This document shows, one piece after another, positions 1 through 64,000 of a stretch of 64,000 nt of DNA. A program made the translations under genes and the position numbers. Location: NCBI GenBank assembly GCA_037443035.1, contig JBBIPC010000002.1, forward strand, positions 96,001-160,000, read 5' to 3'. This DNA comes from Chthonomonadales bacterium. GTDB lineage: Bacteria > Armatimonadota > Chthonomonadetes > Chthonomonadales > CAJBBX01. How positions within the stretch are numbered: the stretch's first letter is position 1; each line of letters begins with the position of its first letter. Below the pieces are notes generated by a model. The model was not told the origin of the DNA and did not search any database. It worked only from the letters and a program-made list of their open reading frames with translations.

Positions 1-657
1 ACGGCATGGCTGGGCCTGGGCATCAAGCGGACTGGTACCTATGTGATGTTCGTGGTGGACCTTGTGCTGATCCCGGTTCTGGCGTTCTACTTCGCGGTCG
101 AGAGTCGCCAGTTGAAACATGACTTCGTAGGACTTCTACCCCGCAGGCGACGCCGTGCCGCCTTGCGACTGATTGCCGACTTCAATGCTATCATGTTCAG
201 CTTCGTTGTATGTCAGGCGGTCCTGTGCCTCATCGCGGGTGTCGTGGTAGGTGTAGGCCTGGCGGCTCTGGGCGTACCGTACCCAGTATCCCTGGGAGTG
301 CTGGCGGGACTCACGAGGGCCATACCGATCATCGGACCGATCTTCGGCGGGATACCCATTGTCCTGCTTGCCCTCGCCACCAAGGGCTTAGCCGTGGCTG
401 TGGGCGTGCTGATCTTCTTCAGCATCCTGCATTTCGTCGAGAGCAAGTTCATCATGCCGCTCATGATCGGCGATCGCCTGGAGCTGCACCCGGTAGTCAT
501 CATCGTGGTACTCCTGATCGGTGAGGAGTTCGGCGGACTGCTAGGCATGTTCTTCGCAGCCCCGGTTGCCGCACTGATTCGCGTAGCGCTCCAGCGGTAC
601 TGGTTACCTAGGGCGCAGGGCGCAGCAGACGAGACCTCGCACGTATGTAGTGAGTAG
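1..657 (+). CDS. AI-2E/PerM family membrane transporter (5'-truncated by window edge)
   Basis: Frame 1 is open from position 1. Multiple hydrophobic helices with family-typical IPIIGPIFG, HFVESKFIMPLMIG and LHPVVIIVVLLIG..FGGLLGMFFAAP motifs. Confidence 0.85.
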   Translation, partial: TAWLGLGIKRTGTYVMFVVDLVLIPVLAFYFAVESRQLKHDFVGLLPRRRRRAALRLIADFNAIMFSFVVCQAVLCLIAGVVVGVGLAALGVPYPVSLGVLAGLTRAIPIIGPIFGGIPIVLLALATKGLAVAVGVLIFFSILHFVESKFIMPLMIGDRLELHPVVIIVVLLIGEEFGGLLGMFFAAPVAALIRVALQRYWLPRAQGAADETSHVCSE

Positions 658-668
658 TGGCGGCGCGG

Positions 669-674
669 TATACT
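669..674 (+). promoter_or_regulatory. Possible -10 element (TATACT) for the EPS cluster
   Basis: TATACT in the short intergenic gap about 47 nt upstream of the wzc-like GTG; no convincing -35. Confidence 0.35.
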
Positions 675-720
675 AACTGCTTCGGACTGCAGTAACTAGA
701 CGTGTACGAAAGGTGACGGT

Positions 721-3126
721 GTGGACGAACCCATAACAACCGAGCAAGAACTTACCCTGCGGGACTATGTGAACGTACTCATCAGGCGGCGCTATAGCGT
801 GCTCCTGACGTTTGTGGCTGTCTGCGCCTTGGCCGCTGGGTACACGTGGTTTTCCCGGCCTGTGTACCGAGCTGCATTTCGCATCATTGTCCGGAGCGAA
901 CGCGGCGTAAGGCGCGGCATGGATCTCACGCTGGATACACTCTTCGACCTCAACGCGAGTCGGGACGTGCAGACGCAGATGCAGGTGCTGCAGGGTGCGG
1001 TTCTGCGCGAACAAGTGCGCAAGCAGGCCGGTCTGCCCGAGGGCTCCGTCCGTATGACCGTTCAGCAAATCGGAGACACGGACGCCGTCGATATCTGGGT
1101 GGAGTCCACGAATCGCGAACATGCCGTGCGCTTTGCGAAAACGCTACCTGGGGTGTACCAGAAATACGTCATGGATACGCGCAATAACGCGGTGACACGA
1201 GCCAAGGACTTTGTGTCGAAGCGTCTGGACGAAGAGCGCGCCAAGCTTACGGCAGCAGAGCAGGTCCTGACTTCTTTCCGTCGGCAAGCGAAGGTTGTGG
1301 ATACATCCGCAGAGGGCCAACAGAGCCTATCCTCGTACGCGTCTCTCCAGGGCCGACTGCAGCAAACTGAAGCAGACCTTGCTGGTTCGGAGGCGAAACT
1401 GGCCGACATGCTCCGACTGCGGCAGTCCCTCCCCCAGTTCGTCGAGAAGCCGAGTACAGTGACGAATCAGGCCGAGCGTGCGCTACTTCAAGATCGGATC
1501 ACCGTACTCGAGAATCAGAGAGCGGGGCTTCTGGTGGACTACAAGCCAACCCATCCACGTGTGCTTGCTCTGGACGCGCAGATCAGCGAGTACAAGCAGC
1601 GCCTGGCGAACATACCAGCAACGGTCACTACCGTTACCCGCGACGTCAATCCCGCGATTGCCGAATTGGACGACAAGATCGCGGGTGTTCGAGGCGAAAT
1701 CGCCGCAGCCAAAGTTACGCGCGCTCTGCTCCAGGCGCAGTTGCGCGCTGCGAGAACAGGCATGAGCCGGGTCGCGTCACTGGAGATCGAGGAAGCCCCT
1801 CTGCAGCGCAATGTGGATAGCGCTAGGGAGATGGTCCGGACCCTAACCGGCTATCAGCAGGAGCTCAGCCTGCGTGCTGAATCGGTGGAGAACCCGCTCG
1901 AGGTCGTGACACCTCCGCCGGACACCGCCCGCCAGGTCTTTCCACGTCCGATGGTGAACATGGCCCTGGCCGTTCTGCTCGGACTGATGCTCGGATTGGG
2001 TATCGCCGCCTTGCAGGAGTACTTCGATGACCGCATCAACGCTGGCGACGAGATGCGGAGACTGCTGGGAGCACCTGTCCTCGCAGCCGTCTCGCACATC
2101 GAGGAACCGGAGGCGAGGCTGATCCATGGCAAGCGGCGCGACTCGCAGCTTGTGGAGACATTCCGGATGCTCCGGACCGGCGTCAAGTTCGCTACAGTAG
2201 ATGCTCCAGCCACTTCGCTAGTAGTCACTAGCGCCTTCCCAGGAGAGGGCAAGTCTCTGGTCGCCACTAATCTCGCTACATCACTCGCGCTGAGTGGTGT
2301 CAACGTAATACTCGTAGACACGGACCTGCGCCGGCCCTCCCTGCACGACAAGTTCGACATCAGCCGGGAACCAGGTCTGACGACGGTGCTCATCGACCCC
2401 GACAAGCTGGACGAGGCGCTTCAGGACGTGGGGGTTCCTGGCCTTCGCGTGCTGACGGCGGGTCCGCTTCCTCCGAACCCTCCTGAGCTGCTGGGATCCC
2501 ACGCCATGCGCAACCTTCAGGCGCGCCTGAGCAAGCTGGCAGACGTGGTCATCTACGACTCGCCACCGGTGATGGTAGCGGTGGATGGCCTTGTGCTGTC
2601 CGCCGAAGCTAGCGGAGTGGTGGCCGTTGCCGACCTGGAGCGAGCGCGCAAGTCGGAAGTTCACCGACTGAGCGAGCTGCTGCATCAGGTGAACGCGAAG
2701 CTGTTGGGCGTTGTCCTGAACAAGGTGCCTGTCCAGCGCCGGAGACCTTATGGGTACCGCTACGGCAAGTACGGCTATGGATACGGCAAGTACGGGTACG
2801 GGTATGGCAAGTACGGCTACGGCTACGGCAGCTACGGATATGGGTACGGCTACGGATACGGGTATGGCTACGGCTATGGATACGGCTATGGATACGAGCC
2901 CAAACTCGAAGACGAGAAGAAGGACGGTAGCTACCGTGCGCGGTTCGAGGCCTTGCCCCATCAGCGAGATGACGATCAGCGTGAAGAGCCTGCTCTGCCA
3001 GGGAACGGTGGCAGTCATGGCAGCCAGGAAGACGGAGCGAACCAGAACTCGAACATGAGCGAAACCGCCGGATCGGCGGACAGCCCCAAGGAGCAAGGTG
3101 AGGGTGATAATGCGCAAGCGGCTTGA
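721..3126 (+). CDS. Polysaccharide co-polymerase / BY-kinase (Wzc/GumC-like tyrosine autokinase)
   Basis: N-terminal Wzz-like TM (LRDYVNVLIRRR), coiled-coil periplasmic region with YKPTHPRV, second TM, Walker A SAFPGEGKS, A' DTDLRRP, B YDSPP, C-terminal Tyr cluster. Confidence 0.92.
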   Translation: MDEPITTEQELTLRDYVNVLIRRRYSVLLTFVAVCALAAGYTWFSRPVYRAAFRIIVRSERGVRRGMDLTLDTLFDLNASRDVQTQMQVLQGAVLREQVRKQAGLPEGSVRMTVQQIGDTDAVDIWVESTNREHAVRFAKTLPGVYQKYVMDTRNNAVTRAKDFVSKRLDEERAKLTAAEQVLTSFRRQAKVVDTSAEGQQSLSSYASLQGRLQQTEADLAGSEAKLADMLRLRQSLPQFVEKPSTVTNQAERALLQDRITVLENQRAGLLVDYKPTHPRVLALDAQISEYKQRLANIPATVTTVTRDVNPAIAELDDKIAGVRGEIAAAKVTRALLQAQLRAARTGMSRVASLEIEEAPLQRNVDSAREMVRTLTGYQQELSLRAESVENPLEVVTPPPDTARQVFPRPMVNMALAVLLGLMLGLGIAALQEYFDDRINAGDEMRRLLGAPVLAAVSHIEEPEARLIHGKRRDSQLVETFRMLRTGVKFATVDAPATSLVVTSAFPGEGKSLVATNLATSLALSGVNVILVDTDLRRPSLHDKFDISREPGLTTVLIDPDKLDEALQDVGVPGLRVLTAGPLPPNPPELLGSHAMRNLQARLSKLADVVIYDSPPVMVAVDGLVLSAEASGVVAVADLERARKSEVHRLSELLHQVNAKLLGVVLNKVPVQRRRPYGYRYGKYGYGYGKYGYGYGKYGYGYGSYGYGYGYGYGYGYGYGYGYGYEPKLEDEKKDGSYRARFEALPHQRDDDQREEPALPGNGGSHGSQEDGANQNSNMSETAGSADSPKEQGEGDNAQAA
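2749..2895 (+). repeat. In-frame Gly-Tyr low-complexity repeat (Tyr cluster of BY-kinase)
   Basis: Translates as YGYRYGK-YGYGYGK-YGYGYGK-YGYGYGS-(YG)10-Y: 23 Tyr in 49 codons, with varied synonymous codons. Confidence 0.95.
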
Positions 3127-4285
3127 GACCGTTCTGCTGGGCTTGTCTTGGCTCGTGGTTGCGAGCCTAGTGGCACGCGCGCAGAACACTGCCAGACAGG
3201 CGGATTACGTGCTAGGACCCGATGACGTCATCGAGGTCACGGTGGCAGATCACCCTGAGCTCTCCAAGACGCTGCAGATCATGCCAGATGGCAAGATAGC
3301 GTTCCCCGAGATTGGCGAGCTGCGGGCCGCAGGGAAAACGCCGGCGGCGCTTGCCGCCGATATCAAGGCGGCGCTCGAGAAGCATCGCAACAATGTGAAC
3401 GTTGTCGTGGCAGTCGTGACACCGAAGTCCCAGCGCGTGCGCGTCGTCGGAGCCGTGAAGATGCCCGGAGTCTATGACTTCAGGCGCGGCATGCGTGCCC
3501 TCGACCTCATCGCTCTCGCAGGCGGGCTTACGGCGCGTCCGGCACGGGTACGGGCGAGAGTCCTCAGTACCGATGGGTCCGTCCGCGAAATCAACGTCGC
3601 TGAAGCCATCGAACGCCCAGGCGGCGACGAGAATCCGCCGCTTGCCATAGACGACCTGTTGCTTCTGGATGAAATGGATCCCCTGATGAACAAGGCGTAT
3701 GTGCTTGGGCGCGTCAGTAGGCCCGGTGCCTACGACCTTGGTGATGAAGGCAGGACTCTGCTGTCGGTTCTAGCGGAGGCTGGCAATCCGACCGAGGATG
3801 CGGCGCTGACGCGCTGCACGATCATTCGTGGCAGCTCAGAAATGATCGTGGACCTACTTCCGACGCTCGTGCAGGGCAAGACGGATGATCCGGCTCGCAC
3901 CGTCATGCTGAAGCCCGGCGACATGGTATTCGTTCCCCGCAACGAGGCGCTTGTATCCGTCATGGGCTCAGTGGTGAAGGCCGGTCAGTACCCCCTGAGC
4001 GAGGACAAGCCGACGAACCTCATGGACGTGCTGGGTCTTGCAGGCGGTCCATCGTCGGCAGCCAACCCGCGCGAGGTGAGCATCATTCGGATGGTGAATG
4101 GGCAACCGTCCGTCATCCGCGTCAACTTGGACGAGATAGTGAAGAAGCGGAACTTCGCGGCCAATGTTCCCATGCAGAAGGGTGACATCGTTTTCGTACC
4201 AGCGAAAGGCGCACCCGCGTTCAAGATCACTGATATCGTCGCCCCGTTCAGTGCGCTCTATTATCTCACGCGGATCGGTCAGTAG
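3110..4285 (+). CDS. Polysaccharide export protein (Wza/OPX-like, Poly_export plus SLBB domains)
   Basis: Signal peptide; DYVLGPDDVIEVTV...PDGKIAFPEIGELRAAGKT Poly_export motif; three SLBB repeats (V.G.V..PG.Y, L.PGD.V.VP). ATG at 3110 overlaps the wzc-like 3' end. Confidence 0.9.
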   Translation: MRKRLETVLLGLSWLVVASLVARAQNTARQADYVLGPDDVIEVTVADHPELSKTLQIMPDGKIAFPEIGELRAAGKTPAALAADIKAALEKHRNNVNVVVAVVTPKSQRVRVVGAVKMPGVYDFRRGMRALDLIALAGGLTARPARVRARVLSTDGSVREINVAEAIERPGGDENPPLAIDDLLLLDEMDPLMNKAYVLGRVSRPGAYDLGDEGRTLLSVLAEAGNPTEDAALTRCTIIRGSSEMIVDLLPTLVQGKTDDPARTVMLKPGDMVFVPRNEALVSVMGSVVKAGQYPLSEDKPTNLMDVLGLAGGPSSAANPREVSIIRMVNGQPSVIRVNLDEIVKKRNFAANVPMQKGDIVFVPAKGAPAFKITDIVAPFSALYYLTRIGQ

Positions 4286-4343
4286 AGCCGGATCGGCAGG
4301 ACATGCCGTCAGACCTATCCATCGCATGGGAGGATAGCGCTGT

Positions 4344-5216
4344 GTGAAGGGGATCGTACTCGCAGGCGGCACAGGTTCACGGCTGTACCCGCTGACGTTG
4401 GCCGTCTCCAAGCAGCTCCTGCCGATCTACGATAAGCCGATGATCTACTATCCGCTTGCCACCCTCATGCAGGCGGGTATTCGTGACTTCTTGATCATCT
4501 CGACCCCTCAGGACCTACCCCTGTACCAGCGACTCCTCGGCGACGGCTCCCAATTCGGCGTGTGTTTTCAGTACGCAGCCCAGCCTCAGCCCGAAGGACT
4601 CGCCCAGGCTTTTCTCATCGGGCGCGATTTCGTCGCTGGTGGCCCGGCGGCGCTCATCCTGGGCGACAACCTGTTCTATGGCCAGGGCATTCCTGAACAG
4701 ACGGCTGCGGCTGCGGCGCGCCAAGAAGGGGCGACCATCTTCGGCTATCGCGTGCGCGATGCGCATCGGTACGGTGTCGTCGAATTCGACTCCGAAGGCA
4801 AGGCCATCTCACTGGAGGAGAAGCCTCCGAAGCCCCGTTCGGATTACGCCGTCGTCGGCCTCTATTTCTACGATCACCGCGTGACCGATATCGCCGCTTC
4901 CATCCGTCCATCCGCGAGGGGCGAACTCGAGATTACCGACGTCAACAGGACCTATCTCGAGATGGGTCTCTTGCATGTGGAGAAGCTGGGGCGCGGCACG
5001 GCGTGGCTGGACACAGGCACTCATGCCTCCCTCCTGCAGGCCAGCGCTTTCGTTGAGGCCATCGAAGCGCGTCAGGGTCTGAAGATCGCATGCCTCGAGG
5101 AAATCGCATTCGATCTGGGCTACATTACGGCCGAGGACGTGCTTCGTCAGGCCGACCGCCTCGGCCACACCGAGTACGCAGCCTACCTGCGGCGTCTGAT
5201 CGCCGAGCGGGGCTGA
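4344..5216 (+). CDS. rfbA: Glucose-1-phosphate thymidylyltransferase
   Basis: [65 protein letters not shown] upstream. Confidence 0.97.
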
Positions 5217-5220
5217 TGCG

Positions 5221-6021
5221 GTGTCATCCCCACCGTCCAATCCCACTGATCCGGTGGCGTTGCCTGCTGCGCACGATCCCAACGGCCCCACGGTCGTGGT
5301 GGTGCCGACACTCGACGAGGCCCCCAATATCCGTGATCTCGTGTGCCGCGTGACCGCAGCCGCTCCGGACGTCCATATTCTCGTGGTGGACGACGACTCT
5401 ACAGACGGTACTGCGGAGCTGGCTGAACAGGCATTCGGCGGACGAACCGGACATCGCGTCCTCAGACGCACCGGTCCGAAGGGCCTCGGTCATGCCTATG
5501 CCGAAGCCTTTGCTCTAGCCCTGGCGGCAGGGTACGAGAATGTGATCCAGATGGACGCAGATCTCTCCCATGATCCGGCGGCAATCCCCTCCTTGCGCGA
5601 AGGTCTGCGACATGCCCACTTGGTCATTGGCTCGCGCTACTGTCCGGGTGGCGGCATTTGCGGATGGGCGCCCCACCGAGTCTGGCTGAGCCGCTTCGCC
5701 AACCTCTATGCGCGAACGATCACTGGACTGGGAGTTGCGGACATCACGGCAGGTTACCGGGCGTGGCGCGCCGAAGCACTGCGAAGGATCGGCGTGGAGA
5801 ACATCCGGTCCGGTGGATACAGCATCCAGGTGGAGACAACGGTGCGCGCCTTCTGCGCCGGACTCCGTATCCAGGAAGTACCCATTGTCTTCACGGACCG
5901 ACGACGAGGCACATCGAAGATGAACCTCCGTGTTCTGCTCGAGTCGGTCCTCATGCCGTGGAAACTGCGAGCATACATCAAGCGACAACAGAGGGAGGAA
6001 CGATGGCGCCGATCCTCGTGA
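5221..6021 (+). CDS. GT2 glycosyltransferase, polyprenol-monophosphomannose synthase (Dpm1/Ppm1)-like
   Basis: [52 protein letters not shown]. Confidence 0.9.
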
Positions 6022-7013
6022 CCGGAGCCGCTGGCTTCATTGGGTTTCATACAAGCAATGCGTTGCTCGAGCGTGGCGACGCAGTTGTAGGCGTGGACAA
6101 CCTCAACCCGTATTACGAGGTGTCTTTGAAGGAGGCACGGCTGTCTCTATTGGAGCGTAAGCCGGGGTTCCGGTTCGTGCGCACCGACGTGGCCGACTTG
6201 CAGGCCATGGAACGAGTTTTCGACGAGGCCAAGCCTCGGGCGGTCATCCACCTGGCAGCTCAGGCTGGGGTCCGGTACTCGCTGCAAAATCCCCATGCCT
6301 ACGTCAGCAGCAACCTCGTCGGCTTCATGAACATCCTGGAATGCTGCCGCCATGCCAGCGTCGAGCATCTCGTATATGCCTCGTCCAGCTCGGTATACGG
6401 CGCCAACACGCGCATGCCGTTCTCGGTTCATCACAACGTGGACCACCCCGTCAGCCTCTACGCCGCCACGAAAAAGGCAAACGAGCTCATGGCACATACG
6501 TACAGCCACCTCTATGGCCTGCCCACGACAGGACTCCGCTTTTTCACGGTCTACGGGCCATGGGGGCGGCCTGACATGGCGCTTTTCCTCTTCACTCGCG
6601 CCATTCTCGAAGACAGGCCCATAGATCTCTACAACGAAGGGCGCATGAGGCGGGACTTCACGTATATTGACGACATCGTCGAGGGCGTCTTGCGTACGCT
6701 GGATCGTGTGCCCCAGGGAGACCCGGTTTGGAGTGGTGACCACCCCGATCCAGGTACCAGCCGCGCTCCGTATCGCGTGTACAATATCGGTAACAACCAG
6801 CCAGTCGAGCTTATGGAGTTCGTCGCGGCCCTCGAGGACGCTCTAGGCAAGAAAGCCCAGAAGCGGCTCTTGCCGATGCAACCTGGTGACGTCCCTGCCA
6901 CTTGGGCCGACGTAGACGACCTTATGCGTGATACCGGCTTCCGACCGTCCACTCCCATCGGCGAGGGTATCCGGCGGTTCGTCGCATGGTACCGGGAGTA
7001 TTACGGCGTCTAG
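6003..7013 (+). CDS. NAD-dependent epimerase, UDP-glucuronate 4-epimerase type
   Basis: [31 protein letters not shown] (YxxxK), [15 protein letters not shown]. Start set to ATG 6003 behind a GGAGG RBS. Confidence 0.93.
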
Positions 7014-7062
7014 GTCTCTGCGTCAGATCCAGCGCGGACGGATGTGGAAGGAGGATTGCCAC

Positions 7063-8169
7063 TTGACCGAGCGCGAGCGGTTCCATGCGTGTATGCGGTA
7101 CGAACCCGTGGATGTCGTGCCTCACTGGACGTGGGGCGGGTGGCCAGAAACCATCGAGCGATGGAAGACGGAGGGGTACGACCCTTCCCGCGACGCCATT
7201 GCCCAGGGTGCTTCGGCAGTTCACTGGATCGGTCACTGGTTCTTTCCGCATCCACCTTTCGGGCGACAGGTCATCGAGGAGGACAGTGAGCACATCCTCT
7301 ATGTCAACCACGAGGGCATCCTCATGCGGGAAATGAAGAACAACCCCTACAGCTCGATGCCGCAGTTCGTCAAGTTTCCCGTGACCAACAGAGAGGAGTT
7401 CCGCGCATTCTGGAAGGAACGCATGCGCCCCGACCCTGAGCAAAGAATCGGTCCGAATTGGCGACAGGCTCTCCTGGATCTTCGGGATTCCCAGATTCCC
7501 GTCATCGTCATCTCCGACCGATGGGGCGGGTTCTTCGGACCGCTCCGCAACCTTGTCGGAGTGGAGGCACTTTGCACGCTCTTCTACGACGATCCTGCGT
7601 TCGTGGAGGAGATGATGGACGCGGATGCCGATTTCATTATTGCCATGATGGATCGGATCCTCGAAGTCGCTCCCGTAGACGCTTTCGCATTCTGGGAGGA
7701 CATGGCATACAAGACTGGCCCGCTCCTCACTCCCAAGCTTGCCCGCAAGTTCATGCTTCCCCGATATCGCCGTGTAGTCCAGTTCCTCCGCAGCAGGGGG
7801 GTCGAATGGATCGGTCTCGACAGCGATGGTCGCATCGATAGCCTGATACCAATCTGGCTGGACGCGGGTCTGAATTATCTGTATCCTTTCGAAGTCCAGG
7901 CGGGGATGGACGTCGTCGCTATTCGGCGTACGTACGGCCGCGACCTCAGGATATGGGGTGGAGTTGACAAGCGAGCTGTAGCAGCAGGACCTGCAGCCAT
8001 CGAACGGGAACTGGCGCGCGTGCGACCCCTGATCGAAGAAGGCGGATACATACCAATGCTGGATCACTCGTGCCCACCAGACATCTCGTGGCAGAACTAC
8101 ACCTACTACATGCGACGCCTGCGCGAAGTCTGCGAGGTGCGCAGTCCGCACGAAGGAGAACGACAATGA
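7063..8169 (+). CDS. Uroporphyrinogen decarboxylase (URO-D/MtaA-CmuA) family protein
   Basis: TERERF start, WEDMAYKTGPL, DSDG, IWGGVDK, GGYIPMLDHSCPPD. Likely TTG start behind AAGGAGG. Confidence 0.8.
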   Translation: MTERERFHACMRYEPVDVVPHWTWGGWPETIERWKTEGYDPSRDAIAQGASAVHWIGHWFFPHPPFGRQVIEEDSEHILYVNHEGILMREMKNNPYSSMPQFVKFPVTNREEFRAFWKERMRPDPEQRIGPNWRQALLDLRDSQIPVIVISDRWGGFFGPLRNLVGVEALCTLFYDDPAFVEEMMDADADFIIAMMDRILEVAPVDAFAFWEDMAYKTGPLLTPKLARKFMLPRYRRVVQFLRSRGVEWIGLDSDGRIDSLIPIWLDAGLNYLYPFEVQAGMDVVAIRRTYGRDLRIWGGVDKRAVAAGPAAIERELARVRPLIEEGGYIPMLDHSCPPDISWQNYTYYMRRLREVCEVRSPHEGERQ

Positions 8170-8954
8170 AACGAATGTTGCTAGTTGTTGCTGCAGTCCT
8201 TGTCACCGCCACTGCATTCGCACAGCCAGGTGCCGGAGGGCGCCAGCGACAGGGCGGTATGCGCATACCTGGTATGCGCATGATGGATCGGCCGCTCACC
8301 CTCTCGCAGGTGCCGGCAGCGACGATGAAGGCCGTCTTCAAGCTCACCGCGGATCAGGAAAAGAAGGTGGAAGCCGTCCAGAGCAAGACGTGGGATCGCC
8401 TCCGCGGACTCATGCCGCGGATGCAACCAGGGCAGCGACCCGACCCGAAGGCCTTCGAAGCCCTGCGGCCCAAGTTCGAAGCTGCGTTCAAGAAGGCGGA
8501 TGGTGAGATTCTGGCCATCCTGACTCCTGCCCAGAGAAAGCAGGTTCCCGCCATGCTGAAGGAGATGCAGGCACTTCGTGGCAGCGGGTTGCCGATGTCG
8601 TTGGCAGGTTCGCTGAAGCTCACGTCGGCACAGATCGCCAAGCTCGAAGCCATCGGCAAGGAACGGAGTGCCGCTACGGCAAAGCTTTTCCAGGGCACTC
8701 AGGATCGTATGGCCGCCATGCAGAAAATGGGCGAGATCCGTGACAACGCGCGAAAGAAGGCTCTAGGCGTCCTCAACGCGCAGCAGAAGGCCGCTGTCGA
8801 GAAGTGGGAGAAGGAGCATCCGCGTAGGGGCTTCATGATGGGGGGTCCCGGCATGGGCCGACCAGGTGGCCCAGGCATGGGAGGTCCAGGGATGGGCAGA
8901 CCCGCTGGTCCGGGCAGACCGGGCACACCTGGGGCCGGCAATCGCCGTCGCTAA
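8166..8954 (+). CDS. Secreted helical protein with LTxxQ (Spy/CpxP-like) motifs and Gly-Pro-Met tail
   Basis: Sec signal MKRMLLVVAAVLVTATAFA; LTADQ, LTPAQ, LTSAQ, LNAQQ motifs; C-terminal GGPGMG repeats; ATGA overlap with the upstream gene. Confidence 0.65.
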   Translation: MKRMLLVVAAVLVTATAFAQPGAGGRQRQGGMRIPGMRMMDRPLTLSQVPAATMKAVFKLTADQEKKVEAVQSKTWDRLRGLMPRMQPGQRPDPKAFEALRPKFEAAFKKADGEILAILTPAQRKQVPAMLKEMQALRGSGLPMSLAGSLKLTSAQIAKLEAIGKERSAATAKLFQGTQDRMAAMQKMGEIRDNARKKALGVLNAQQKAAVEKWEKEHPRRGFMMGGPGMGRPGGPGMGGPGMGRPAGPGRPGTPGAGNRRR

Positions 8955-8987
8955 GCGAAGCTTCGAAACCGATCTAGCTCCACGAGC

Positions 8988-10742
8988 TTGCAGCCGACGA
9001 CTACACTCAGCAGCAGCGCCGCCCTAGTGTTGGCCGCTGTGGGTTTCGGGTGCGTGGTGGCCGCAGCGCAGGGAGCGCAAGCAGAACGTCGCGGTCTGCG
9101 TGTCTTGCGGTCGGAGGAGTTCGGTGCTGTGGGCGATGGCCGGGTAGATGACGGCCCGGCCATCGCCCGCATGCTTGCTGCGCTCACTCCTGGAGAGCGG
9201 ACGGTTATACGCTTCGAACCAGGACGCACCTACTATGTGCGTTCGGCACTGCGCCGCTACGTCTTTTCCCTCCACCAGCAAGCCAACCTGACGATCGAGG
9301 GGCAGGGATCTGAGTTCGATCTCGACCCTTGGCTCCGGTTCATGGACCTGCAGAAATGCCGCAAGGTTCGTATAAGAGGAATCCGCGTGGATTATCGGCC
9401 TCCGCCATTCGTGGAGGGTATCGTCTCCCATCGAGACCGAACTCGGCGGACCCTCACTGTCCGCCTGGACAGCGAAGAAGCGGCGAGACGGGCACTCGGC
9501 GGTCCCACCAGACAGGACGGCGAGCAGGCCTATTTCGGCATGCTCTGGTACCCTGGTCCCCATGCCACGGCGAGCAGGCATTGCTGGATCGCTAGTGTCG
9601 AACCCACCGGCGATCCCTACTACGTGATCGTCCATCCGACGGACGAGTTCACCGATTATGATGCCGTGGTTCCAGAAACGTGGCGCATGAGCCTGCCAGT
9701 GCCTGGCTCGGCCCATCGGTATGGACCGGGCCCATGCTTCCGCATCCGCGATTGCGCGAATGTCGCAGTGGACGACGTGGAACTCTGGTCAGCGCCATGG
9801 ATGGGTTTCGAGGTCTCTCGCAACAGCGGAGAGGTCACCTTCCGGCGCGTGCACGTACGCCCGAAGCCCGGCACGAACAGGCTCATGTCGACCTGGCGGG
9901 ACGGCTTCCACGTCAAGGGCAACCGGGGACGGCTGGTATGGGAGGATTGCTACCTCGCTGGCATGAACGACGACGCCTTCAACATCTCGACCCACTCCAG
10001 CTCGGTCCTGGAGGTCCTCGCGCCCAATCGGCTCCTGGTGCGGCAGAAGTTCCCGCTTCTCTACATCCCGTGGCACAAGGGCGACCGTGTCGTCGCTGCC
10101 GACGAAACAAGCAGACGCCTTCTCGGTTCAGCACGGGTTGCCGAAGCCGAGGAAGGCCCCTCGCCCGCGCCCATCGGTGGCGAGGAGACTGCTCCTCCCG
10201 TGACCCTGACCCTCGATAAGCCAATCTCAGGTCTCGCGCGCGCTGCGATGGTGTGGAACGCCGACGCGGCCAATCCCCGGACTGTTCTCCGGCGATGCCG
10301 CATCGAGCAGAGTTGCAGACTCCAGTCACCGGTAACCTTGGAGTATTGCCACGTGACCGGCCTACTGTGGTTCTACGCAGAGCGCGTCGAGGGCCCGTAC
10401 CCTGGCCCAGTGATCGTTCGAGACTGCACCCTCGAGCTAGGCCGTGGCAACCCTACCTACTGCTTGGTCTGCTCGGGCGGTTCCGATGGTGCCGGACAAG
10501 CACTGCCACCGAGAGCGTTGCACGACTTCCTTCTCTTGGGAAACACCGTGGCCGGAGGCGTGCTCATAGACGGAGTCGAGCGGCTCCGCGTCGAGCGAAA
10601 TCGCTTCTTGAATGCCAGGGATCCGTTGGTCGTTCGTGGCAACTCCGATGTGGTCTGGCAGGCCAACCGAGGTCCTGACGGAGAGTCCCTGTCCGTGCCA
10701 CCAGGAAACAGCGCTCGCCGGCCGCCGCGACCCAAGCGTTAA
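8988..10742 (+). CDS. Secreted right-handed beta-helix glycoside hydrolase, GH110 alpha-galactosidase-like
   Basis: Signal peptide; FGAVGDGRVDDGPAI pectin-lyase-fold start; STWRDGFH and GMNDDAFNI motifs resembling GH110. Confidence 0.65.
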   Translation: MQPTTTLSSSAALVLAAVGFGCVVAAAQGAQAERRGLRVLRSEEFGAVGDGRVDDGPAIARMLAALTPGERTVIRFEPGRTYYVRSALRRYVFSLHQQANLTIEGQGSEFDLDPWLRFMDLQKCRKVRIRGIRVDYRPPPFVEGIVSHRDRTRRTLTVRLDSEEAARRALGGPTRQDGEQAYFGMLWYPGPHATASRHCWIASVEPTGDPYYVIVHPTDEFTDYDAVVPETWRMSLPVPGSAHRYGPGPCFRIRDCANVAVDDVELWSAPWMGFEVSRNSGEVTFRRVHVRPKPGTNRLMSTWRDGFHVKGNRGRLVWEDCYLAGMNDDAFNISTHSSSVLEVLAPNRLLVRQKFPLLYIPWHKGDRVVAADETSRRLLGSARVAEAEEGPSPAPIGGEETAPPVTLTLDKPISGLARAAMVWNADAANPRTVLRRCRIEQSCRLQSPVTLEYCHVTGLLWFYAERVEGPYPGPVIVRDCTLELGRGNPTYCLVCSGGSDGAGQALPPRALHDFLLLGNTVAGGVLIDGVERLRVERNRFLNARDPLVVRGNSDVVWQANRGPDGESLSVPPGNSARRPPRPKR

Positions 10743-10761
10743 GACGTCGTAACAGGAGCCG

Positions 10762-12009
10762 CTATTCCGGCCTATGCCAGGCCAGAAGCTGGTCCCGGAG
10801 CATAGTGAGCGCCGTCTGCGTAGCGCGTGTGCGAATGTCTCGTCGCACACCGACGTACTGGCTGCGGACGACGTCCACGCCATCGAAGTGCGCCAGTGCA
10901 AGCCACACCAGTCCGACCGGCTTGTCCGGGGTTCCCCCGCTCGGACCAGCAATACCTGTGATACCTATGCCGAAACTCGCACCGAAGCGGTCCCGAACAC
11001 CTGAAGCCATGGCCGAGGCGACCTCGCCACTGACCGCTCCATGTGCGGCGATCAGCCCCTCCTCGACCCCAAGCAGAGCAACCTTCGCCTGATTGCTGTA
11101 CGCCACCACCCCGCCGAGAAAGACTTCGGAGCTGCCCGGTATGTCGGTGATTCTTCCCGCCAGCATGCCTCCTGTGCACGATTCCGCTGTGGCCACAGTA
11201 AGCTGTGCTTCGCGAAGCAGGCGTACGACGCTCGCCTCCAGGGGCTCGTCATCGAAAGCGTAGACGTGCGAACCCAGACGCCTTGCGATCTCGGCGACAA
11301 CGGGTCCTATGAGAGCATCGGCTTCCTCGGAACTGGCAGCCCTTGCCGTAACACGCAGGTGCACCTCACCTGTCTTGGCATACGGCGCTAGAGTCGGGTT
11401 GTCGGAAGCCATGAGATCCTTCACCCGGTCCTCGACCATGGCCTCGCCCATTCCGCATATACGGACGACCCTCGAGCGGATCGTCCAACCGCCGGTCTTC
11501 TCTCTGAGGATCGGTAGCACTTCGTTTTCCAGGATCGGGATGAACTCGCCGGGCGGACCAGGCAGCGCGAACACCATCTTCGGCGGGATGTCGAACAAGA
11601 GTCCTGGAGCAGTACCGTTAGGATTCGGCAGGGCCTTACCTGACGCGGGTACGTACGCCTGCCGCAACTGGCTTTCTAGCACAACCTGTCCGCGCGATTG
11701 GAAAAAGGACCGGAGATGGTCGGCGATGCCTCCGTCGAACACAAGAGGGACGCCGGTCGCCTCGGCCAGCACGTCCCGCGTAATGTCATCCATGGTAGGT
11801 CCCAACCCGCCGATAGTGAACACCACGTCGGCGGAGCTGAGAGCCTGTTGGAGTGCAGCGAGAAGCCGTTCCCGATTGTCTCCCACCGTCGAGCGACGGT
11901 AGACGCTGATACCCACCTCGGAGAGTACCCGGCTCAGGTAGGCCGCGTTCGTGTCTACGATCTGCCCCAACAGCAATTCGGTGCCTACCGAGACAATCTC
12001 CGCTACCAT
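10762..12009 (-). CDS. cinA: Competence/damage-inducible protein A (NMN deamidase fusion)
   Basis: AEIVSVGTELLLGQIVDTN, GGLGPTMDDITR, PNPNGTAPG, TAESCTGG, GIAGPSGGTPDKPVG. Real start is ATG at 12009. Confidence 0.95.
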   Translation of the reverse strand: MVAEIVSVGTELLLGQIVDTNAAYLSRVLSEVGISVYRRSTVGDNRERLLAALQQALSSADVVFTIGGLGPTMDDITRDVLAEATGVPLVFDGGIADHLRSFFQSRGQVVLESQLRQAYVPASGKALPNPNGTAPGLLFDIPPKMVFALPGPPGEFIPILENEVLPILREKTGGWTIRSRVVRICGMGEAMVEDRVKDLMASDNPTLAPYAKTGEVHLRVTARAASSEEADALIGPVVAEIARRLGSHVYAFDDEPLEASVVRLLREAQLTVATAESCTGGMLAGRITDIPGSSEVFLGGVVAYSNQAKVALLGVEEGLIAAHGAVSGEVASAMASGVRDRFGASFGIGITGIAGPSGGTPDKPVGLVWLALAHFDGVDVVRSQYVGVRRDIRTRATQTALTMLRDQLLAWHRPE

Positions 12010-12053
12010 GGTGCTCCCAATCCAAGGCCTGCCACAGACATCTGCTTCACAGC

Positions 12054-12083
12054 TTGCATTATACACAGCACGCGGGCTATGAT
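12054..12083. promoter_or_regulatory. Overlapping divergent sigma-70-type promoter elements (YHS gene / cinA)
   Basis: + strand TTGCAT(12054)-N18-TATGAT(12078); - strand perfect TATAAT at 12058-12063 upstream of cinA. Confidence 0.55.
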
Positions 12084-12145
12084 AGCAGACCGGACAAGCG
12101 CTCAGGGTACTCAGCTTGTCCGCATACCAACGAGGAGGCCCATCC

Positions 12146-12565
12146 ATGCGGAAGTACGTTCCTGCGGCGGCATTCCTGGCGCTGCTTGCAGTCGTCGTGC
12201 TGGCCGGACCGAAGGACACGAGCAAGTCGAAGAGCGCCACAGACGGCAAGTGTCCCTTCAGCACCGCTAAGTGTAGTGATTGTCCGGATACCCCCACGGA
12301 CTGCCCGTCCAAAGGCAAGCAGGCTACCAAGCCCACCGCCGCGAAGCCCGGCACCGTCGTCGTTCGATGTGAGAATGGGACCACACGCGTTATTGACGTG
12401 GCCAAGTACACCAAGGCTGGCAAGTACGCGGACTACAACGGTAAGCGCTACTACTTCGGGTGCCCCCAATGCGCCAAGGAGTTCAAGAAGGATCCCGCGG
12501 CGTATGCCAAGAGCCACCAGGGTTTCGCCATCCCCGTGGCGAACAAGAGGAAGGCTTCCAGTTAG
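12146..12565 (+). CDS. Secreted YHS-domain protein with Cys-rich N-terminal segment
   Basis: Signal peptide; YNGKRYYFGCPQCAKEFKKDPAAY YHS motif; GAGGAGG RBS. Confidence 0.8.
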   Translation: MRKYVPAAAFLALLAVVVLAGPKDTSKSKSATDGKCPFSTAKCSDCPDTPTDCPSKGKQATKPTAAKPGTVVVRCENGTTRVIDVAKYTKAGKYADYNGKRYYFGCPQCAKEFKKDPAAYAKSHQGFAIPVANKRKASS

Positions 12566-12590
12566 CTCTGGCCGCGAACACGATCTATGG

Positions 12591-12619
12591 CGGGGCCAGG
12601 CGAGACTACCCTGGCCCCG
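12591..12619 (+). terminator. GC-rich hairpin after the YHS gene (possible terminator or processing stem)
   Basis: CGGGGCCAGG-N9-CCTGGCCCCG perfect 10-bp stem; only a short T tract follows. Confidence 0.5.
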
Positions 12620-12641
12620 TTCCACAAGAGAGGTATCCCGG

Positions 12642-14555
12642 ATGATGTGGACCCTGCTTCTTGCTGCAGCGAGCCTTGTTGGTACCGATGTTGGCGCAAG
12701 TCGTGCCAGTGTTGTCATGCCGGATGATGCGCCAGTACGTGACCTCAACACGCATCATTGCCTCGTTCCGCCGCAGAGTCGCGCAGAATGGGAAGCCCGC
12801 GCCCGCTCTCTACGGACCCAGATTCTCGTGAGTGCCGGTCTGTGGCCAATGCCTGCGCGGACTCCACTGAAGCCGGTGGTCACCGGTCGAATCGAGCGCG
12901 AGGATTTCGTCGTCGAGAACGTAGCCATCGAGACGATGCCAGGTTTCCGGCTGTGCGGCAACTTGTACCGTCCGAAGGGCGGAAAGGGGCCGTTCCCAGC
13001 CATTGCCAATCCGCATGGTCATTGGAGCCATGGTCGCCTCGAGATGCAGCCCGACGTCGAGAGGGCTGCACCGCTGCCCGCTAAGCCAGGTGACGGGAGA
13101 GCGAACTTAACCGCTATCGGGGTCAACCTGGCCCGACAGGGCTTCGTCGTCTTCGCCTATGACATGGTCGGCTACAACGACACGAACCAGGTGAACCACC
13201 AGTTCGCGGGAAGCCTCGAACGCTGGTTCCACGGCATCAGCCTCATGGGCCTTCAGCTATGGAATAGCATTCGCGCCGTGGACTACCTCTGTTCGCTACC
13301 GGATGTGGATCGCAATCGCGTGGGGGTGACAGGTGCTTCAGGAGGAGGTACACAGACGTTCCTGCTCACGGCCGTGGACGACCGCATCAAGGCGTCCGTT
13401 CCCGTCAACATGGTCTCCGCCTACATGCAAGGCGGATGTCTTTGCGAGAATGGACCAGGGCTCCGGCTCGGTACGGATAACGTCGAGATCGCGGCCCTGG
13501 CTGCTCCGCGTCCGCTCCTCCTCATCTGCGCGACCGGCGACTGGACGAGTCATGTGCCGAAGGAGGAGTGGCCCGCGATCAAAGCCATCTACGATCTCTA
13601 TGGAGCGGGGGACCGTACCGCCTGCGTGCAGTTCAACTACGGTCACAATTACAACGTCGAGAGTCGCGAGGCCATGTACGCCTTCTTCGCTAGGTGGCTT
13701 CGCAATGACCCCACGCGGGCTCACCGGGAGTATCCCTTCGATCTGGACGCCTCGGCCATGCGCGTCTGGAACGAGACGACAGCAGCTCCTAAGGATCGGC
13801 TCGGTGAAACGGACCTGGCCGATGCCATCCTTCGCCGTTCACGGGACGCTCTACGTGGGATCTGGCCCAAGCGACCCACCGACCGCCGACGGTTCCGTCA
13901 GCAGATGCAGCCTGCGATTGCTGCGGCGCTGGGGATGGCCAGTGCGTCCGTACGAGTACCGCGAGCACGTGATGCGAACACCCGAGCCGTCCTGCTGGTG
14001 ACGGTCGAGGGGGAAACACCGGCACTGGCGGGTCAACTCAGGGAGGCCATCGGTGCGCGGTACCGTAGAGTCGTGCCTGTGCAGGTTCCGCCGATGCGTA
14101 TCACCGTAGACGAATGGTGGAAGGACTTTCGGTCTTGCTACAACCCCACACCGCTGGCGCTGGCCGCTCAACAGATCGTGCAGCGGATCTTGGAGCTAGC
14201 CGCCGAACACCATCAGGTCGACGTCATTGGGCTGGGTAGCGCAGGGCCGGCTGTACTCTATGCGCGCGCCGTTGCAGACATGCGTGGGATCGTGTTGGCG
14301 GACGTCTCGCAGGTTCAGGGCGGAGCTGCCAATCGTCTCGAGTGCGCCTACGCGCCGTGTCTCGAAGCCCTTGGCGGTATGGGCACAGCGATTGCGCTCA
14401 TTTCGCCCTCACCTGTCTTCCTGACTGGCGCGTCTCCGGACCTTGCCGGGATCTTGCCAGACGCCAGCTTCTCGACGGACGCGCTGACCGTGACCCTCGT
14501 CGGTTCCCGCCTCGACGAAGTTGTCCACGCCCTTACCACCGCCAGGGTCCGCTAG
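12642..14555 (+). CDS. Secreted alpha/beta-hydrolase, acetyl-xylan-esterase-like
   Basis: Signal peptide; NPHGHW, AYDMVGY, GVTGASGGGTQ nucleophile elbow, GGCLCEN, LAAPRPLL, HNYN. Confidence 0.8.
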   Translation: MMWTLLLAAASLVGTDVGASRASVVMPDDAPVRDLNTHHCLVPPQSRAEWEARARSLRTQILVSAGLWPMPARTPLKPVVTGRIEREDFVVENVAIETMPGFRLCGNLYRPKGGKGPFPAIANPHGHWSHGRLEMQPDVERAAPLPAKPGDGRANLTAIGVNLARQGFVVFAYDMVGYNDTNQVNHQFAGSLERWFHGISLMGLQLWNSIRAVDYLCSLPDVDRNRVGVTGASGGGTQTFLLTAVDDRIKASVPVNMVSAYMQGGCLCENGPGLRLGTDNVEIAALAAPRPLLLICATGDWTSHVPKEEWPAIKAIYDLYGAGDRTACVQFNYGHNYNVESREAMYAFFARWLRNDPTRAHREYPFDLDASAMRVWNETTAAPKDRLGETDLADAILRRSRDALRGIWPKRPTDRRRFRQQMQPAIAAALGMASASVRVPRARDANTRAVLLVTVEGETPALAGQLREAIGARYRRVVPVQVPPMRITVDEWWKDFRSCYNPTPLALAAQQIVQRILELAAEHHQVDVIGLGSAGPAVLYARAVADMRGIVLADVSQVQGGAANRLECAYAPCLEALGGMGTAIALISPSPVFLTGASPDLAGILPDASFSTDALTVTLVGSRLDEVVHALTTARVR

Positions 14556-14611
14556 CCCGCCCAAGTCGTTCGATACTGTTGCCTGGCACGTGTAACAAGA
14601 AGACCGAAACC

Positions 14612-16255
14612 ATGCTGTGGGCTATCCTTCGTATCCGATGGCGATCCATCTCGAACGCGTTCACCCGCTCTCCGCGAGCGGAACGCCAGCGTGCCTGGAC
14701 GGCCCTAGTCTCCTTCGCGGCAGGCGCATGTGTCATCGGCTGGCTCTCGCACGCGCTCTTTGTCCTACTCATTGGCCAGGAACGGTCCGGTTGGAGCGTC
14801 GTCCTGGCGAATCGGCTGCCGTCCCTGCTATTCTTCTGGGGCTTCTGGATGCTGACCATATCCGGCGTTACCGTCGCCATGGACCATCTCTATGCGCATC
14901 GGGAAATGGCCCTCCTCCTCACGGCGCCGGTGCCACCGCGAGGGGTGTTTGTGGCGAAATTCGTGGACATGGCGTTGAACAACGCGGAAGCATTCGGTGT
15001 GTTCGGGCTACCGATGGCCGTGTCTTACGCGATGGCCCGTGGCTATCTGACACCGGAGTACGCCTTGCGCTGCGTGGTGACATTGGCAGTGTTCTCTGCA
15101 GTGCCTACTGCCCTGGGAGTGCTCGGTGCCATCGCCATCATGCGCCTGCTTCCGACCGGTCGGCTGCGGGAGGTTTTCGGAGCCCTGTGGCTGGTTCTGC
15201 TCTCGCTCGCGTATATCGGGCTGAACGTCGGAGCACGCCGATTGGCAGATCCATCCAGCGCGACAGCTACATTGGAAGCGTTTCTTGCCGCGACCGGCCG
15301 TCCTGTGCTCGCCTACGGTCCCTGGGCCTGGGCTGGGTTCATTGTGTCCACGCCGACTGGCTATCCAGAAGCGTATACAGCGCTCTCGCTCCTTCTGGGC
15401 GCGGCGACTGCGAGCCTTCTCGTCGGAGGCGCGGTCAGTGAGCGCCTTCACTGGCGTGGCTGGGTCGGCAGTCAAGAAGCGCCTTCTGTTCCACGCGGAG
15501 TTCGCCGCGGCTCTCTTGGATCCGAGTTCTGGCTTCGTTGGCTGCCAGGACCGGTGCGAGCTTTCGCACTCAAGGACCTGCGCAGCATGCTACGGGACAT
15601 GCGGCAGATGTCCATGTTGCTCCTGCCGGCAGCCTGTATCGTCGTGTTGCTCTTCAACCTCTCGTTCGCTCCTGAGACACAATCAGGTCCTCGAGTGCTT
15701 GTCGCACTCTCGCTGCTACCACTCATCGGGGTCATCGCGTTGCGAATCGCCATGTCCAGCTATCTCGGCGAGGGAACGACCATCTGGGTGGCGCTTGCCA
15801 GTCCAGCCAGCCCCCTTGCCATTCTGTCGGGCAAGCTCTGGTATACGGCCTCCCTAGGGCTTCCCATGGCTCTCGTGGCCGCGGCTGCCTATGGAGCGTT
15901 GTACGGGGTGCACGGATCGGACCTTCTCGTGGTTCTCCTGCTGACATTGGCCGCGACGGTAACTCTGAGCGGCATATGCGTGGGTCTCGGGGCCAGGACG
16001 TTGGAGCTGTCTGCAGAGATCGGACGAGTGGTCGTGACGGGCAAGTCCCGGCTGCTCATCCTTGGTGCGCAGGCACTGTACACATCGGTAATTGTCGTCC
16101 TCATGACCGGCGCATGGCTGGCTACGGAGGCGCTCGGCGTTCCGCCGGTACTCGCGCAGACGGCGGCTCTCGTGGCAACCCTGGCAGCGTCGGTCGTGTC
16201 GGTTGGTCTGGCGATGCTCTGGGGCGCCCGCCGTCTGGAAACCCTAGAAGCCTGA
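14612..16255 (+). CDS. Putative ABC-2-type exporter permease subunit
   Basis: Many TM helices in two halves; LLLTAPV..RGVFVAK, KDLRSMLRD and EG...W.ALASP....ILSGKL motifs. Confidence 0.7.
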   Translation: MLWAILRIRWRSISNAFTRSPRAERQRAWTALVSFAAGACVIGWLSHALFVLLIGQERSGWSVVLANRLPSLLFFWGFWMLTISGVTVAMDHLYAHREMALLLTAPVPPRGVFVAKFVDMALNNAEAFGVFGLPMAVSYAMARGYLTPEYALRCVVTLAVFSAVPTALGVLGAIAIMRLLPTGRLREVFGALWLVLLSLAYIGLNVGARRLADPSSATATLEAFLAATGRPVLAYGPWAWAGFIVSTPTGYPEAYTALSLLLGAATASLLVGGAVSERLHWRGWVGSQEAPSVPRGVRRGSLGSEFWLRWLPGPVRAFALKDLRSMLRDMRQMSMLLLPAACIVVLLFNLSFAPETQSGPRVLVALSLLPLIGVIALRIAMSSYLGEGTTIWVALASPASPLAILSGKLWYTASLGLPMALVAAAAYGALYGVHGSDLLVVLLLTLAATVTLSGICVGLGARTLELSAEIGRVVVTGKSRLLILGAQALYTSVIVVLMTGAWLATEALGVPPVLAQTAALVATLAASVVSVGLAMLWGARRLETLEA

Positions 16256-16357
16256 GTTAGAGGATTTCGCTCTGGCGAGGCCGCTCTCGTGCCCGGGCCC
16301 CTTGCCCAGCCAGCCATGGTAGGATTCACTCTCATGCACGTCGTAGAGAGGCGCACC

Positions 16358-18961
16358 ATGCATCTCATACTCGTCATGCTTGCCGTCGGGAATGCGTCGG
16401 CTTCGCACGTTCCTACTGGAGTTGTAATGATGTCCCAGGTACCTTCCCGGGTACTTGCGTACCAGCCAAGCTCGGCCACTGCCACGCGGCGCTGGCAGGT
16501 GCAGTGCAGAAAGAAGCTGTTCGAGTTGATGATGGGCGGGCGCCAGCCGGCTCGGATCCCCCTGGCGCCGAAGGTGATTCGCCAGGTAGAGGTCCCTGGG
16601 GCTCCCTATGTGCTCGATGAAGTCACGATCCAAAGCTTGCCCGACCGCCGTGCCCATCTGTGGGTCGCTGCGCCCCGCCATACGAAGCGCAAGCATCCGC
16701 TCGTGCTAGCGATCCATGGCCACGGAGGAACTGGCGAGCAGATTGTACGGGGTGAATCCCTCTATTGGTATGGCAAGGCACTCGCTGAGATGGGCTACGT
16801 CGTGATCGCACCGGATGTGGGGTCGCACGAGCTGCAGCATCAGGCCTGGTGTCTTATGGGAGAACGGGTCTGGGACTGCATTCGGGCTCTCGACTATGCA
16901 GAGACTCGGAAGGATGTTGACCGAAGCCGTATGGCGGTCTGCGGGCTTTCCCTCGGTGGCGAGACAACCATGTACGTTGCGGCCCTGGATACGCGGCTCG
17001 AGGCCGTTTGCTCGTCCGGGTGGCTGACTACCGTAGCCAATATGCGCAACGGTCACTGTACTTGCTATGACTTTCCCGGATTGGCTGAGAACTTCGACTT
17101 CGCAGATATCTTCGGATGCATAGCGCCACGCCCTCTCGTGTGTGAGATTGGCGAGAAGGAGCGTGCCCCAGGAGGATTCCCCGTCTCCGTAGCGCGGCCG
17201 GCATTCGCCGAAATCCAGCGCGTCTACGCCGCATTCGGGAAGGCGAACAACGCAACGCTCACGATCCACCGGGGTGGGCATGTCTTCGTTGGCTATGACT
17301 TCTGGCCTATCCTGGCAAGGACGCTCGGCAATCAACCGCCATACAGGCCAGGCCGCGACTCGTGGGACGAGTGTCGGCGGCGTGGCGTCCTCTATGAACG
17401 CGCCATGGCACGAGCAACAGGCGTGCTTCGCGGATGGTGGGTTCTAAGGGACCCGAAGTTCGGCTTGCTGCCGCGCACGGTCACGGAACGTGTGTGGGCT
17501 CCTAACGACAACGCTGCCGACCTGCTCCCCTTCCTGTACCTCACCGAGGACTACACGGAGCAGGGCTACGCGCATGGGCTTCGCAAGATGCTATCGGACG
17601 AAGCACGCTTGTCCAACCGCCTGGGTGCTCTGCCCGATTGGTTCTCCCTCGAGACTGGGACTTGGGTCCATGCTACACCCGACGTGAACCGTATGATCTT
17701 CTGTGCTGCAGAGTACTGCAAGGACGGACTCATGCCGATGACGGAGGCCATGGGTCGCGGGCCATGGACCGAACGGATGATAGAGCTGATGGATGCCATC
17801 CTCCAGGCCGCTCCGGTAGAGACGGCCTACGGACGGATACCGGCTGCTGACACCGAGGTGAACGGCGACGTCCTGCAAGTCCTCGGCCGACTATACGCAA
17901 TGACCCGCGAACAGCGCTATCTCGACATGCTCCTGACCATCGCTGACGCGTACTGCTTCGAAGTGATACCGGGTACTGGCGGCATTCCTGCGTACAGATG
18001 GGACTTTGGCAAGCACACCGCGGTCGCAGACGCTTTCAGCCTCAATGACCACGGCAACGAGATCGTGCTGGGTCTGGTCGAAGCCTTCATCGCCGCCCAG
18101 TCCTTCGCACCAGAACGTGCCGAGAGATACCGCCCTCGGCTCCTCCGCATGGTCGGCCAGCTTCTCTCCAAGGCTAGGAACAACGATGGAATGTGGGTGG
18201 GTGAGGTCAGGGCGACGACCGGCCAGGTCCTGCAACCAGCCACGCCCGATACCTGGGGGTATGCTCTGTGCGGAGTCCTGGCCCTGGCCCGAGCGGCCGA
18301 TAGCCCCGAGCTTCGGGACGAGGTCGTCAGAGCGGTCGAATCGCTGCGCAAGCCGGTGTACGCGAACTGGAGCGGTGCGGATTCGTACGCAGATTCCATA
18401 GAGGGTGCCATACTACTCCAGAACCGGCTTCGCACGAGCGTTGTCGACTCGTGGCTCGATACCGTCCTTCCGATCTTCTTCGCCCACCAGAAGGACTCGG
18501 GCATTGTGGAAGGGTGGTATGGTGATGGCAACTTCGCACGAACGGCACTGATGGTTGCATTGTACGAATCGCAGGGTGTACGATGTGTTCCGTGGCAGAG
18601 CGGCCTTCGCTGTGGAGCCGTACGGACTGCAAGAGGCGTCCGATTGTCCATCCAGTCGGATGCACCATGGAATGGGCGTGTGATCTTCGATACTCCACGC
18701 CACCGAGAGGTGCTTGGCCTGGCGTGGGACTACCCACGGTTGAACCAGTGGCCGGAGTGGTTCGTAGTAGAGCATGGCAAGCGCTACGCCCTGCGCAAGA
18801 ACGGCGCTGCGACAGTGCTGGCGGCCGGCAGCGAGCTGGCAGCAGGTCTGCCTCTGAGCCTTCAAGCCGGCCAAGCCGCGACGATAGCGATAGACGAAGC
18901 GAGGGATGTGCCCCAGTCACCAGGCCAAGGGGAACAAACCACGCTGGCAAGCGTCCAATAA
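16358..18961 (+). CDS. Secreted two-domain protein: alpha/beta-hydrolase fused to a putative (alpha/alpha)-toroid glycosidase-like domain
   Basis: N-half has HGHG, GLSLGG, IAPRPL, GGH; C-half is helical and aromatic-rich (NAADLLPF, DHGNEI, WYGDGNFART). Start uncertain (16289-16358). Confidence 0.65.
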   Translation: MHLILVMLAVGNASASHVPTGVVMMSQVPSRVLAYQPSSATATRRWQVQCRKKLFELMMGGRQPARIPLAPKVIRQVEVPGAPYVLDEVTIQSLPDRRAHLWVAAPRHTKRKHPLVLAIHGHGGTGEQIVRGESLYWYGKALAEMGYVVIAPDVGSHELQHQAWCLMGERVWDCIRALDYAETRKDVDRSRMAVCGLSLGGETTMYVAALDTRLEAVCSSGWLTTVANMRNGHCTCYDFPGLAENFDFADIFGCIAPRPLVCEIGEKERAPGGFPVSVARPAFAEIQRVYAAFGKANNATLTIHRGGHVFVGYDFWPILARTLGNQPPYRPGRDSWDECRRRGVLYERAMARATGVLRGWWVLRDPKFGLLPRTVTERVWAPNDNAADLLPFLYLTEDYTEQGYAHGLRKMLSDEARLSNRLGALPDWFSLETGTWVHATPDVNRMIFCAAEYCKDGLMPMTEAMGRGPWTERMIELMDAILQAAPVETAYGRIPAADTEVNGDVLQVLGRLYAMTREQRYLDMLLTIADAYCFEVIPGTGGIPAYRWDFGKHTAVADAFSLNDHGNEIVLGLVEAFIAAQSFAPERAERYRPRLLRMVGQLLSKARNNDGMWVGEVRATTGQVLQPATPDTWGYALCGVLALARAADSPELRDEVVRAVESLRKPVYANWSGADSYADSIEGAILLQNRLRTSVVDSWLDTVLPIFFAHQKDSGIVEGWYGDGNFARTALMVALYESQGVRCVPWQSGLRCGAVRTARGVRLSIQSDAPWNGRVIFDTPRHREVLGLAWDYPRLNQWPEWFVVEHGKRYALRKNGAATVLAAGSELAAGLPLSLQAGQAATIAIDEARDVPQSPGQGEQTTLASVQ

Positions 18962-19041
18962 GAGCGTCCACCGCCTGCTGAATGCTGGCGCTACACGAAA
19001 GAACAGTACTCCTTGGACCGACACGGATCGTTGCCACTGCC

Positions 19042-19935
19042 ATGTGCGGTATAGAAGACAGAGACGATAGCGACGCTTCCGAGCGGAAGACACTCGGCTA
19101 CCGTGAGCCACCGGACGCTGTTGCCGATGGTCTGTCGGCGCTGACGCGAGAGCCGCTCCTCACGCCCGAAGAGGAGAAAGCGCTCGCTACTGCCGCTCGT
19201 CGCGGCGATGCTGAGGCACGGCGCCGCCTCGTAGAGGCGAACATGCGGCTCGTCATCAACATTGCCCGACGCTACTACTGCCCCGAGGTTCCCCTAGAAG
19301 ACCTTGTTCAGGAAGGCGCCATCGGCCTGATGACCGCATGCGAGCGGTTCGACCCGGAAAGGGGCTACCGATTCAGTACCTATGCGACCCACTGGATCCG
19401 TCAGGCTATCAGCCGGGCCATAGACACCAAGGGGCGCCCCATAAGGGTACCTGCATATGTGGCCGATAGCGTACGCAAGATCGAGCGATGCCGGATGGAG
19501 CTCGCCAAGGAGCTCGGCCACGAACCGACGTTGGAGCAACTCTCACAGTTCTCCGGGATACCCCAGCGGCGATTGCTGGAATACATGCGCGCAACCCAGG
19601 ACCTACTATCTCTGGAGGCCTTAGCAGGCCGAGAGGAGCGGACGAACCTATGGGGTGCCGTCGGGCACGCCGCTATTCTGGACCCGGAGGATCAGGTGCT
19701 GGACAGCGAACTGCAGCGAGAGATCGAGCATATCCTGAACGGCCTGAGCGAGAGAGAACGCGCGATCATGCGCCGTCGTTTCGGCTTCGACGACGATCAG
19801 GAAAGGGCGCTTCAAGAGATCGGGAGCGAGTTCGGCATTTCCCGCGAGCGCGTGCGGCAGATCGAGGCCATCGCCCTACGACGCCTGCGCGCTGCAGCAC
19901 GTCGGCGTCGCCTCCATGAGTTTCTCGCACCCTGA
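19042..19935 (+). CDS. Sigma-70 family RNA polymerase sigma factor (RpoD/RpoS-like, no region 1.1)
   Basis: PLLTPEEE (1.2), ANMRLV, DLVQEGAIGLM..ERFDPERGYRFSTYATHWIRQAI (2), ISRERVRQIE (4.2). Start uncertain (18982-19042). Confidence 0.9.
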   Translation: MCGIEDRDDSDASERKTLGYREPPDAVADGLSALTREPLLTPEEEKALATAARRGDAEARRRLVEANMRLVINIARRYYCPEVPLEDLVQEGAIGLMTACERFDPERGYRFSTYATHWIRQAISRAIDTKGRPIRVPAYVADSVRKIERCRMELAKELGHEPTLEQLSQFSGIPQRRLLEYMRATQDLLSLEALAGREERTNLWGAVGHAAILDPEDQVLDSELQREIEHILNGLSERERAIMRRRFGFDDDQERALQEIGSEFGISRERVRQIEAIALRRLRAAARRRRLHEFLAP

Positions 19936-19955
19936 ACCGGTCCACGGGATGCTCT

Positions 19956-19980
19956 CAGCGGATCGAGCGCCTTTCCGCTG
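19956..19980. terminator. Hairpin between convergent genes
   Basis: CAGCGGA-N11-TCCGCTG between the sigma factor and oxidoreductase stop codons. Confidence 0.35.
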
Positions 19981-19989
19981 GCGTCCTCC

Positions 19990-21192
19990 CTACAGTACGA
20001 ACTGAGGGATCTTCAGCAACTCTCCTCCCTTTAGGGCAGACCGATGGGCGACGATGCCAGCGACGGTCATGGCCAGTGCCTGGCTGATGTCCACGAGCGG
20101 CTTCCGGTCGGCCAGAATGGCCTCGATGAACTCCGCCATGAGATAGCCATGAGATCCCCCATGGCCGCCTGCTTCGACGCCGGGCGGTAGCGGGGGTCTG
20201 CTCACGGACGGGAGTTCGAGGTCTATACCCTCCGTCTGGAACTGACCATAGAACGTCCCCTTCTGCGTACGGATCCTCCCCATTTCGCCGGAGAACCCAG
20301 GCGTATCCCAACTCACAGCCATGCGTGCCATGGCGCCGTCAGCCGTGCGGAAAAGGGCGATTTCGGTACCGTAGGGGTTCTTGTATCGGTTGTTCTTCGG
20401 CAGCAGATGCGGGATGGCACTGGGCACGCCCATGCACGAGACTTCAGTAAATGGCAGTCCCGTCACACCGGTGTAATAGGCGTTGGAGTGTGTCGGATAC
20501 CATTGTGGCGGCAAGCCGATTCGCCAGCCCTTGTACGAGTCGATGGGTTCCGGCATGTAGTGGTAGTACTCGCCCTCTGCGTACAGAACCTTACCGAGGT
20601 AGTTTCCACGATAGAGCTCGCGCATGGCGTGGAGATCCTCGTGGAAGTACGACGTCTCGAACATCATGTACTTGCGTCCTGTCTCCTTGACGGCCTTGAA
20701 AAGCGCCTCTGCTTCTTCCAGAGAACCAAACACAGCGGGCACCGCGGAAGCTACGTGCTTGCCGGCCCTGAGTGCTGCGATCGCCAGACGCGCGTGGCTA
20801 GGCGCATCCGTGGCAATGAACACCGCTTCCAGTGTGTCATCTTTGATCATCTCCTCACAGGAGGGATAGGTCTTCTCACAGCGGCAGACCTTCGCCAGTT
20901 CCGCACACCGATCCGGAATGATGTCGGTCACGGCGGCCACCGTAACGTTGGGATGATCCTGGAAACCGAACGCAGCACCGAACTTGCAGACGCCGTAGCC
21001 GGCTATCCCGACACGAACTTTTCTGTCGGAGACGGGCTTCCAGCGCTTCCATGCCTCGACATCGGTCTTTGCCTTCTCGAAGCCCTGAATCTGCCCTTGC
21101 TGTCCCATGACACCCTCCTGCAAGCCGAGCATGGCGGCGCCAGCACCAGCGCCCAGCGCAATGAGAAAAGATCGCCGTGTTGTCTCGCTCAT
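19990..21192 (-). CDS. Tat-exported Gfo/Idh/MocA family oxidoreductase
   Basis: TRRSFL twin-arginine signal; VRVGIAGYG Rossmann motif; GKHVASAVP; YPTH; GGHGGSH. Confidence 0.88.
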   Translation of the reverse strand: MSETTRRSFLIALGAGAGAAMLGLQEGVMGQQGQIQGFEKAKTDVEAWKRWKPVSDRKVRVGIAGYGVCKFGAAFGFQDHPNVTVAAVTDIIPDRCAELAKVCRCEKTYPSCEEMIKDDTLEAVFIATDAPSHARLAIAALRAGKHVASAVPAVFGSLEEAEALFKAVKETGRKYMMFETSYFHEDLHAMRELYRGNYLGKVLYAEGEYYHYMPEPIDSYKGWRIGLPPQWYPTHSNAYYTGVTGLPFTEVSCMGVPSAIPHLLPKNNRYKNPYGTEIALFRTADGAMARMAVSWDTPGFSGEMGRIRTQKGTFYGQFQTEGIDLELPSVSRPPLPPGVEAGGHGGSHGYLMAEFIEAILADRKPLVDISQALAMTVAGIVAHRSALKGGELLKIPQFVL

Positions 21193-21276
21193 CGTTCTAC
21201 CCCCTTACGAGTGACGAGATGATGGAGCAATTCGCCGACCGCCTCAGCCCCTCCTGCAGAAATGGTCATGACGTGC

Positions 21277-21305
21277 AAAAGGGGCCACCGATATGGCGGC
21301 CCCTT
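21277..21305 (-). terminator. Rho-independent terminator of the cold-shock gene
   Basis: Minus strand GGGGCCGCC-ATATC-GGTGGCCCC-TTTT, about 25 nt after the stop codon. Confidence 0.8.
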
Positions 21306-21329
21306 CGACTGTTCCGACGTAGCGTGGAT

Positions 21330-21536
21330 CTACAGGATGACGACGTTAGCTGCGCGGAGGCCCTTGCCACGGGGATCGTTGACGACGTCGAACTGCACGC
21401 GCTGGCCCTCCGTCAGTTCACGGTAGCCGCTGCGCTGGATGGCACTGTAGTGGACGAAAACGTCCTCACCGTCGTCCTGTGCGAGGAACCCATAGCCCTT
21501 CGCGCCGTTGAACCACTTGACCGTTCCGGTCTTCAT
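21330..21536 (-). CDS. Cold-shock protein (CspA family)
   Basis: [18 protein letters not shown]...DVFVHYSAI (RNP1/RNP2), 68 aa. Confidence 0.97.
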
Positions 21537-21679
21537 TGTTTGCACCCTTTCTGGTGTGTGAGTTCGTGTTGATACTTGTGAGGGGGGTCGGATGAGACAC
21601 CAGTCGGGGACCGGACTACCAGCCGAACAACGCACGCCGTCGTAAGCTCGAACACGCTGCCCCTATGGGGCACTAGACT

Positions 21680-21688
21680 ACTGTACCA
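21680..21688 (-). promoter_or_regulatory. Extended -10 element for the csp gene (implies a long 5' UTR)
   Basis: Minus strand TG-G-TACAGT about 145 nt upstream of the csp ATG. Confidence 0.45.
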
Positions 21689-21761
21689 CAGATTCACCTG
21701 AAACGTTCCACGAATGGAGCAACTTTGTGGGTTTCTCCCTGAATCGGCCCCGGTGATATGC

Positions 21762-22880
21762 CTACACGACGGGTATCACGCGCACGAGCGCACACCCGTG
21801 GGGTTCCACTCGAGCCACATAGCTCCCGCGGAAGATGCCCACATCCTCTCGTGCCCAAACGTCGCGGATGATGCATGCCCGTCGGTCATGGAGACCAAGG
21901 CTTTCCCATGGAAGGGGCACAAGCCGAGCCTCCTTGTCACCTCGGTTGAACAACCCTACGGCCACAGAGCCATCCGCCAACGGCTTGGCCCACATTTCGC
22001 CGTGAAGCCACTCGTCGCCGACACGCCGTGCCTGGATACCTAGCGGGTCCTGATTGATCGCGATGGCCTCTGGATGGGTGAGCAGAACGCGGGTCACAGT
22101 GTTCATTTGCCGGACATCGCACCCGATCATGAGAGGTGCTGCCAGCAGGCACCACAGGCCAAAGTGCGTTCGGTACTCAGTATCGGTGCACCCCTCCACT
22201 CCCACGTTTCCTCTACCATACATGCCGACCACGAGCATGTCTGGATCGTTCCAGCGGTTAGGACCCGCATAGGGCTCCAGACCGTTCTGACCGAACCCGA
22301 TCTGCTCGATGCTCTTCCAAGAGTCCACGATGTCGCCGGTCGTTCTCCACATATGGGCGCCGCACGATGCTCCCCATTTCCACGGCTCCTCGACTCCCCA
22401 GTTGCACATGCTATAGAGGATCGGCCGGCCTGTCTGGCGTAAGGCTTGTCCCATGCGACGATAGAGCATCTTGCCCTCGGTGCCAGGTGGTTTGTAGCAA
22501 TAATCGTATTTCAGAAAGTCCACACCCCATTCGGCGAAGGTAAGGGCATCGAGCTCCTCGTTGGCAAAGCTTCCGGGATAGCCCGCGCATGTCTGGGTGC
22601 CGACACAGGAGTAGATGCCGAACTTCAGGCCCTTGCTGTGCACGTACTCAGCCAACGTCCTGATGCCTTCGGGGAACTTATCGGGGTCCGGCACCAGGCG
22701 ACCGTCCTTGCTACGCTCGAGGCACGACCAGCAATCGTCAATGACGACGTACGTATAGCCGGCTTGCTTCAGCCCAGTATCGAGGAACGCGTCGGCCGTT
22801 TCCTGAACAACGGCGGCGTTGATCTCTCCACCGAACGTGTTCCATGAGTTCCAACCCATGGGGGGCGTGGGTGCAAGCAT
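21762..22880 (-). CDS. Alpha-galactosidase, GH27
   Basis: TPPMGWNSWN, IDDCW, WGVDFLKYDYC, WRTTGDI, WNDPDMLVVG. Confidence 0.95.
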   Translation of the reverse strand: MLAPTPPMGWNSWNTFGGEINAAVVQETADAFLDTGLKQAGYTYVVIDDCWSCLERSKDGRLVPDPDKFPEGIRTLAEYVHSKGLKFGIYSCVGTQTCAGYPGSFANEELDALTFAEWGVDFLKYDYCYKPPGTEGKMLYRRMGQALRQTGRPILYSMCNWGVEEPWKWGASCGAHMWRTTGDIVDSWKSIEQIGFGQNGLEPYAGPNRWNDPDMLVVGMYGRGNVGVEGCTDTEYRTHFGLWCLLAAPLMIGCDVRQMNTVTRVLLTHPEAIAINQDPLGIQARRVGDEWLHGEMWAKPLADGSVAVGLFNRGDKEARLVPLPWESLGLHDRRACIIRDVWAREDVGIFRGSYVARVEPHGCALVRVIPVV

Positions 22881-22955
22881 TCGTCAGTCCTCCTCGTTGT
22901 CTCATCACTCTCTCTATCGCTAACCTCACGGCACGTTACAGCGTCGTCGCCGTGC

Positions 22956-24236
22956 CTACTCCTCTATCCACGATCGCCCACTGACCGGCACTCCCTGAAT
23001 GCCCTCGATGTGGCGACCGTCCGGCGTGAACATGAGAAAATGATCGTTGCCGGGCCCAGGGCCGCGGCCTGTGGCATCCACGATGAGATACCCACTATCG
23101 AAATAGCGAAGCGAGTTCGGATTCAGCGGTTCCACGCCTTCCCAGTGGCCGTTCAGATACACCTCGACCCAGCCATGGGAAGCGACTACGTTCTCGAAGG
23201 CGCTATTGCCGCCGCCGAGTCGGATACCGTGGGCCACCATGGCTGGTACGCCGAGCGCACGGCACATAGCCACCATGAGGTTGCTCTGGTGGTGGCAGAC
23301 GCCCTTCCGATTCTTCAGGATGGAGGCCAGATCATCAGGGTAACCGTCAACGTATCGGACGTTGGCCCGGAGCCAATCCAATACCGCCTGGACCCGCTGA
23401 CCGGGCGTGCCGGATCGCATAGGCTGAACGATTGCCTGGAGATCCGCATCGGCAGGGTCATAGTCAATGCGGTTGCGGAAAGGCCCCAGTAGTAGAGTCA
23501 TGCCCGGCCCCAAGCTGCATTCTCGCGTGCGTTCCGCGAACGCCGCCCCGCGTACCCGTGGCGTATGCCTCACGTACGCCCGAAGCCGTAGCTCTTCAGC
23601 ACCGCTAGGGTTGGCGAACATGACGTCCCGTCCACCGATGGCCTGAATTCGGTAGCCCTTCGCTCCCTCTATCCAGATCCTGGCCCTCTGCCACAAGTGA
23701 CGCCGGAAGGGGACGTTGATCACCAGTTCGCCTTTCTGTAGTTTGTAGTCGGCCACGCGGAGCTTCCACGTCAGGTCGTAGGCCGTGGGCTTCGTAGCTG
23801 CACGATAGGACTGCCGCTCATGGTCCAGGCTGCGGTTGCGCGCAGCAGGAGGTAGTTTCTCCTCCTCGGCAAGCACCTTGCCCGCTAGGCGCGTATCTCC
23901 GGCGGCCATGGCCGATTCGTACAATTGCGAGAGGGACCAGCTCGTCTTGCCATTGCGTCGGATGTTCTCCCAGGCGTTCGCCAGCGACTCGCGCCACTTG
24001 CCCTGGTGCATCTGCGCCCATGCCAGGCTTCGCCAGGTGTACTCCGTCCCTGGTGAAAGCGCATGGGCCCTCAGCAACGCCTGCTCCATAGCAGCCATGT
24101 CGCCGCGTGCCTTGGCAGCTTCGGCCTCTTGCAGGAGTGTATCGAACGACACCTGCAGCGGTGTAGCGGCTACGGTCACCAGAAGCCCTAACCAGACGGT
24201 GATGGCAGCGCTAGATCGGCCCATTTGACCGCTCAC
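22956..24236 (-). CDS. Secreted TPR plus transglutaminase-like domain protein
   Basis: Signal peptide, TPR-like helices, GVCHHQSNL..AMCRALGVPA and HGWVEVY...W..VEP. Confidence 0.8.
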   Translation of the reverse strand: MSGQMGRSSAAITVWLGLLVTVAATPLQVSFDTLLQEAEAAKARGDMAAMEQALLRAHALSPGTEYTWRSLAWAQMHQGKWRESLANAWENIRRNGKTSWSLSQLYESAMAAGDTRLAGKVLAEEEKLPPAARNRSLDHERQSYRAATKPTAYDLTWKLRVADYKLQKGELVINVPFRRHLWQRARIWIEGAKGYRIQAIGGRDVMFANPSGAEELRLRAYVRHTPRVRGAAFAERTRECSLGPGMTLLLGPFRNRIDYDPADADLQAIVQPMRSGTPGQRVQAVLDWLRANVRYVDGYPDDLASILKNRKGVCHHQSNLMVAMCRALGVPAMVAHGIRLGGGNSAFENVVASHGWVEVYLNGHWEGVEPLNPNSLRYFDSGYLIVDATGRGPGPGNDHFLMFTPDGRHIEGIQGVPVSGRSWIEE

Positions 24237-24290
24237 GTGGAGTTCCCCCTTTGCATAGTGCCCATGGCTTCGTCCGACGATGTCAGCGGC

Positions 24291-26666
24291 TCACAGCACT
24301 CGCTTTGCGGCCCGTGCGGCAACGAGCTGGCAGGGCAGGCAGTAGTCAGCAACTTTCCGCCCCGGCGGCAGCGAGACCTGCTCAAAGGCCGTAAGGTGCC
24401 CTCGCGCTTGGTGGTACAGGATGTGCCCCCAGAGTACATACCGGTATTCGTTCCGCATCCTGAGTGTCCACAAGCCCTCGAGATAGTCTGCCAATGTCCA
24501 GTCATCCGCGTGATCCTCGAAGCGGGTCATGCCAAGCCACTGTCCGCCGGCGCTGAGCCGAGCGCGCACCACGCGCCGCATGAGATCCTCTGGCAAGGCA
24601 CCACTGGAGAGCAGTTCGGGCCAGTAGCGATAGTTCGTGTACGATCCGAGCCGTGACGCTGTGATACGGCCCACAGGACGGGCCATTGTCCCCTCGCCCT
24701 CGGCCTCCACCATGGGTTTCAGCCACCACTCCTCCTCGGAGCGGGGCCATGTATCACGGACGGCCTCGAGCAGGCGCAGTTTCAGCCGCAGCCCATGAAG
24801 ACGTATGGCTTCACTTTCGCGCGCTCTGCGTAGTCGCTTCTCAAGAATCCAGGACCAGTCCATAAGCCCCCGCCAGAGCCACGCATTGTTGTGGAAATAC
24901 GTTGCCTCATCGGAGGCCGTGTCCGCTTCGGGTACACCCTTGACCAATCTCGGCGCCGTCGCCCCTCCGGTCCAATCCAAGACACGTCGTACGAGCGCGA
25001 CTGCCGACTTGACGTGCCGACTCAGCCACTCCACGCTCCCGCCTCGCTGCAGAAGCCGCCGCACGGTGGTTAGCAGTTGGCCGTATTCGCTGATCGAAGG
25101 GGCATAGTAACGAATGCTGCCGTCGTCTGCCACGAAGGTGCGCAGCCAGTAGCCCATCAGTGCCTCGGCCCGCTGGATCATCCCCCATTGCGTCAGCGCA
25201 TCCACTGCGGCGATGATCGTGGGGGGAAAGCCGTCATGCTCCGGAGCGGCATAGGCCCCGACACCGTACTTCGGATGATCGCCCTGGAAGGTCGCCTCTA
25301 TGTGGGCCAGCCCCACGCGTATCGACCATACGAGAAGCTGCCGTAGCGGCATCTCGTCAGTTCGCAGGGGTGTCTCCGGAATGCCCGGAACCGTGAGGTT
25401 AGCGGCTATATGCCAGATCCTGGCTGGGTCGAAAGCTGGCTCCCCATGGAGCGGTTCTGCGCACGCCTCCATGATCTCTGGCATGCGTGCGCCTGCTTCC
25501 AACAGCCGCCGCCGGTACGGATCCGTCAGGCTATCCACGGAGGGCTTCTCAGGTTCTCTCCGTCGCTGCGATCGCCCGCACCACCGCCGGGGGCGCCAGG
25601 CCCTGAGCAGGGCTCCGTACTCCCCCAAAGGGGGTTCCCCATACTTCTCCAGATACGCCGCGTCGAGGAACACGCCGAAGGATGTCACGTGGCGGATACC
25701 GCGGCTGCCGTAAGCATCGAGATCCGCAGCGACCACGGGAGCACTCCACGGCAGGCGAGGCGCCGGCTTCTTCCAACCAGCGAACCGCGACAGGTCCAGC
25801 CAGTACTCCAGTACCTGCGCGCCGGCGGCGCCGAAGATCTTCAGATTGGCTTCGAGGGCTTCTAGCGTATCGGTGCACTCCGGTGCCCTCTGCTGCTCGA
25901 AGGGAACGTCATGACGCCGATGGATTGGTGCGAACTCGAGAAAGACCTTCGGAGCGGGCTTGACACTCGTTGGCGGCAGTAGCGTGTTGTGGTACGCCAA
26001 GTGCGCTACGGTCGCCCTCCCATCGTGCGCCGCGAGCACGGACGCCAGGTGATTGGCCAGCAAGAGCGCCTGGTCGCTGTCGGACAGTTCCCGGCATTTC
26101 GGGCACCTGCACCAGGGCGCAGCATCATCGCCCCACAAGAAGTAGCGACCCGTCGTCGGCTGGAGTGCCCAAGCAATGCGTGCCGCGTTGTCGGCAACAG
26201 TCTCCAGGGCCTGCTTGGAGTGGACGCAGAGATTATGCTCCCGAACACGCCGCCCGGCATCGTCCATTCGGAACATCGAGGGTTCTCGCTCGAACAGCTC
26301 GCGCGGCAGCAACTCGCTCATAGCGTGCAGCTCGTACTCCACTTCCAGCCCTAACGATGCGCACCGATCCAGAAAGGCGTCTCCCCGGGCAGACTGTACG
26401 AACGCCATCACGGCACTGGGCGTGGGATGCAACGCGATCGTTGTCAGCCCGGCGCGCTTCGCTCGTTCTGGCCAGTCCTCCAGCGATAGGTCTTCCGGCG
26501 TCAGCACGATGCCGCGCGTAACGAACGAGTTTTCGTCGGAAACCGCAGGCATGGCAGCCATCAGTTCGGAGCCCGGCCCAAGAGTCCCTGCAGCCGCGAG
26601 CAGCAGTTCGCGCCGTGAGACTGCAGAGAATCGCGTGAACTGGTAGCCGGCACGGTACGTGCCCAC
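24291..26666 (-). CDS. Two-domain protein: DUF4838-like domain plus putative (alpha/alpha)-toroid glycosidase-like domain
   Basis: SRRELL Tat-like signal; WGDD..WCRCPKC, HLAYHNT, LEYWLD in the N-half; SEYGQ, GVPEAD, YFHNNA, NYRYW in the C-half. Confidence 0.6.
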   Translation of the reverse strand: MGTYRAGYQFTRFSAVSRRELLLAAAGTLGPGSELMAAMPAVSDENSFVTRGIVLTPEDLSLEDWPERAKRAGLTTIALHPTPSAVMAFVQSARGDAFLDRCASLGLEVEYELHAMSELLPRELFEREPSMFRMDDAGRRVREHNLCVHSKQALETVADNAARIAWALQPTTGRYFLWGDDAAPWCRCPKCRELSDSDQALLLANHLASVLAAHDGRATVAHLAYHNTLLPPTSVKPAPKVFLEFAPIHRRHDVPFEQQRAPECTDTLEALEANLKIFGAAGAQVLEYWLDLSRFAGWKKPAPRLPWSAPVVAADLDAYGSRGIRHVTSFGVFLDAAYLEKYGEPPLGEYGALLRAWRPRRWCGRSQRRREPEKPSVDSLTDPYRRRLLEAGARMPEIMEACAEPLHGEPAFDPARIWHIAANLTVPGIPETPLRTDEMPLRQLLVWSIRVGLAHIEATFQGDHPKYGVGAYAAPEHDGFPPTIIAAVDALTQWGMIQRAEALMGYWLRTFVADDGSIRYYAPSISEYGQLLTTVRRLLQRGGSVEWLSRHVKSAVALVRRVLDWTGGATAPRLVKGVPEADTASDEATYFHNNAWLWRGLMDWSWILEKRLRRARESEAIRLHGLRLKLRLLEAVRDTWPRSEEEWWLKPMVEAEGEGTMARPVGRITASRLGSYTNYRYWPELLSSGALPEDLMRRVVRARLSAGGQWLGMTRFEDHADDWTLADYLEGLWTLRMRNEYRYVLWGHILYHQARGHLTAFEQVSLPPGRKVADYCLPCQLVAARAAKRVL

Positions 26667-26701
26667 TTCTGCGATCCAGCCCTCGCTGTTGCCTGGGCTC
26701 C

Positions 26702-27928
26702 TCAGAACTCCCAGTCCGGCTGAGGCTGAGGGAGCCGGACGATGGCGTCGAGGCGGTCCAACAAGTCCTCAGGAGCCCGGAAGTCATCGGTGACGGCTAG
26801 TCCACTTGGTCTGCGGACTCCCAGCCACATGCGCGTGAACGCTCCTACGGACGCCTCGAGTACCGGCAAGTGTTCGTCCTGTCCCTCACGCACGTTGCAC
26901 TCCTCCCCGAGGACGACTACGTAGTTTCCGCCGATCCCCGGCCAGCCGGTTTCGTTCTGGAACTTCGCCACAGGATCGGTCAGGCGCAGGTTGAAGCAAA
27001 CGCTCTCGCCATCGAGGTGGGTCCGTTCCAGACACCTCTCCAGATCCAGCATCCGCGCCTGCCAGTAGGCGAGCGCGGTGATCTTCACGGCGAACTTCGA
27101 TTGCTCCGTCACGTGACGGGAACGCATGGGCTCCTCCATGAGATCCTGCAACTGGATATCGGCAGGCTCCCGAATGGTCACCAAATGCACCTGATCGCCG
27201 AGACTTCGAACAAGGGCAAGCAGCTCTAGGAACTGTTCCCGTGACTGGTAGAGGAGTTCCGCATGGTATGGACCGACTTCAACGTTGTCAGGCGTGAGCC
27301 AGACCATATGTGTAAGGTGGCCGTCCTCGTCCCTGTAGCCAAGCCCGAAGGCATGGCGACCTTCGGCGAGGCCGGCTCGCGTAATGCCGGGAGGCAGGAG
27401 GTCGCATGCGCCGTGACCCTTTCGACGTGCCAACCGGAGCCGGTGGATTGCTTCCCAATCTTCTGTGGAAAGTCGGCACGGCACGCGGGGGCGCATGGCT
27501 ACCCGAAGCTTCGCAGGGTCGAAGGCCACTTTGTGCTCGTAGCCGCCGGTCCCGAAACCGAGGGCATCATAGAAGCCCTGCTCGAACATCCCTAGTCCCG
27601 CGACATCGTAACCGTCGCGTGCGTATCCGGCCAGTGCCCTGGCAAGAAGGCGTCGCGCCAGCCCCATGCGCCGCACGATGCGGCTCGTGGTGACGCCCGT
27701 CACGGCGACGAAACGAAGTGCCTCCTGCACATGGCGGATCTCGCCGGGAGTCATGAGAACGAAGCACTCGGCAGCGCCCTCGAGCTCTGCAACCCAGCCA
27801 CGACTACCCTCTAGGAATGCTGGGAATCCCTCCTCATCGCCCCGGCCGAGCCAGCCAACTTCCTTCCAGATGCGTATGACCGCCTGTAGGTCCTTGTCCA
27901 TCTCGAATTCGCGGAAGATAACATCCAC
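26702..27928 (-). CDS. Eis-like GNAT acetyltransferase with C-terminal sterol-carrier-like domain
   Basis: VTGVTTSRIVRRMGLARRL acetyl-CoA motif, GFYDALGF, C-terminal P..DWEF. GTG start behind AGGAGG. Confidence 0.8.
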   Translation of the reverse strand: MDVIFREFEMDKDLQAVIRIWKEVGWLGRGDEEGFPAFLEGSRGWVAELEGAAECFVLMTPGEIRHVQEALRFVAVTGVTTSRIVRRMGLARRLLARALAGYARDGYDVAGLGMFEQGFYDALGFGTGGYEHKVAFDPAKLRVAMRPRVPCRLSTEDWEAIHRLRLARRKGHGACDLLPPGITRAGLAEGRHAFGLGYRDEDGHLTHMVWLTPDNVEVGPYHAELLYQSREQFLELLALVRSLGDQVHLVTIREPADIQLQDLMEEPMRSRHVTEQSKFAVKITALAYWQARMLDLERCLERTHLDGESVCFNLRLTDPVAKFQNETGWPGIGGNYVVVLGEECNVREGQDEHLPVLEASVGAFTRMWLGVRRPSGLAVTDDFRAPEDLLDRLDAIVRLPQPQPDWEF

Positions 27929-28056
27929 GTGCGCTGCCCTCCTAGTCGTCGCAGGATGGTACCACACGCAAGGCGCGCGCTTCCGGTAGGACGGATCGTC
28001 TGGGGTGACGAAGAATGGTCTTGGAGCATGAAATCGCCTGACGAACCGGAGACATC

Positions 28057-29109
28057 ATGTCAAGAGATACCATGACGCCGCGCGAACGCTGGCTCGCTGT
28101 CCTACAGCGCAGCAAGCCAGACCGAACGCCCATGGACTATTGGGCCACGCCTGAAGCTTCACAGCACCTCATGAGACACCTGGGCTGCAGCAGCATGGAG
28201 GAGGTGTACGAGCGCCTCCACATAGACGCCGTTGCGCACGTCGGACCTCGTTACGTCGGCCCACCACCACCCGAAGGCGAGGACATCTGGGGTGTACGGT
28301 ACCAGCAGATCCGTTACGATACCGGCGTCTATTCGGAGCCCATCAACCATCCTCTCGCGCACTTCAACACCGTCGAGGAGATCGAATCCAACTACCGGTG
28401 GCCAAGAGCGGATTGGTGGGACTATTCCGTCATCCCCGCCCAGGTGAGAGCTGCTGGCGAGAGACCCATCCGAGGCGGCGGCTCTGAGCCGTTCCTGCAG
28501 TACTGCGTTCTGCGCGGACTGGAACAGGGCATGATGGACCTCATCGAACACCCCGACATCGTGGAATACTGCCTGGGGAAGCTCTTCGATCTCGCCTATG
28601 AGCAGACCGCGCGCATCTACGAACAGGCGCCGGGCAAGGTCATGATTACCTACGTAGCCGAGGACATGGGCTCGCAGGAGAGCCTACTATTCTCACAGGC
28701 CCAGATCCGCCGCTTCTTGCTGCCAGGTATGAAACGCATGATTGACCTGGCACATCAGGTCGGGGCGTACGTCTTCCATCATAGTGATGGGGCCATCCGA
28801 CCCGTGATCCCTATGATGATCGAGGCCGGCATCGATGTGCTCAACCCCATCCAATGGCGCTGCAAAGGCATGGACCGCGAGGGACTCAAGCGCGACTTTG
28901 GCGACAAGCTCATCTTCCATGGCGGCGTGGACAACCAGTACACCCTGGCCCGAGGCACTGTGGACGAAGTGCGCAACGAAGTAGCCGACAACCTTCGCAT
29001 CCTGGGTGCCGGAGGCGGGTATATCCTTGCTCCCTGTCATAATATCCAGGCGGTCAGTCCGCCCGAGAACATAGTCGCGATGTATGAGACTGGGTACGCG
29101 TTAGGCTAG
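28057..29109 (+). CDS. Uroporphyrinogen decarboxylase (URO-D/MtaA-CmuA) family protein
   Basis: MTPRERW..PDRTP, LRGLE, EDMGSQ, HHSDG, FHGGVDNQ, GGGYILAPCHNIQ. Confidence 0.88.
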   Translation: MSRDTMTPRERWLAVLQRSKPDRTPMDYWATPEASQHLMRHLGCSSMEEVYERLHIDAVAHVGPRYVGPPPPEGEDIWGVRYQQIRYDTGVYSEPINHPLAHFNTVEEIESNYRWPRADWWDYSVIPAQVRAAGERPIRGGGSEPFLQYCVLRGLEQGMMDLIEHPDIVEYCLGKLFDLAYEQTARIYEQAPGKVMITYVAEDMGSQESLLFSQAQIRRFLLPGMKRMIDLAHQVGAYVFHHSDGAIRPVIPMMIEAGIDVLNPIQWRCKGMDREGLKRDFGDKLIFHGGVDNQYTLARGTVDEVRNEVADNLRILGAGGGYILAPCHNIQAVSPPENIVAMYETGYALG

Positions 29110-29184
29110 GTTGCTGACCATCCGCAGAAGTGCAAGGCTGCTGAGCAGCAGGCCGGTAGTGACACGAAAGAGGCATGCGAAACC

Positions 29185-29634
29185 ATGAACGTCATCTCGC
29201 AGTCGACAGAGTACGCACTGCGCGCGCTTGTCTTTCTAGCGGCCAACAGAGAGCAGGCGTTACCAGCTTCGAAGATCTCCAAGCACACGGGAGTACCGGT
29301 GCACTATCTAGGCAAGGTTCTGAAGAATCTCGTGCGGACGGGCATTCTGAGGGCACGCCGAGGGCCGGGAGGTGGTTTCGCCTTCTCCTGCGCGCCGGAC
29401 TCCATTACCGTCCTCGACGTTGTCAATGCCGTGGATCCGTTAGAACATGTCCAGCGTTGTCCCCTCGGCCGCGACCCCCACGGCGGAATCTTGTGCCCGC
29501 TCCACCGACACCTCGAACAGGCCATCATCGGCATCGAGAACGCCTTTCGAGCAGCCACGATCGGCCAACTGGCCACCGAAATGGGACCGATTAGCCTCTG
29601 CCGGATCACCGACGAGGTACCTACAGATGCCTGA
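29185..29634 (+). CDS. Rrf2 family transcriptional regulator
   Basis: SQSTEYALRAL, YLGKVL..L, RRGPGGGF, ITVLDVVNAVD, CPLG...CPLH. Confidence 0.92.
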   Translation: MNVISQSTEYALRALVFLAANREQALPASKISKHTGVPVHYLGKVLKNLVRTGILRARRGPGGGFAFSCAPDSITVLDVVNAVDPLEHVQRCPLGRDPHGGILCPLHRHLEQAIIGIENAFRAATIGQLATEMGPISLCRITDEVPTDA

Positions 29635-29941
29635 CGTGCTGCATATCGTCTTGTTCAAGTGGAAGCCAGGTACTACACAGGACCAGCGAGACGAGATCCA
29701 CAGCGTTCTGCGCAGTCTAGAGAGCCGCATTCCTGGCATTCGGGAGATTCAGTGCGGCGAGAACTTCTCGGATCGCGCCCAGGGCTTCGAGACCGTGCTC
29801 GTGGTCCGTTTCGAGAGCCGGCAAGCCCTCGAGGACTATCTGCAGCATCCTGCGCACCGCGAAGTCGTTCAGCGGTACATTGCGCCCTCGCGGCAGGAGT
29901 CCATCGTCGCTGACATTGACGTCGAGGCAGCCCGAGTCTAG
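29627..29941 (+). CDS. Dabb (stress-responsive A/B barrel) family protein
   Basis: HIVLFKWK, IPGI, F.S...L..YLQHPAH; overlaps the Rrf2 3' end. Confidence 0.9.
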   Translation: MPDVLHIVLFKWKPGTTQDQRDEIHSVLRSLESRIPGIREIQCGENFSDRAQGFETVLVVRFESRQALEDYLQHPAHREVVQRYIAPSRQESIVADIDVEAARV

Positions 29942-32900
29942 CGTTTTCCTGCAGTCGAGGTGCTTTCGACGTCAGGCACAAACAGCATTTCGTGGACCTG
30001 GACCTTGCCAGTCTCGGGCTGGAGAGAGACGACGCACTCTTCCGGCTTGTCATCCGCTGATCCAATGTGCAGCATGACCCATGTGGCACCTCCGTCTGGC
30101 AGCAGTACTGTCTCTGAAGGGCCGTCTCCAGCCACGATCTGAACCACGTTTCTCTCGCCAGACACTTTCAGGTAGAGCTTGCCTTGCTGTCCTGCAGGGA
30201 TCTCGAGGGCAATGCGTACCTCGTCGGCATCCGCCCAACCTGAGGATCTTCCTCGGGCCGTAACCGCGGCCCGCACGGTATACGAGAACCCCTCCTTGCG
30301 CGTGACCACTATGTCGGTTTCCGGCGACCACTCCGCCACCGCATCTCCTGTTGCCAAGCCACCCGCACGAACCCACAGCGAGGCTTGCGAAGGATCCGGT
30401 GACCGTGCACTGATCGTATCGTCGCTGTCTCCGAGACGGAATACGCGCGCAAGGTCTTCCTGGAAGATCTCTTGCGGAGGCACGAAGGAATCGGACGCCG
30501 CATAGTCCAGCAGGCTCTTCAGCAGTTGCCGGGCCTCATGGCGAACCCCGATATCGGATACGAGGTCGAGAGAACACGCCAGGAGCCTCCCGCCAAGCAC
30601 CCGGCATTCCATCAGCAGGGCCAGAGGGAGGTTCCGGGTCGGTCGGTCAATGCCCGCGACCAGACACACCGACGCGGGTACACCCGCGGGCAGGACTACC
30701 GCACGGGATCGCGACAGCAGATCGTACCATTGCGGTTCAGCCCAGTCCCTCGTTGGAAACCCCCGCAAGGCCGGATGGCGTGGGTCGCACACCACTCCGA
30801 CCATGCCTTGGTCGGCCATGTTGCCGCCAAAGGCAAGAGAGGACGGTACGGACCAGCGGATGGAACTGGTCTCGGCTAGTAGTACCACCCTGCCGCCAGC
30901 GCGCAGCGTCTCCAGTGCTCGCGTGTTCAGACGAGTAGCGACGTACACGCCTTCCGCGAATGCCCCCTCATCTTCGGACGAGTAGACCCATAGAGGCCAT
31001 TCGGCCTTCGCAGCTGTACCGTTCACGGACACAATCAGACCTAACCGCGCTGGAGGCTTCACGTGAGACAGTGGGACGACGATGCGACCAGCGCGTGTCA
31101 CGGCTCCACGCTCTATCCTTGGAAGCTGGAAGGATCCTTCGGCTACCACCGCATCAGCGCTCCGCAACGACCAGGAGACGGGGACTTGCTCCAGAGCCTG
31201 CGCCCCGAAATGACATAGAGCCACCTCCGCCTCGAAGGTCTCCGTTGTCGAGTACCTATGGCGGGCGCCAACGAGAAGCGGCACCACGTCGGAACACCAC
31301 TGCCGCATCTCCTCCGGAGTAACGATGCCGGTCTCATCCCAGAATATGTCCAGAGCTCCCATGCCGCCTTGCATCCACGAGAGACCCCCTACGAAGCCCG
31401 CAAGGTGATATCCCGCCAGGGCGCCGCTGGCCAGGAGGCGTTCCACCGAAGCCCTGCAGAACTCCCAGTCGGTGCGAGCCGCGGACCTGGCCATCGTTGC
31501 CGCTTTGTCCGCCAGTCCGCGCTTGCCCAGCGAATCTTGGAGGCGCACCAGCCCCGTGGCACGAAGAACGCCTGTGTGTTTCGGTATGGAGCTGACGTCG
31601 GGGAAGCCTCCTCGCAGCCCCACCTCGTGAGCAATGACGGGTAGTGGTACTTTTCTGTTGCCGTACATCTCTGCGGAGGTCTCATTAGCGTCAGGCTTCA
31701 CCGGCACGGGTACGATAGCGAAGTCGTCCGCTGCAGTAGGCATGCCTCCTGTCGAGGCGGCATAGAGGTGTCGCGGATCCACGGATTTCAACTCGTGTAG
31801 GATGGTTTCGGCGTAAGTAGCGCTGCCGCCCAGGACTGCACCGAGCGTGAAGAGCGCGAAGGAAGGATGGTTGCCGTAGTTTCGCACAATCCGGAGTGTC
31901 TCGTCATGCACGAAGCGATCTCGCGCAGGAACCTGGCCGAGGTCCCGCCCACGAAACGGTGCTTCCACGAGCAGAAGAATGCCGACGGCGTCTGCTGCCT
32001 CGAACGCAGCGGCAGGAGGGCACCACGTTTCGAATCGCACGTGATTCAGCCCATATTGTTTCGCCTTCGTAAAGAACTTCCGCCAGGCCGCAGCAGACGT
32101 TGGCGGGTATCCGGAACGTGGGAATACCGCCCGATCCACTGCACCTCTCAGAAGAACGGGGAAGTCGTTCAGGAGGAACCGGCCGTTCTCAGCTCTGAAA
32201 GACCGGAGAGCCGTAGGCGTTTCGCAGCTGTGGACCCACGTGGTCCGGCCATCGGTTGCTTCGAGATCCGTTCGGATGGTGTAGACCTCAGGATCTTCTG
32301 TACTCCAAGAACGCGCATTAGCGCCAAGCGGTAAGGTGCATGTCACCCAAGCGAAGCCCTGTCCGACATTGCCTGCTGTCCGCGTAACAACCGCAGCCAT
32401 CGAGGATCGAGGAGCGTTCGCCGTATGCAGGAGCTTCACGGACACCCGCCTGCCCGTGAGGTTGCCTATGCGCGTCCGCACGGTGATGCTCTTGCTGGGA
32501 ACGCTTGGGAGATTCTGGACTTCCTCGATCCAGACCCTTGCCGTGCCGTGCAGTTCTATCCGACCGACGATGCCGTTCCAGTTCGTCTGCGTTTCCTCGG
32601 ATACAGCATTGCATAGCTCCCCGAGGTCGAGCTCGAGCCTGTTGTCTACCCGGATCGTGAGCCGATGCGTGCCGGGGGTGGCCATGTTGGTCAGGTCGTA
32701 GACGTGAGGAGACGATAGGCTGTTCTGGGAGCCCACAGAGCGTCCGTCCAGCCAAACTCTCGTCTCCCAGTGACAACGCTCCAGGAACAGGGTGACGCGG
32801 CGTCGGCGCCATGCGTAGGGCACCGCAATATCGCGCTGGTACCATGCTGGGCCGACGTAGGGAAACACGCGGGAGCGCAGGCTGCGGACCGGCATACTGG

Positions 32901-33222
32901 GGCTGCCCATGCCGTAGCGACCCGTGTCTGTGCTACCGGGAAGTCTGATACGATCCGGCAAGCGTGTCTGCCACACCCTGTCGGCAACTCCGCGGTCTTG
33001 TGCGTCTAGCAGGAAACGCCACTCGCCAGCGAGATCTAATACCCGGCCAGTGGTAGCCGGCGACACTGGCTGCCCAGCAGCGGAACGCCCTCCGGCGACC
33101 GCAAGGATCATGACCGCCAAGCACAGGTACATCCATGGCCACGTCAACCCCGCGATCCGATCTGGCCTCGTGGCGCGGCACATCGCAACGACAGTTGCCC
33201 TCAACCCGTATCCGGAGGTCAC
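29938..33222 (-). CDS. Secreted GH2-like glycoside hydrolase (catalytic motifs degenerate)
   Basis: DLAGEWRF, AWYQR, LFLERCHW, NWNGIVGRIEL, GLNHVRF..WCPP, NHPSF; the expected NE after NHPSF....G reads AV. Confidence 0.8.
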   Translation of the reverse strand: MTSGYGLRATVVAMCRATRPDRIAGLTWPWMYLCLAVMILAVAGGRSAAGQPVSPATTGRVLDLAGEWRFLLDAQDRGVADRVWQTRLPDRIRLPGSTDTGRYGMGSPSMPVRSLRSRVFPYVGPAWYQRDIAVPYAWRRRRVTLFLERCHWETRVWLDGRSVGSQNSLSSPHVYDLTNMATPGTHRLTIRVDNRLELDLGELCNAVSEETQTNWNGIVGRIELHGTARVWIEEVQNLPSVPSKSITVRTRIGNLTGRRVSVKLLHTANAPRSSMAAVVTRTAGNVGQGFAWVTCTLPLGANARSWSTEDPEVYTIRTDLEATDGRTTWVHSCETPTALRSFRAENGRFLLNDFPVLLRGAVDRAVFPRSGYPPTSAAAWRKFFTKAKQYGLNHVRFETWCPPAAAFEAADAVGILLLVEAPFRGRDLGQVPARDRFVHDETLRIVRNYGNHPSFALFTLGAVLGGSATYAETILHELKSVDPRHLYAASTGGMPTAADDFAIVPVPVKPDANETSAEMYGNRKVPLPVIAHEVGLRGGFPDVSSIPKHTGVLRATGLVRLQDSLGKRGLADKAATMARSAARTDWEFCRASVERLLASGALAGYHLAGFVGGLSWMQGGMGALDIFWDETGIVTPEEMRQWCSDVVPLLVGARHRYSTTETFEAEVALCHFGAQALEQVPVSWSLRSADAVVAEGSFQLPRIERGAVTRAGRIVVPLSHVKPPARLGLIVSVNGTAAKAEWPLWVYSSEDEGAFAEGVYVATRLNTRALETLRAGGRVVLLAETSSIRWSVPSSLAFGGNMADQGMVGVVCDPRHPALRGFPTRDWAEPQWYDLLSRSRAVVLPAGVPASVCLVAGIDRPTRNLPLALLMECRVLGGRLLACSLDLVSDIGVRHEARQLLKSLLDYAASDSFVPPQEIFQEDLARVFRLGDSDDTISARSPDPSQASLWVRAGGLATGDAVAEWSPETDIVVTRKEGFSYTVRAAVTARGRSSGWADADEVRIALEIPAGQQGKLYLKVSGERNVVQIVAGDGPSETVLLPDGGATWVMLHIGSADDKPEECVVSLQPETGKVQVHEMLFVPDVESTSTAGKR

Positions 33223-33224
33223 TC

Positions 33225-34427
33225 CTATCGCCGCGGCGCCCTCGGTGCCGGAAACTCGGCAGCCCTGATGTTGCGGAAGCTCAGGTTCGTCGTGGGATCA
33301 TGTCCCTGAATGCTGATCACTCCTGGTTCCGTCCTGGCTCCACGACGGGCGTTGGTCTGGTCAAGGGGACGGGTATCCGTAAAGTCCGTTACCTGATAGC
33401 CGTTGACCCATGTGGCCATGTGCGTTCCCCGGGCCACGAGCGTCAGAGTGAACCATTCCCGATCGGTGGACACGACCTTGCGGGCAGGTTGCCGGTTGTA
33501 GATTCCACCTGTGCCGAAGTCCACAGGATCGGCGCGGTTCTCCCCATTCCACTGATTGCGAATCTGCACCTCGTATCCGCTCCAGAAGCCCCCAGGGTTC
33601 GCCCGGAAGAAGATGCCACTGTTCAGGTGATCTCCATGCGAGATGGCATCCATCTGGAGGACGAAATCGCCGAGGCTCTTCTCGGTTTGCAGATCCCCGC
33701 GGCCATTCCGTACATTGAGCCAACCTTCCTTCGTTACGGAGTAGGTCGCCTGGGTTCCCTCGACCACCTTCCAACCGGAGAGATCCTTGCCATTGAAGAG
33801 AGGCTGTAAGCCGAGCGGTTGCAGCTTGATTTTCCTGAAGCGCATCGTGCCTGACCCGCCGTAGACTAGAGCTATGCAACCGGCGTTCAAGGCTTCGTGG
33901 GTGAGCCGCGCGGCCGGCCGGCCATCCACTCTGACCCGGATCTGCCTTCCCTCGCAGCGCACCTCCATGGCGGTCCAGTGGCCAGCAGTGGCACCGCGGT
34001 ACTCGCTCTTCACCTGACCGGCGATAGAACCCGTGGGCCAGAGCGGATGACCATCGCTGATCTTGACCATATAGCTGTTGGTATCGGTGACGGGTCCTGC
34101 AGCGGGTGCTCTGACGGCGACGCCACCGTTCGCGTCCTCGTCTGCCCAGAACTCAAGCGTGAGCGTGAAGTTCGCGAACTGGGAGGTCGTTACCAGTGCA
34201 CCGACACCACCGCTGGAGACTTGCAGAACATCGCCTGCCACCCCCCACTTGGCATCGCCTTGCGTCGCCCACCCGAAACTCGTCTCTCCATCGAACAGAG
34301 CGATCCATCCTTGGTTGATCTCCTCAGGTCTGAGGATGCGCGGCTGAGCCGGCTGCGCGTTCGACGCAATAGCAATGTACGCGGCGATAACCATCGTCAC
34401 GAACACGTGAGACCCTGAAGCCCTCAT
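33225..34427 (-). CDS. Secreted tandem DUF1080 (3-keto-disaccharide hydrolase/lyase) protein
   Basis: Two repeats starting LFDGET..GW and LFNGKDLSGW; second has NSGIFFR, YEVQI, ISIQGHD, FRNI. Confidence 0.88.
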   Translation of the reverse strand: MRASGSHVFVTMVIAAYIAIASNAQPAQPRILRPEEINQGWIALFDGETSFGWATQGDAKWGVAGDVLQVSSGGVGALVTTSQFANFTLTLEFWADEDANGGVAVRAPAAGPVTDTNSYMVKISDGHPLWPTGSIAGQVKSEYRGATAGHWTAMEVRCEGRQIRVRVDGRPAARLTHEALNAGCIALVYGGSGTMRFRKIKLQPLGLQPLFNGKDLSGWKVVEGTQATYSVTKEGWLNVRNGRGDLQTEKSLGDFVLQMDAISHGDHLNSGIFFRANPGGFWSGYEVQIRNQWNGENRADPVDFGTGGIYNRQPARKVVSTDREWFTLTLVARGTHMATWVNGYQVTDFTDTRPLDQTNARRGARTEPGVISIQGHDPTTNLSFRNIRAAEFPAPRAPRR

Positions 34428-34572
34428 GACAAACCCTCCTGCACGATCGCACGAACCTTTCGGCGCCAGTCACCTCGCTCCTGCTCCATCTGCCGGACGA
34501 TGCATTTCCGCAGGACTTCGGCGCTTCCGCACCGAATCAACACGCGAAATATCGTCGCCAAGGAGTGATTCT

Positions 34573-37500
34573 GTGCGCCCCCTCATTGTCCAGCCATTGT
34601 GGATACCACCGGCCGCTGCGGTCTGGTTCCTGGTGGCCACGCTCGCATTCCCTACCAGTGCCGACGCCAAGGAGAGTCCGACGATGCAAGGACGACCGCC
34701 CGAACTCCTCTACAAAGGGGAGCTTGTCGCTTTCCCCGGACCCTGGGCCTTCCAGATCGGACGTGCCCATATCATACTCGTCAGCGACCAAGAGCTGAGG
34801 GACTTGTCGGACCCCGATAAGGTCCTCGACCTATCGCTCACCTTCGACAAGCACACCGCAAGCTTGCGCCAGATCTGTGAACGCGCTCAGGCTGCGGGCC
34901 AACGTACCCTGATCCTGGCGTTCGACCATTTCTTCAGCCAGTACCGTCCTGGGCAGCACAAACCGCGCGAGCTCACGCCGGACATGGACGAGTATATCCA
35001 GCGAATCGCTGCCATCAGCAAGTTCGCTCAGCAATACGGCCTGGGGCTCGAACTAAGTCTGCTGAGTCCCTTGGAGATAGGACCGGCATACTCCAGAGAG
35101 ACGGGCGAAAGTGGCGTCTGGATGCACTATCGCAAGGGAGTGCGCGACCCTGCCACAGGCGCATTCAGCGTCCAGCTCTGGCGCCAGCGCCAATGGGCCC
35201 ATAACAAGGGGGTTGTTGCCATCGAGGACGCCGGGGTGCGCGTTTTCGCGTTCCGAGAACAAGCCGTAAGCGGTACTCCTTACCGCGTTGTGCCTCCTGC
35301 GAGCCTGGTAGAGATAACGGACGTGGCCCAGGTAGAGGCCATGGATGACGCCGCGGCAGACCGTCCCATGAACCGCATCCGCGTCTTCGGAAGGGGGAAG
35401 ACGGATATCGGCCCCCTGAATCGGGTCCTCGTTGTACAGCAGTACAAGACACCCGAGATGGATTACTTCAGCCCTAGGGCGCTTCCGTATCTGAAGTCTC
35501 TCGTGGACAAGTATGCCAGGGCTGGAGTGAAGCTCCATGGTCTCTATGCCGACGAGATGCACATCCAACAGGACTGGAACTACTTCGGTCATCACGAGAA
35601 CGGCGAGTTCGCCATGCGCTACGTCAGTCCTGGTCTGGCCCAACGCTATGCCGAGCTGTACGGCGCCGAGTACGCCGATTTCGCGCGCTACATGATCTAC
35701 TTCGCCTACGGACAGGAGGACTGGTCATCGGACGTCAACGCGAAGGAGCATGTCATGCACGTGTTCGGACCATCGCCGGAGGACATTCGCCGAACCGCTC
35801 TGTTCCGAGCACGGTATTACCGGCTCTTGCAGGACACCGTGACAGACCTCTTCACTTCGGCCAAGCACCACGCTGAGCAGGCGATGGGCCACCGCCTGGA
35901 GTCCCGGGCCCACGCGACATGGGCCGAAAGCCCCACCATCGATCGTTGGCGCACCGGCCGGGAGAACATGTTCCGGCACTCCTACGAGTACACGAGCAAC
36001 TTCGTCTGGTCCAACACCGTCCATCAGGCTGCGTCCGCGTGCTATGACTACTTCAAGTGGGGCGACTTCCTCACGGGTAACGGCAACGACCACGCCGAAG
36101 GGGGCTGGCTGGACCGCAACTACTACGCCATGGCCCTTGCCTGTTCCACGGGCATTCTGAATGAAGTCCCCTACTCGTACGCTGCACACTGGGGCATGCC
36201 TGATGCTATCTCCCATCGGCGCACTGCCCTCCAGACCGTCTTCGGCGCCGCCGGTTCGCCGCTCTACGGCCTTGTGCAGGACATGCAGCACCGTGACGTG
36301 GACGTTCTCATGCTCTATCCCATGGATCTCGTAGCTGTCGAGGAACGATTCGGGAGCTGGATGACCCAGTATGGCTACGCCAACTTCATCTCCCAGGACA
36401 AGCTCGTGGAGATGGGCAAGGTGGTCAACGGAGCCATCGAGGTCGGAGGACGTCGCTTCAGCACGATTGTCGCTACGTTCGAGCCGTTTCCCACGGAACG
36501 GACGCTCGCGATTCTGCGTGAGATGCTGGCCCAGGGCGGTCGCGTGATCTGGTCCGGACCGCCACCGGTCTTGAGTCGAGAGGGGAAGTCCGTACTGACT
36601 ACGTGGTGCGATATGTTCGGTGTGGACTACGCTCCAGGTCCGGAGGAGGGGTTCATGGCCCCTGGCCGAATCATCCAATTCACCGGCTCGCTCGCCAGCG
36701 TCTCTCCCCAGACGGTGCTCACGGACTTCCTGGTGGACCACATCTATCCCGTAACTCCACGCGAGAAGACAGAGATCGTGGCGACTACCCCAGCCGGCGT
36801 CGTGGGCACCGTGAGAACGGCACCCAACGGAGGACGAGCTGTGTTTCTGGGGTTCAGACCTCGTGACGACCAATCGAAGAGCTTGGGCTACGAAGTCGCT
36901 ACGTGGTTCGAGATACTGAACGCATTTGGAGCGTACAGCCCATCCGGGAAGTTCGCCGGTATCAACGATAACACGGAGTACCTCTCCCGCACGACTCCCT
37001 ACCTGTTCAGCCGTTTCCCGAATGGCGCTGTATCGGTGGCGCCTCACTTCCGAGACGTCGCAGAGGACTGGGAAGGCGGCTTCGCGCGCAATCGCGAGCG
37101 GGATGCCGAGGCCATGAAGCGGATCACGCTACCATCAGATGAGATCCACCTGAAAGATCAGCGTGTGAACGGTCATCGGGTGACCTTCGATGGAACGTGG
37201 GCTATGGCGTTCCGCTTGGGCAGACGATCTTCTCCATCTGGGGCCGAGGAACCATACCTGGAAGCATTCGCGGGTAGCGGGTGCAAGGGCATCACTGTAG
37301 ATGGTGTAGAGTACGTCTTCGCGGAACAGCCGGTTGGGCAGGTAGCCTGGGCGCCGGTTCAACGGGAGCGACGGGTGCCGGGAGGCGCCGTCCTGCAGAT
37401 CATGCTCTACGGTTCCGGCAAGCTGCGGATCCCAATCTCAACTAGGGCCAGGACCGTCAAGCTCTATGCCGAGGGGCCTAAGCCCGGTTCGAAAGGCGCG

Positions 37501-37590
37501 GAGGTACCCGCCCAGCTCCAAGACGGCACGCTGGTATTCGAGGTGATGCCTCAGTTCTCGGGTCGCTGGCTCTATGCTGTGGAGCTCTAG
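34573..37590 (+). CDS. Large secreted hypothetical protein, probably glycoside hydrolase-like
   Basis: About 1005-aa ORF with signal-like N-terminus (GTG behind AAGGAG); aromatic-rich core (DYFSP, YADEMH) and a GATase/trimerisation-like segment (QGGRVIWSGPPP). Confidence 0.55.
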   Translation: MRPLIVQPLWIPPAAAVWFLVATLAFPTSADAKESPTMQGRPPELLYKGELVAFPGPWAFQIGRAHIILVSDQELRDLSDPDKVLDLSLTFDKHTASLRQICERAQAAGQRTLILAFDHFFSQYRPGQHKPRELTPDMDEYIQRIAAISKFAQQYGLGLELSLLSPLEIGPAYSRETGESGVWMHYRKGVRDPATGAFSVQLWRQRQWAHNKGVVAIEDAGVRVFAFREQAVSGTPYRVVPPASLVEITDVAQVEAMDDAAADRPMNRIRVFGRGKTDIGPLNRVLVVQQYKTPEMDYFSPRALPYLKSLVDKYARAGVKLHGLYADEMHIQQDWNYFGHHENGEFAMRYVSPGLAQRYAELYGAEYADFARYMIYFAYGQEDWSSDVNAKEHVMHVFGPSPEDIRRTALFRARYYRLLQDTVTDLFTSAKHHAEQAMGHRLESRAHATWAESPTIDRWRTGRENMFRHSYEYTSNFVWSNTVHQAASACYDYFKWGDFLTGNGNDHAEGGWLDRNYYAMALACSTGILNEVPYSYAAHWGMPDAISHRRTALQTVFGAAGSPLYGLVQDMQHRDVDVLMLYPMDLVAVEERFGSWMTQYGYANFISQDKLVEMGKVVNGAIEVGGRRFSTIVATFEPFPTERTLAILREMLAQGGRVIWSGPPPVLSREGKSVLTTWCDMFGVDYAPGPEEGFMAPGRIIQFTGSLASVSPQTVLTDFLVDHIYPVTPREKTEIVATTPAGVVGTVRTAPNGGRAVFLGFRPRDDQSKSLGYEVATWFEILNAFGAYSPSGKFAGINDNTEYLSRTTPYLFSRFPNGAVSVAPHFRDVAEDWEGGFARNRERDAEAMKRITLPSDEIHLKDQRVNGHRVTFDGTWAMAFRLGRRSSPSGAEEPYLEAFAGSGCKGITVDGVEYVFAEQPVGQVAWAPVQRERRVPGGAVLQIMLYGSGKLRIPISTRARTVKLYAEGPKPGSKGAEVPAQLQDGTLVFEVMPQFSGRWLYAVEL

Positions 37591-37626
37591 GCCCTAAGCG
37601 CGGTTTGCCCTAAGTAGGCGATTCTC

Positions 37627-37648
37627 GGGGGCACGGTGGAGTGCCCCC
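37627..37648. terminator. Hairpin between convergent genes
   Basis: GGGGGCAC-GGTGGA-GTGCCCCC perfect 8-bp stem. Confidence 0.55.
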
Positions 37649-37661
37649 TCTCACCATGAGG

Positions 37662-37946
37662 CTACTGGAGGTTCTTCGGCGTGGCATTGACCCACTGGTT
37701 GGGTGTCGTCGCCGGGTCTTGCTCGCCAACCCAACGGCAGTACACGGCCTCCACATTGCCGTTGCTCCATGCGCGGTAGAGGTACTTCTGATCCAAGGCG
37801 ATGGCAACGACGTGCGGAGGTGATCCCTGGGACCCCTGGGCCATAGCTGGCGGCGAAAACGTCCTGACGAGGTCAACGGCCAAATGGACAGCCAGAAGAA
37901 CGGCTATCAGGGCAAGAAGCGGTCTCAATGCACGGTCGGTCTGCAT
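37662..37946 (-). CDS. Small membrane-anchored or secreted hypothetical protein
   Basis: ATG behind GGGAG RBS; hydrophobic N-terminal helix (LLALIAVLLAVHL) followed by a short beta-rich domain. Confidence 0.65.
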   Translation of the reverse strand: MQTDRALRPLLALIAVLLAVHLAVDLVRTFSPPAMAQGSQGSPPHVVAIALDQKYLYRAWSNGNVEAVYCRWVGEQDPATTPNQWVNATPKNLQ

Positions 37947-38045
37947 AGCATTCTCCCTTCGGTCGGGCGACCCATTCCACCTGACCATTCTATTCGACCC
38001 ATCCTCTGACGGACACGTGCGTTGGGCAAAGAGCGCACGCAGCTT

Positions 38046-38708
38046 CTAGGCGACCTCGTCCGCTGCCCCATCACGTACCGTCCTACCGATGTACCTGTCC
38101 AGCTCGGCTTTCTCTTGGCGGGTCAGGTGCCTTCCTCCGCCGAGCTGCCGTACCATGAGCGTCAGCCTCGCCGCTTCCTCCAATAGCTCCATGCGGACGA
38201 AAGCCTGCAGCAAGCTCGCGCCAGTCGTGACCGCGCCGTGGTTCTCCAGCAGAACGCACGTGCTTTCCGCCACGGCATTGGCAACAGCTTCGGCCAGATC
38301 CACCGACCCTGAACGCATGTAGGAAACCCTCACCGGAGGATCCACGAGCGCATACGTTTCGCAGGCCAGATCCAGCTCGATGGGCACCTGCGCGGTTGCG
38401 AATGCACTGACGCACGTGGGATGGGCATGGATGACAGCGCGCACCTGCGGGTAGGTCGTGTAGACGAGCTGGTGCATGACCATCTCGGAGCTGGGGGCAA
38501 TCTCGGGCGTCAGATTCTGCCCCTGCGTCGTAAGTACCGCCACATGCCGAGCGTGCATGGTCGCCTTGTCGTACGCACCAGGCGTGATGACGAATACGTC
38601 TTCCTCGCATCGCAGGGAAACGTTGCCGCCCGAGGTGGTCGTCAGGTGTCGTGCATAAAGCCTACGGAGCGTGGACGCTACGCAGCGCCGCTCGTACTCG
38701 TATTCCAT
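38046..38708 (-). CDS. Class II aldolase/adducin family protein
   Basis: GGNVSLR, ITPG, PSSE..MH, VIHAHP, LENHG. Confidence 0.92.
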   Translation of the reverse strand: MEYEYERRCVASTLRRLYARHLTTTSGGNVSLRCEEDVFVITPGAYDKATMHARHVAVLTTQGQNLTPEIAPSSEMVMHQLVYTTYPQVRAVIHAHPTCVSAFATAQVPIELDLACETYALVDPPVRVSYMRSGSVDLAEAVANAVAESTCVLLENHGAVTTGASLLQAFVRMELLEEAARLTLMVRQLGGGRHLTRQEKAELDRYIGRTVRDGAADEVA

Positions 38709-38816
38709 AACGCTCTCCGTACGAACTTCACCATCACGAGCGACGACGCGTGCCTCCCCCGAGAGCGACCCTCACGCGACCGCGCTAGACTTGTGTCCGT
38801 GCGAGTTGTCGTAGCC

Positions 38817-39425
38817 TCAGGACTTGCGAGGCTTGGCAGGCTTCGCAGGTGTCGGGCCTGGCACGATGTGCATCGAAACGATACGATCGCCCACACGTAT
38901 CGTTCGGACGACATCCATCCCCTTGACGACTTTGCCGAAAACGCAGTAGTCACCATCGAGCTGATGGTTCGACTCGAGATTGATGAACCACTGACTGTCG
39001 CCCGTATCCGACCGGGGCGCTGAGAGTGCCATGGCTATGGTGCCGGGTACATGGGTCAGACTGTTCGTCTCGAATGGGATGGTCTTGCCAGATCCGCCAG
39101 CGCCGATGGCCAGCTCCCGTTTCTTCTGTTCGCTCATCGTTGCCAGCTCTCTGGGCTTCAGGGTCTTCGTCTTCGGATCTCCGGCCTGGACAACGAAGCC
39201 CGGCTCCACACGATGGACCAGTATCCCGTCATAGAATTTCCGTTTGCACAGCGCCAAGAGATGCTGCACAGTCTTCGGAGCCTCGCGCGGATACAGATGC
39301 AGGAGGACCTTCCCACGTCCCTCTACAACTAGTTCCACCTTGACGACCTGAGGCTGCGCCTGAAGCGCCCCGCCAGCTCCTGCCAGCAGCAGGAAAACGA
39401 ACCCGATCCGCCATAGCTTGTGCAC
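38817..39425 (-). CDS. Secreted cyclophilin-type peptidyl-prolyl isomerase
   Basis: APKTV, FYDG..HRV..FVVQAGDP, GTIAMA, DSQWFINL, YCVFGKV; signal peptide. Confidence 0.93.
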   Translation of the reverse strand: MHKLWRIGFVFLLLAGAGGALQAQPQVVKVELVVEGRGKVLLHLYPREAPKTVQHLLALCKRKFYDGILVHRVEPGFVVQAGDPKTKTLKPRELATMSEQKKRELAIGAGGSGKTIPFETNSLTHVPGTIAMALSAPRSDTGDSQWFINLESNHQLDGDYCVFGKVVKGMDVVRTIRVGDRIVSMHIVPGPTPAKPAKPRKS

Positions 39426-39426
39426 G

Positions 39427-40128
39427 TCACTTCTCCTTGACCGAGACGATTGGATCTCCCTGAGCTACCTTGTCCACGACCTCCATCCCCTGGATGACCT
39501 TGCCGAAAACGCAGTAGTCACCGTTGAGACCAACGTTGTCTTTCAGGTTGATGAAGAACTGGCTATCACCCGTGGCAGAGCGTGGCGCATTCAGGGCCAT
39601 CGCCACTGAACCCCGAATGTGTGCCAAGTCGTTGTTCTCGAACGGGATGGGATTGCCGGACCCTCCGCTCCCGATGCCCAGGGCGACCTTCTGCTGCTCA
39701 CTCATGCCTGCCACTTCCTGCACGCTCATCTGCCGCGTCTCGGGATCACCTGCCTGGATGACAAAGTCCGGCACGACGCGGTGAAACTTGATGTCGTTAT
39801 AGAATCCCTTGCGAGCGAGATCGAGGAAGTGCCTCACAGTCTGCGGTGCCGCCTTGGGATAAAGCTCCATCACGATGTCGCCCTTGCCCCCTACCGTCAT
39901 GGTTACGGTTACCACGCCTTCTCTGGGAGGGTTGAAGGTCCGCTTCGCGTTGCGTTCTCTGGCACGCTGTTCCTCGTCCGCCTTCTTCCAGGCCGCCATC
40001 TGTTCCGCTTCCTTGGCCTTGGCAGCATCCTCTTGGGGAGCTGGAGAGAGACGTTTGCTGTCCTGTATGAGGATGGACACTACCAGAGCGATAATGGCTA
40101 TACCCAGGACGGCAAGAACCGATCGCAT
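39427..40128 (-). CDS. Membrane-anchored cyclophilin-type peptidyl-prolyl isomerase
   Basis: N-terminal TM; APQTV, FHRVVPDFVIQAGDP, GSVAMA, DSQFFINL, YCVFGKV. Confidence 0.93.
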   Translation of the reverse strand: MRSVLAVLGIAIIALVVSILIQDSKRLSPAPQEDAAKAKEAEQMAAWKKADEEQRARERNAKRTFNPPREGVVTVTMTVGGKGDIVMELYPKAAPQTVRHFLDLARKGFYNDIKFHRVVPDFVIQAGDPETRQMSVQEVAGMSEQQKVALGIGSGGSGNPIPFENNDLAHIRGSVAMALNAPRSATGDSQFFINLKDNVGLNGDYCVFGKVIQGMEVVDKVAQGDPIVSVKEK

Positions 40129-40307
40129 GCTGACCTCCTGCTGAAGTGATCATCATGTGGACCGCGCCGCGGCACCGCGGCATTCCACATACCGATAGCC
40201 TAGCGCGGCGACGGCCCGTCCGTCACGGACGCCACTGACCGCACCGAACTTCGCTGCATTCGTGCGCCGGCTACTCCTATTACGCAGAAAATGATCGTCT
40301 CAGTGGC

Positions 40308-40336
40308 ATTCTACCTAAGCCCATGGGGACTGTCAA
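40308..40336 (-). promoter_or_regulatory. Near-consensus sigma-70 promoter for the cyclophilin operon
   Basis: Minus strand TTGACA (40336-40331)-N17-TAGAAT (40313-40308). Confidence 0.75.
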
Positions 40337-40366
40337 CGCGCGTCAGCGGTGCGACTCTTCCCGTTG

Positions 40367-40375
40367 TGCTACAAT
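40367..40375 (+). promoter_or_regulatory. Extended -10 promoter for hisF-hisI
   Basis: TG-C-TACAAT about 60 nt upstream of the hisF ATG. Confidence 0.6.
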
Positions 40376-40434
40376 GCGCCTCGTTCCTGGGTTCGCCCCC
40401 ACCTGCGGGAGCTGCTCCGGATCTCTACCGCAAG

Positions 40435-41205
40435 ATGCTAGCCCGACGTGTCATACCGTGTTTGGACGTTCGCGCCGGTCGCGTCGTCAAGGGGGTCAAC
40501 TTCGTAGGCCTCCGTGACGCTGGCGATCCGGTGGAGCTCGCCAAGCGCTACGACTACATGGGAGCCGACGAACTCGTGTTCCTCGATATCACCGCCAGCC
40601 ATGAGGACCGAGACATCATCTACAGTGTCGTAGAACAAGTGGCCCGTCACGTGTTCATCCCTTTCACCGTGGGCGGGGGCATTCGGACGACGGACGATAT
40701 TCGAAGGCTCCTAGGTGCGGGCGCTGACAAGGTGAGCCTCAACACAGCACCCGTGCTCCGACCCGACCTAGTCGCAGAGGCTGCGGAGATGTTCGGCAGT
40801 CAGTGCATTGTTGTCGCCATTGACCCGAAGCGCATCGGTACGAACGCTGATGGTAGCCCGATCTGGGAGGTCTACACGCACGGCGGCAGACGTCCGAGTG
40901 GTCTCGAAGCTGTGGCATGGGCGAAGCGGGTGGAGCAGCTCGGCGCGGGAGAGATCCTCTTGACGAGCATGGATCGGGATGGTACGCAGATCGGCTATGA
41001 CATTCCGCTGACGCGGGCTGTAGCCGAGGCCGTTGGCGTACCGGTCATTGCCTCAGGAGGAGCAGGTACCCCGCAGCATTGCCTGGAGGCCATCACCGAG
41101 GGGCGAGCCGATGCTGTGCTGGTCGCCTCCATCGTCCACGACGACAAGTACAGCATCGCTGATATCAAGCGCTATCTGGCGCAGCATGGAGTGTGCACGC
41201 GGTGA
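40435..41205 (+). CDS. hisF: Imidazole glycerol phosphate synthase cyclase subunit
   Basis: [62 protein letters not shown]. Confidence 0.97.
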
Positions 41206-41594
41206 GTTCTGCGGAGTTTGCGACAAGTCTGAAATACGATTCACAGGGGCTGATACCCGCCGTGGTCCAGGACGCTGCCAATCATCAGGTTCTCATGGTC
41301 GCCTACATGAACGAAGCCGCCGTGGTGCGGACGCTGGAGACCCGACGTGTGACGTACTGGAGTCGATCACGGAAGGCATTCTGGGTAAAGGGAGAGACTT
41401 CGGGCAACACACAGACCCTTGTCGAGGCTCGCGTCGACTGCGACCTGGACTGCCTGCTCCTGTTCGTCGAACAAGAGGGTGAGGCCTGCCATGAGGGATA
41501 CCGTTCGTGCTTCTACCGTCGCGTCAATGACGCGGGCGGTCTGGATGTCATCGAAGAGCGTCTGCGCCTTCCTCAAGAGATCTACCGGTCCTGA
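41202..41594 (+). CDS. hisI: Phosphoribosyl-AMP cyclohydrolase
   Basis: [44 protein letters not shown] overlap with the hisF stop. Confidence 0.95.
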
Positions 41595-41631
41595 GTTCGG
41601 CTCTGTCAGGTCCCGTCCACGGCGGGTTCCT

Positions 41632-44600
41632 ATGCGTTGGCCGTTCTCCAGGGGGTCCGGCTGCTGCTCGGTCCGCCACCCCGGGACACGCCACCTCGTA
41701 CGCGTTGCTGCAGGGAGCCTTTGTGTTCTCGTCCTGCTCGGCGGTCTCTCGCTGGGGGTTCTCGCTGCTCCAACGTATCCCGACATACTTCCCCTATCCC
41801 AGGTCAAGCCGGGCATGAGCGGTTACGGACTCACAGTGTTCCGTGGCACGAAAGTGGAGCGTTTCGGTGTCACGGTCGTTGCTGTGGTGCGAAACGGCAG
41901 CTTGGTAGCGCCTGGTCACGACATGATCCTCGTCCGCCTGTCTGGCGGACCTATGACGACCCGCAAAGCCAACCTCATCCGTGGCATGAGCGGGAGCCCC
42001 GTCTATATCCGTGGCAAGTGCATCGGTGCGTTCTCGCAAGGCGAACCAAGCACCAAGGAACCCCTCGGTGGAGTGACTCCCATCGAGGACATGCTGGAAG
42101 CATGGGATCCGAAGCTCCCCGACAAGCCTGAGGCTGCTGGGTTGTTTCGATGGGATACGAGCCATCGTTCGTCGCGAGCGTTAGCGCTGCGGACGCCGCT
42201 TCGCATTGGCGCACGAGTGGTTCGACGGATCGTGTTCGACGCTGGCACTGCCGGCATCCCCAGCGGAACCGATACCGTCTACCTGCGGCCGTGCGCGACC
42301 ATGGTGACGGTGTCGGGCTTTTCTCGGCACGCTCGGAAGCGTCTGGCGGACTTGCTGCGTCCGTACGGCGTAGAGGTAGTTCAGACCGCCGGTGGCGGCA
42401 AATCCGTCCAGTTCGCGGGAGCATCGCTACGCCCAGGCGCTTCGTTCTCGGTGATGCTCATGCGGGGGGACCTGACCAGCGGTGCGACAGGCACCGTGAC
42501 CTACCGCCGTGGAGACAGGTTTCTGGGCTTCGGTCACCCCTTCATGGGGATCGGTCCCCTGCCAGCCCCCGTATGCGCGGCGTATGTGCATGACGTCTAC
42601 CCACTGAACTCGGGATCGTACAAGATCACGACACCCGGGCCAGTGCTCGGATCGCTGGAACAGGACCGGCCGTTCTGCGTGAGCGGACATGTCGGTTCCG
42701 GACCTCCTATGATCCCCGTTACCGTCGAAGTAGAGGACCGCACCATACATCGGAGCAAGACGTACCGAATGCAGGTCGTGCGCCATCCCCGCTTGTACGC
42801 TGGCCTGGTGGGTCTGGCCGTCGGCTCGGCCATCGCGGACCTTCACAGCGTGCCAGGTCCGGTGACCGCCGGGGTCGAGACAGCAGTGGAGACCGAGCGG
42901 CTCGGCACCGTCCACCGCACGAACGAGGTCTATGACGCAAACATGATCGATGTGGCCGTCACGGGGGATCTCGAGTCCATTCTCAACGTGCTCGCGTCCA
43001 ATCCCTTCGAGCCCATGCTCATCTCCGGTGCACGTGTCCGTGTCACCCTCAACCCGGGCCGCAAGACTGCTACGATCGAACAGGTAGCAGCTACGGCAAG
43101 CAAGTACGAGCCTGGTCAGACGGCCGAGATCGCCGTCACGCTGAGGCCGTTCGGCAAGGAACCGGTCGTCCGGACGCTCCAGATCCCGATTCCCGCGCAC
43201 TGCCCTGCGAGCCGGCTGACCTTGACGGTTCAGGGCGGCGCTCCTGCTCCCAGTGTGTCCATCGGAGGGCTCGTGTTCAGGCCATCGCAGCCTGCCCCGA
43301 CCGAGAAGGCACCACCTACCAACGTTCGACAGATGCTAGACCAACTGCTGCGCCGAGAGGCCGGCAATGAGATCGCCGCTATTCTCAGCCTTCCCTCTAC
43401 CTCCGTCGCCGTGAACGGCGAACCGCTGCGCGGGCTGCCGCCGACGCTGGATGCAGCACTGCGCTCCAGCCGCTTATCATCGGTGAAGACGGATCGTGAT
43501 GAGGTTCGAGTCGTGCTGCCCACGGAGTGGGTCGTGAGCGGCCGTCAGACGCTCACTATCAACGTCGAGAAGCGTGGCACACGGCAGGGCTCCAGCGCAG
43601 CCTCGCCCCAGCCATCGTCTTCTCCGGGTTCCGGAACCAGCTCCTCACCAAGACAGAGTCTCGACATGGACTTCGCCATGTCCACGAGCACTACATCGTC
43701 TCAACGGCAGCGCGCCCCGAATACGCCCGACCGCAATACCACCGGCAGCAGCCAAGAAACGCAGCGAAGCAAGACCGAGGCGTCCCAGTCGTCCCCTGCG
43801 ACGGAGTCTCCAAGACCTTCTCCTGTTGCCAAGGTTGCGAAGACCTGGAAGCACAGCTCGGCCAAGGATTGGGCTACCGCAAAGCTCGAAAAGGTGACTG
43901 TCACCTCCACGGGCGAGGTTCGTCTCACCGAAGCGCTGGTGCCCGTGTGCCAGTTGCCCGAACCTGTCGTCTGGTGCCTCGTCTCGGATGGCCGGGGCGG
44001 AGCTTACGCTGGCGCGGGTACGAATGCGCGCGTGTTCCACATCGCATCCGACGGTAGTGTCAAGACGATCGCATCCCTTCCCGAGGTATCCGTGCATGCC
44101 CTGCTCCTGCTACCGGATGGCACATTGCTGGCCGGCACAGCGCCGCATGGCCGGACGTATCGCATTGCTCCCGACGGAACTCCCACAGTGCTTCACGAGG
44201 CCACTGAGCCCTATGTACTTGCCCTGGCTCGTGCCTCCGACGGCACCATTTTCATCGGTACCGGCGGCGGCAGTGGTGCTCTCTACCGGATCACTCCCGA
44301 CGGGAATGCAGCGGTTGTCCAGAAGAACGTAGACCAGCACATACTCAGCCTCTGCGTGGTGGGGAACAATGTCTACGCCGGTACGGCTGGCATGGGAGCC
44401 GTACTCAGGTTCTCGGCCGATGGCCACTCGACCCCACTCCTGGACGCAGCCGGAGAGTCCTTCACTTGTGTGGCGGAAGGTCGGAATGGCAACATCTATG
44501 CGGTGACATCGCCGCGGGGTGCTGTGTGGCAGATCTCGGATCGTGGGCAAGCGGTCGCGCTCATGGACAACCCGTCTTCAGGGTTCCAGACCGTCGCCGT

Positions 44601-45912
44601 GCGCCCAGATGGGACGACGGTGGCGGCGGGCGCGTCAACCGTCGTGGCGCTCGATGCAGGCGGACGCAGCGCGCCACTGGATGCTCCCACGACTGCGGAG
44701 ATCCTGTGCGCGGCGACAGGTGCGGACGGTACCATCTGGATAGGTACTGCGAACAACGGACAGGTCCTGCGAACCGCCACGTCCAGCAGCCTCTCAGGTA
44801 CGCTCGAGTCTGGCATCCTCGATGCCGGCAGTGTTGCCCGCTGGGGCCACGTGGCCATTACGGCAGCTACGCCCGAGGGTACGTCGGTTCTACTCGAGAC
44901 TCGGTCCGGCCAGGTCTCCGAGCCGGACGCGAGCTGGAGCTCGTGGGCGCGCCTGCAACCCGAGGGGAATGGAGGTCGGGTTCTGAGCCCTCCGGCCAGA
45001 TACTTGCAGTATCGTCTGACGCTGACCGCCGGGCCCGATAGATCTACCCCAGCGGTTCAGGCTGTCACCGTTTCCTACCTTCCGGCAAACCGTGCTCCGA
45101 CCGTAGCGTTCCAGGTGCCGACGGGGGGCGAAGAGTGGTCTGGCGTACAGACGCTGAAGTGGCAAGCGTCGGATCCAGATCAGGATGCACTGGCCTACGC
45201 TGTCGAGTACTCCAGGGACGGAGGTAGGACGTGGCAGGCTCTGCCTGAAACCGCGCTCCAGCCTGGAGAGAAGAAGGAAGGTTCCACCTCGACCTCAGCC
45301 CCTACTCAACCAACGAGTCGCAAGCCCCTGACCGTCGCCCAGGTCACGGCCGAACTGGACCGCCATCCTGACCTTCCACCTGCGCTTCGTCAGGAGATCC
45401 TGGATAGGACCCGTGCCCTCAACGCTGAAAGCGGACAGACGCAGGTCGCCCCTGCCACCTCTCAGCCGCGCATTTCCCGCGAGACATCGCGGTCTCTAGA
45501 CACTAAGCGCCTCGAAGACGGTGTCTACATGTTCCGGGTAACGGCCACCGATGCACCATCCAACTGGACCGATGTTGCCTCGACTTCGGCGTTGTCCAAG
45601 GAAGTGGTGATCTGCAACACCCCTCCCGTCGTGTTCTTGCTGCATGCGACGAAAAGCCTTGCGAAGGACGGGGTCCTAAGTCTGGAGTGCGCGGCCGTTC
45701 AGTCAACGGTGATCGTGACAGCTGCACAATGGCGTCTAGATGGAGGCGACTGGAGCGCCGCAGCTCCAGTGGATGGTCTCGCGGACAGTCGGATGGAACG
45801 GTTTCTCGTCACGACGCCGCCCATTCCGCCAGGCAAGCACACTCTAGAAGTGCAGGTCTTCAACAGCGCAGGTCTGTCAACAACCGAGAAGCTCGTTCTA
45901 GAGATCCCGTAA
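41632..45912 (+). CDS. SpoIVB/peptidase S55 domain protein fused to beta-propeller and Ig-like domains
   Basis: GYGLTVF.G, IRGMSGSPVY (catalytic Ser), FGHPF; Ser/Thr/Pro linker; repeated DGT..aGT propeller blades; RYLQYRLTL; C-terminal Ig-like repeats. Start uncertain. Confidence 0.8.
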   Translation: MRWPFSRGSGCCSVRHPGTRHLVRVAAGSLCVLVLLGGLSLGVLAAPTYPDILPLSQVKPGMSGYGLTVFRGTKVERFGVTVVAVVRNGSLVAPGHDMILVRLSGGPMTTRKANLIRGMSGSPVYIRGKCIGAFSQGEPSTKEPLGGVTPIEDMLEAWDPKLPDKPEAAGLFRWDTSHRSSRALALRTPLRIGARVVRRIVFDAGTAGIPSGTDTVYLRPCATMVTVSGFSRHARKRLADLLRPYGVEVVQTAGGGKSVQFAGASLRPGASFSVMLMRGDLTSGATGTVTYRRGDRFLGFGHPFMGIGPLPAPVCAAYVHDVYPLNSGSYKITTPGPVLGSLEQDRPFCVSGHVGSGPPMIPVTVEVEDRTIHRSKTYRMQVVRHPRLYAGLVGLAVGSAIADLHSVPGPVTAGVETAVETERLGTVHRTNEVYDANMIDVAVTGDLESILNVLASNPFEPMLISGARVRVTLNPGRKTATIEQVAATASKYEPGQTAEIAVTLRPFGKEPVVRTLQIPIPAHCPASRLTLTVQGGAPAPSVSIGGLVFRPSQPAPTEKAPPTNVRQMLDQLLRREAGNEIAAILSLPSTSVAVNGEPLRGLPPTLDAALRSSRLSSVKTDRDEVRVVLPTEWVVSGRQTLTINVEKRGTRQGSSAASPQPSSSPGSGTSSSPRQSLDMDFAMSTSTTSSQRQRAPNTPDRNTTGSSQETQRSKTEASQSSPATESPRPSPVAKVAKTWKHSSAKDWATAKLEKVTVTSTGEVRLTEALVPVCQLPEPVVWCLVSDGRGGAYAGAGTNARVFHIASDGSVKTIASLPEVSVHALLLLPDGTLLAGTAPHGRTYRIAPDGTPTVLHEATEPYVLALARASDGTIFIGTGGGSGALYRITPDGNAAVVQKNVDQHILSLCVVGNNVYAGTAGMGAVLRFSADGHSTPLLDAAGESFTCVAEGRNGNIYAVTSPRGAVWQISDRGQAVALMDNPSSGFQTVAVRPDGTTVAAGASTVVALDAGGRSAPLDAPTTAEILCAATGADGTIWIGTANNGQVLRTATSSSLSGTLESGILDAGSVARWGHVAITAATPEGTSVLLETRSGQVSEPDASWSSWARLQPEGNGGRVLSPPARYLQYRLTLTAGPDRSTPAVQAVTVSYLPANRAPTVAFQVPTGGEEWSGVQTLKWQASDPDQDALAYAVEYSRDGGRTWQALPETALQPGEKKEGSTSTSAPTQPTSRKPLTVAQVTAELDRHPDLPPALRQEILDRTRALNAESGQTQVAPATSQPRISRETSRSLDTKRLEDGVYMFRVTATDAPSNWTDVASTSALSKEVVICNTPPVVFLLHATKSLAKDGVLSLECAAVQSTVIVTAAQWRLDGGDWSAAAPVDGLADSRMERFLVTTPPIPPGKHTLEVQVFNSAGLSTTEKLVLEIP

Positions 45913-45945
45913 CTACCTGTCCGTAACACGACGAGGAGAAGGATT

Positions 45946-47292
45946 GTGAAGCACATCTGGCTCTATCTCAGCAAGAGCGATGTCGAAATCGAGCGCAGGC
46001 AATGTCTCGAGGAGGGCCGCGACATCCGTGGCCTGGAAGACCGGTTCGAGCGGGTCCTCGCCCTGGACCTCGAGGATCCGGTCAACCAGCCGGAGGCAGA
46101 GGCCTTGCTGGATGCCACGATACGTCAGCCCTTACGGGCGGACTACCCTTACGTAGAACCTTCGGACTTGGCGGGCATTGTCGCGCAACGTCCACGAAAA
46201 GCCGTACACATTCAGCCCCCTCGCCTGACGCCTGCTGAGCTCGAGGACAAGATCTACGGCGCTTGGACTGGAAGATGCGTGGGATGCCTTCTCGGCAAGC
46301 CCGTGGAAGGATGGCGACGCCCCCGCATGTGGGGCTACCTGAAGGACACAGGCCGCTGGCCTCTTAGCGACTACTTCCGCTATGACATCGCCGATCCAGC
46401 GATCAGACAGCGATACGACCTGCGACCAGGCGCCGCATTCGCCGACCTCGTGGACCACATGCCGGAGGACGATGACACGAACTACACCACGACGGGACTG
46501 GCCGTGATGCAACGGTATGGGCCTGACTTCACTCCTGAGAACGTCGCCGATTTCTGGATGAGCGATATCCCCATTCTCCACACGTGCACTGCTGAGCGTG
46601 TGGCCTACCGGAATTTCGTAAGGCTCATACCACCCCCTCGCTCGGCAACTTTCCGCAATCCTTACCGCGAATGGATTGGGGCGCAGATCCGTGCCGACTT
46701 CTGGGGCTATGTCGCCCCCGGCAGACCTGAGACAGCCGCAGAGTTCGCGTGGCGTGATGCGTGCGTCAGCCATGTGAAGAACGGTATCTACGGCGAGATG
46801 TGGGCGGCTGCCATGGTATCGGCGGCCTTCACCACCACGTCGGTTGCAGAGTTGCCCGAAATCGGCCTTAGATACGTCCCCGAGCGCAGTCGCCTCGCTG
46901 AAGCTATCCGGGAAGTCATCCAGTGGCGCAAGGACAGGATCGTCTATGACGAGGCGGTAGATCGCGTGCATGCGGGTTGGGACGAGAACCACGGCCACGA
47001 CTGGTGCCACACGATCTCCAACGCCATGATCGTGTCTATCGGTCTGCTCTGGGGTGAGGAGGATTTCGCCCTCTCGATTTGCCGCGCTGTTCAGCCCTGC
47101 TTCGATACGGACTGCAATGGTGCTACGGTCGGATCCATCATGGGTGCGTACCTGGGACGCAAGGCCCTGCCAGCGTCATGGGCCGACCATATCCACGACA
47201 CGCTCCATACCGGCGTGACCGGCTACCACGTGGTGCACCTTCGGGACATCACGCGCGATACATTGCGGCAGATCGAGAGGGTCGTCTCTTAG
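45946..47292 (+). CDS. ADP-ribosylglycohydrolase family protein
   Basis: GAWTGRCVGCLLGKPVEG, EDDDTNYT, WIGAQIRAD, DTDCNGATVGS. Confidence 0.9.
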   Translation: MKHIWLYLSKSDVEIERRQCLEEGRDIRGLEDRFERVLALDLEDPVNQPEAEALLDATIRQPLRADYPYVEPSDLAGIVAQRPRKAVHIQPPRLTPAELEDKIYGAWTGRCVGCLLGKPVEGWRRPRMWGYLKDTGRWPLSDYFRYDIADPAIRQRYDLRPGAAFADLVDHMPEDDDTNYTTTGLAVMQRYGPDFTPENVADFWMSDIPILHTCTAERVAYRNFVRLIPPPRSATFRNPYREWIGAQIRADFWGYVAPGRPETAAEFAWRDACVSHVKNGIYGEMWAAAMVSAAFTTTSVAELPEIGLRYVPERSRLAEAIREVIQWRKDRIVYDEAVDRVHAGWDENHGHDWCHTISNAMIVSIGLLWGEEDFALSICRAVQPCFDTDCNGATVGSIMGAYLGRKALPASWADHIHDTLHTGVTGYHVVHLRDITRDTLRQIERVVS

Positions 47293-47349
47293 CGGCGTGA
47301 CTACGGACGGATCGGCAGCGAGTCCGGGGTGGGAACGACAGGGCCCCGC

Positions 47350-48606
47350 CTAGAGGTCCTGCAATGCGGCCACGGCTTCCTCGACGGCCTCCCCGAACGC
47401 CCGAACAGCCTGGTCTACCTGGGACTCGGAAATGACCGCTGGCGGTTCGAACCGAATGACTTTCGGGTTGTTCAGCGTGTATGCGGCAATGACTCCTCGA
47501 CGCGCCATGCCGTTGATCGTCAGCTCGGCGACATCCTTCACCGCGAACTCCACACCGACCATGAGGCCCATACCCCGTACCTCTTCGAGGGCCTCGGGAA
47601 AGCGTGACTGCACCTCTCGCAAGCCTGTCATGAGCTGTTCGCCACGAGCCTTGGCCTGGGCAACCAGTCCGTCCCGTTCGATGACCTGGAGCGCAGCCAG
47701 CGCCGCTGTGCATGCCAGTGGATTGCCGCCGAACGTACTCGTGTGCACGAGGGGGTTCTCACGAAATGCCTTCTCCCAGATCTCCGGTGTGGACATCACC
47801 GCACCGATGGGCATGACGCCACCACCGAGCGCCTTAGCCAGAGTCAGGATATCCGGAGCTACACCGTAGTGTTGGCATGCGAACATGGCGCCCGTACGAC
47901 CCAAACCCGTCTGCACCTCGTCTAGAATGAGTAACACGCCTCGATCGTTGCAGATCCGCCGCAGCGTTGGCAGGTAGTCGGCATCCGGGCAGCGAATGCC
48001 ACCCTCTCCTTGTATCGGCTCCACCAATACCCCGGCAGTGTCTTCGTCAATGGCATCGGCCACCGCAGATGCGTCATTGAACGGTACATGGACGAAGCCA
48101 GGTACGAGGGGATCGAACGGCCGTCGGAAGAGCTCGCGGCCAGTGGCAGAAAGAGAGCCCATGCTCTTCCCATGAAACCCTCCCACTGTGCAGACGAACC
48201 CTGTCTTGCCGGTGGCAATCCGCGCGATCTTGATGGCGCCTTCCACCGCCTCTGTGCCGCTATTGCACACGAACGTGTAGCGCAGCTCACCCGGAGCGAC
48301 CTCGGCAAGTTTCTCGGCTAGGTTCGCGAGAGGCGCACTGAAGAAGGTGCGGCTCGAGAGCGGCATGACCTCGAGCTGTTCGCGGACGGCTGACACCACA
48401 TCCGGGTGGGCATGGCCCAGCGTGAAGACGCCATACCCGCCTAGGCAATCCAGGTACTCCGCACCAGAGGCCGTCCGCACGATGCATCCAGAGGCGCTGA
48501 CCTCCACATCACCGAAGCCACCAAACTTCATGAGGCTTGCCAACCACGGGTTGACGTACTCCTGGTACTTGCTGATGACATCCTCAATGTAAGCTTCGCT
48601 GCTCAC
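47350..48606 (-). CDS. Class-III PLP aminotransferase, putrescine aminotransferase (PatA)-like
   Basis: YLDCLGGYG, NSGTEAVEGA, FHGKSMGSLS, EPIQGEGG, DEVQTGLGRTG, LAKALGGG, HTSTFGGNP, IRFEPP. Confidence 0.85.
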   Translation of the reverse strand: MSSEAYIEDVISKYQEYVNPWLASLMKFGGFGDVEVSASGCIVRTASGAEYLDCLGGYGVFTLGHAHPDVVSAVREQLEVMPLSSRTFFSAPLANLAEKLAEVAPGELRYTFVCNSGTEAVEGAIKIARIATGKTGFVCTVGGFHGKSMGSLSATGRELFRRPFDPLVPGFVHVPFNDASAVADAIDEDTAGVLVEPIQGEGGIRCPDADYLPTLRRICNDRGVLLILDEVQTGLGRTGAMFACQHYGVAPDILTLAKALGGGVMPIGAVMSTPEIWEKAFRENPLVHTSTFGGNPLACTAALAALQVIERDGLVAQAKARGEQLMTGLREVQSRFPEALEEVRGMGLMVGVEFAVKDVAELTINGMARRGVIAAYTLNNPKVIRFEPPAVISESQVDQAVRAFGEAVEEAVAALQDL

Positions 48607-48989
48607 GCATCGTCCTCCGAACTGGTCTCGCCAACCTCAGCTTCGGTCTGATAGAACTCGTCCGTGTGGTGCCATGCGGGCACACCGAATACGATGGTGG
48701 TGATGTCGCCATACGCTCGATGGAATGTGCCCGGCTCGATGAGCACGGTCACTCCTGGCTCCAGATCCACCACATCATCGTTCAGTTCCATCTTGCCGCG
48801 CCCCTCCAAGATGTAGTAGTACTCCGTACACTCCTTGTGGTAGTGGCGCACAGAATCGGTGATGTGCGTGACATGCAGGTTGGCAACGGGTGTGTCGGCA
48901 GCCGTGATGATCCGCGTGCTAGCGCCACACTTGGATGCCACCACCGGCGCCTCGGACTTCTTCCTATAGATGTATCCCTTGCTGTTCAT
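48603..48989 (-). CDS. Cupin domain protein
   Basis: HYH...EYYYILEGRG...PGTFH cupin metal motifs. Confidence 0.88.
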   Translation of the reverse strand: MNSKGYIYRKKSEAPVVASKCGASTRIITAADTPVANLHVTHITDSVRHYHKECTEYYYILEGRGKMELNDDVVDLEPGVTVLIEPGTFHRAYGDITTIVFGVPAWHHTDEFYQTEAEVGETSSEDDA

Positions 48990-49026
48990 GGCGGGGTTCT
49001 CCTCTCGTTCATCCAGTCGCGTTCTG

Positions 49027-50241
49027 CTAGGGCGCCAGCCGCTTGACGACTTGCGATTGAAGCGCCTCCTCCAGCATGGCGAGCATGGCCATCAGAATCG
49101 CGTCGTTCGGTTTTCGCACGAGCTGGTTCCTCAGGTCGCGGATCGCCGCGCGCAAGTCGGACCGATCGCCTGTTCTGAGCGCTGCGGCATATGCCTCCTC
49201 GGCTCGCTGCCGATCCCCCTTGACCGCAAGCAACAACCCGAGATTGTAACGCACGTAAGCAAGACCCGAATCGAGTTGGATGGCCTTTTCGGTGCTCTTC
49301 AGGGCTTCTTCAAGCTCCCCTGACAGAAACTGGAACCATCCCAGGTTTCCCCAGACCACGGCATTGTTAGGCTGGAGAGTTAGCAGGTGGCGGCACTCCT
49401 GTTGAGCTTCCGCGTGCCGCCCCAAGCCGTCCAGCGTGGCTGCCCAGGCCAGACGCGCATCTACGTTGTCCTGGTAACGCTCCACTAGAACCTTGCAGCG
49501 GCTCTCCGCCTCTGCATAGCGGTGAGCAGCTAGAAGCGCGTTCACTACTGCCACCTTGACCTCGACGGAGGAGGGATCGAGGCGCTCAGCCGCCGCATAA
49601 CACTCCAGCGCCGCATCCCAGCGCTCCATGGCCTCGTGGATTGCTCCCAGCTCCAGATACACGGAAGGGTCTTCGGGTGCCCTACCGAGGGCTTGCACGG
49701 CTTCCCTCCGCGCGTCCACTAGCCAACCGAGCTGGCGATACGCCGCTGATAGATGCAGACGGTAGCGGGCGTTTCCTGGCTCCAGGCTTACGGCCTCCTG
49801 CAGTTCTCTCATTCCGGCTACCCGGTCTCCGCTCCGCTGCAAGACGTCTGCCAATCCTGCCCGGAATGCCGCAGATCGAGGGTTGAGAGCGATTGCCTGG
49901 CGATAGGCTCCAATGCCGCCGGCTAGATCTCCGCGCGCTGTGAGTGCTTGGGCCAGCCCGACGTAGGCGCCGATTTCCTTTGCATTTGCACGAATCAGCT
50001 CGCGGAAGATGGCCTCTGCACCCTGGATGTCGCCTGCCGCGAGAAGCGTATACGCCTGCTTCAGGCGTGTCTCCGGATTCTGTGAAGACGCTGCATCCGA
50101 GTGGGCAGGCGCATCCTGCCACGCGGCACGAGCCTTGCTCGCCACCGAGAGGAAACCGGACGCAACGATAATACACACCGCGAAAACACCACGCCAGCTG
50201 ACACGGTGTCGATCTGTCGAGGAGTGTGGTCGCTGGCTCAA
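49027..50241 (-). CDS. Tetratricopeptide repeat protein with N-terminal signal or TM
   Basis: Multiple TPR units (AIALNP, AVSLEP, LDPSS, LQPNN, YNLG). Confidence 0.88.
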   Translation of the reverse strand: MSQRPHSSTDRHRVSWRGVFAVCIIVASGFLSVASKARAAWQDAPAHSDAASSQNPETRLKQAYTLLAAGDIQGAEAIFRELIRANAKEIGAYVGLAQALTARGDLAGGIGAYRQAIALNPRSAAFRAGLADVLQRSGDRVAGMRELQEAVSLEPGNARYRLHLSAAYRQLGWLVDARREAVQALGRAPEDPSVYLELGAIHEAMERWDAALECYAAAERLDPSSVEVKVAVVNALLAAHRYAEAESRCKVLVERYQDNVDARLAWAATLDGLGRHAEAQQECRHLLTLQPNNAVVWGNLGWFQFLSGELEEALKSTEKAIQLDSGLAYVRYNLGLLLAVKGDRQRAEEAYAAALRTGDRSDLRAAIRDLRNQLVRKPNDAILMAMLAMLEEALQSQVVKRLAP

Positions 50242-51236
50242 CGAGTGATCCCCCGCCTGCGGAAGCTATCGTACAGGGCTGCCAGCCAGATCACGCAGCC
50301 GATGATGATCACCTGGAAGTGAGGATGGATTCCTTTCAAGTCGCATCCATTCTGAATGACGGCCATGAGGAAGGCGCCAATCAAGGTCCCTGCCACACCG
50401 CCGGATCCGCCCGAGAGGCTCGTTCCGCCGATGACCGTGGCAGCGATCGCCTGCAGCTCGAGGCCAACCCCGGCAGTGGGCTGGCCGCCTCCAGTGCGTG
50501 CAACGTGGATTATGGCCGCGAAACCGGAGAGCAGACCGCACAGAGTGAACACACTGACTGTCATCCCCTGGAGGGAGACACCGGACAGTCGCGCTGCATC
50601 CGGGTTGCCTCCGGAGGCATATACATGACGCCCCCATGCAGAACGAGCGAGGAGCAAGTGCACTCCGATGGCTGCGACCACCATCAACAGGAGCGGCACG
50701 GGTATACCTTCCGAACCACCGAACTTCAGGACATGGCCCAGCGCGAATGTCTCGAAGCCCGGCGCCAGGCCACTGATGTTCGCATCCCGCGCCACCATGA
50801 GAGCTAACCCATTGGCGACACCCATCATGCCCAGAGTGGCGATGAAGGCCGGCATGCGGCCGTAGGCCGTCAGAAGCCCGCTGCCGAGGCCGCAAACAGT
50901 GCCGCCCGCAAGTGCAGCCGCTACGCCTGCCCAGCTCCCCATGCCATGGTCTACCATGGTCGAGGCCGCCAAGACGCTAGATAGGGCAAGCACGCGGCCA
51001 ACCGAGAGATCAATGTGACCAGCGATGATGACGACAGTCTCCGCGACTGCGAGGATGGCGACAACCGCGGTGGACTGGATGATCGTGTTCCAGTTGCCAC
51101 GCGTGCGGAACCCCTCCGGCCCCGCAACCACGGACATGACGGCAATGAGAATGAGCAGCGAGGAAAGCGGCGCGACGATTCCGCTGATGCGGGCCCAGCT
51201 GATCGCTGGAGCAGAGGATCGGTCTGAATCATCCAT
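50238..51236 (-). CDS. Monosaccharide ABC transporter permease (RbsC-like)
   Basis: IDLSVG, PAFIATLGM, GGNPDAARLSGV, ELQAIAATVIGGTSLSGG.G. Confidence 0.93.
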   Translation of the reverse strand: MDDSDRSSAPAISWARISGIVAPLSSLLILIAVMSVVAGPEGFRTRGNWNTIIQSTAVVAILAVAETVVIIAGHIDLSVGRVLALSSVLAASTMVDHGMGSWAGVAAALAGGTVCGLGSGLLTAYGRMPAFIATLGMMGVANGLALMVARDANISGLAPGFETFALGHVLKFGGSEGIPVPLLLMVVAAIGVHLLLARSAWGRHVYASGGNPDAARLSGVSLQGMTVSVFTLCGLLSGFAAIIHVARTGGGQPTAGVGLELQAIAATVIGGTSLSGGSGGVAGTLIGAFLMAVIQNGCDLKGIHPHFQVIIIGCVIWLAALYDSFRRRGITR

Positions 51237-51455
51237 TGGATAATGGCATCGTCATCGGCTGCAAGAAGTTGCGCTTACGGAAGGATTCTGGAGCGAACGA
51301 CCGTATAGCTTCCTGTTGCCATTGTACCGCAACGCCGTGTCTCGACCTTGAACCTGCGAGGAAGGCGCCGAGCGACTCCTGCGCGCCGGGCGAAGGCCGC
51401 GCTGCAGATGGAAATGGCGGAGAGGAGCCACGCGAGCACCGGGGGTCCGTATCCA

Positions 51456-51505
51456 GGAAATACGTATAAATACGTATTCCTTAGCGTGTAGATGGCTGTT
51501 ACCAT
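51456..51505 (+). promoter_or_regulatory. Putative regulator-binding site and extended -10 upstream of the eCIS locus
   Basis: GGAAATACGTATAAATACGTATTCC (direct repeat AAATACGTAT x2, near-palindromic) followed by TG-T-TACCAT at 51497-51505. Confidence 0.5.
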
Positions 51506-51687
51506 GCTGATGAGATGCACGAGACCTTCCAGGCGAGCGTGGTCTGCAGCGACTTCATGCTCGCGCGGGACATCGGGGACTGAGGGCCTGGGCGGCCCGG
51601 TCTGGTGGGATGGAAACTCTGCACAAGTGCTGAACAGCGGTCCCACCGCTGTGACCATCGTTCAGCGATCGAACGAATGAAGGGACG

Positions 51688-52971
51688 GTGCTGGTGATAC
51701 AGGACGTTGACGAGACATTGAAGCGGTTGCTTGCGACGGAGCTTGCCAAGCTGCCCGATACGCTTGTCTCGGACCCGCAACAGATCACCTTCGACTCACC
51801 GGCCACAGCCGAGGCGTCACAGCCAGATAAGTGCCGCCTGAACCTCTACTTGCACGACGTTCGCGAGAACCTCCAGTTGCGCGACCAATCGTGGGCGTTG
51901 GTGCGCAAGACGAACGAGGGCATAGCCGGTCGCAAGCGCCCACCCGTTCGTCTCGATCTGTCGTATCTTCTCACCGCCCACATGCCGCAGGACCCAGCAG
52001 CGGAGCACCGGGTCTTGGCGGACGCGCTGGGCATCCTCCTGCGGTTCCCTTACGCTCCTGAGAACTGCCTCGCAGGCTCCCTCGAAGGAAAGGGTCCCGA
52101 GGCAGTACTCATCAACGTGGTACAGCCTGATGATGTAGCGCACGGCGACGCTCACAACCTCTGGCGTGTGCTCGGAGGAAGCTTGCGACCGTCCGTGAGC
52201 ATCGTCGTCACAACCGAGTTCGATCCCTTCGAGACACGCTGGACGCGCGTGGTTCGCGAGGCAGTACTCGGGCTGGGCCAGGGGGTTCCGCCCCATGGAC
52301 CACGCCGACCTTTGGAGATGGGCGGTGTCAGGGTCAGCGCGGCCGGCGTCGTCACCACCGCCGACGGACAGAAGCCCGTGCCGGGCGCCACCGTCTCCGT
52401 AGAAGGACGTGACGAGCGTGCCACTTCGGACAGCCGAGGGTTCTGGTTCATCCTGGACCTGCCACCGGGCCCGAGGGTGCTTCGCGTCAAGAAGCGTGGC
52501 TATCATGAACAAGAGGTTCAGACGGTCTGTCCTCCCCCCGGTCGGCCGGACCAACTGGAACCCATTGTCGTGCGCCTCGAAGAGATGAGCGACGGTCAGC
52601 GCTCCGTGGAGGAACGCGTCTTGACCGAAGCCGCCCTGAACGCGCCGGATCTGGTCGAACTCGATAGGGTCTATACAGTGTCGCTCTCTGGTAGGCTCCG
52701 CTACCCGGACGGGCGACCTGCAGCGTACATCCCTCTCCGCATCGGTCGTCACCATACGACTAGCGATTCCGAGGGTGTCTACACGTTCCACGACCTCCCA
52801 CCTGGTGACCACATCCTTATCGCAGACGTGCCAGGGCGTGGGGAGATCACCGTCAAGACCGAAAACGGCGCTGGCATGCTTCAGCTCGCAGAGGCGGGCG
52901 AGACGAACAGCGCCACCCGAGACGCAAAGCCTGCTAGACGCACTAGGAAGGAGGTCGAGCCACCAGACTGA
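51688..52971 (+). CDS. eCIS Pvc16/DUF4255 cap (tail terminator-like) protein with two carboxypeptidase-regulatory-like beta domains
   Basis: LNLYLHDVREN, PPVRLDLSYLLTA, EHRVL, LWRVLGGSLRPS; then G.V...PVPGATV..SD.RG.....DLPPG twice; first gene before the sheath. Confidence 0.85.
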   Translation: MLVIQDVDETLKRLLATELAKLPDTLVSDPQQITFDSPATAEASQPDKCRLNLYLHDVRENLQLRDQSWALVRKTNEGIAGRKRPPVRLDLSYLLTAHMPQDPAAEHRVLADALGILLRFPYAPENCLAGSLEGKGPEAVLINVVQPDDVAHGDAHNLWRVLGGSLRPSVSIVVTTEFDPFETRWTRVVREAVLGLGQGVPPHGPRRPLEMGGVRVSAAGVVTTADGQKPVPGATVSVEGRDERATSDSRGFWFILDLPPGPRVLRVKKRGYHEQEVQTVCPPPGRPDQLEPIVVRLEEMSDGQRSVEERVLTEAALNAPDLVELDRVYTVSLSGRLRYPDGRPAAYIPLRIGRHHTTSDSEGVYTFHDLPPGDHILIADVPGRGEITVKTENGAGMLQLAEAGETNSATRDAKPARRTRKEVEPPD

Positions 52972-53065
52972 GATGTCCCGCAAGAGTGAAAGTCGCTGCA
53001 AGTAAGATCCGGGATGTGACCCGGCAACCGACCATGCAAATGAGACGAAGACCAAGGAGGTCGAA

Positions 53066-54931
53066 ATGCCTGAATACCTAGCACCAGGTGTGTTCGTAGA
53101 AGAGATCGAGAGCGGCTCCAAGCCCATCGAAGGCGTCGGCACCAACACGGCGGCCTTCATCGGCTACGCGAAGAGCGGCGAGTTCAACAAGCCCACGTTC
53201 ATCTCCAACTGGACCCAGTTCTGCCAGATCTTCGGCGAAGAAGAGAACATCATCGTGAAGGCCCTCTGCGACGAGCTGGGCATGCCTGCGGCAGAGCTTG
53301 TGGCGGCCAAGCGTGCGTCCCGGAAGAGCTGGATGGACTTCGCGATGGCGACCATCACAGCGGCCATTCGCGAGCGTCAGGCCTCAGGGAAGGCCGATCC
53401 ATCCAAGTGCAAGACATGGCCTGAGTTCGTCAAGAAGTATCAGATCCCCCAGGGCAGCCTGCCATACCTGGAGGGAAGCTACCTGGCCCATGCTGTGCGC
53501 GGCTACTATGACAACGGTGGCGGACGTGCTTATATCGTGCGTGTCGCCAGGCCGGATGACATCGCTGCGCTGACCTATGTGCCGGCGGGCGCTGGCGCCC
53601 AGGCTCAGCCGTCGGTGGCACAGGTGGCCGTCGGCGGAATCACGTTCAAGGCACTGAAACCCGGTCCCGAGGGCAACGATATCAAGGTCGAGGTCGAGGC
53701 AGCCGAGGGTGATGAGTTCCGGATCAAGATCACCCATGGCAGCGACACGGAGCAGTTCGGCTATGGTAAGGACAAGCCGCTCACCGTGCAGACGCTGGCC
53801 GATGCGCTGAAACGCTCCAAGCTAGTTCAGGCCGAAGTCACCGCGACTGCCACCAAGCCTGAGGCGAAGGTCTACACGCTGACCGGAGGCGCCGCGTTGG
53901 CCACCACTGGTCCGGGTACAGCGCTAACACCTGCCGGCTCGGCCGTATCCACCAGCCTTGCGAAGGTCTCGCCCAACGATTTTGTCGGTGACGAGGCACA
54001 GCGCACAGGCTTCAACGGTCTCGCAGTGGTGGAAGACATCAACTTCGTGGCGGTTCCCGACTTGATGGCGGGGGTCTTCACCAAGGTCGAGACCCCTGGC
54101 GGCGCCGTCGAGGAGGTGCTGACCATCACCGACCAGCGCAAGCAGGCCATTCTCGATGCTCAGTGCGCCTTGGTTGCCTACTGCGAACGCATGGGCGACC
54201 GGATGGCCATCCTCGATCCCCTTCCGGGCCTCACGCCGCAGGAGATGCGGGATACGACCAACAACACCGCGTATAACTGCGACCACGGCCAGGCAGCTAT
54301 CTACTACCCGTGGATCAAGATCGCCGATCCTACGCGGAAGGGAGCGCAGATGTTCTGTCCTCCTTCGGGACACGTCGCCGGTGTCTGGGCTCGCGTGGGT
54401 GTCGAGCGTGGCGTCCACAAGGCTCCTGCGAACGAGGCGCTGCTGGGCGCGGTGGATCTCGAGGTCAAGGTAACCAAGGGCGAGCAGGAGATCCTCAACC
54501 CCGACGGCATCAACGCCATCCGTGCGTTCCCCGGCACTGGTATCCGAATCTGGGGTGCCCGGACTCTCGCCACAGTTGGCAATCCGTCGTGGAAATACAT
54601 CAACGTCCGGCGTCTGTTCAACTACCTGGAGAAGTCCATGGAGCGCGGGCTGCAGTGGGTCGTCTTCGAACCCAACGACGAGGACCTCTGGGGCCGCGTG
54701 CGGCGCAATCTGTCGGCCTTCCTGTGGACCGAATGGAAAGAGGGCAAGCTGTTCGGATCCGTCCCAGAGGAGGCCTTCTACGTCAAGTGCGACGCTGAGA
54801 CCAACCCGCAGGAGATGATCGACCTGGGCAGGCTGTATGTGGAGATCGGCGTGAACCCGGTCAAGCCCGCCGAGTTCGTCATCATCCGCATCGGCCAGTG
54901 GTCCGGCGGCGGTTCTATCTCCGAGACGTAA
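53066..54931 (+). CDS. Contractile tail sheath protein (eCIS Afp2/3/4-like)
   Basis: MPEYLAPGVFVEE, YYPWI, PPSGHVAG, RGVHKAPANE, IWGARTL, YINVRR, VFEPN, PVKPAEFVIIRI; AAGGAGG RBS. Confidence 0.96.
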   Translation: MPEYLAPGVFVEEIESGSKPIEGVGTNTAAFIGYAKSGEFNKPTFISNWTQFCQIFGEEENIIVKALCDELGMPAAELVAAKRASRKSWMDFAMATITAAIRERQASGKADPSKCKTWPEFVKKYQIPQGSLPYLEGSYLAHAVRGYYDNGGGRAYIVRVARPDDIAALTYVPAGAGAQAQPSVAQVAVGGITFKALKPGPEGNDIKVEVEAAEGDEFRIKITHGSDTEQFGYGKDKPLTVQTLADALKRSKLVQAEVTATATKPEAKVYTLTGGAALATTGPGTALTPAGSAVSTSLAKVSPNDFVGDEAQRTGFNGLAVVEDINFVAVPDLMAGVFTKVETPGGAVEEVLTITDQRKQAILDAQCALVAYCERMGDRMAILDPLPGLTPQEMRDTTNNTAYNCDHGQAAIYYPWIKIADPTRKGAQMFCPPSGHVAGVWARVGVERGVHKAPANEALLGAVDLEVKVTKGEQEILNPDGINAIRAFPGTGIRIWGARTLATVGNPSWKYINVRRLFNYLEKSMERGLQWVVFEPNDEDLWGRVRRNLSAFLWTEWKEGKLFGSVPEEAFYVKCDAETNPQEMIDLGRLYVEIGVNPVKPAEFVIIRIGQWSGGGSISET

Positions 54932-54945
54932 GCAACCACACCTGA

Positions 54946-54980
54946 GGGCGGACGCCCCGAGCAGCCTGGAGTGTCCGCCC
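54946..54980 (+). other. Stable intergenic stem-loop between sheath and tube genes
   Basis: GGGCGGACGC...GTGTCCGCCC 10-bp stem (one G-U pair), no U tract. Confidence 0.55.
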
Positions 54981-55008
54981 CACTATCAAGAGGAAGGGAG
55001 ACAACACT

Positions 55009-55443
55009 ATGGCTGAAGTAGTCGGCGCCCTGCGATGGTACCTGGAGATTGACGGCATCACCGAGGGCATCTTCCGAGAGGTCACTGGCCTCGATTCGGA
55101 AACGGAGGTTATCGAGCATCGCGTCACTGGCAAGGGCGGAAACCTCGTCGTCCACAAGGTACCTGGCGCGCTCAAGTGGCCCAACATCGTGCTCCGTCGC
55201 GGCATTACCGATGACAAGCGGCTCCACGACTGGCGCAAACAGATCGAGAACGGCGGCATCGAAGCCAACCGCAAGAACGGCTCTGTGACGCTCTATGCTC
55301 CCGACGGCAAGGTCGTCTGCAAGTACACCTTCAAGAAGGCCTGGCCCTGCAAGTTCAAGGGACCAGCCCTAGATTCGACCAAGAACGAGATCGCCATCGA
55401 GGAGCTAGAGCTGGCACACGAAGGTCTCGAGCGACAGCAGTAA
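55009..55443 (+). CDS. Tail tube protein (T4 gp19-like, Afp1/5-like)
   Basis: FREVTGL..ETEVIE, PG..KW.NI.LRRG, RKNGS, AWP.K..GP.L....NEIAIE.LELAHEG. Confidence 0.95.
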   Translation: MAEVVGALRWYLEIDGITEGIFREVTGLDSETEVIEHRVTGKGGNLVVHKVPGALKWPNIVLRRGITDDKRLHDWRKQIENGGIEANRKNGSVTLYAPDGKVVCKYTFKKAWPCKFKGPALDSTKNEIAIEELELAHEGLERQQ

Positions 55444-55461
55444 GCAACAAGAGGATAGCGC

Positions 55462-55815
55462 ATGAACAAGCCTACCAAGAGCGGTCTTCAGACGGAGTTC
55501 GACTTCGTCCTGCCACGCGGATACATTGACCAGAACGGCACTCTGCACCGCGAGGGACGTATGCGCCTAGCGACAGCCATGGACGAGATCGCTCCGCTGA
55601 GAGACCCTCGCGTCAGAGCCAATCAGGCCTACCTGGTTATCATCCTCCTGGCCAGGGTGATCACGAAACTCGGCACTGTCGAGGTCATAGACACGGGTGT
55701 CATCGAGAACCTCTTCTCGGCAGACCTTGCTTACCTGCAGGACTTCTACCGGAAGATCAATGACTTGACGCCCGAGGAGACCGCGGAAGAGGAGGCTGAA
55801 CCGGCGGGGGAATAG
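55462..55815 (+). CDS. Tail assembly chaperone-like protein (gpG-equivalent position)
   Basis: LQTEFDFVLPRGY.D..GTLHREG.MRLATA.DEI.PL.DPRV..N.AYL..ILLARVI, typical of the small gene after the tube in eCIS loci. Confidence 0.8.
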   Translation: MNKPTKSGLQTEFDFVLPRGYIDQNGTLHREGRMRLATAMDEIAPLRDPRVRANQAYLVIILLARVITKLGTVEVIDTGVIENLFSADLAYLQDFYRKINDLTPEETAEEEAEPAGE

Positions 55816-55973
55816 CCCGCTACCCCTCGAGCGCGCTCTACGAGGAGGTAGCCTACATCGCCTATCACTTCCACTGGTCGTTGGAGGAGATCCTGAGCCT
55901 GGAACACCGAGAACGGCACAGGTGGGTGGAAGAGATAAGCAAGATCAACCAGCGACTGACCGGGGGCGACTGA
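55800..55973 (+). CDS. DUF6760-like ORF without its own start codon (gpT-equivalent; probably reached by -1 frameshift)
   Basis: Not in the ORF track. The -1 frame reads ..GGIARYPSSALYEEVAYIAYHFHWSLEEILSLEHRERHRWVEEISKINQRLTGGD*, bounded upstream by TGA at 55797-55799, with no ATG/GTG/TTG before the conserved motif. Confidence 0.8.
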   Translation, partial: TGGGIARYPSSALYEEVAYIAYHFHWSLEEILSLEHRERHRWVEEISKINQRLTGGD

Positions 55974-56048
55974 CAGCGCAAGACATCATAGCGCCTAGGC
56001 GCCCCCGCGACCTTGTACGACCGTAGACTGCGACAAGCAACTTCCGAG

Positions 56049-64000: not shown

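What the first reader, a model, noticed from the sequence alone, without database searches (positions are those of the whole stretch)
55788..55973. Programmed -1 ribosomal frameshift joining the eCIS chaperone to a start-less DUF6760-like ORF
Seen: the chaperone ends ..GCG GGG GAA TAG. The -1 frame opens only at 55800 (TGA at 55797), has no start codon before a clearly protein-like motif (LYEEVAYIAYHFHW...EH.ER..WV.EIS.IN) and stops at 55973. The heptamer GGGGGAA (55806-55812) lies in the 16-nt overlap, with SD-like GGAGG (55791-55795) 10 nt upstream and a weak possible stem (CCTC..GAGG, about 55825-55845) downstream. Established: long-tailed phages make gpG/gpGT chaperones by -1 frameshift between the tail tube and tape-measure genes; GGGGGAA is a slippery site used by mycobacteriophage chaperones; an internal SD about 10 nt upstream stimulates -1 shifting in E. 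coli dnaX. Inference: this eCIS makes a 117-aa G and a 170-aa GT-like fusion, so DUF6760 would be the gpT half and not an independent gene. I am not aware of this being widely annotated in eCIS loci.
Basis: partly seen in the sequence, partly recalled or inferred. Interest (0 to 1): 0.88.

Follow-up and report, generated by a model that had tools for sequence, protein, structure and literature searches.

The report
Hidden frameshift in injection-system chaperone gene
A bacterial phage-tail-like injection machine very probably makes a short and a long form of its assembly chaperone from one gene by letting some ribosomes slip back one base, a known phage trick that seems to have gone unnoticed in these machines and that explains one of their unnamed genes.

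Summary
Observation confirmed and extended. The 117-aa ORF (55462-55815) has a phage tail-assembly-chaperone fold. The start-less -1 frame (55800-55973, DUF6760) is a remote homolog of P2 gpE', the known frameshift extension. In 178 of 179 non-redundant related junctions (several bacterial phyla, haloarchaea, a few phage contigs) DUF6760 lies in the -1 frame. Of these 178, 142 have no start codon, and all 142 keep a G-run or GGGAAA site. An SD-like signal upstream is modestly enriched. Independent contigs show no indel. Best reading: programmed -1 ribosomal frameshift giving G (117 aa) and GT (170 aa), as in lambda G/GT and P2 E/E+E' (about 0.85). No product was measured. Ten library searches and text searches in seven CIS papers found no report of it. 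The scan noted G/GT shifts in phage-type loci before, and a chaperone gene in one other CIS locus, but no note holds DUF6760. New variant of a known kind.

The parts
55009..55443 (+). Tail tube gene, directly upstream of G
   Evidence: PF06841 E 3e-38; TIGR02241
55462..55815 (+). G: 117-aa tail assembly chaperone. Folded core about residues 10-101, then a low-confidence acidic linker ending Gly-Glu-stop
   Evidence: phrog_508 tail assembly chaperone E 9e-8; AF2 model pLDDT 83; top PDB folds 3KLU Z 6.7 and HK97 TAC 2OB9 Z 6.0; 95 of 120 homologs end GE, 9 GG, 7 GN
55790..55795 (+). Internal SD-like AGGAGG, 10 nt before the heptamer; probable secondary stimulator
   Evidence: Sequence; stronger than synonymous recodings 7-14 nt upstream in 114 of 140 junctions, no excess beyond 20 nt
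55806..55812 (+). Slippery heptamer G GGG GAA (P-site Gly, A-site Glu), followed at once by the G stop TAG
   Evidence: Gly codon is GGG in 136 of 140 against 20% background
55819..55852 (+). 3' RNA hairpin starting 6 nt after the heptamer; probable main stimulator
55800..55973 (+). T: -1 frame, DUF6760, three-helix domain, no start codon; C-terminal part of the predicted 170-aa GT protein
   Evidence: PF20546 E 3e-19; PF06528 P2 GpE matched by 39 of 70 family members at E<=1, best 4e-5; hhalign to P2 E' probability 89.7, E 1.9e-6; model pLDDT 89
56013..63641 (+). 2542-aa ORF in the tape-measure position, with an Ala/Gly/Arg-rich middle and an eCIS_core (DUF4157) domain at 1369-1444; candidate client of G/GT (inferred)
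   Evidence: no PHROG tape-measure match
53066..54931 (+). Tail sheath gene
   Evidence: PF04984, PF17482
51688..52971 (+). Pvc16_N (cap/terminator-like) gene with carboxypeptidase-regulatory domains; first gene of the CIS cluster
   Evidence: PF14065 E 1e-29

Best explanation
One mRNA gives two proteins. Most ribosomes stop at TAG 55813 and release G (117 aa, 13.2 kDa). A minority pause with GGG in the P site and GAA in the A site, held by the hairpin 6 nt downstream, by the stop codon next in frame and probably by SD pairing 10 nt upstream. They slip back one base and read the DUF6760 frame, giving GT (170 aa, 19.5 kDa). By analogy with lambda and P2, many G copies and a few GT copies coat a long client protein, and the T domain recruits tube subunits. 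Shown here: sequence anatomy, conservation, homology and fold. Inferred: the shift itself, its efficiency, the client and the T-tube contact.
For: Phase -1 in 178 of 179 non-redundant junctions, and in 14 of 14 loci found through DUF6760 in an evenly drawn sample of 201 genomes. 142 of 178 lack a start codon and all 142 keep the slip site; it is lost only among start-bearing loci (6 of 36). The heptamer sits at a fixed distance from the T motif while the G stop moves (-11, -8, up to +25) and the linker varies. Silent-site bias: GGG 136 of 140 (background 20%), Val GTA 125 of 131 (6%), Pro CCC 128 of 150 (27%). Hairpin z -2.95 against synonymous recodings, controls -0.03 to -0.4; the two best-varying pairs rank 1st and 3rd of 2278 column pairs by mutual information. 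A Streptomyces-type clade swaps to a different 3' arm with the same 5' start (6-7 of 7 pairs in 8 of 9 loci). GGGAAAC/T/G variants without a long run occur in 5 tree groups including haloarchaea and in a terminase-bearing phage contig. T resembles P2 E'. Bacillus phage BCD7 has the same start-less -1 ORF after G GGG GAG TAA. GGGGGAA is the five-two motif of SEA-PHAGES chaperone shifts (PMC10885494, passages).
Against: No RNA or protein data: no RNA run holds the stretch. RNAalifold returned no consensus structure for a 60-row alignment that included divergent loci. G gave no profile match to P2 gpE or Mu gp41, and PDB fold scores are middling (Z 6-7). 36 of 178 loci have a start codon near the overlap, and a 4-base stop/start overlap gives the -1 phase by itself. 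The downstream 2542-aa ORF has no tape-measure family match, and only 18 of 156 loci showed an ORF of 500 aa or more right after T (many contigs are cut). The sample is rich in related Chloroflexota and Armatimonadota, so p-values overstate.
Confidence: 0.85

Rival explanations
1. The fusion is made, but by RNA-polymerase slippage that adds one G in the G run, not by the ribosome.
For: G runs of 5-8 bases are usual (54, 33, 28 and 28 of 155 loci), and 29 loci have a G7 heptamer. Transcriptional frameshifting is known for a T6SS gene (PMC4256274, search listing only).
Against: The conserved hairpin lies 3' of the site at ribosome spacing, where the RNA is not yet made when polymerase is on the run. 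The run is phased to the G reading frame. GGGAAAN variants have no long run. This window has only five G.
Confidence: 0.06
2. DUF6760 is a separate small gene started by re-initiation or coupling at ATA 55812 (or at ATG/GTG overlaps in other species); the G run serves as a ribosome-binding site.
For: RefSeq annotates it as a separate gene with a 4-base overlap in Nostoc, Burkholderia, Streptomyces, Kitasatospora and haloarchaea. 36 of 178 loci have a canonical start, and in some the G run could pair with the anti-SD. Six have lost the slip site.
Against: 142 of 178 have no canonical start. The equivalent codon encodes Ile 106, Val 43, Met 15, Leu 7 of 178, like an internal hydrophobic residue. 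Start codons are scattered over 21 groups of a quick tree. In two actinobacterial loci the annotated start falls on CTG. A stable hairpin 6 nt after a start would hinder initiation (own knowledge). Gene callers give T very variable N-termini.
Confidence: 0.06
3. Assembly error or pseudogene: the true gene is one in-frame ORF.
For: One locus (L057, same genome as L111) reads in frame. 28 of 202 database proteins examined carry both G and T hits; a few such clusters have NCBI or JGI members.
Against: Independent contigs have no gap. 178 of 179 junctions share the phase. L057 has an extra base at the G stop and a second indel in T. Many fused proteins come from ENA only, where frameshift-aware gene calling is common (recalled). 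True fusions would support, not weaken, the view that G and T work as one chain.
Confidence: 0.01

Closest known systems
Phage P2 gpE / gpE+E' (-1 shift at TTTTTTG; record NC_001895)
   Same: Order sheath-tube-chaperone-extension-long gene; -1 shift near the chaperone end; T is a remote homolog of E'.
   Different: Host-encoded injection system; G-rich site; conserved 3' hairpin, whereas P2 has none and such structures are called rare in phage shifts (PMC3091744, passages); no sequence match of G to gpE; next gene is a DUF4157 protein, not a recognisable tape measure.
Lambda gpG/gpGT
   Same: Two products from one gene by a -1 shift; G binds the tape measure and T the tube protein; neither is in the particle (PMC5009743, passages). 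The lambda-type heptamer GGGAAAG (label recalled, also in earlier scan notes) occurs in a DUF6760 phage contig.
   Different: Contractile, capsid-less system. Homology to lambda G or T was not tested.
Actinobacteriophage TAC shifts on GGGGGAA
   Same: Identical heptamer (PMC10885494, passages).
   Different: A family link of the proteins was not tested; here a bacterial chromosomal locus.
Bacillus phage BCD7 gene 90 and T4 gp26-like 'baseplate hub' proteins; Mu FS-gp41
   Same: Best structural hits of G (BCD7 E 1e-5, TMq 0.69; Mu FS-gp41 TMq 0.60, E 0.018). BCD7 has an unannotated start-less DUF6760-like -1 ORF after a G run.
   Different: The phage G is about twice as long (257-269 aa). Streptomyces phages of the BRock type have the T-like ORF in the +1 frame.
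Lineage II eCIS/CIS (Streptomyces CIS, Halogeometricum CIS)
   Same: Gene set and order. The published Halogeometricum cluster carries this pair (HBOR_RS17705/17710) with GGGAAAT in the overlap.
   Different: The papers checked do not name a chaperone or a frameshift, and say that the tape measure is absent.

Membership tests
G/GT-type tail assembly chaperone frameshift (lambda, P2, Mu) | Chaperone gene directly after the tube gene | tested here: met
   Window; tube gene within 400 nt upstream in 106 of 135 loci examined
G/GT-type tail assembly chaperone frameshift (lambda, P2, Mu) | First ORF has the TAC fold | tested here: met
   phrog_508 E 9e-8; HK97 TAC 2OB9 among the top two folds in two searches, Z 6.0, well above unrelated rows; Mu FS-gp41. 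Scores are middling.
G/GT-type tail assembly chaperone frameshift (lambda, P2, Mu) | Second ORF overlaps in a shifted frame and lacks its own start | tested here: met
   Window; 178 of 179 in -1, 142 of 178 start-less
G/GT-type tail assembly chaperone frameshift (lambda, P2, Mu) | Conserved slippery site in the overlap | tested here: met
G/GT-type tail assembly chaperone frameshift (lambda, P2, Mu) | Second ORF homologous to a known T/E' domain | tested here: met
   PF06528 in 39 of 70 members (best E 4e-5; the window's own 0.078); hhalign E 1.9e-6 to P2 E'
G/GT-type tail assembly chaperone frameshift (lambda, P2, Mu) | Tape measure gene follows | tested here: inconclusive
   2542-aa DUF4157 ORF follows but has no PHROG tape-measure match; the phage relative L206 does have one (phrog_167 E 3e-11)
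G/GT-type tail assembly chaperone frameshift (lambda, P2, Mu) | Fusion product made at a low fixed ratio | not testable with these tools
   No RNA run, no proteomics
G/GT-type tail assembly chaperone frameshift (lambda, P2, Mu) | T binds the tube protein; G and GT absent from the particle | not testable with these tools
Sco4251, the gene after the tube in S. coelicolor, has no detection in the mass spectrometry table of purified CIS (PMC10066040 supplement row); its identity with G is positional only, not checked.
eCIS lineage II (dbeCIS) | Sheath, two tubes, LysM/Afp7, single VgrG-like spike, PAAR, gp25, baseplate J, Afp16-like cap | tested here: met
   (the later genes lie beyond the window, locus L217)
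eCIS lineage II (dbeCIS) | Afp15 AAA+ ATPase | not tested
   None among the 18 ORFs scanned; the genome was not searched for it
eCIS lineage II (dbeCIS) | No capsid, portal or terminase genes in the cluster | tested here: inconclusive
   None among the 18 ORFs scanned; no dedicated search

The most novel reading that the evidence does not exclude
Lineage II injection systems, described as lacking a tape measure, have kept the phage tail-building logic. A G/GT pair, at a ratio set by a hairpin-stimulated -1 shift conserved from bacteria to haloarchaea, chaperones the long DUF4157 'effector' so that the tube grows around it. Cargo loading and length control would then be one process inherited from a BCD7/gp26-like myophage, and DUF6760 would mark the systems that load cargo this way.
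Probability: 0.35. Interest if true: 0.85.

Novelty: new variant of a known kind. Interest (0 to 1): 0.62.

Why it matters
It gives a function to two genes that the eCIS census left as subtype-specific genes with no known domain (PMC6899500, passages), and it implies that DUF6760 is mostly mis-annotated as a free gene with an invented start. It points to an answer to an open question: S. coelicolor CIS particles are all one length, yet no tape-measure gene is found (PMC12237407, passage). It adds a conserved, structure-stimulated -1 shift in host chromosomes and plasmids of bacteria and archaea, whereas conserved cases in non-mobile chromosomal genes are said to be few (PMC5009743, passage). 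In practice, recoding, tagging or truncating this gene when expressing such systems could silently remove GT.

Tried and rejected
No RNA holder listed for the stretch: no evidence either way. RNAalifold on alignment A4 gave no structure. A4 is 60 of 155 rows, 8 of them added by hand (four for their compensatory pair), so the pair counts lean towards the structure; the unbiased counts are. Sequence search of PDB with the G profile: nothing. hhalign of G to P2 gpE and Mu gp41: no match. tblastn of G against named phages: none; the link came through L206. Fold search with the small T model: no hit under E 0.1, only suggestive tape-measure-chaperone rows. The careful tree did not finish; group counts come from the quick tree. 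My fixed-register stem test undercounted, because a Streptomyces-type clade uses a shifted 3' arm; across all 26 loci lacking the main stem the mean z (-0.68) equals the control (-0.66). The in-frame locus L057 was rejected as a damaged copy or assembly error. No sigma-70 promoter and no + strand terminator lie near the junction. In-frame fused proteins could not be checked at DNA level. Literature: searches found no report of a frameshift in CIS chaperones and no paper with 'DUF6760'; the library lacks most subscription papers.

Full report
Observation. The sequence is as described. The chaperone ORF runs 55462-55815 and ends GCG GGG GAA TAG. The -1 frame is open 55800-55973, has no ATG, GTG or TTG before its motif and matches DUF6760 at E 3e-19. 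The -1 fusion is 170 aa. Contigs from three public runs of two studies cross the junction without a gap, one of them a 97%-identical strain over the whole stretch, so this is not an assembly indel.

Context. The window holds the front of a contractile injection system: Pvc16-like cap, sheath, tube, G, T and a 2542-aa DUF4157 protein. A second tube, LysM/CIS-tube, VgrG-like spike, PAAR, gp25, baseplate J and Tail_P2_I genes follow beyond the window. The closest named relatives are Armatimonadota. DUF6760 occurs once in the genome and in 15 of 301 genomes of the phylum.

What the two ORFs are. G matches phrog_508, tail assembly chaperone. Its model has the HK97 chaperone 2OB9 and YqbN 3KLU as the two best PDB entries (Z 6.0 and 6.7). 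Among viral models the best hits are Bacillus phage BCD7 gene 90, T4 gp26-like proteins and Mu FS-gp41. Sequence-profile comparisons to P2 gpE and Mu gp41 failed. T is a three-helix domain. 39 of 70 family members hit Pfam Phage_P2_GpE at E<=1 (best 4e-5), and the T profile aligns to the -1 extension of P2 gene E with probability 89.7. So DUF6760 looks like a relative of a proven frameshift extension.

Comparative test. I examined 227 loci from genomes, plasmids, metagenomes and IMG/VR. Searches kept the best 80 of 361 and of 225 matches. 216 loci held both G and T. Of the 11 without a pair, one ran off its contig, two had G without T, three were weak hits under the family cut-off, one had no G, and four were not inspected. 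After removing junctions at least 90% alike, 178 of 179 had T in the -1 frame. The exception, L057, has an extra base at the G stop and a second indel in T. 142 of 178 have no ATG/GTG/TTG 3-21 nt before the conserved Pro, and all 142 keep a G-run or GGGAAA site; 30 of the 36 start-bearing loci keep it too. Five G's begin exactly 18 nt before that Pro in 155 of 178, while the G stop and the linker vary. The background rate is 4 of 14139 codons. Among 120 protein homologs, a variable acidic tail ends in GE (95), GG (9) or GN (7). An evenly drawn sample found through DUF6760 gave 14 of 14 in -1 with a G run. The loci are not independent: Chloroflexota and Armatimonadota dominate.

Stimulators. 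The window folds a 13-pair hairpin, 55819-55852, 6 nt after the heptamer. On the first 155 junctions the Gly codon at the slip site is GGG in 136 of 140 (background 20%), the stem's Val codon GTA in 125 of 131 (6%; other Val codons in T 24 of 241) and its Pro codon CCC in 128 of 150 (27%). Folding energy beats synonymous recodings with mean z -2.95, against about 0 in three control windows; a second run gave -3.4 for start-less and -2.1 for start-bearing loci, with controls at -0.8 and -1.1. Two stem pairs rank first and third among 2278 column pairs. The C-G to T-A swap with the core stem intact falls in 4 groups of a quick tree, and the flanking pair flips in 14 plus 6 groups. A Streptomyces-type clade, also seen in Chloroflexota-phylum genomes, keeps the 5' arm's position but pairs it with another 3' arm (8 of 9 loci). 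RNAalifold found no single consensus on a mixed alignment. SD-like pairing 7-14 nt upstream exceeds recodings in 114 of 140 junctions, by about 1.4 kcal/mol on average (generic anti-SD recalled). The dnaX spacing rule is recalled, not checked.

Reach. The arrangement holds in Actinomycetota, Cyanobacteriota, Bacillota, Pseudomonadota and haloarchaea, where RefSeq mostly lists DUF6760 as a separate gene, twice from a CTG. The published Halogeometricum system has GGGAAAT in the overlap plus a stop/start overlap. A terminase-bearing phage contig has G, GGGAAAG, T and then a tape measure. Phage BCD7 has an unannotated start-less T after a G run, and BRock-type phages place T in +1. 28 of 202 database proteins examined carry G and T in one chain; their DNA could not be checked.

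Mechanism. Best: tandem -1 ribosomal slip on G GGG GAA, stimulated by the hairpin, the adjacent stop and probably the SD, giving much G and little GT (0.85). Polymerase slippage (0.06) fits the long G runs, but not the 3' hairpin or the GGGAAAN variants. Separate initiation (0.06 for this locus) may well apply to the six loci that lost the site. Error (0.01). The role of G/GT follows lambda (PMC5009743, passages) and is inferred. The client is unknown; the DUF4157 protein is the candidate because a DUF4157 effector of S. davawensis is described as tape-measure-related (PMC11126660, passages), although there the domain is N-terminal and here it is central.

Literature seen. Passages only: PMC5009743, PMC3711429, PMC10885494, PMC3091744, PMC6899500, PMC10066040, PMC11126660, PMC13277306, PMC11566945, PMC12210884, PMC12237407. 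Supplement searches: PMC11126660 and PMC10066040 (one PDF unreadable). 'Frameshift' occurs in none of the seven CIS papers searched. Xu 2004, Christie 2002 and Levin 1993 were seen only as cited. Unseen supplements, bioRxiv supplements and subscription papers could hold an earlier mention. The GeneTack chaperone cluster is HK97-like; its supplements were not searched for this family.

Verdict. Real and well supported by comparison, but not measured. The mechanism is a known phage device, and membership is met on five of eight features, with one inconclusive and two untestable. What is new is its presence across a large class of cellular injection systems, the reading of DUF6760 as the T half, and a conserved 3' hairpin. 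New variant of a known kind; interest 0.62.

Noticed in passing
L211:2745-2910 (Bacillus phage BCD7, between genes 90 and 89): Unannotated start-less DUF6760-like ORF in the -1 frame after G GGG GAG TAA; a probable missed G/GT frameshift in a cultured phage.
   Followed up: partly
L212-L214 (Streptomyces phages BRock, GiJojo, LuckySocke), end of the gene after the tube: T-like ORF sits in the +1 frame, open across the G stop, with a conserved CTG TTT C in the overlap; candidate +1 or -2 shift. Annotated as separate hypothetical genes.
   Followed up: partly
L158, L165, L168, L188, L194: A clade in which G ends GGG TAG 26 nt before the T motif, with the -1 frame open and a later ATG; possibly a single-tRNA slip at the stop, or a switch to separate initiation.
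   Followed up: no
L105:1198-1955 (Brasilonema plasmid): Two G-like genes in tandem; only the second has the G run and T.
   Followed up: no
L096 and L099: G homologs with no T frame downstream, followed by unrelated genes; probably truncated clusters.
   Followed up: no
window 56013-63641: The 2542-aa ORF has an N-terminal alpha/beta-hydrolase-like stretch (weak Pfam hits), about 1000 residues of Ala/Gly/Arg-rich helical-looking sequence, a central DUF4157 and an unassigned C-terminal part.
   Followed up: partly
L217:1074-5006 (just beyond the window): A second long ORF (1310 aa) with no Pfam or PHROG match, between the second tube gene and the LysM gene.
   Followed up: no
proteins P0251, P0284, P0317: Short in-frame G+T fusions of 140-159 aa, two in clusters with members from more than one source; possible natural fused forms.
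   Followed up: partly
junction stop codons, 155 loci: The G stop is TAG in 99, TGA in 30 and TAA in 26, consistent with a constraint from the -1 frame.
   Followed up: no
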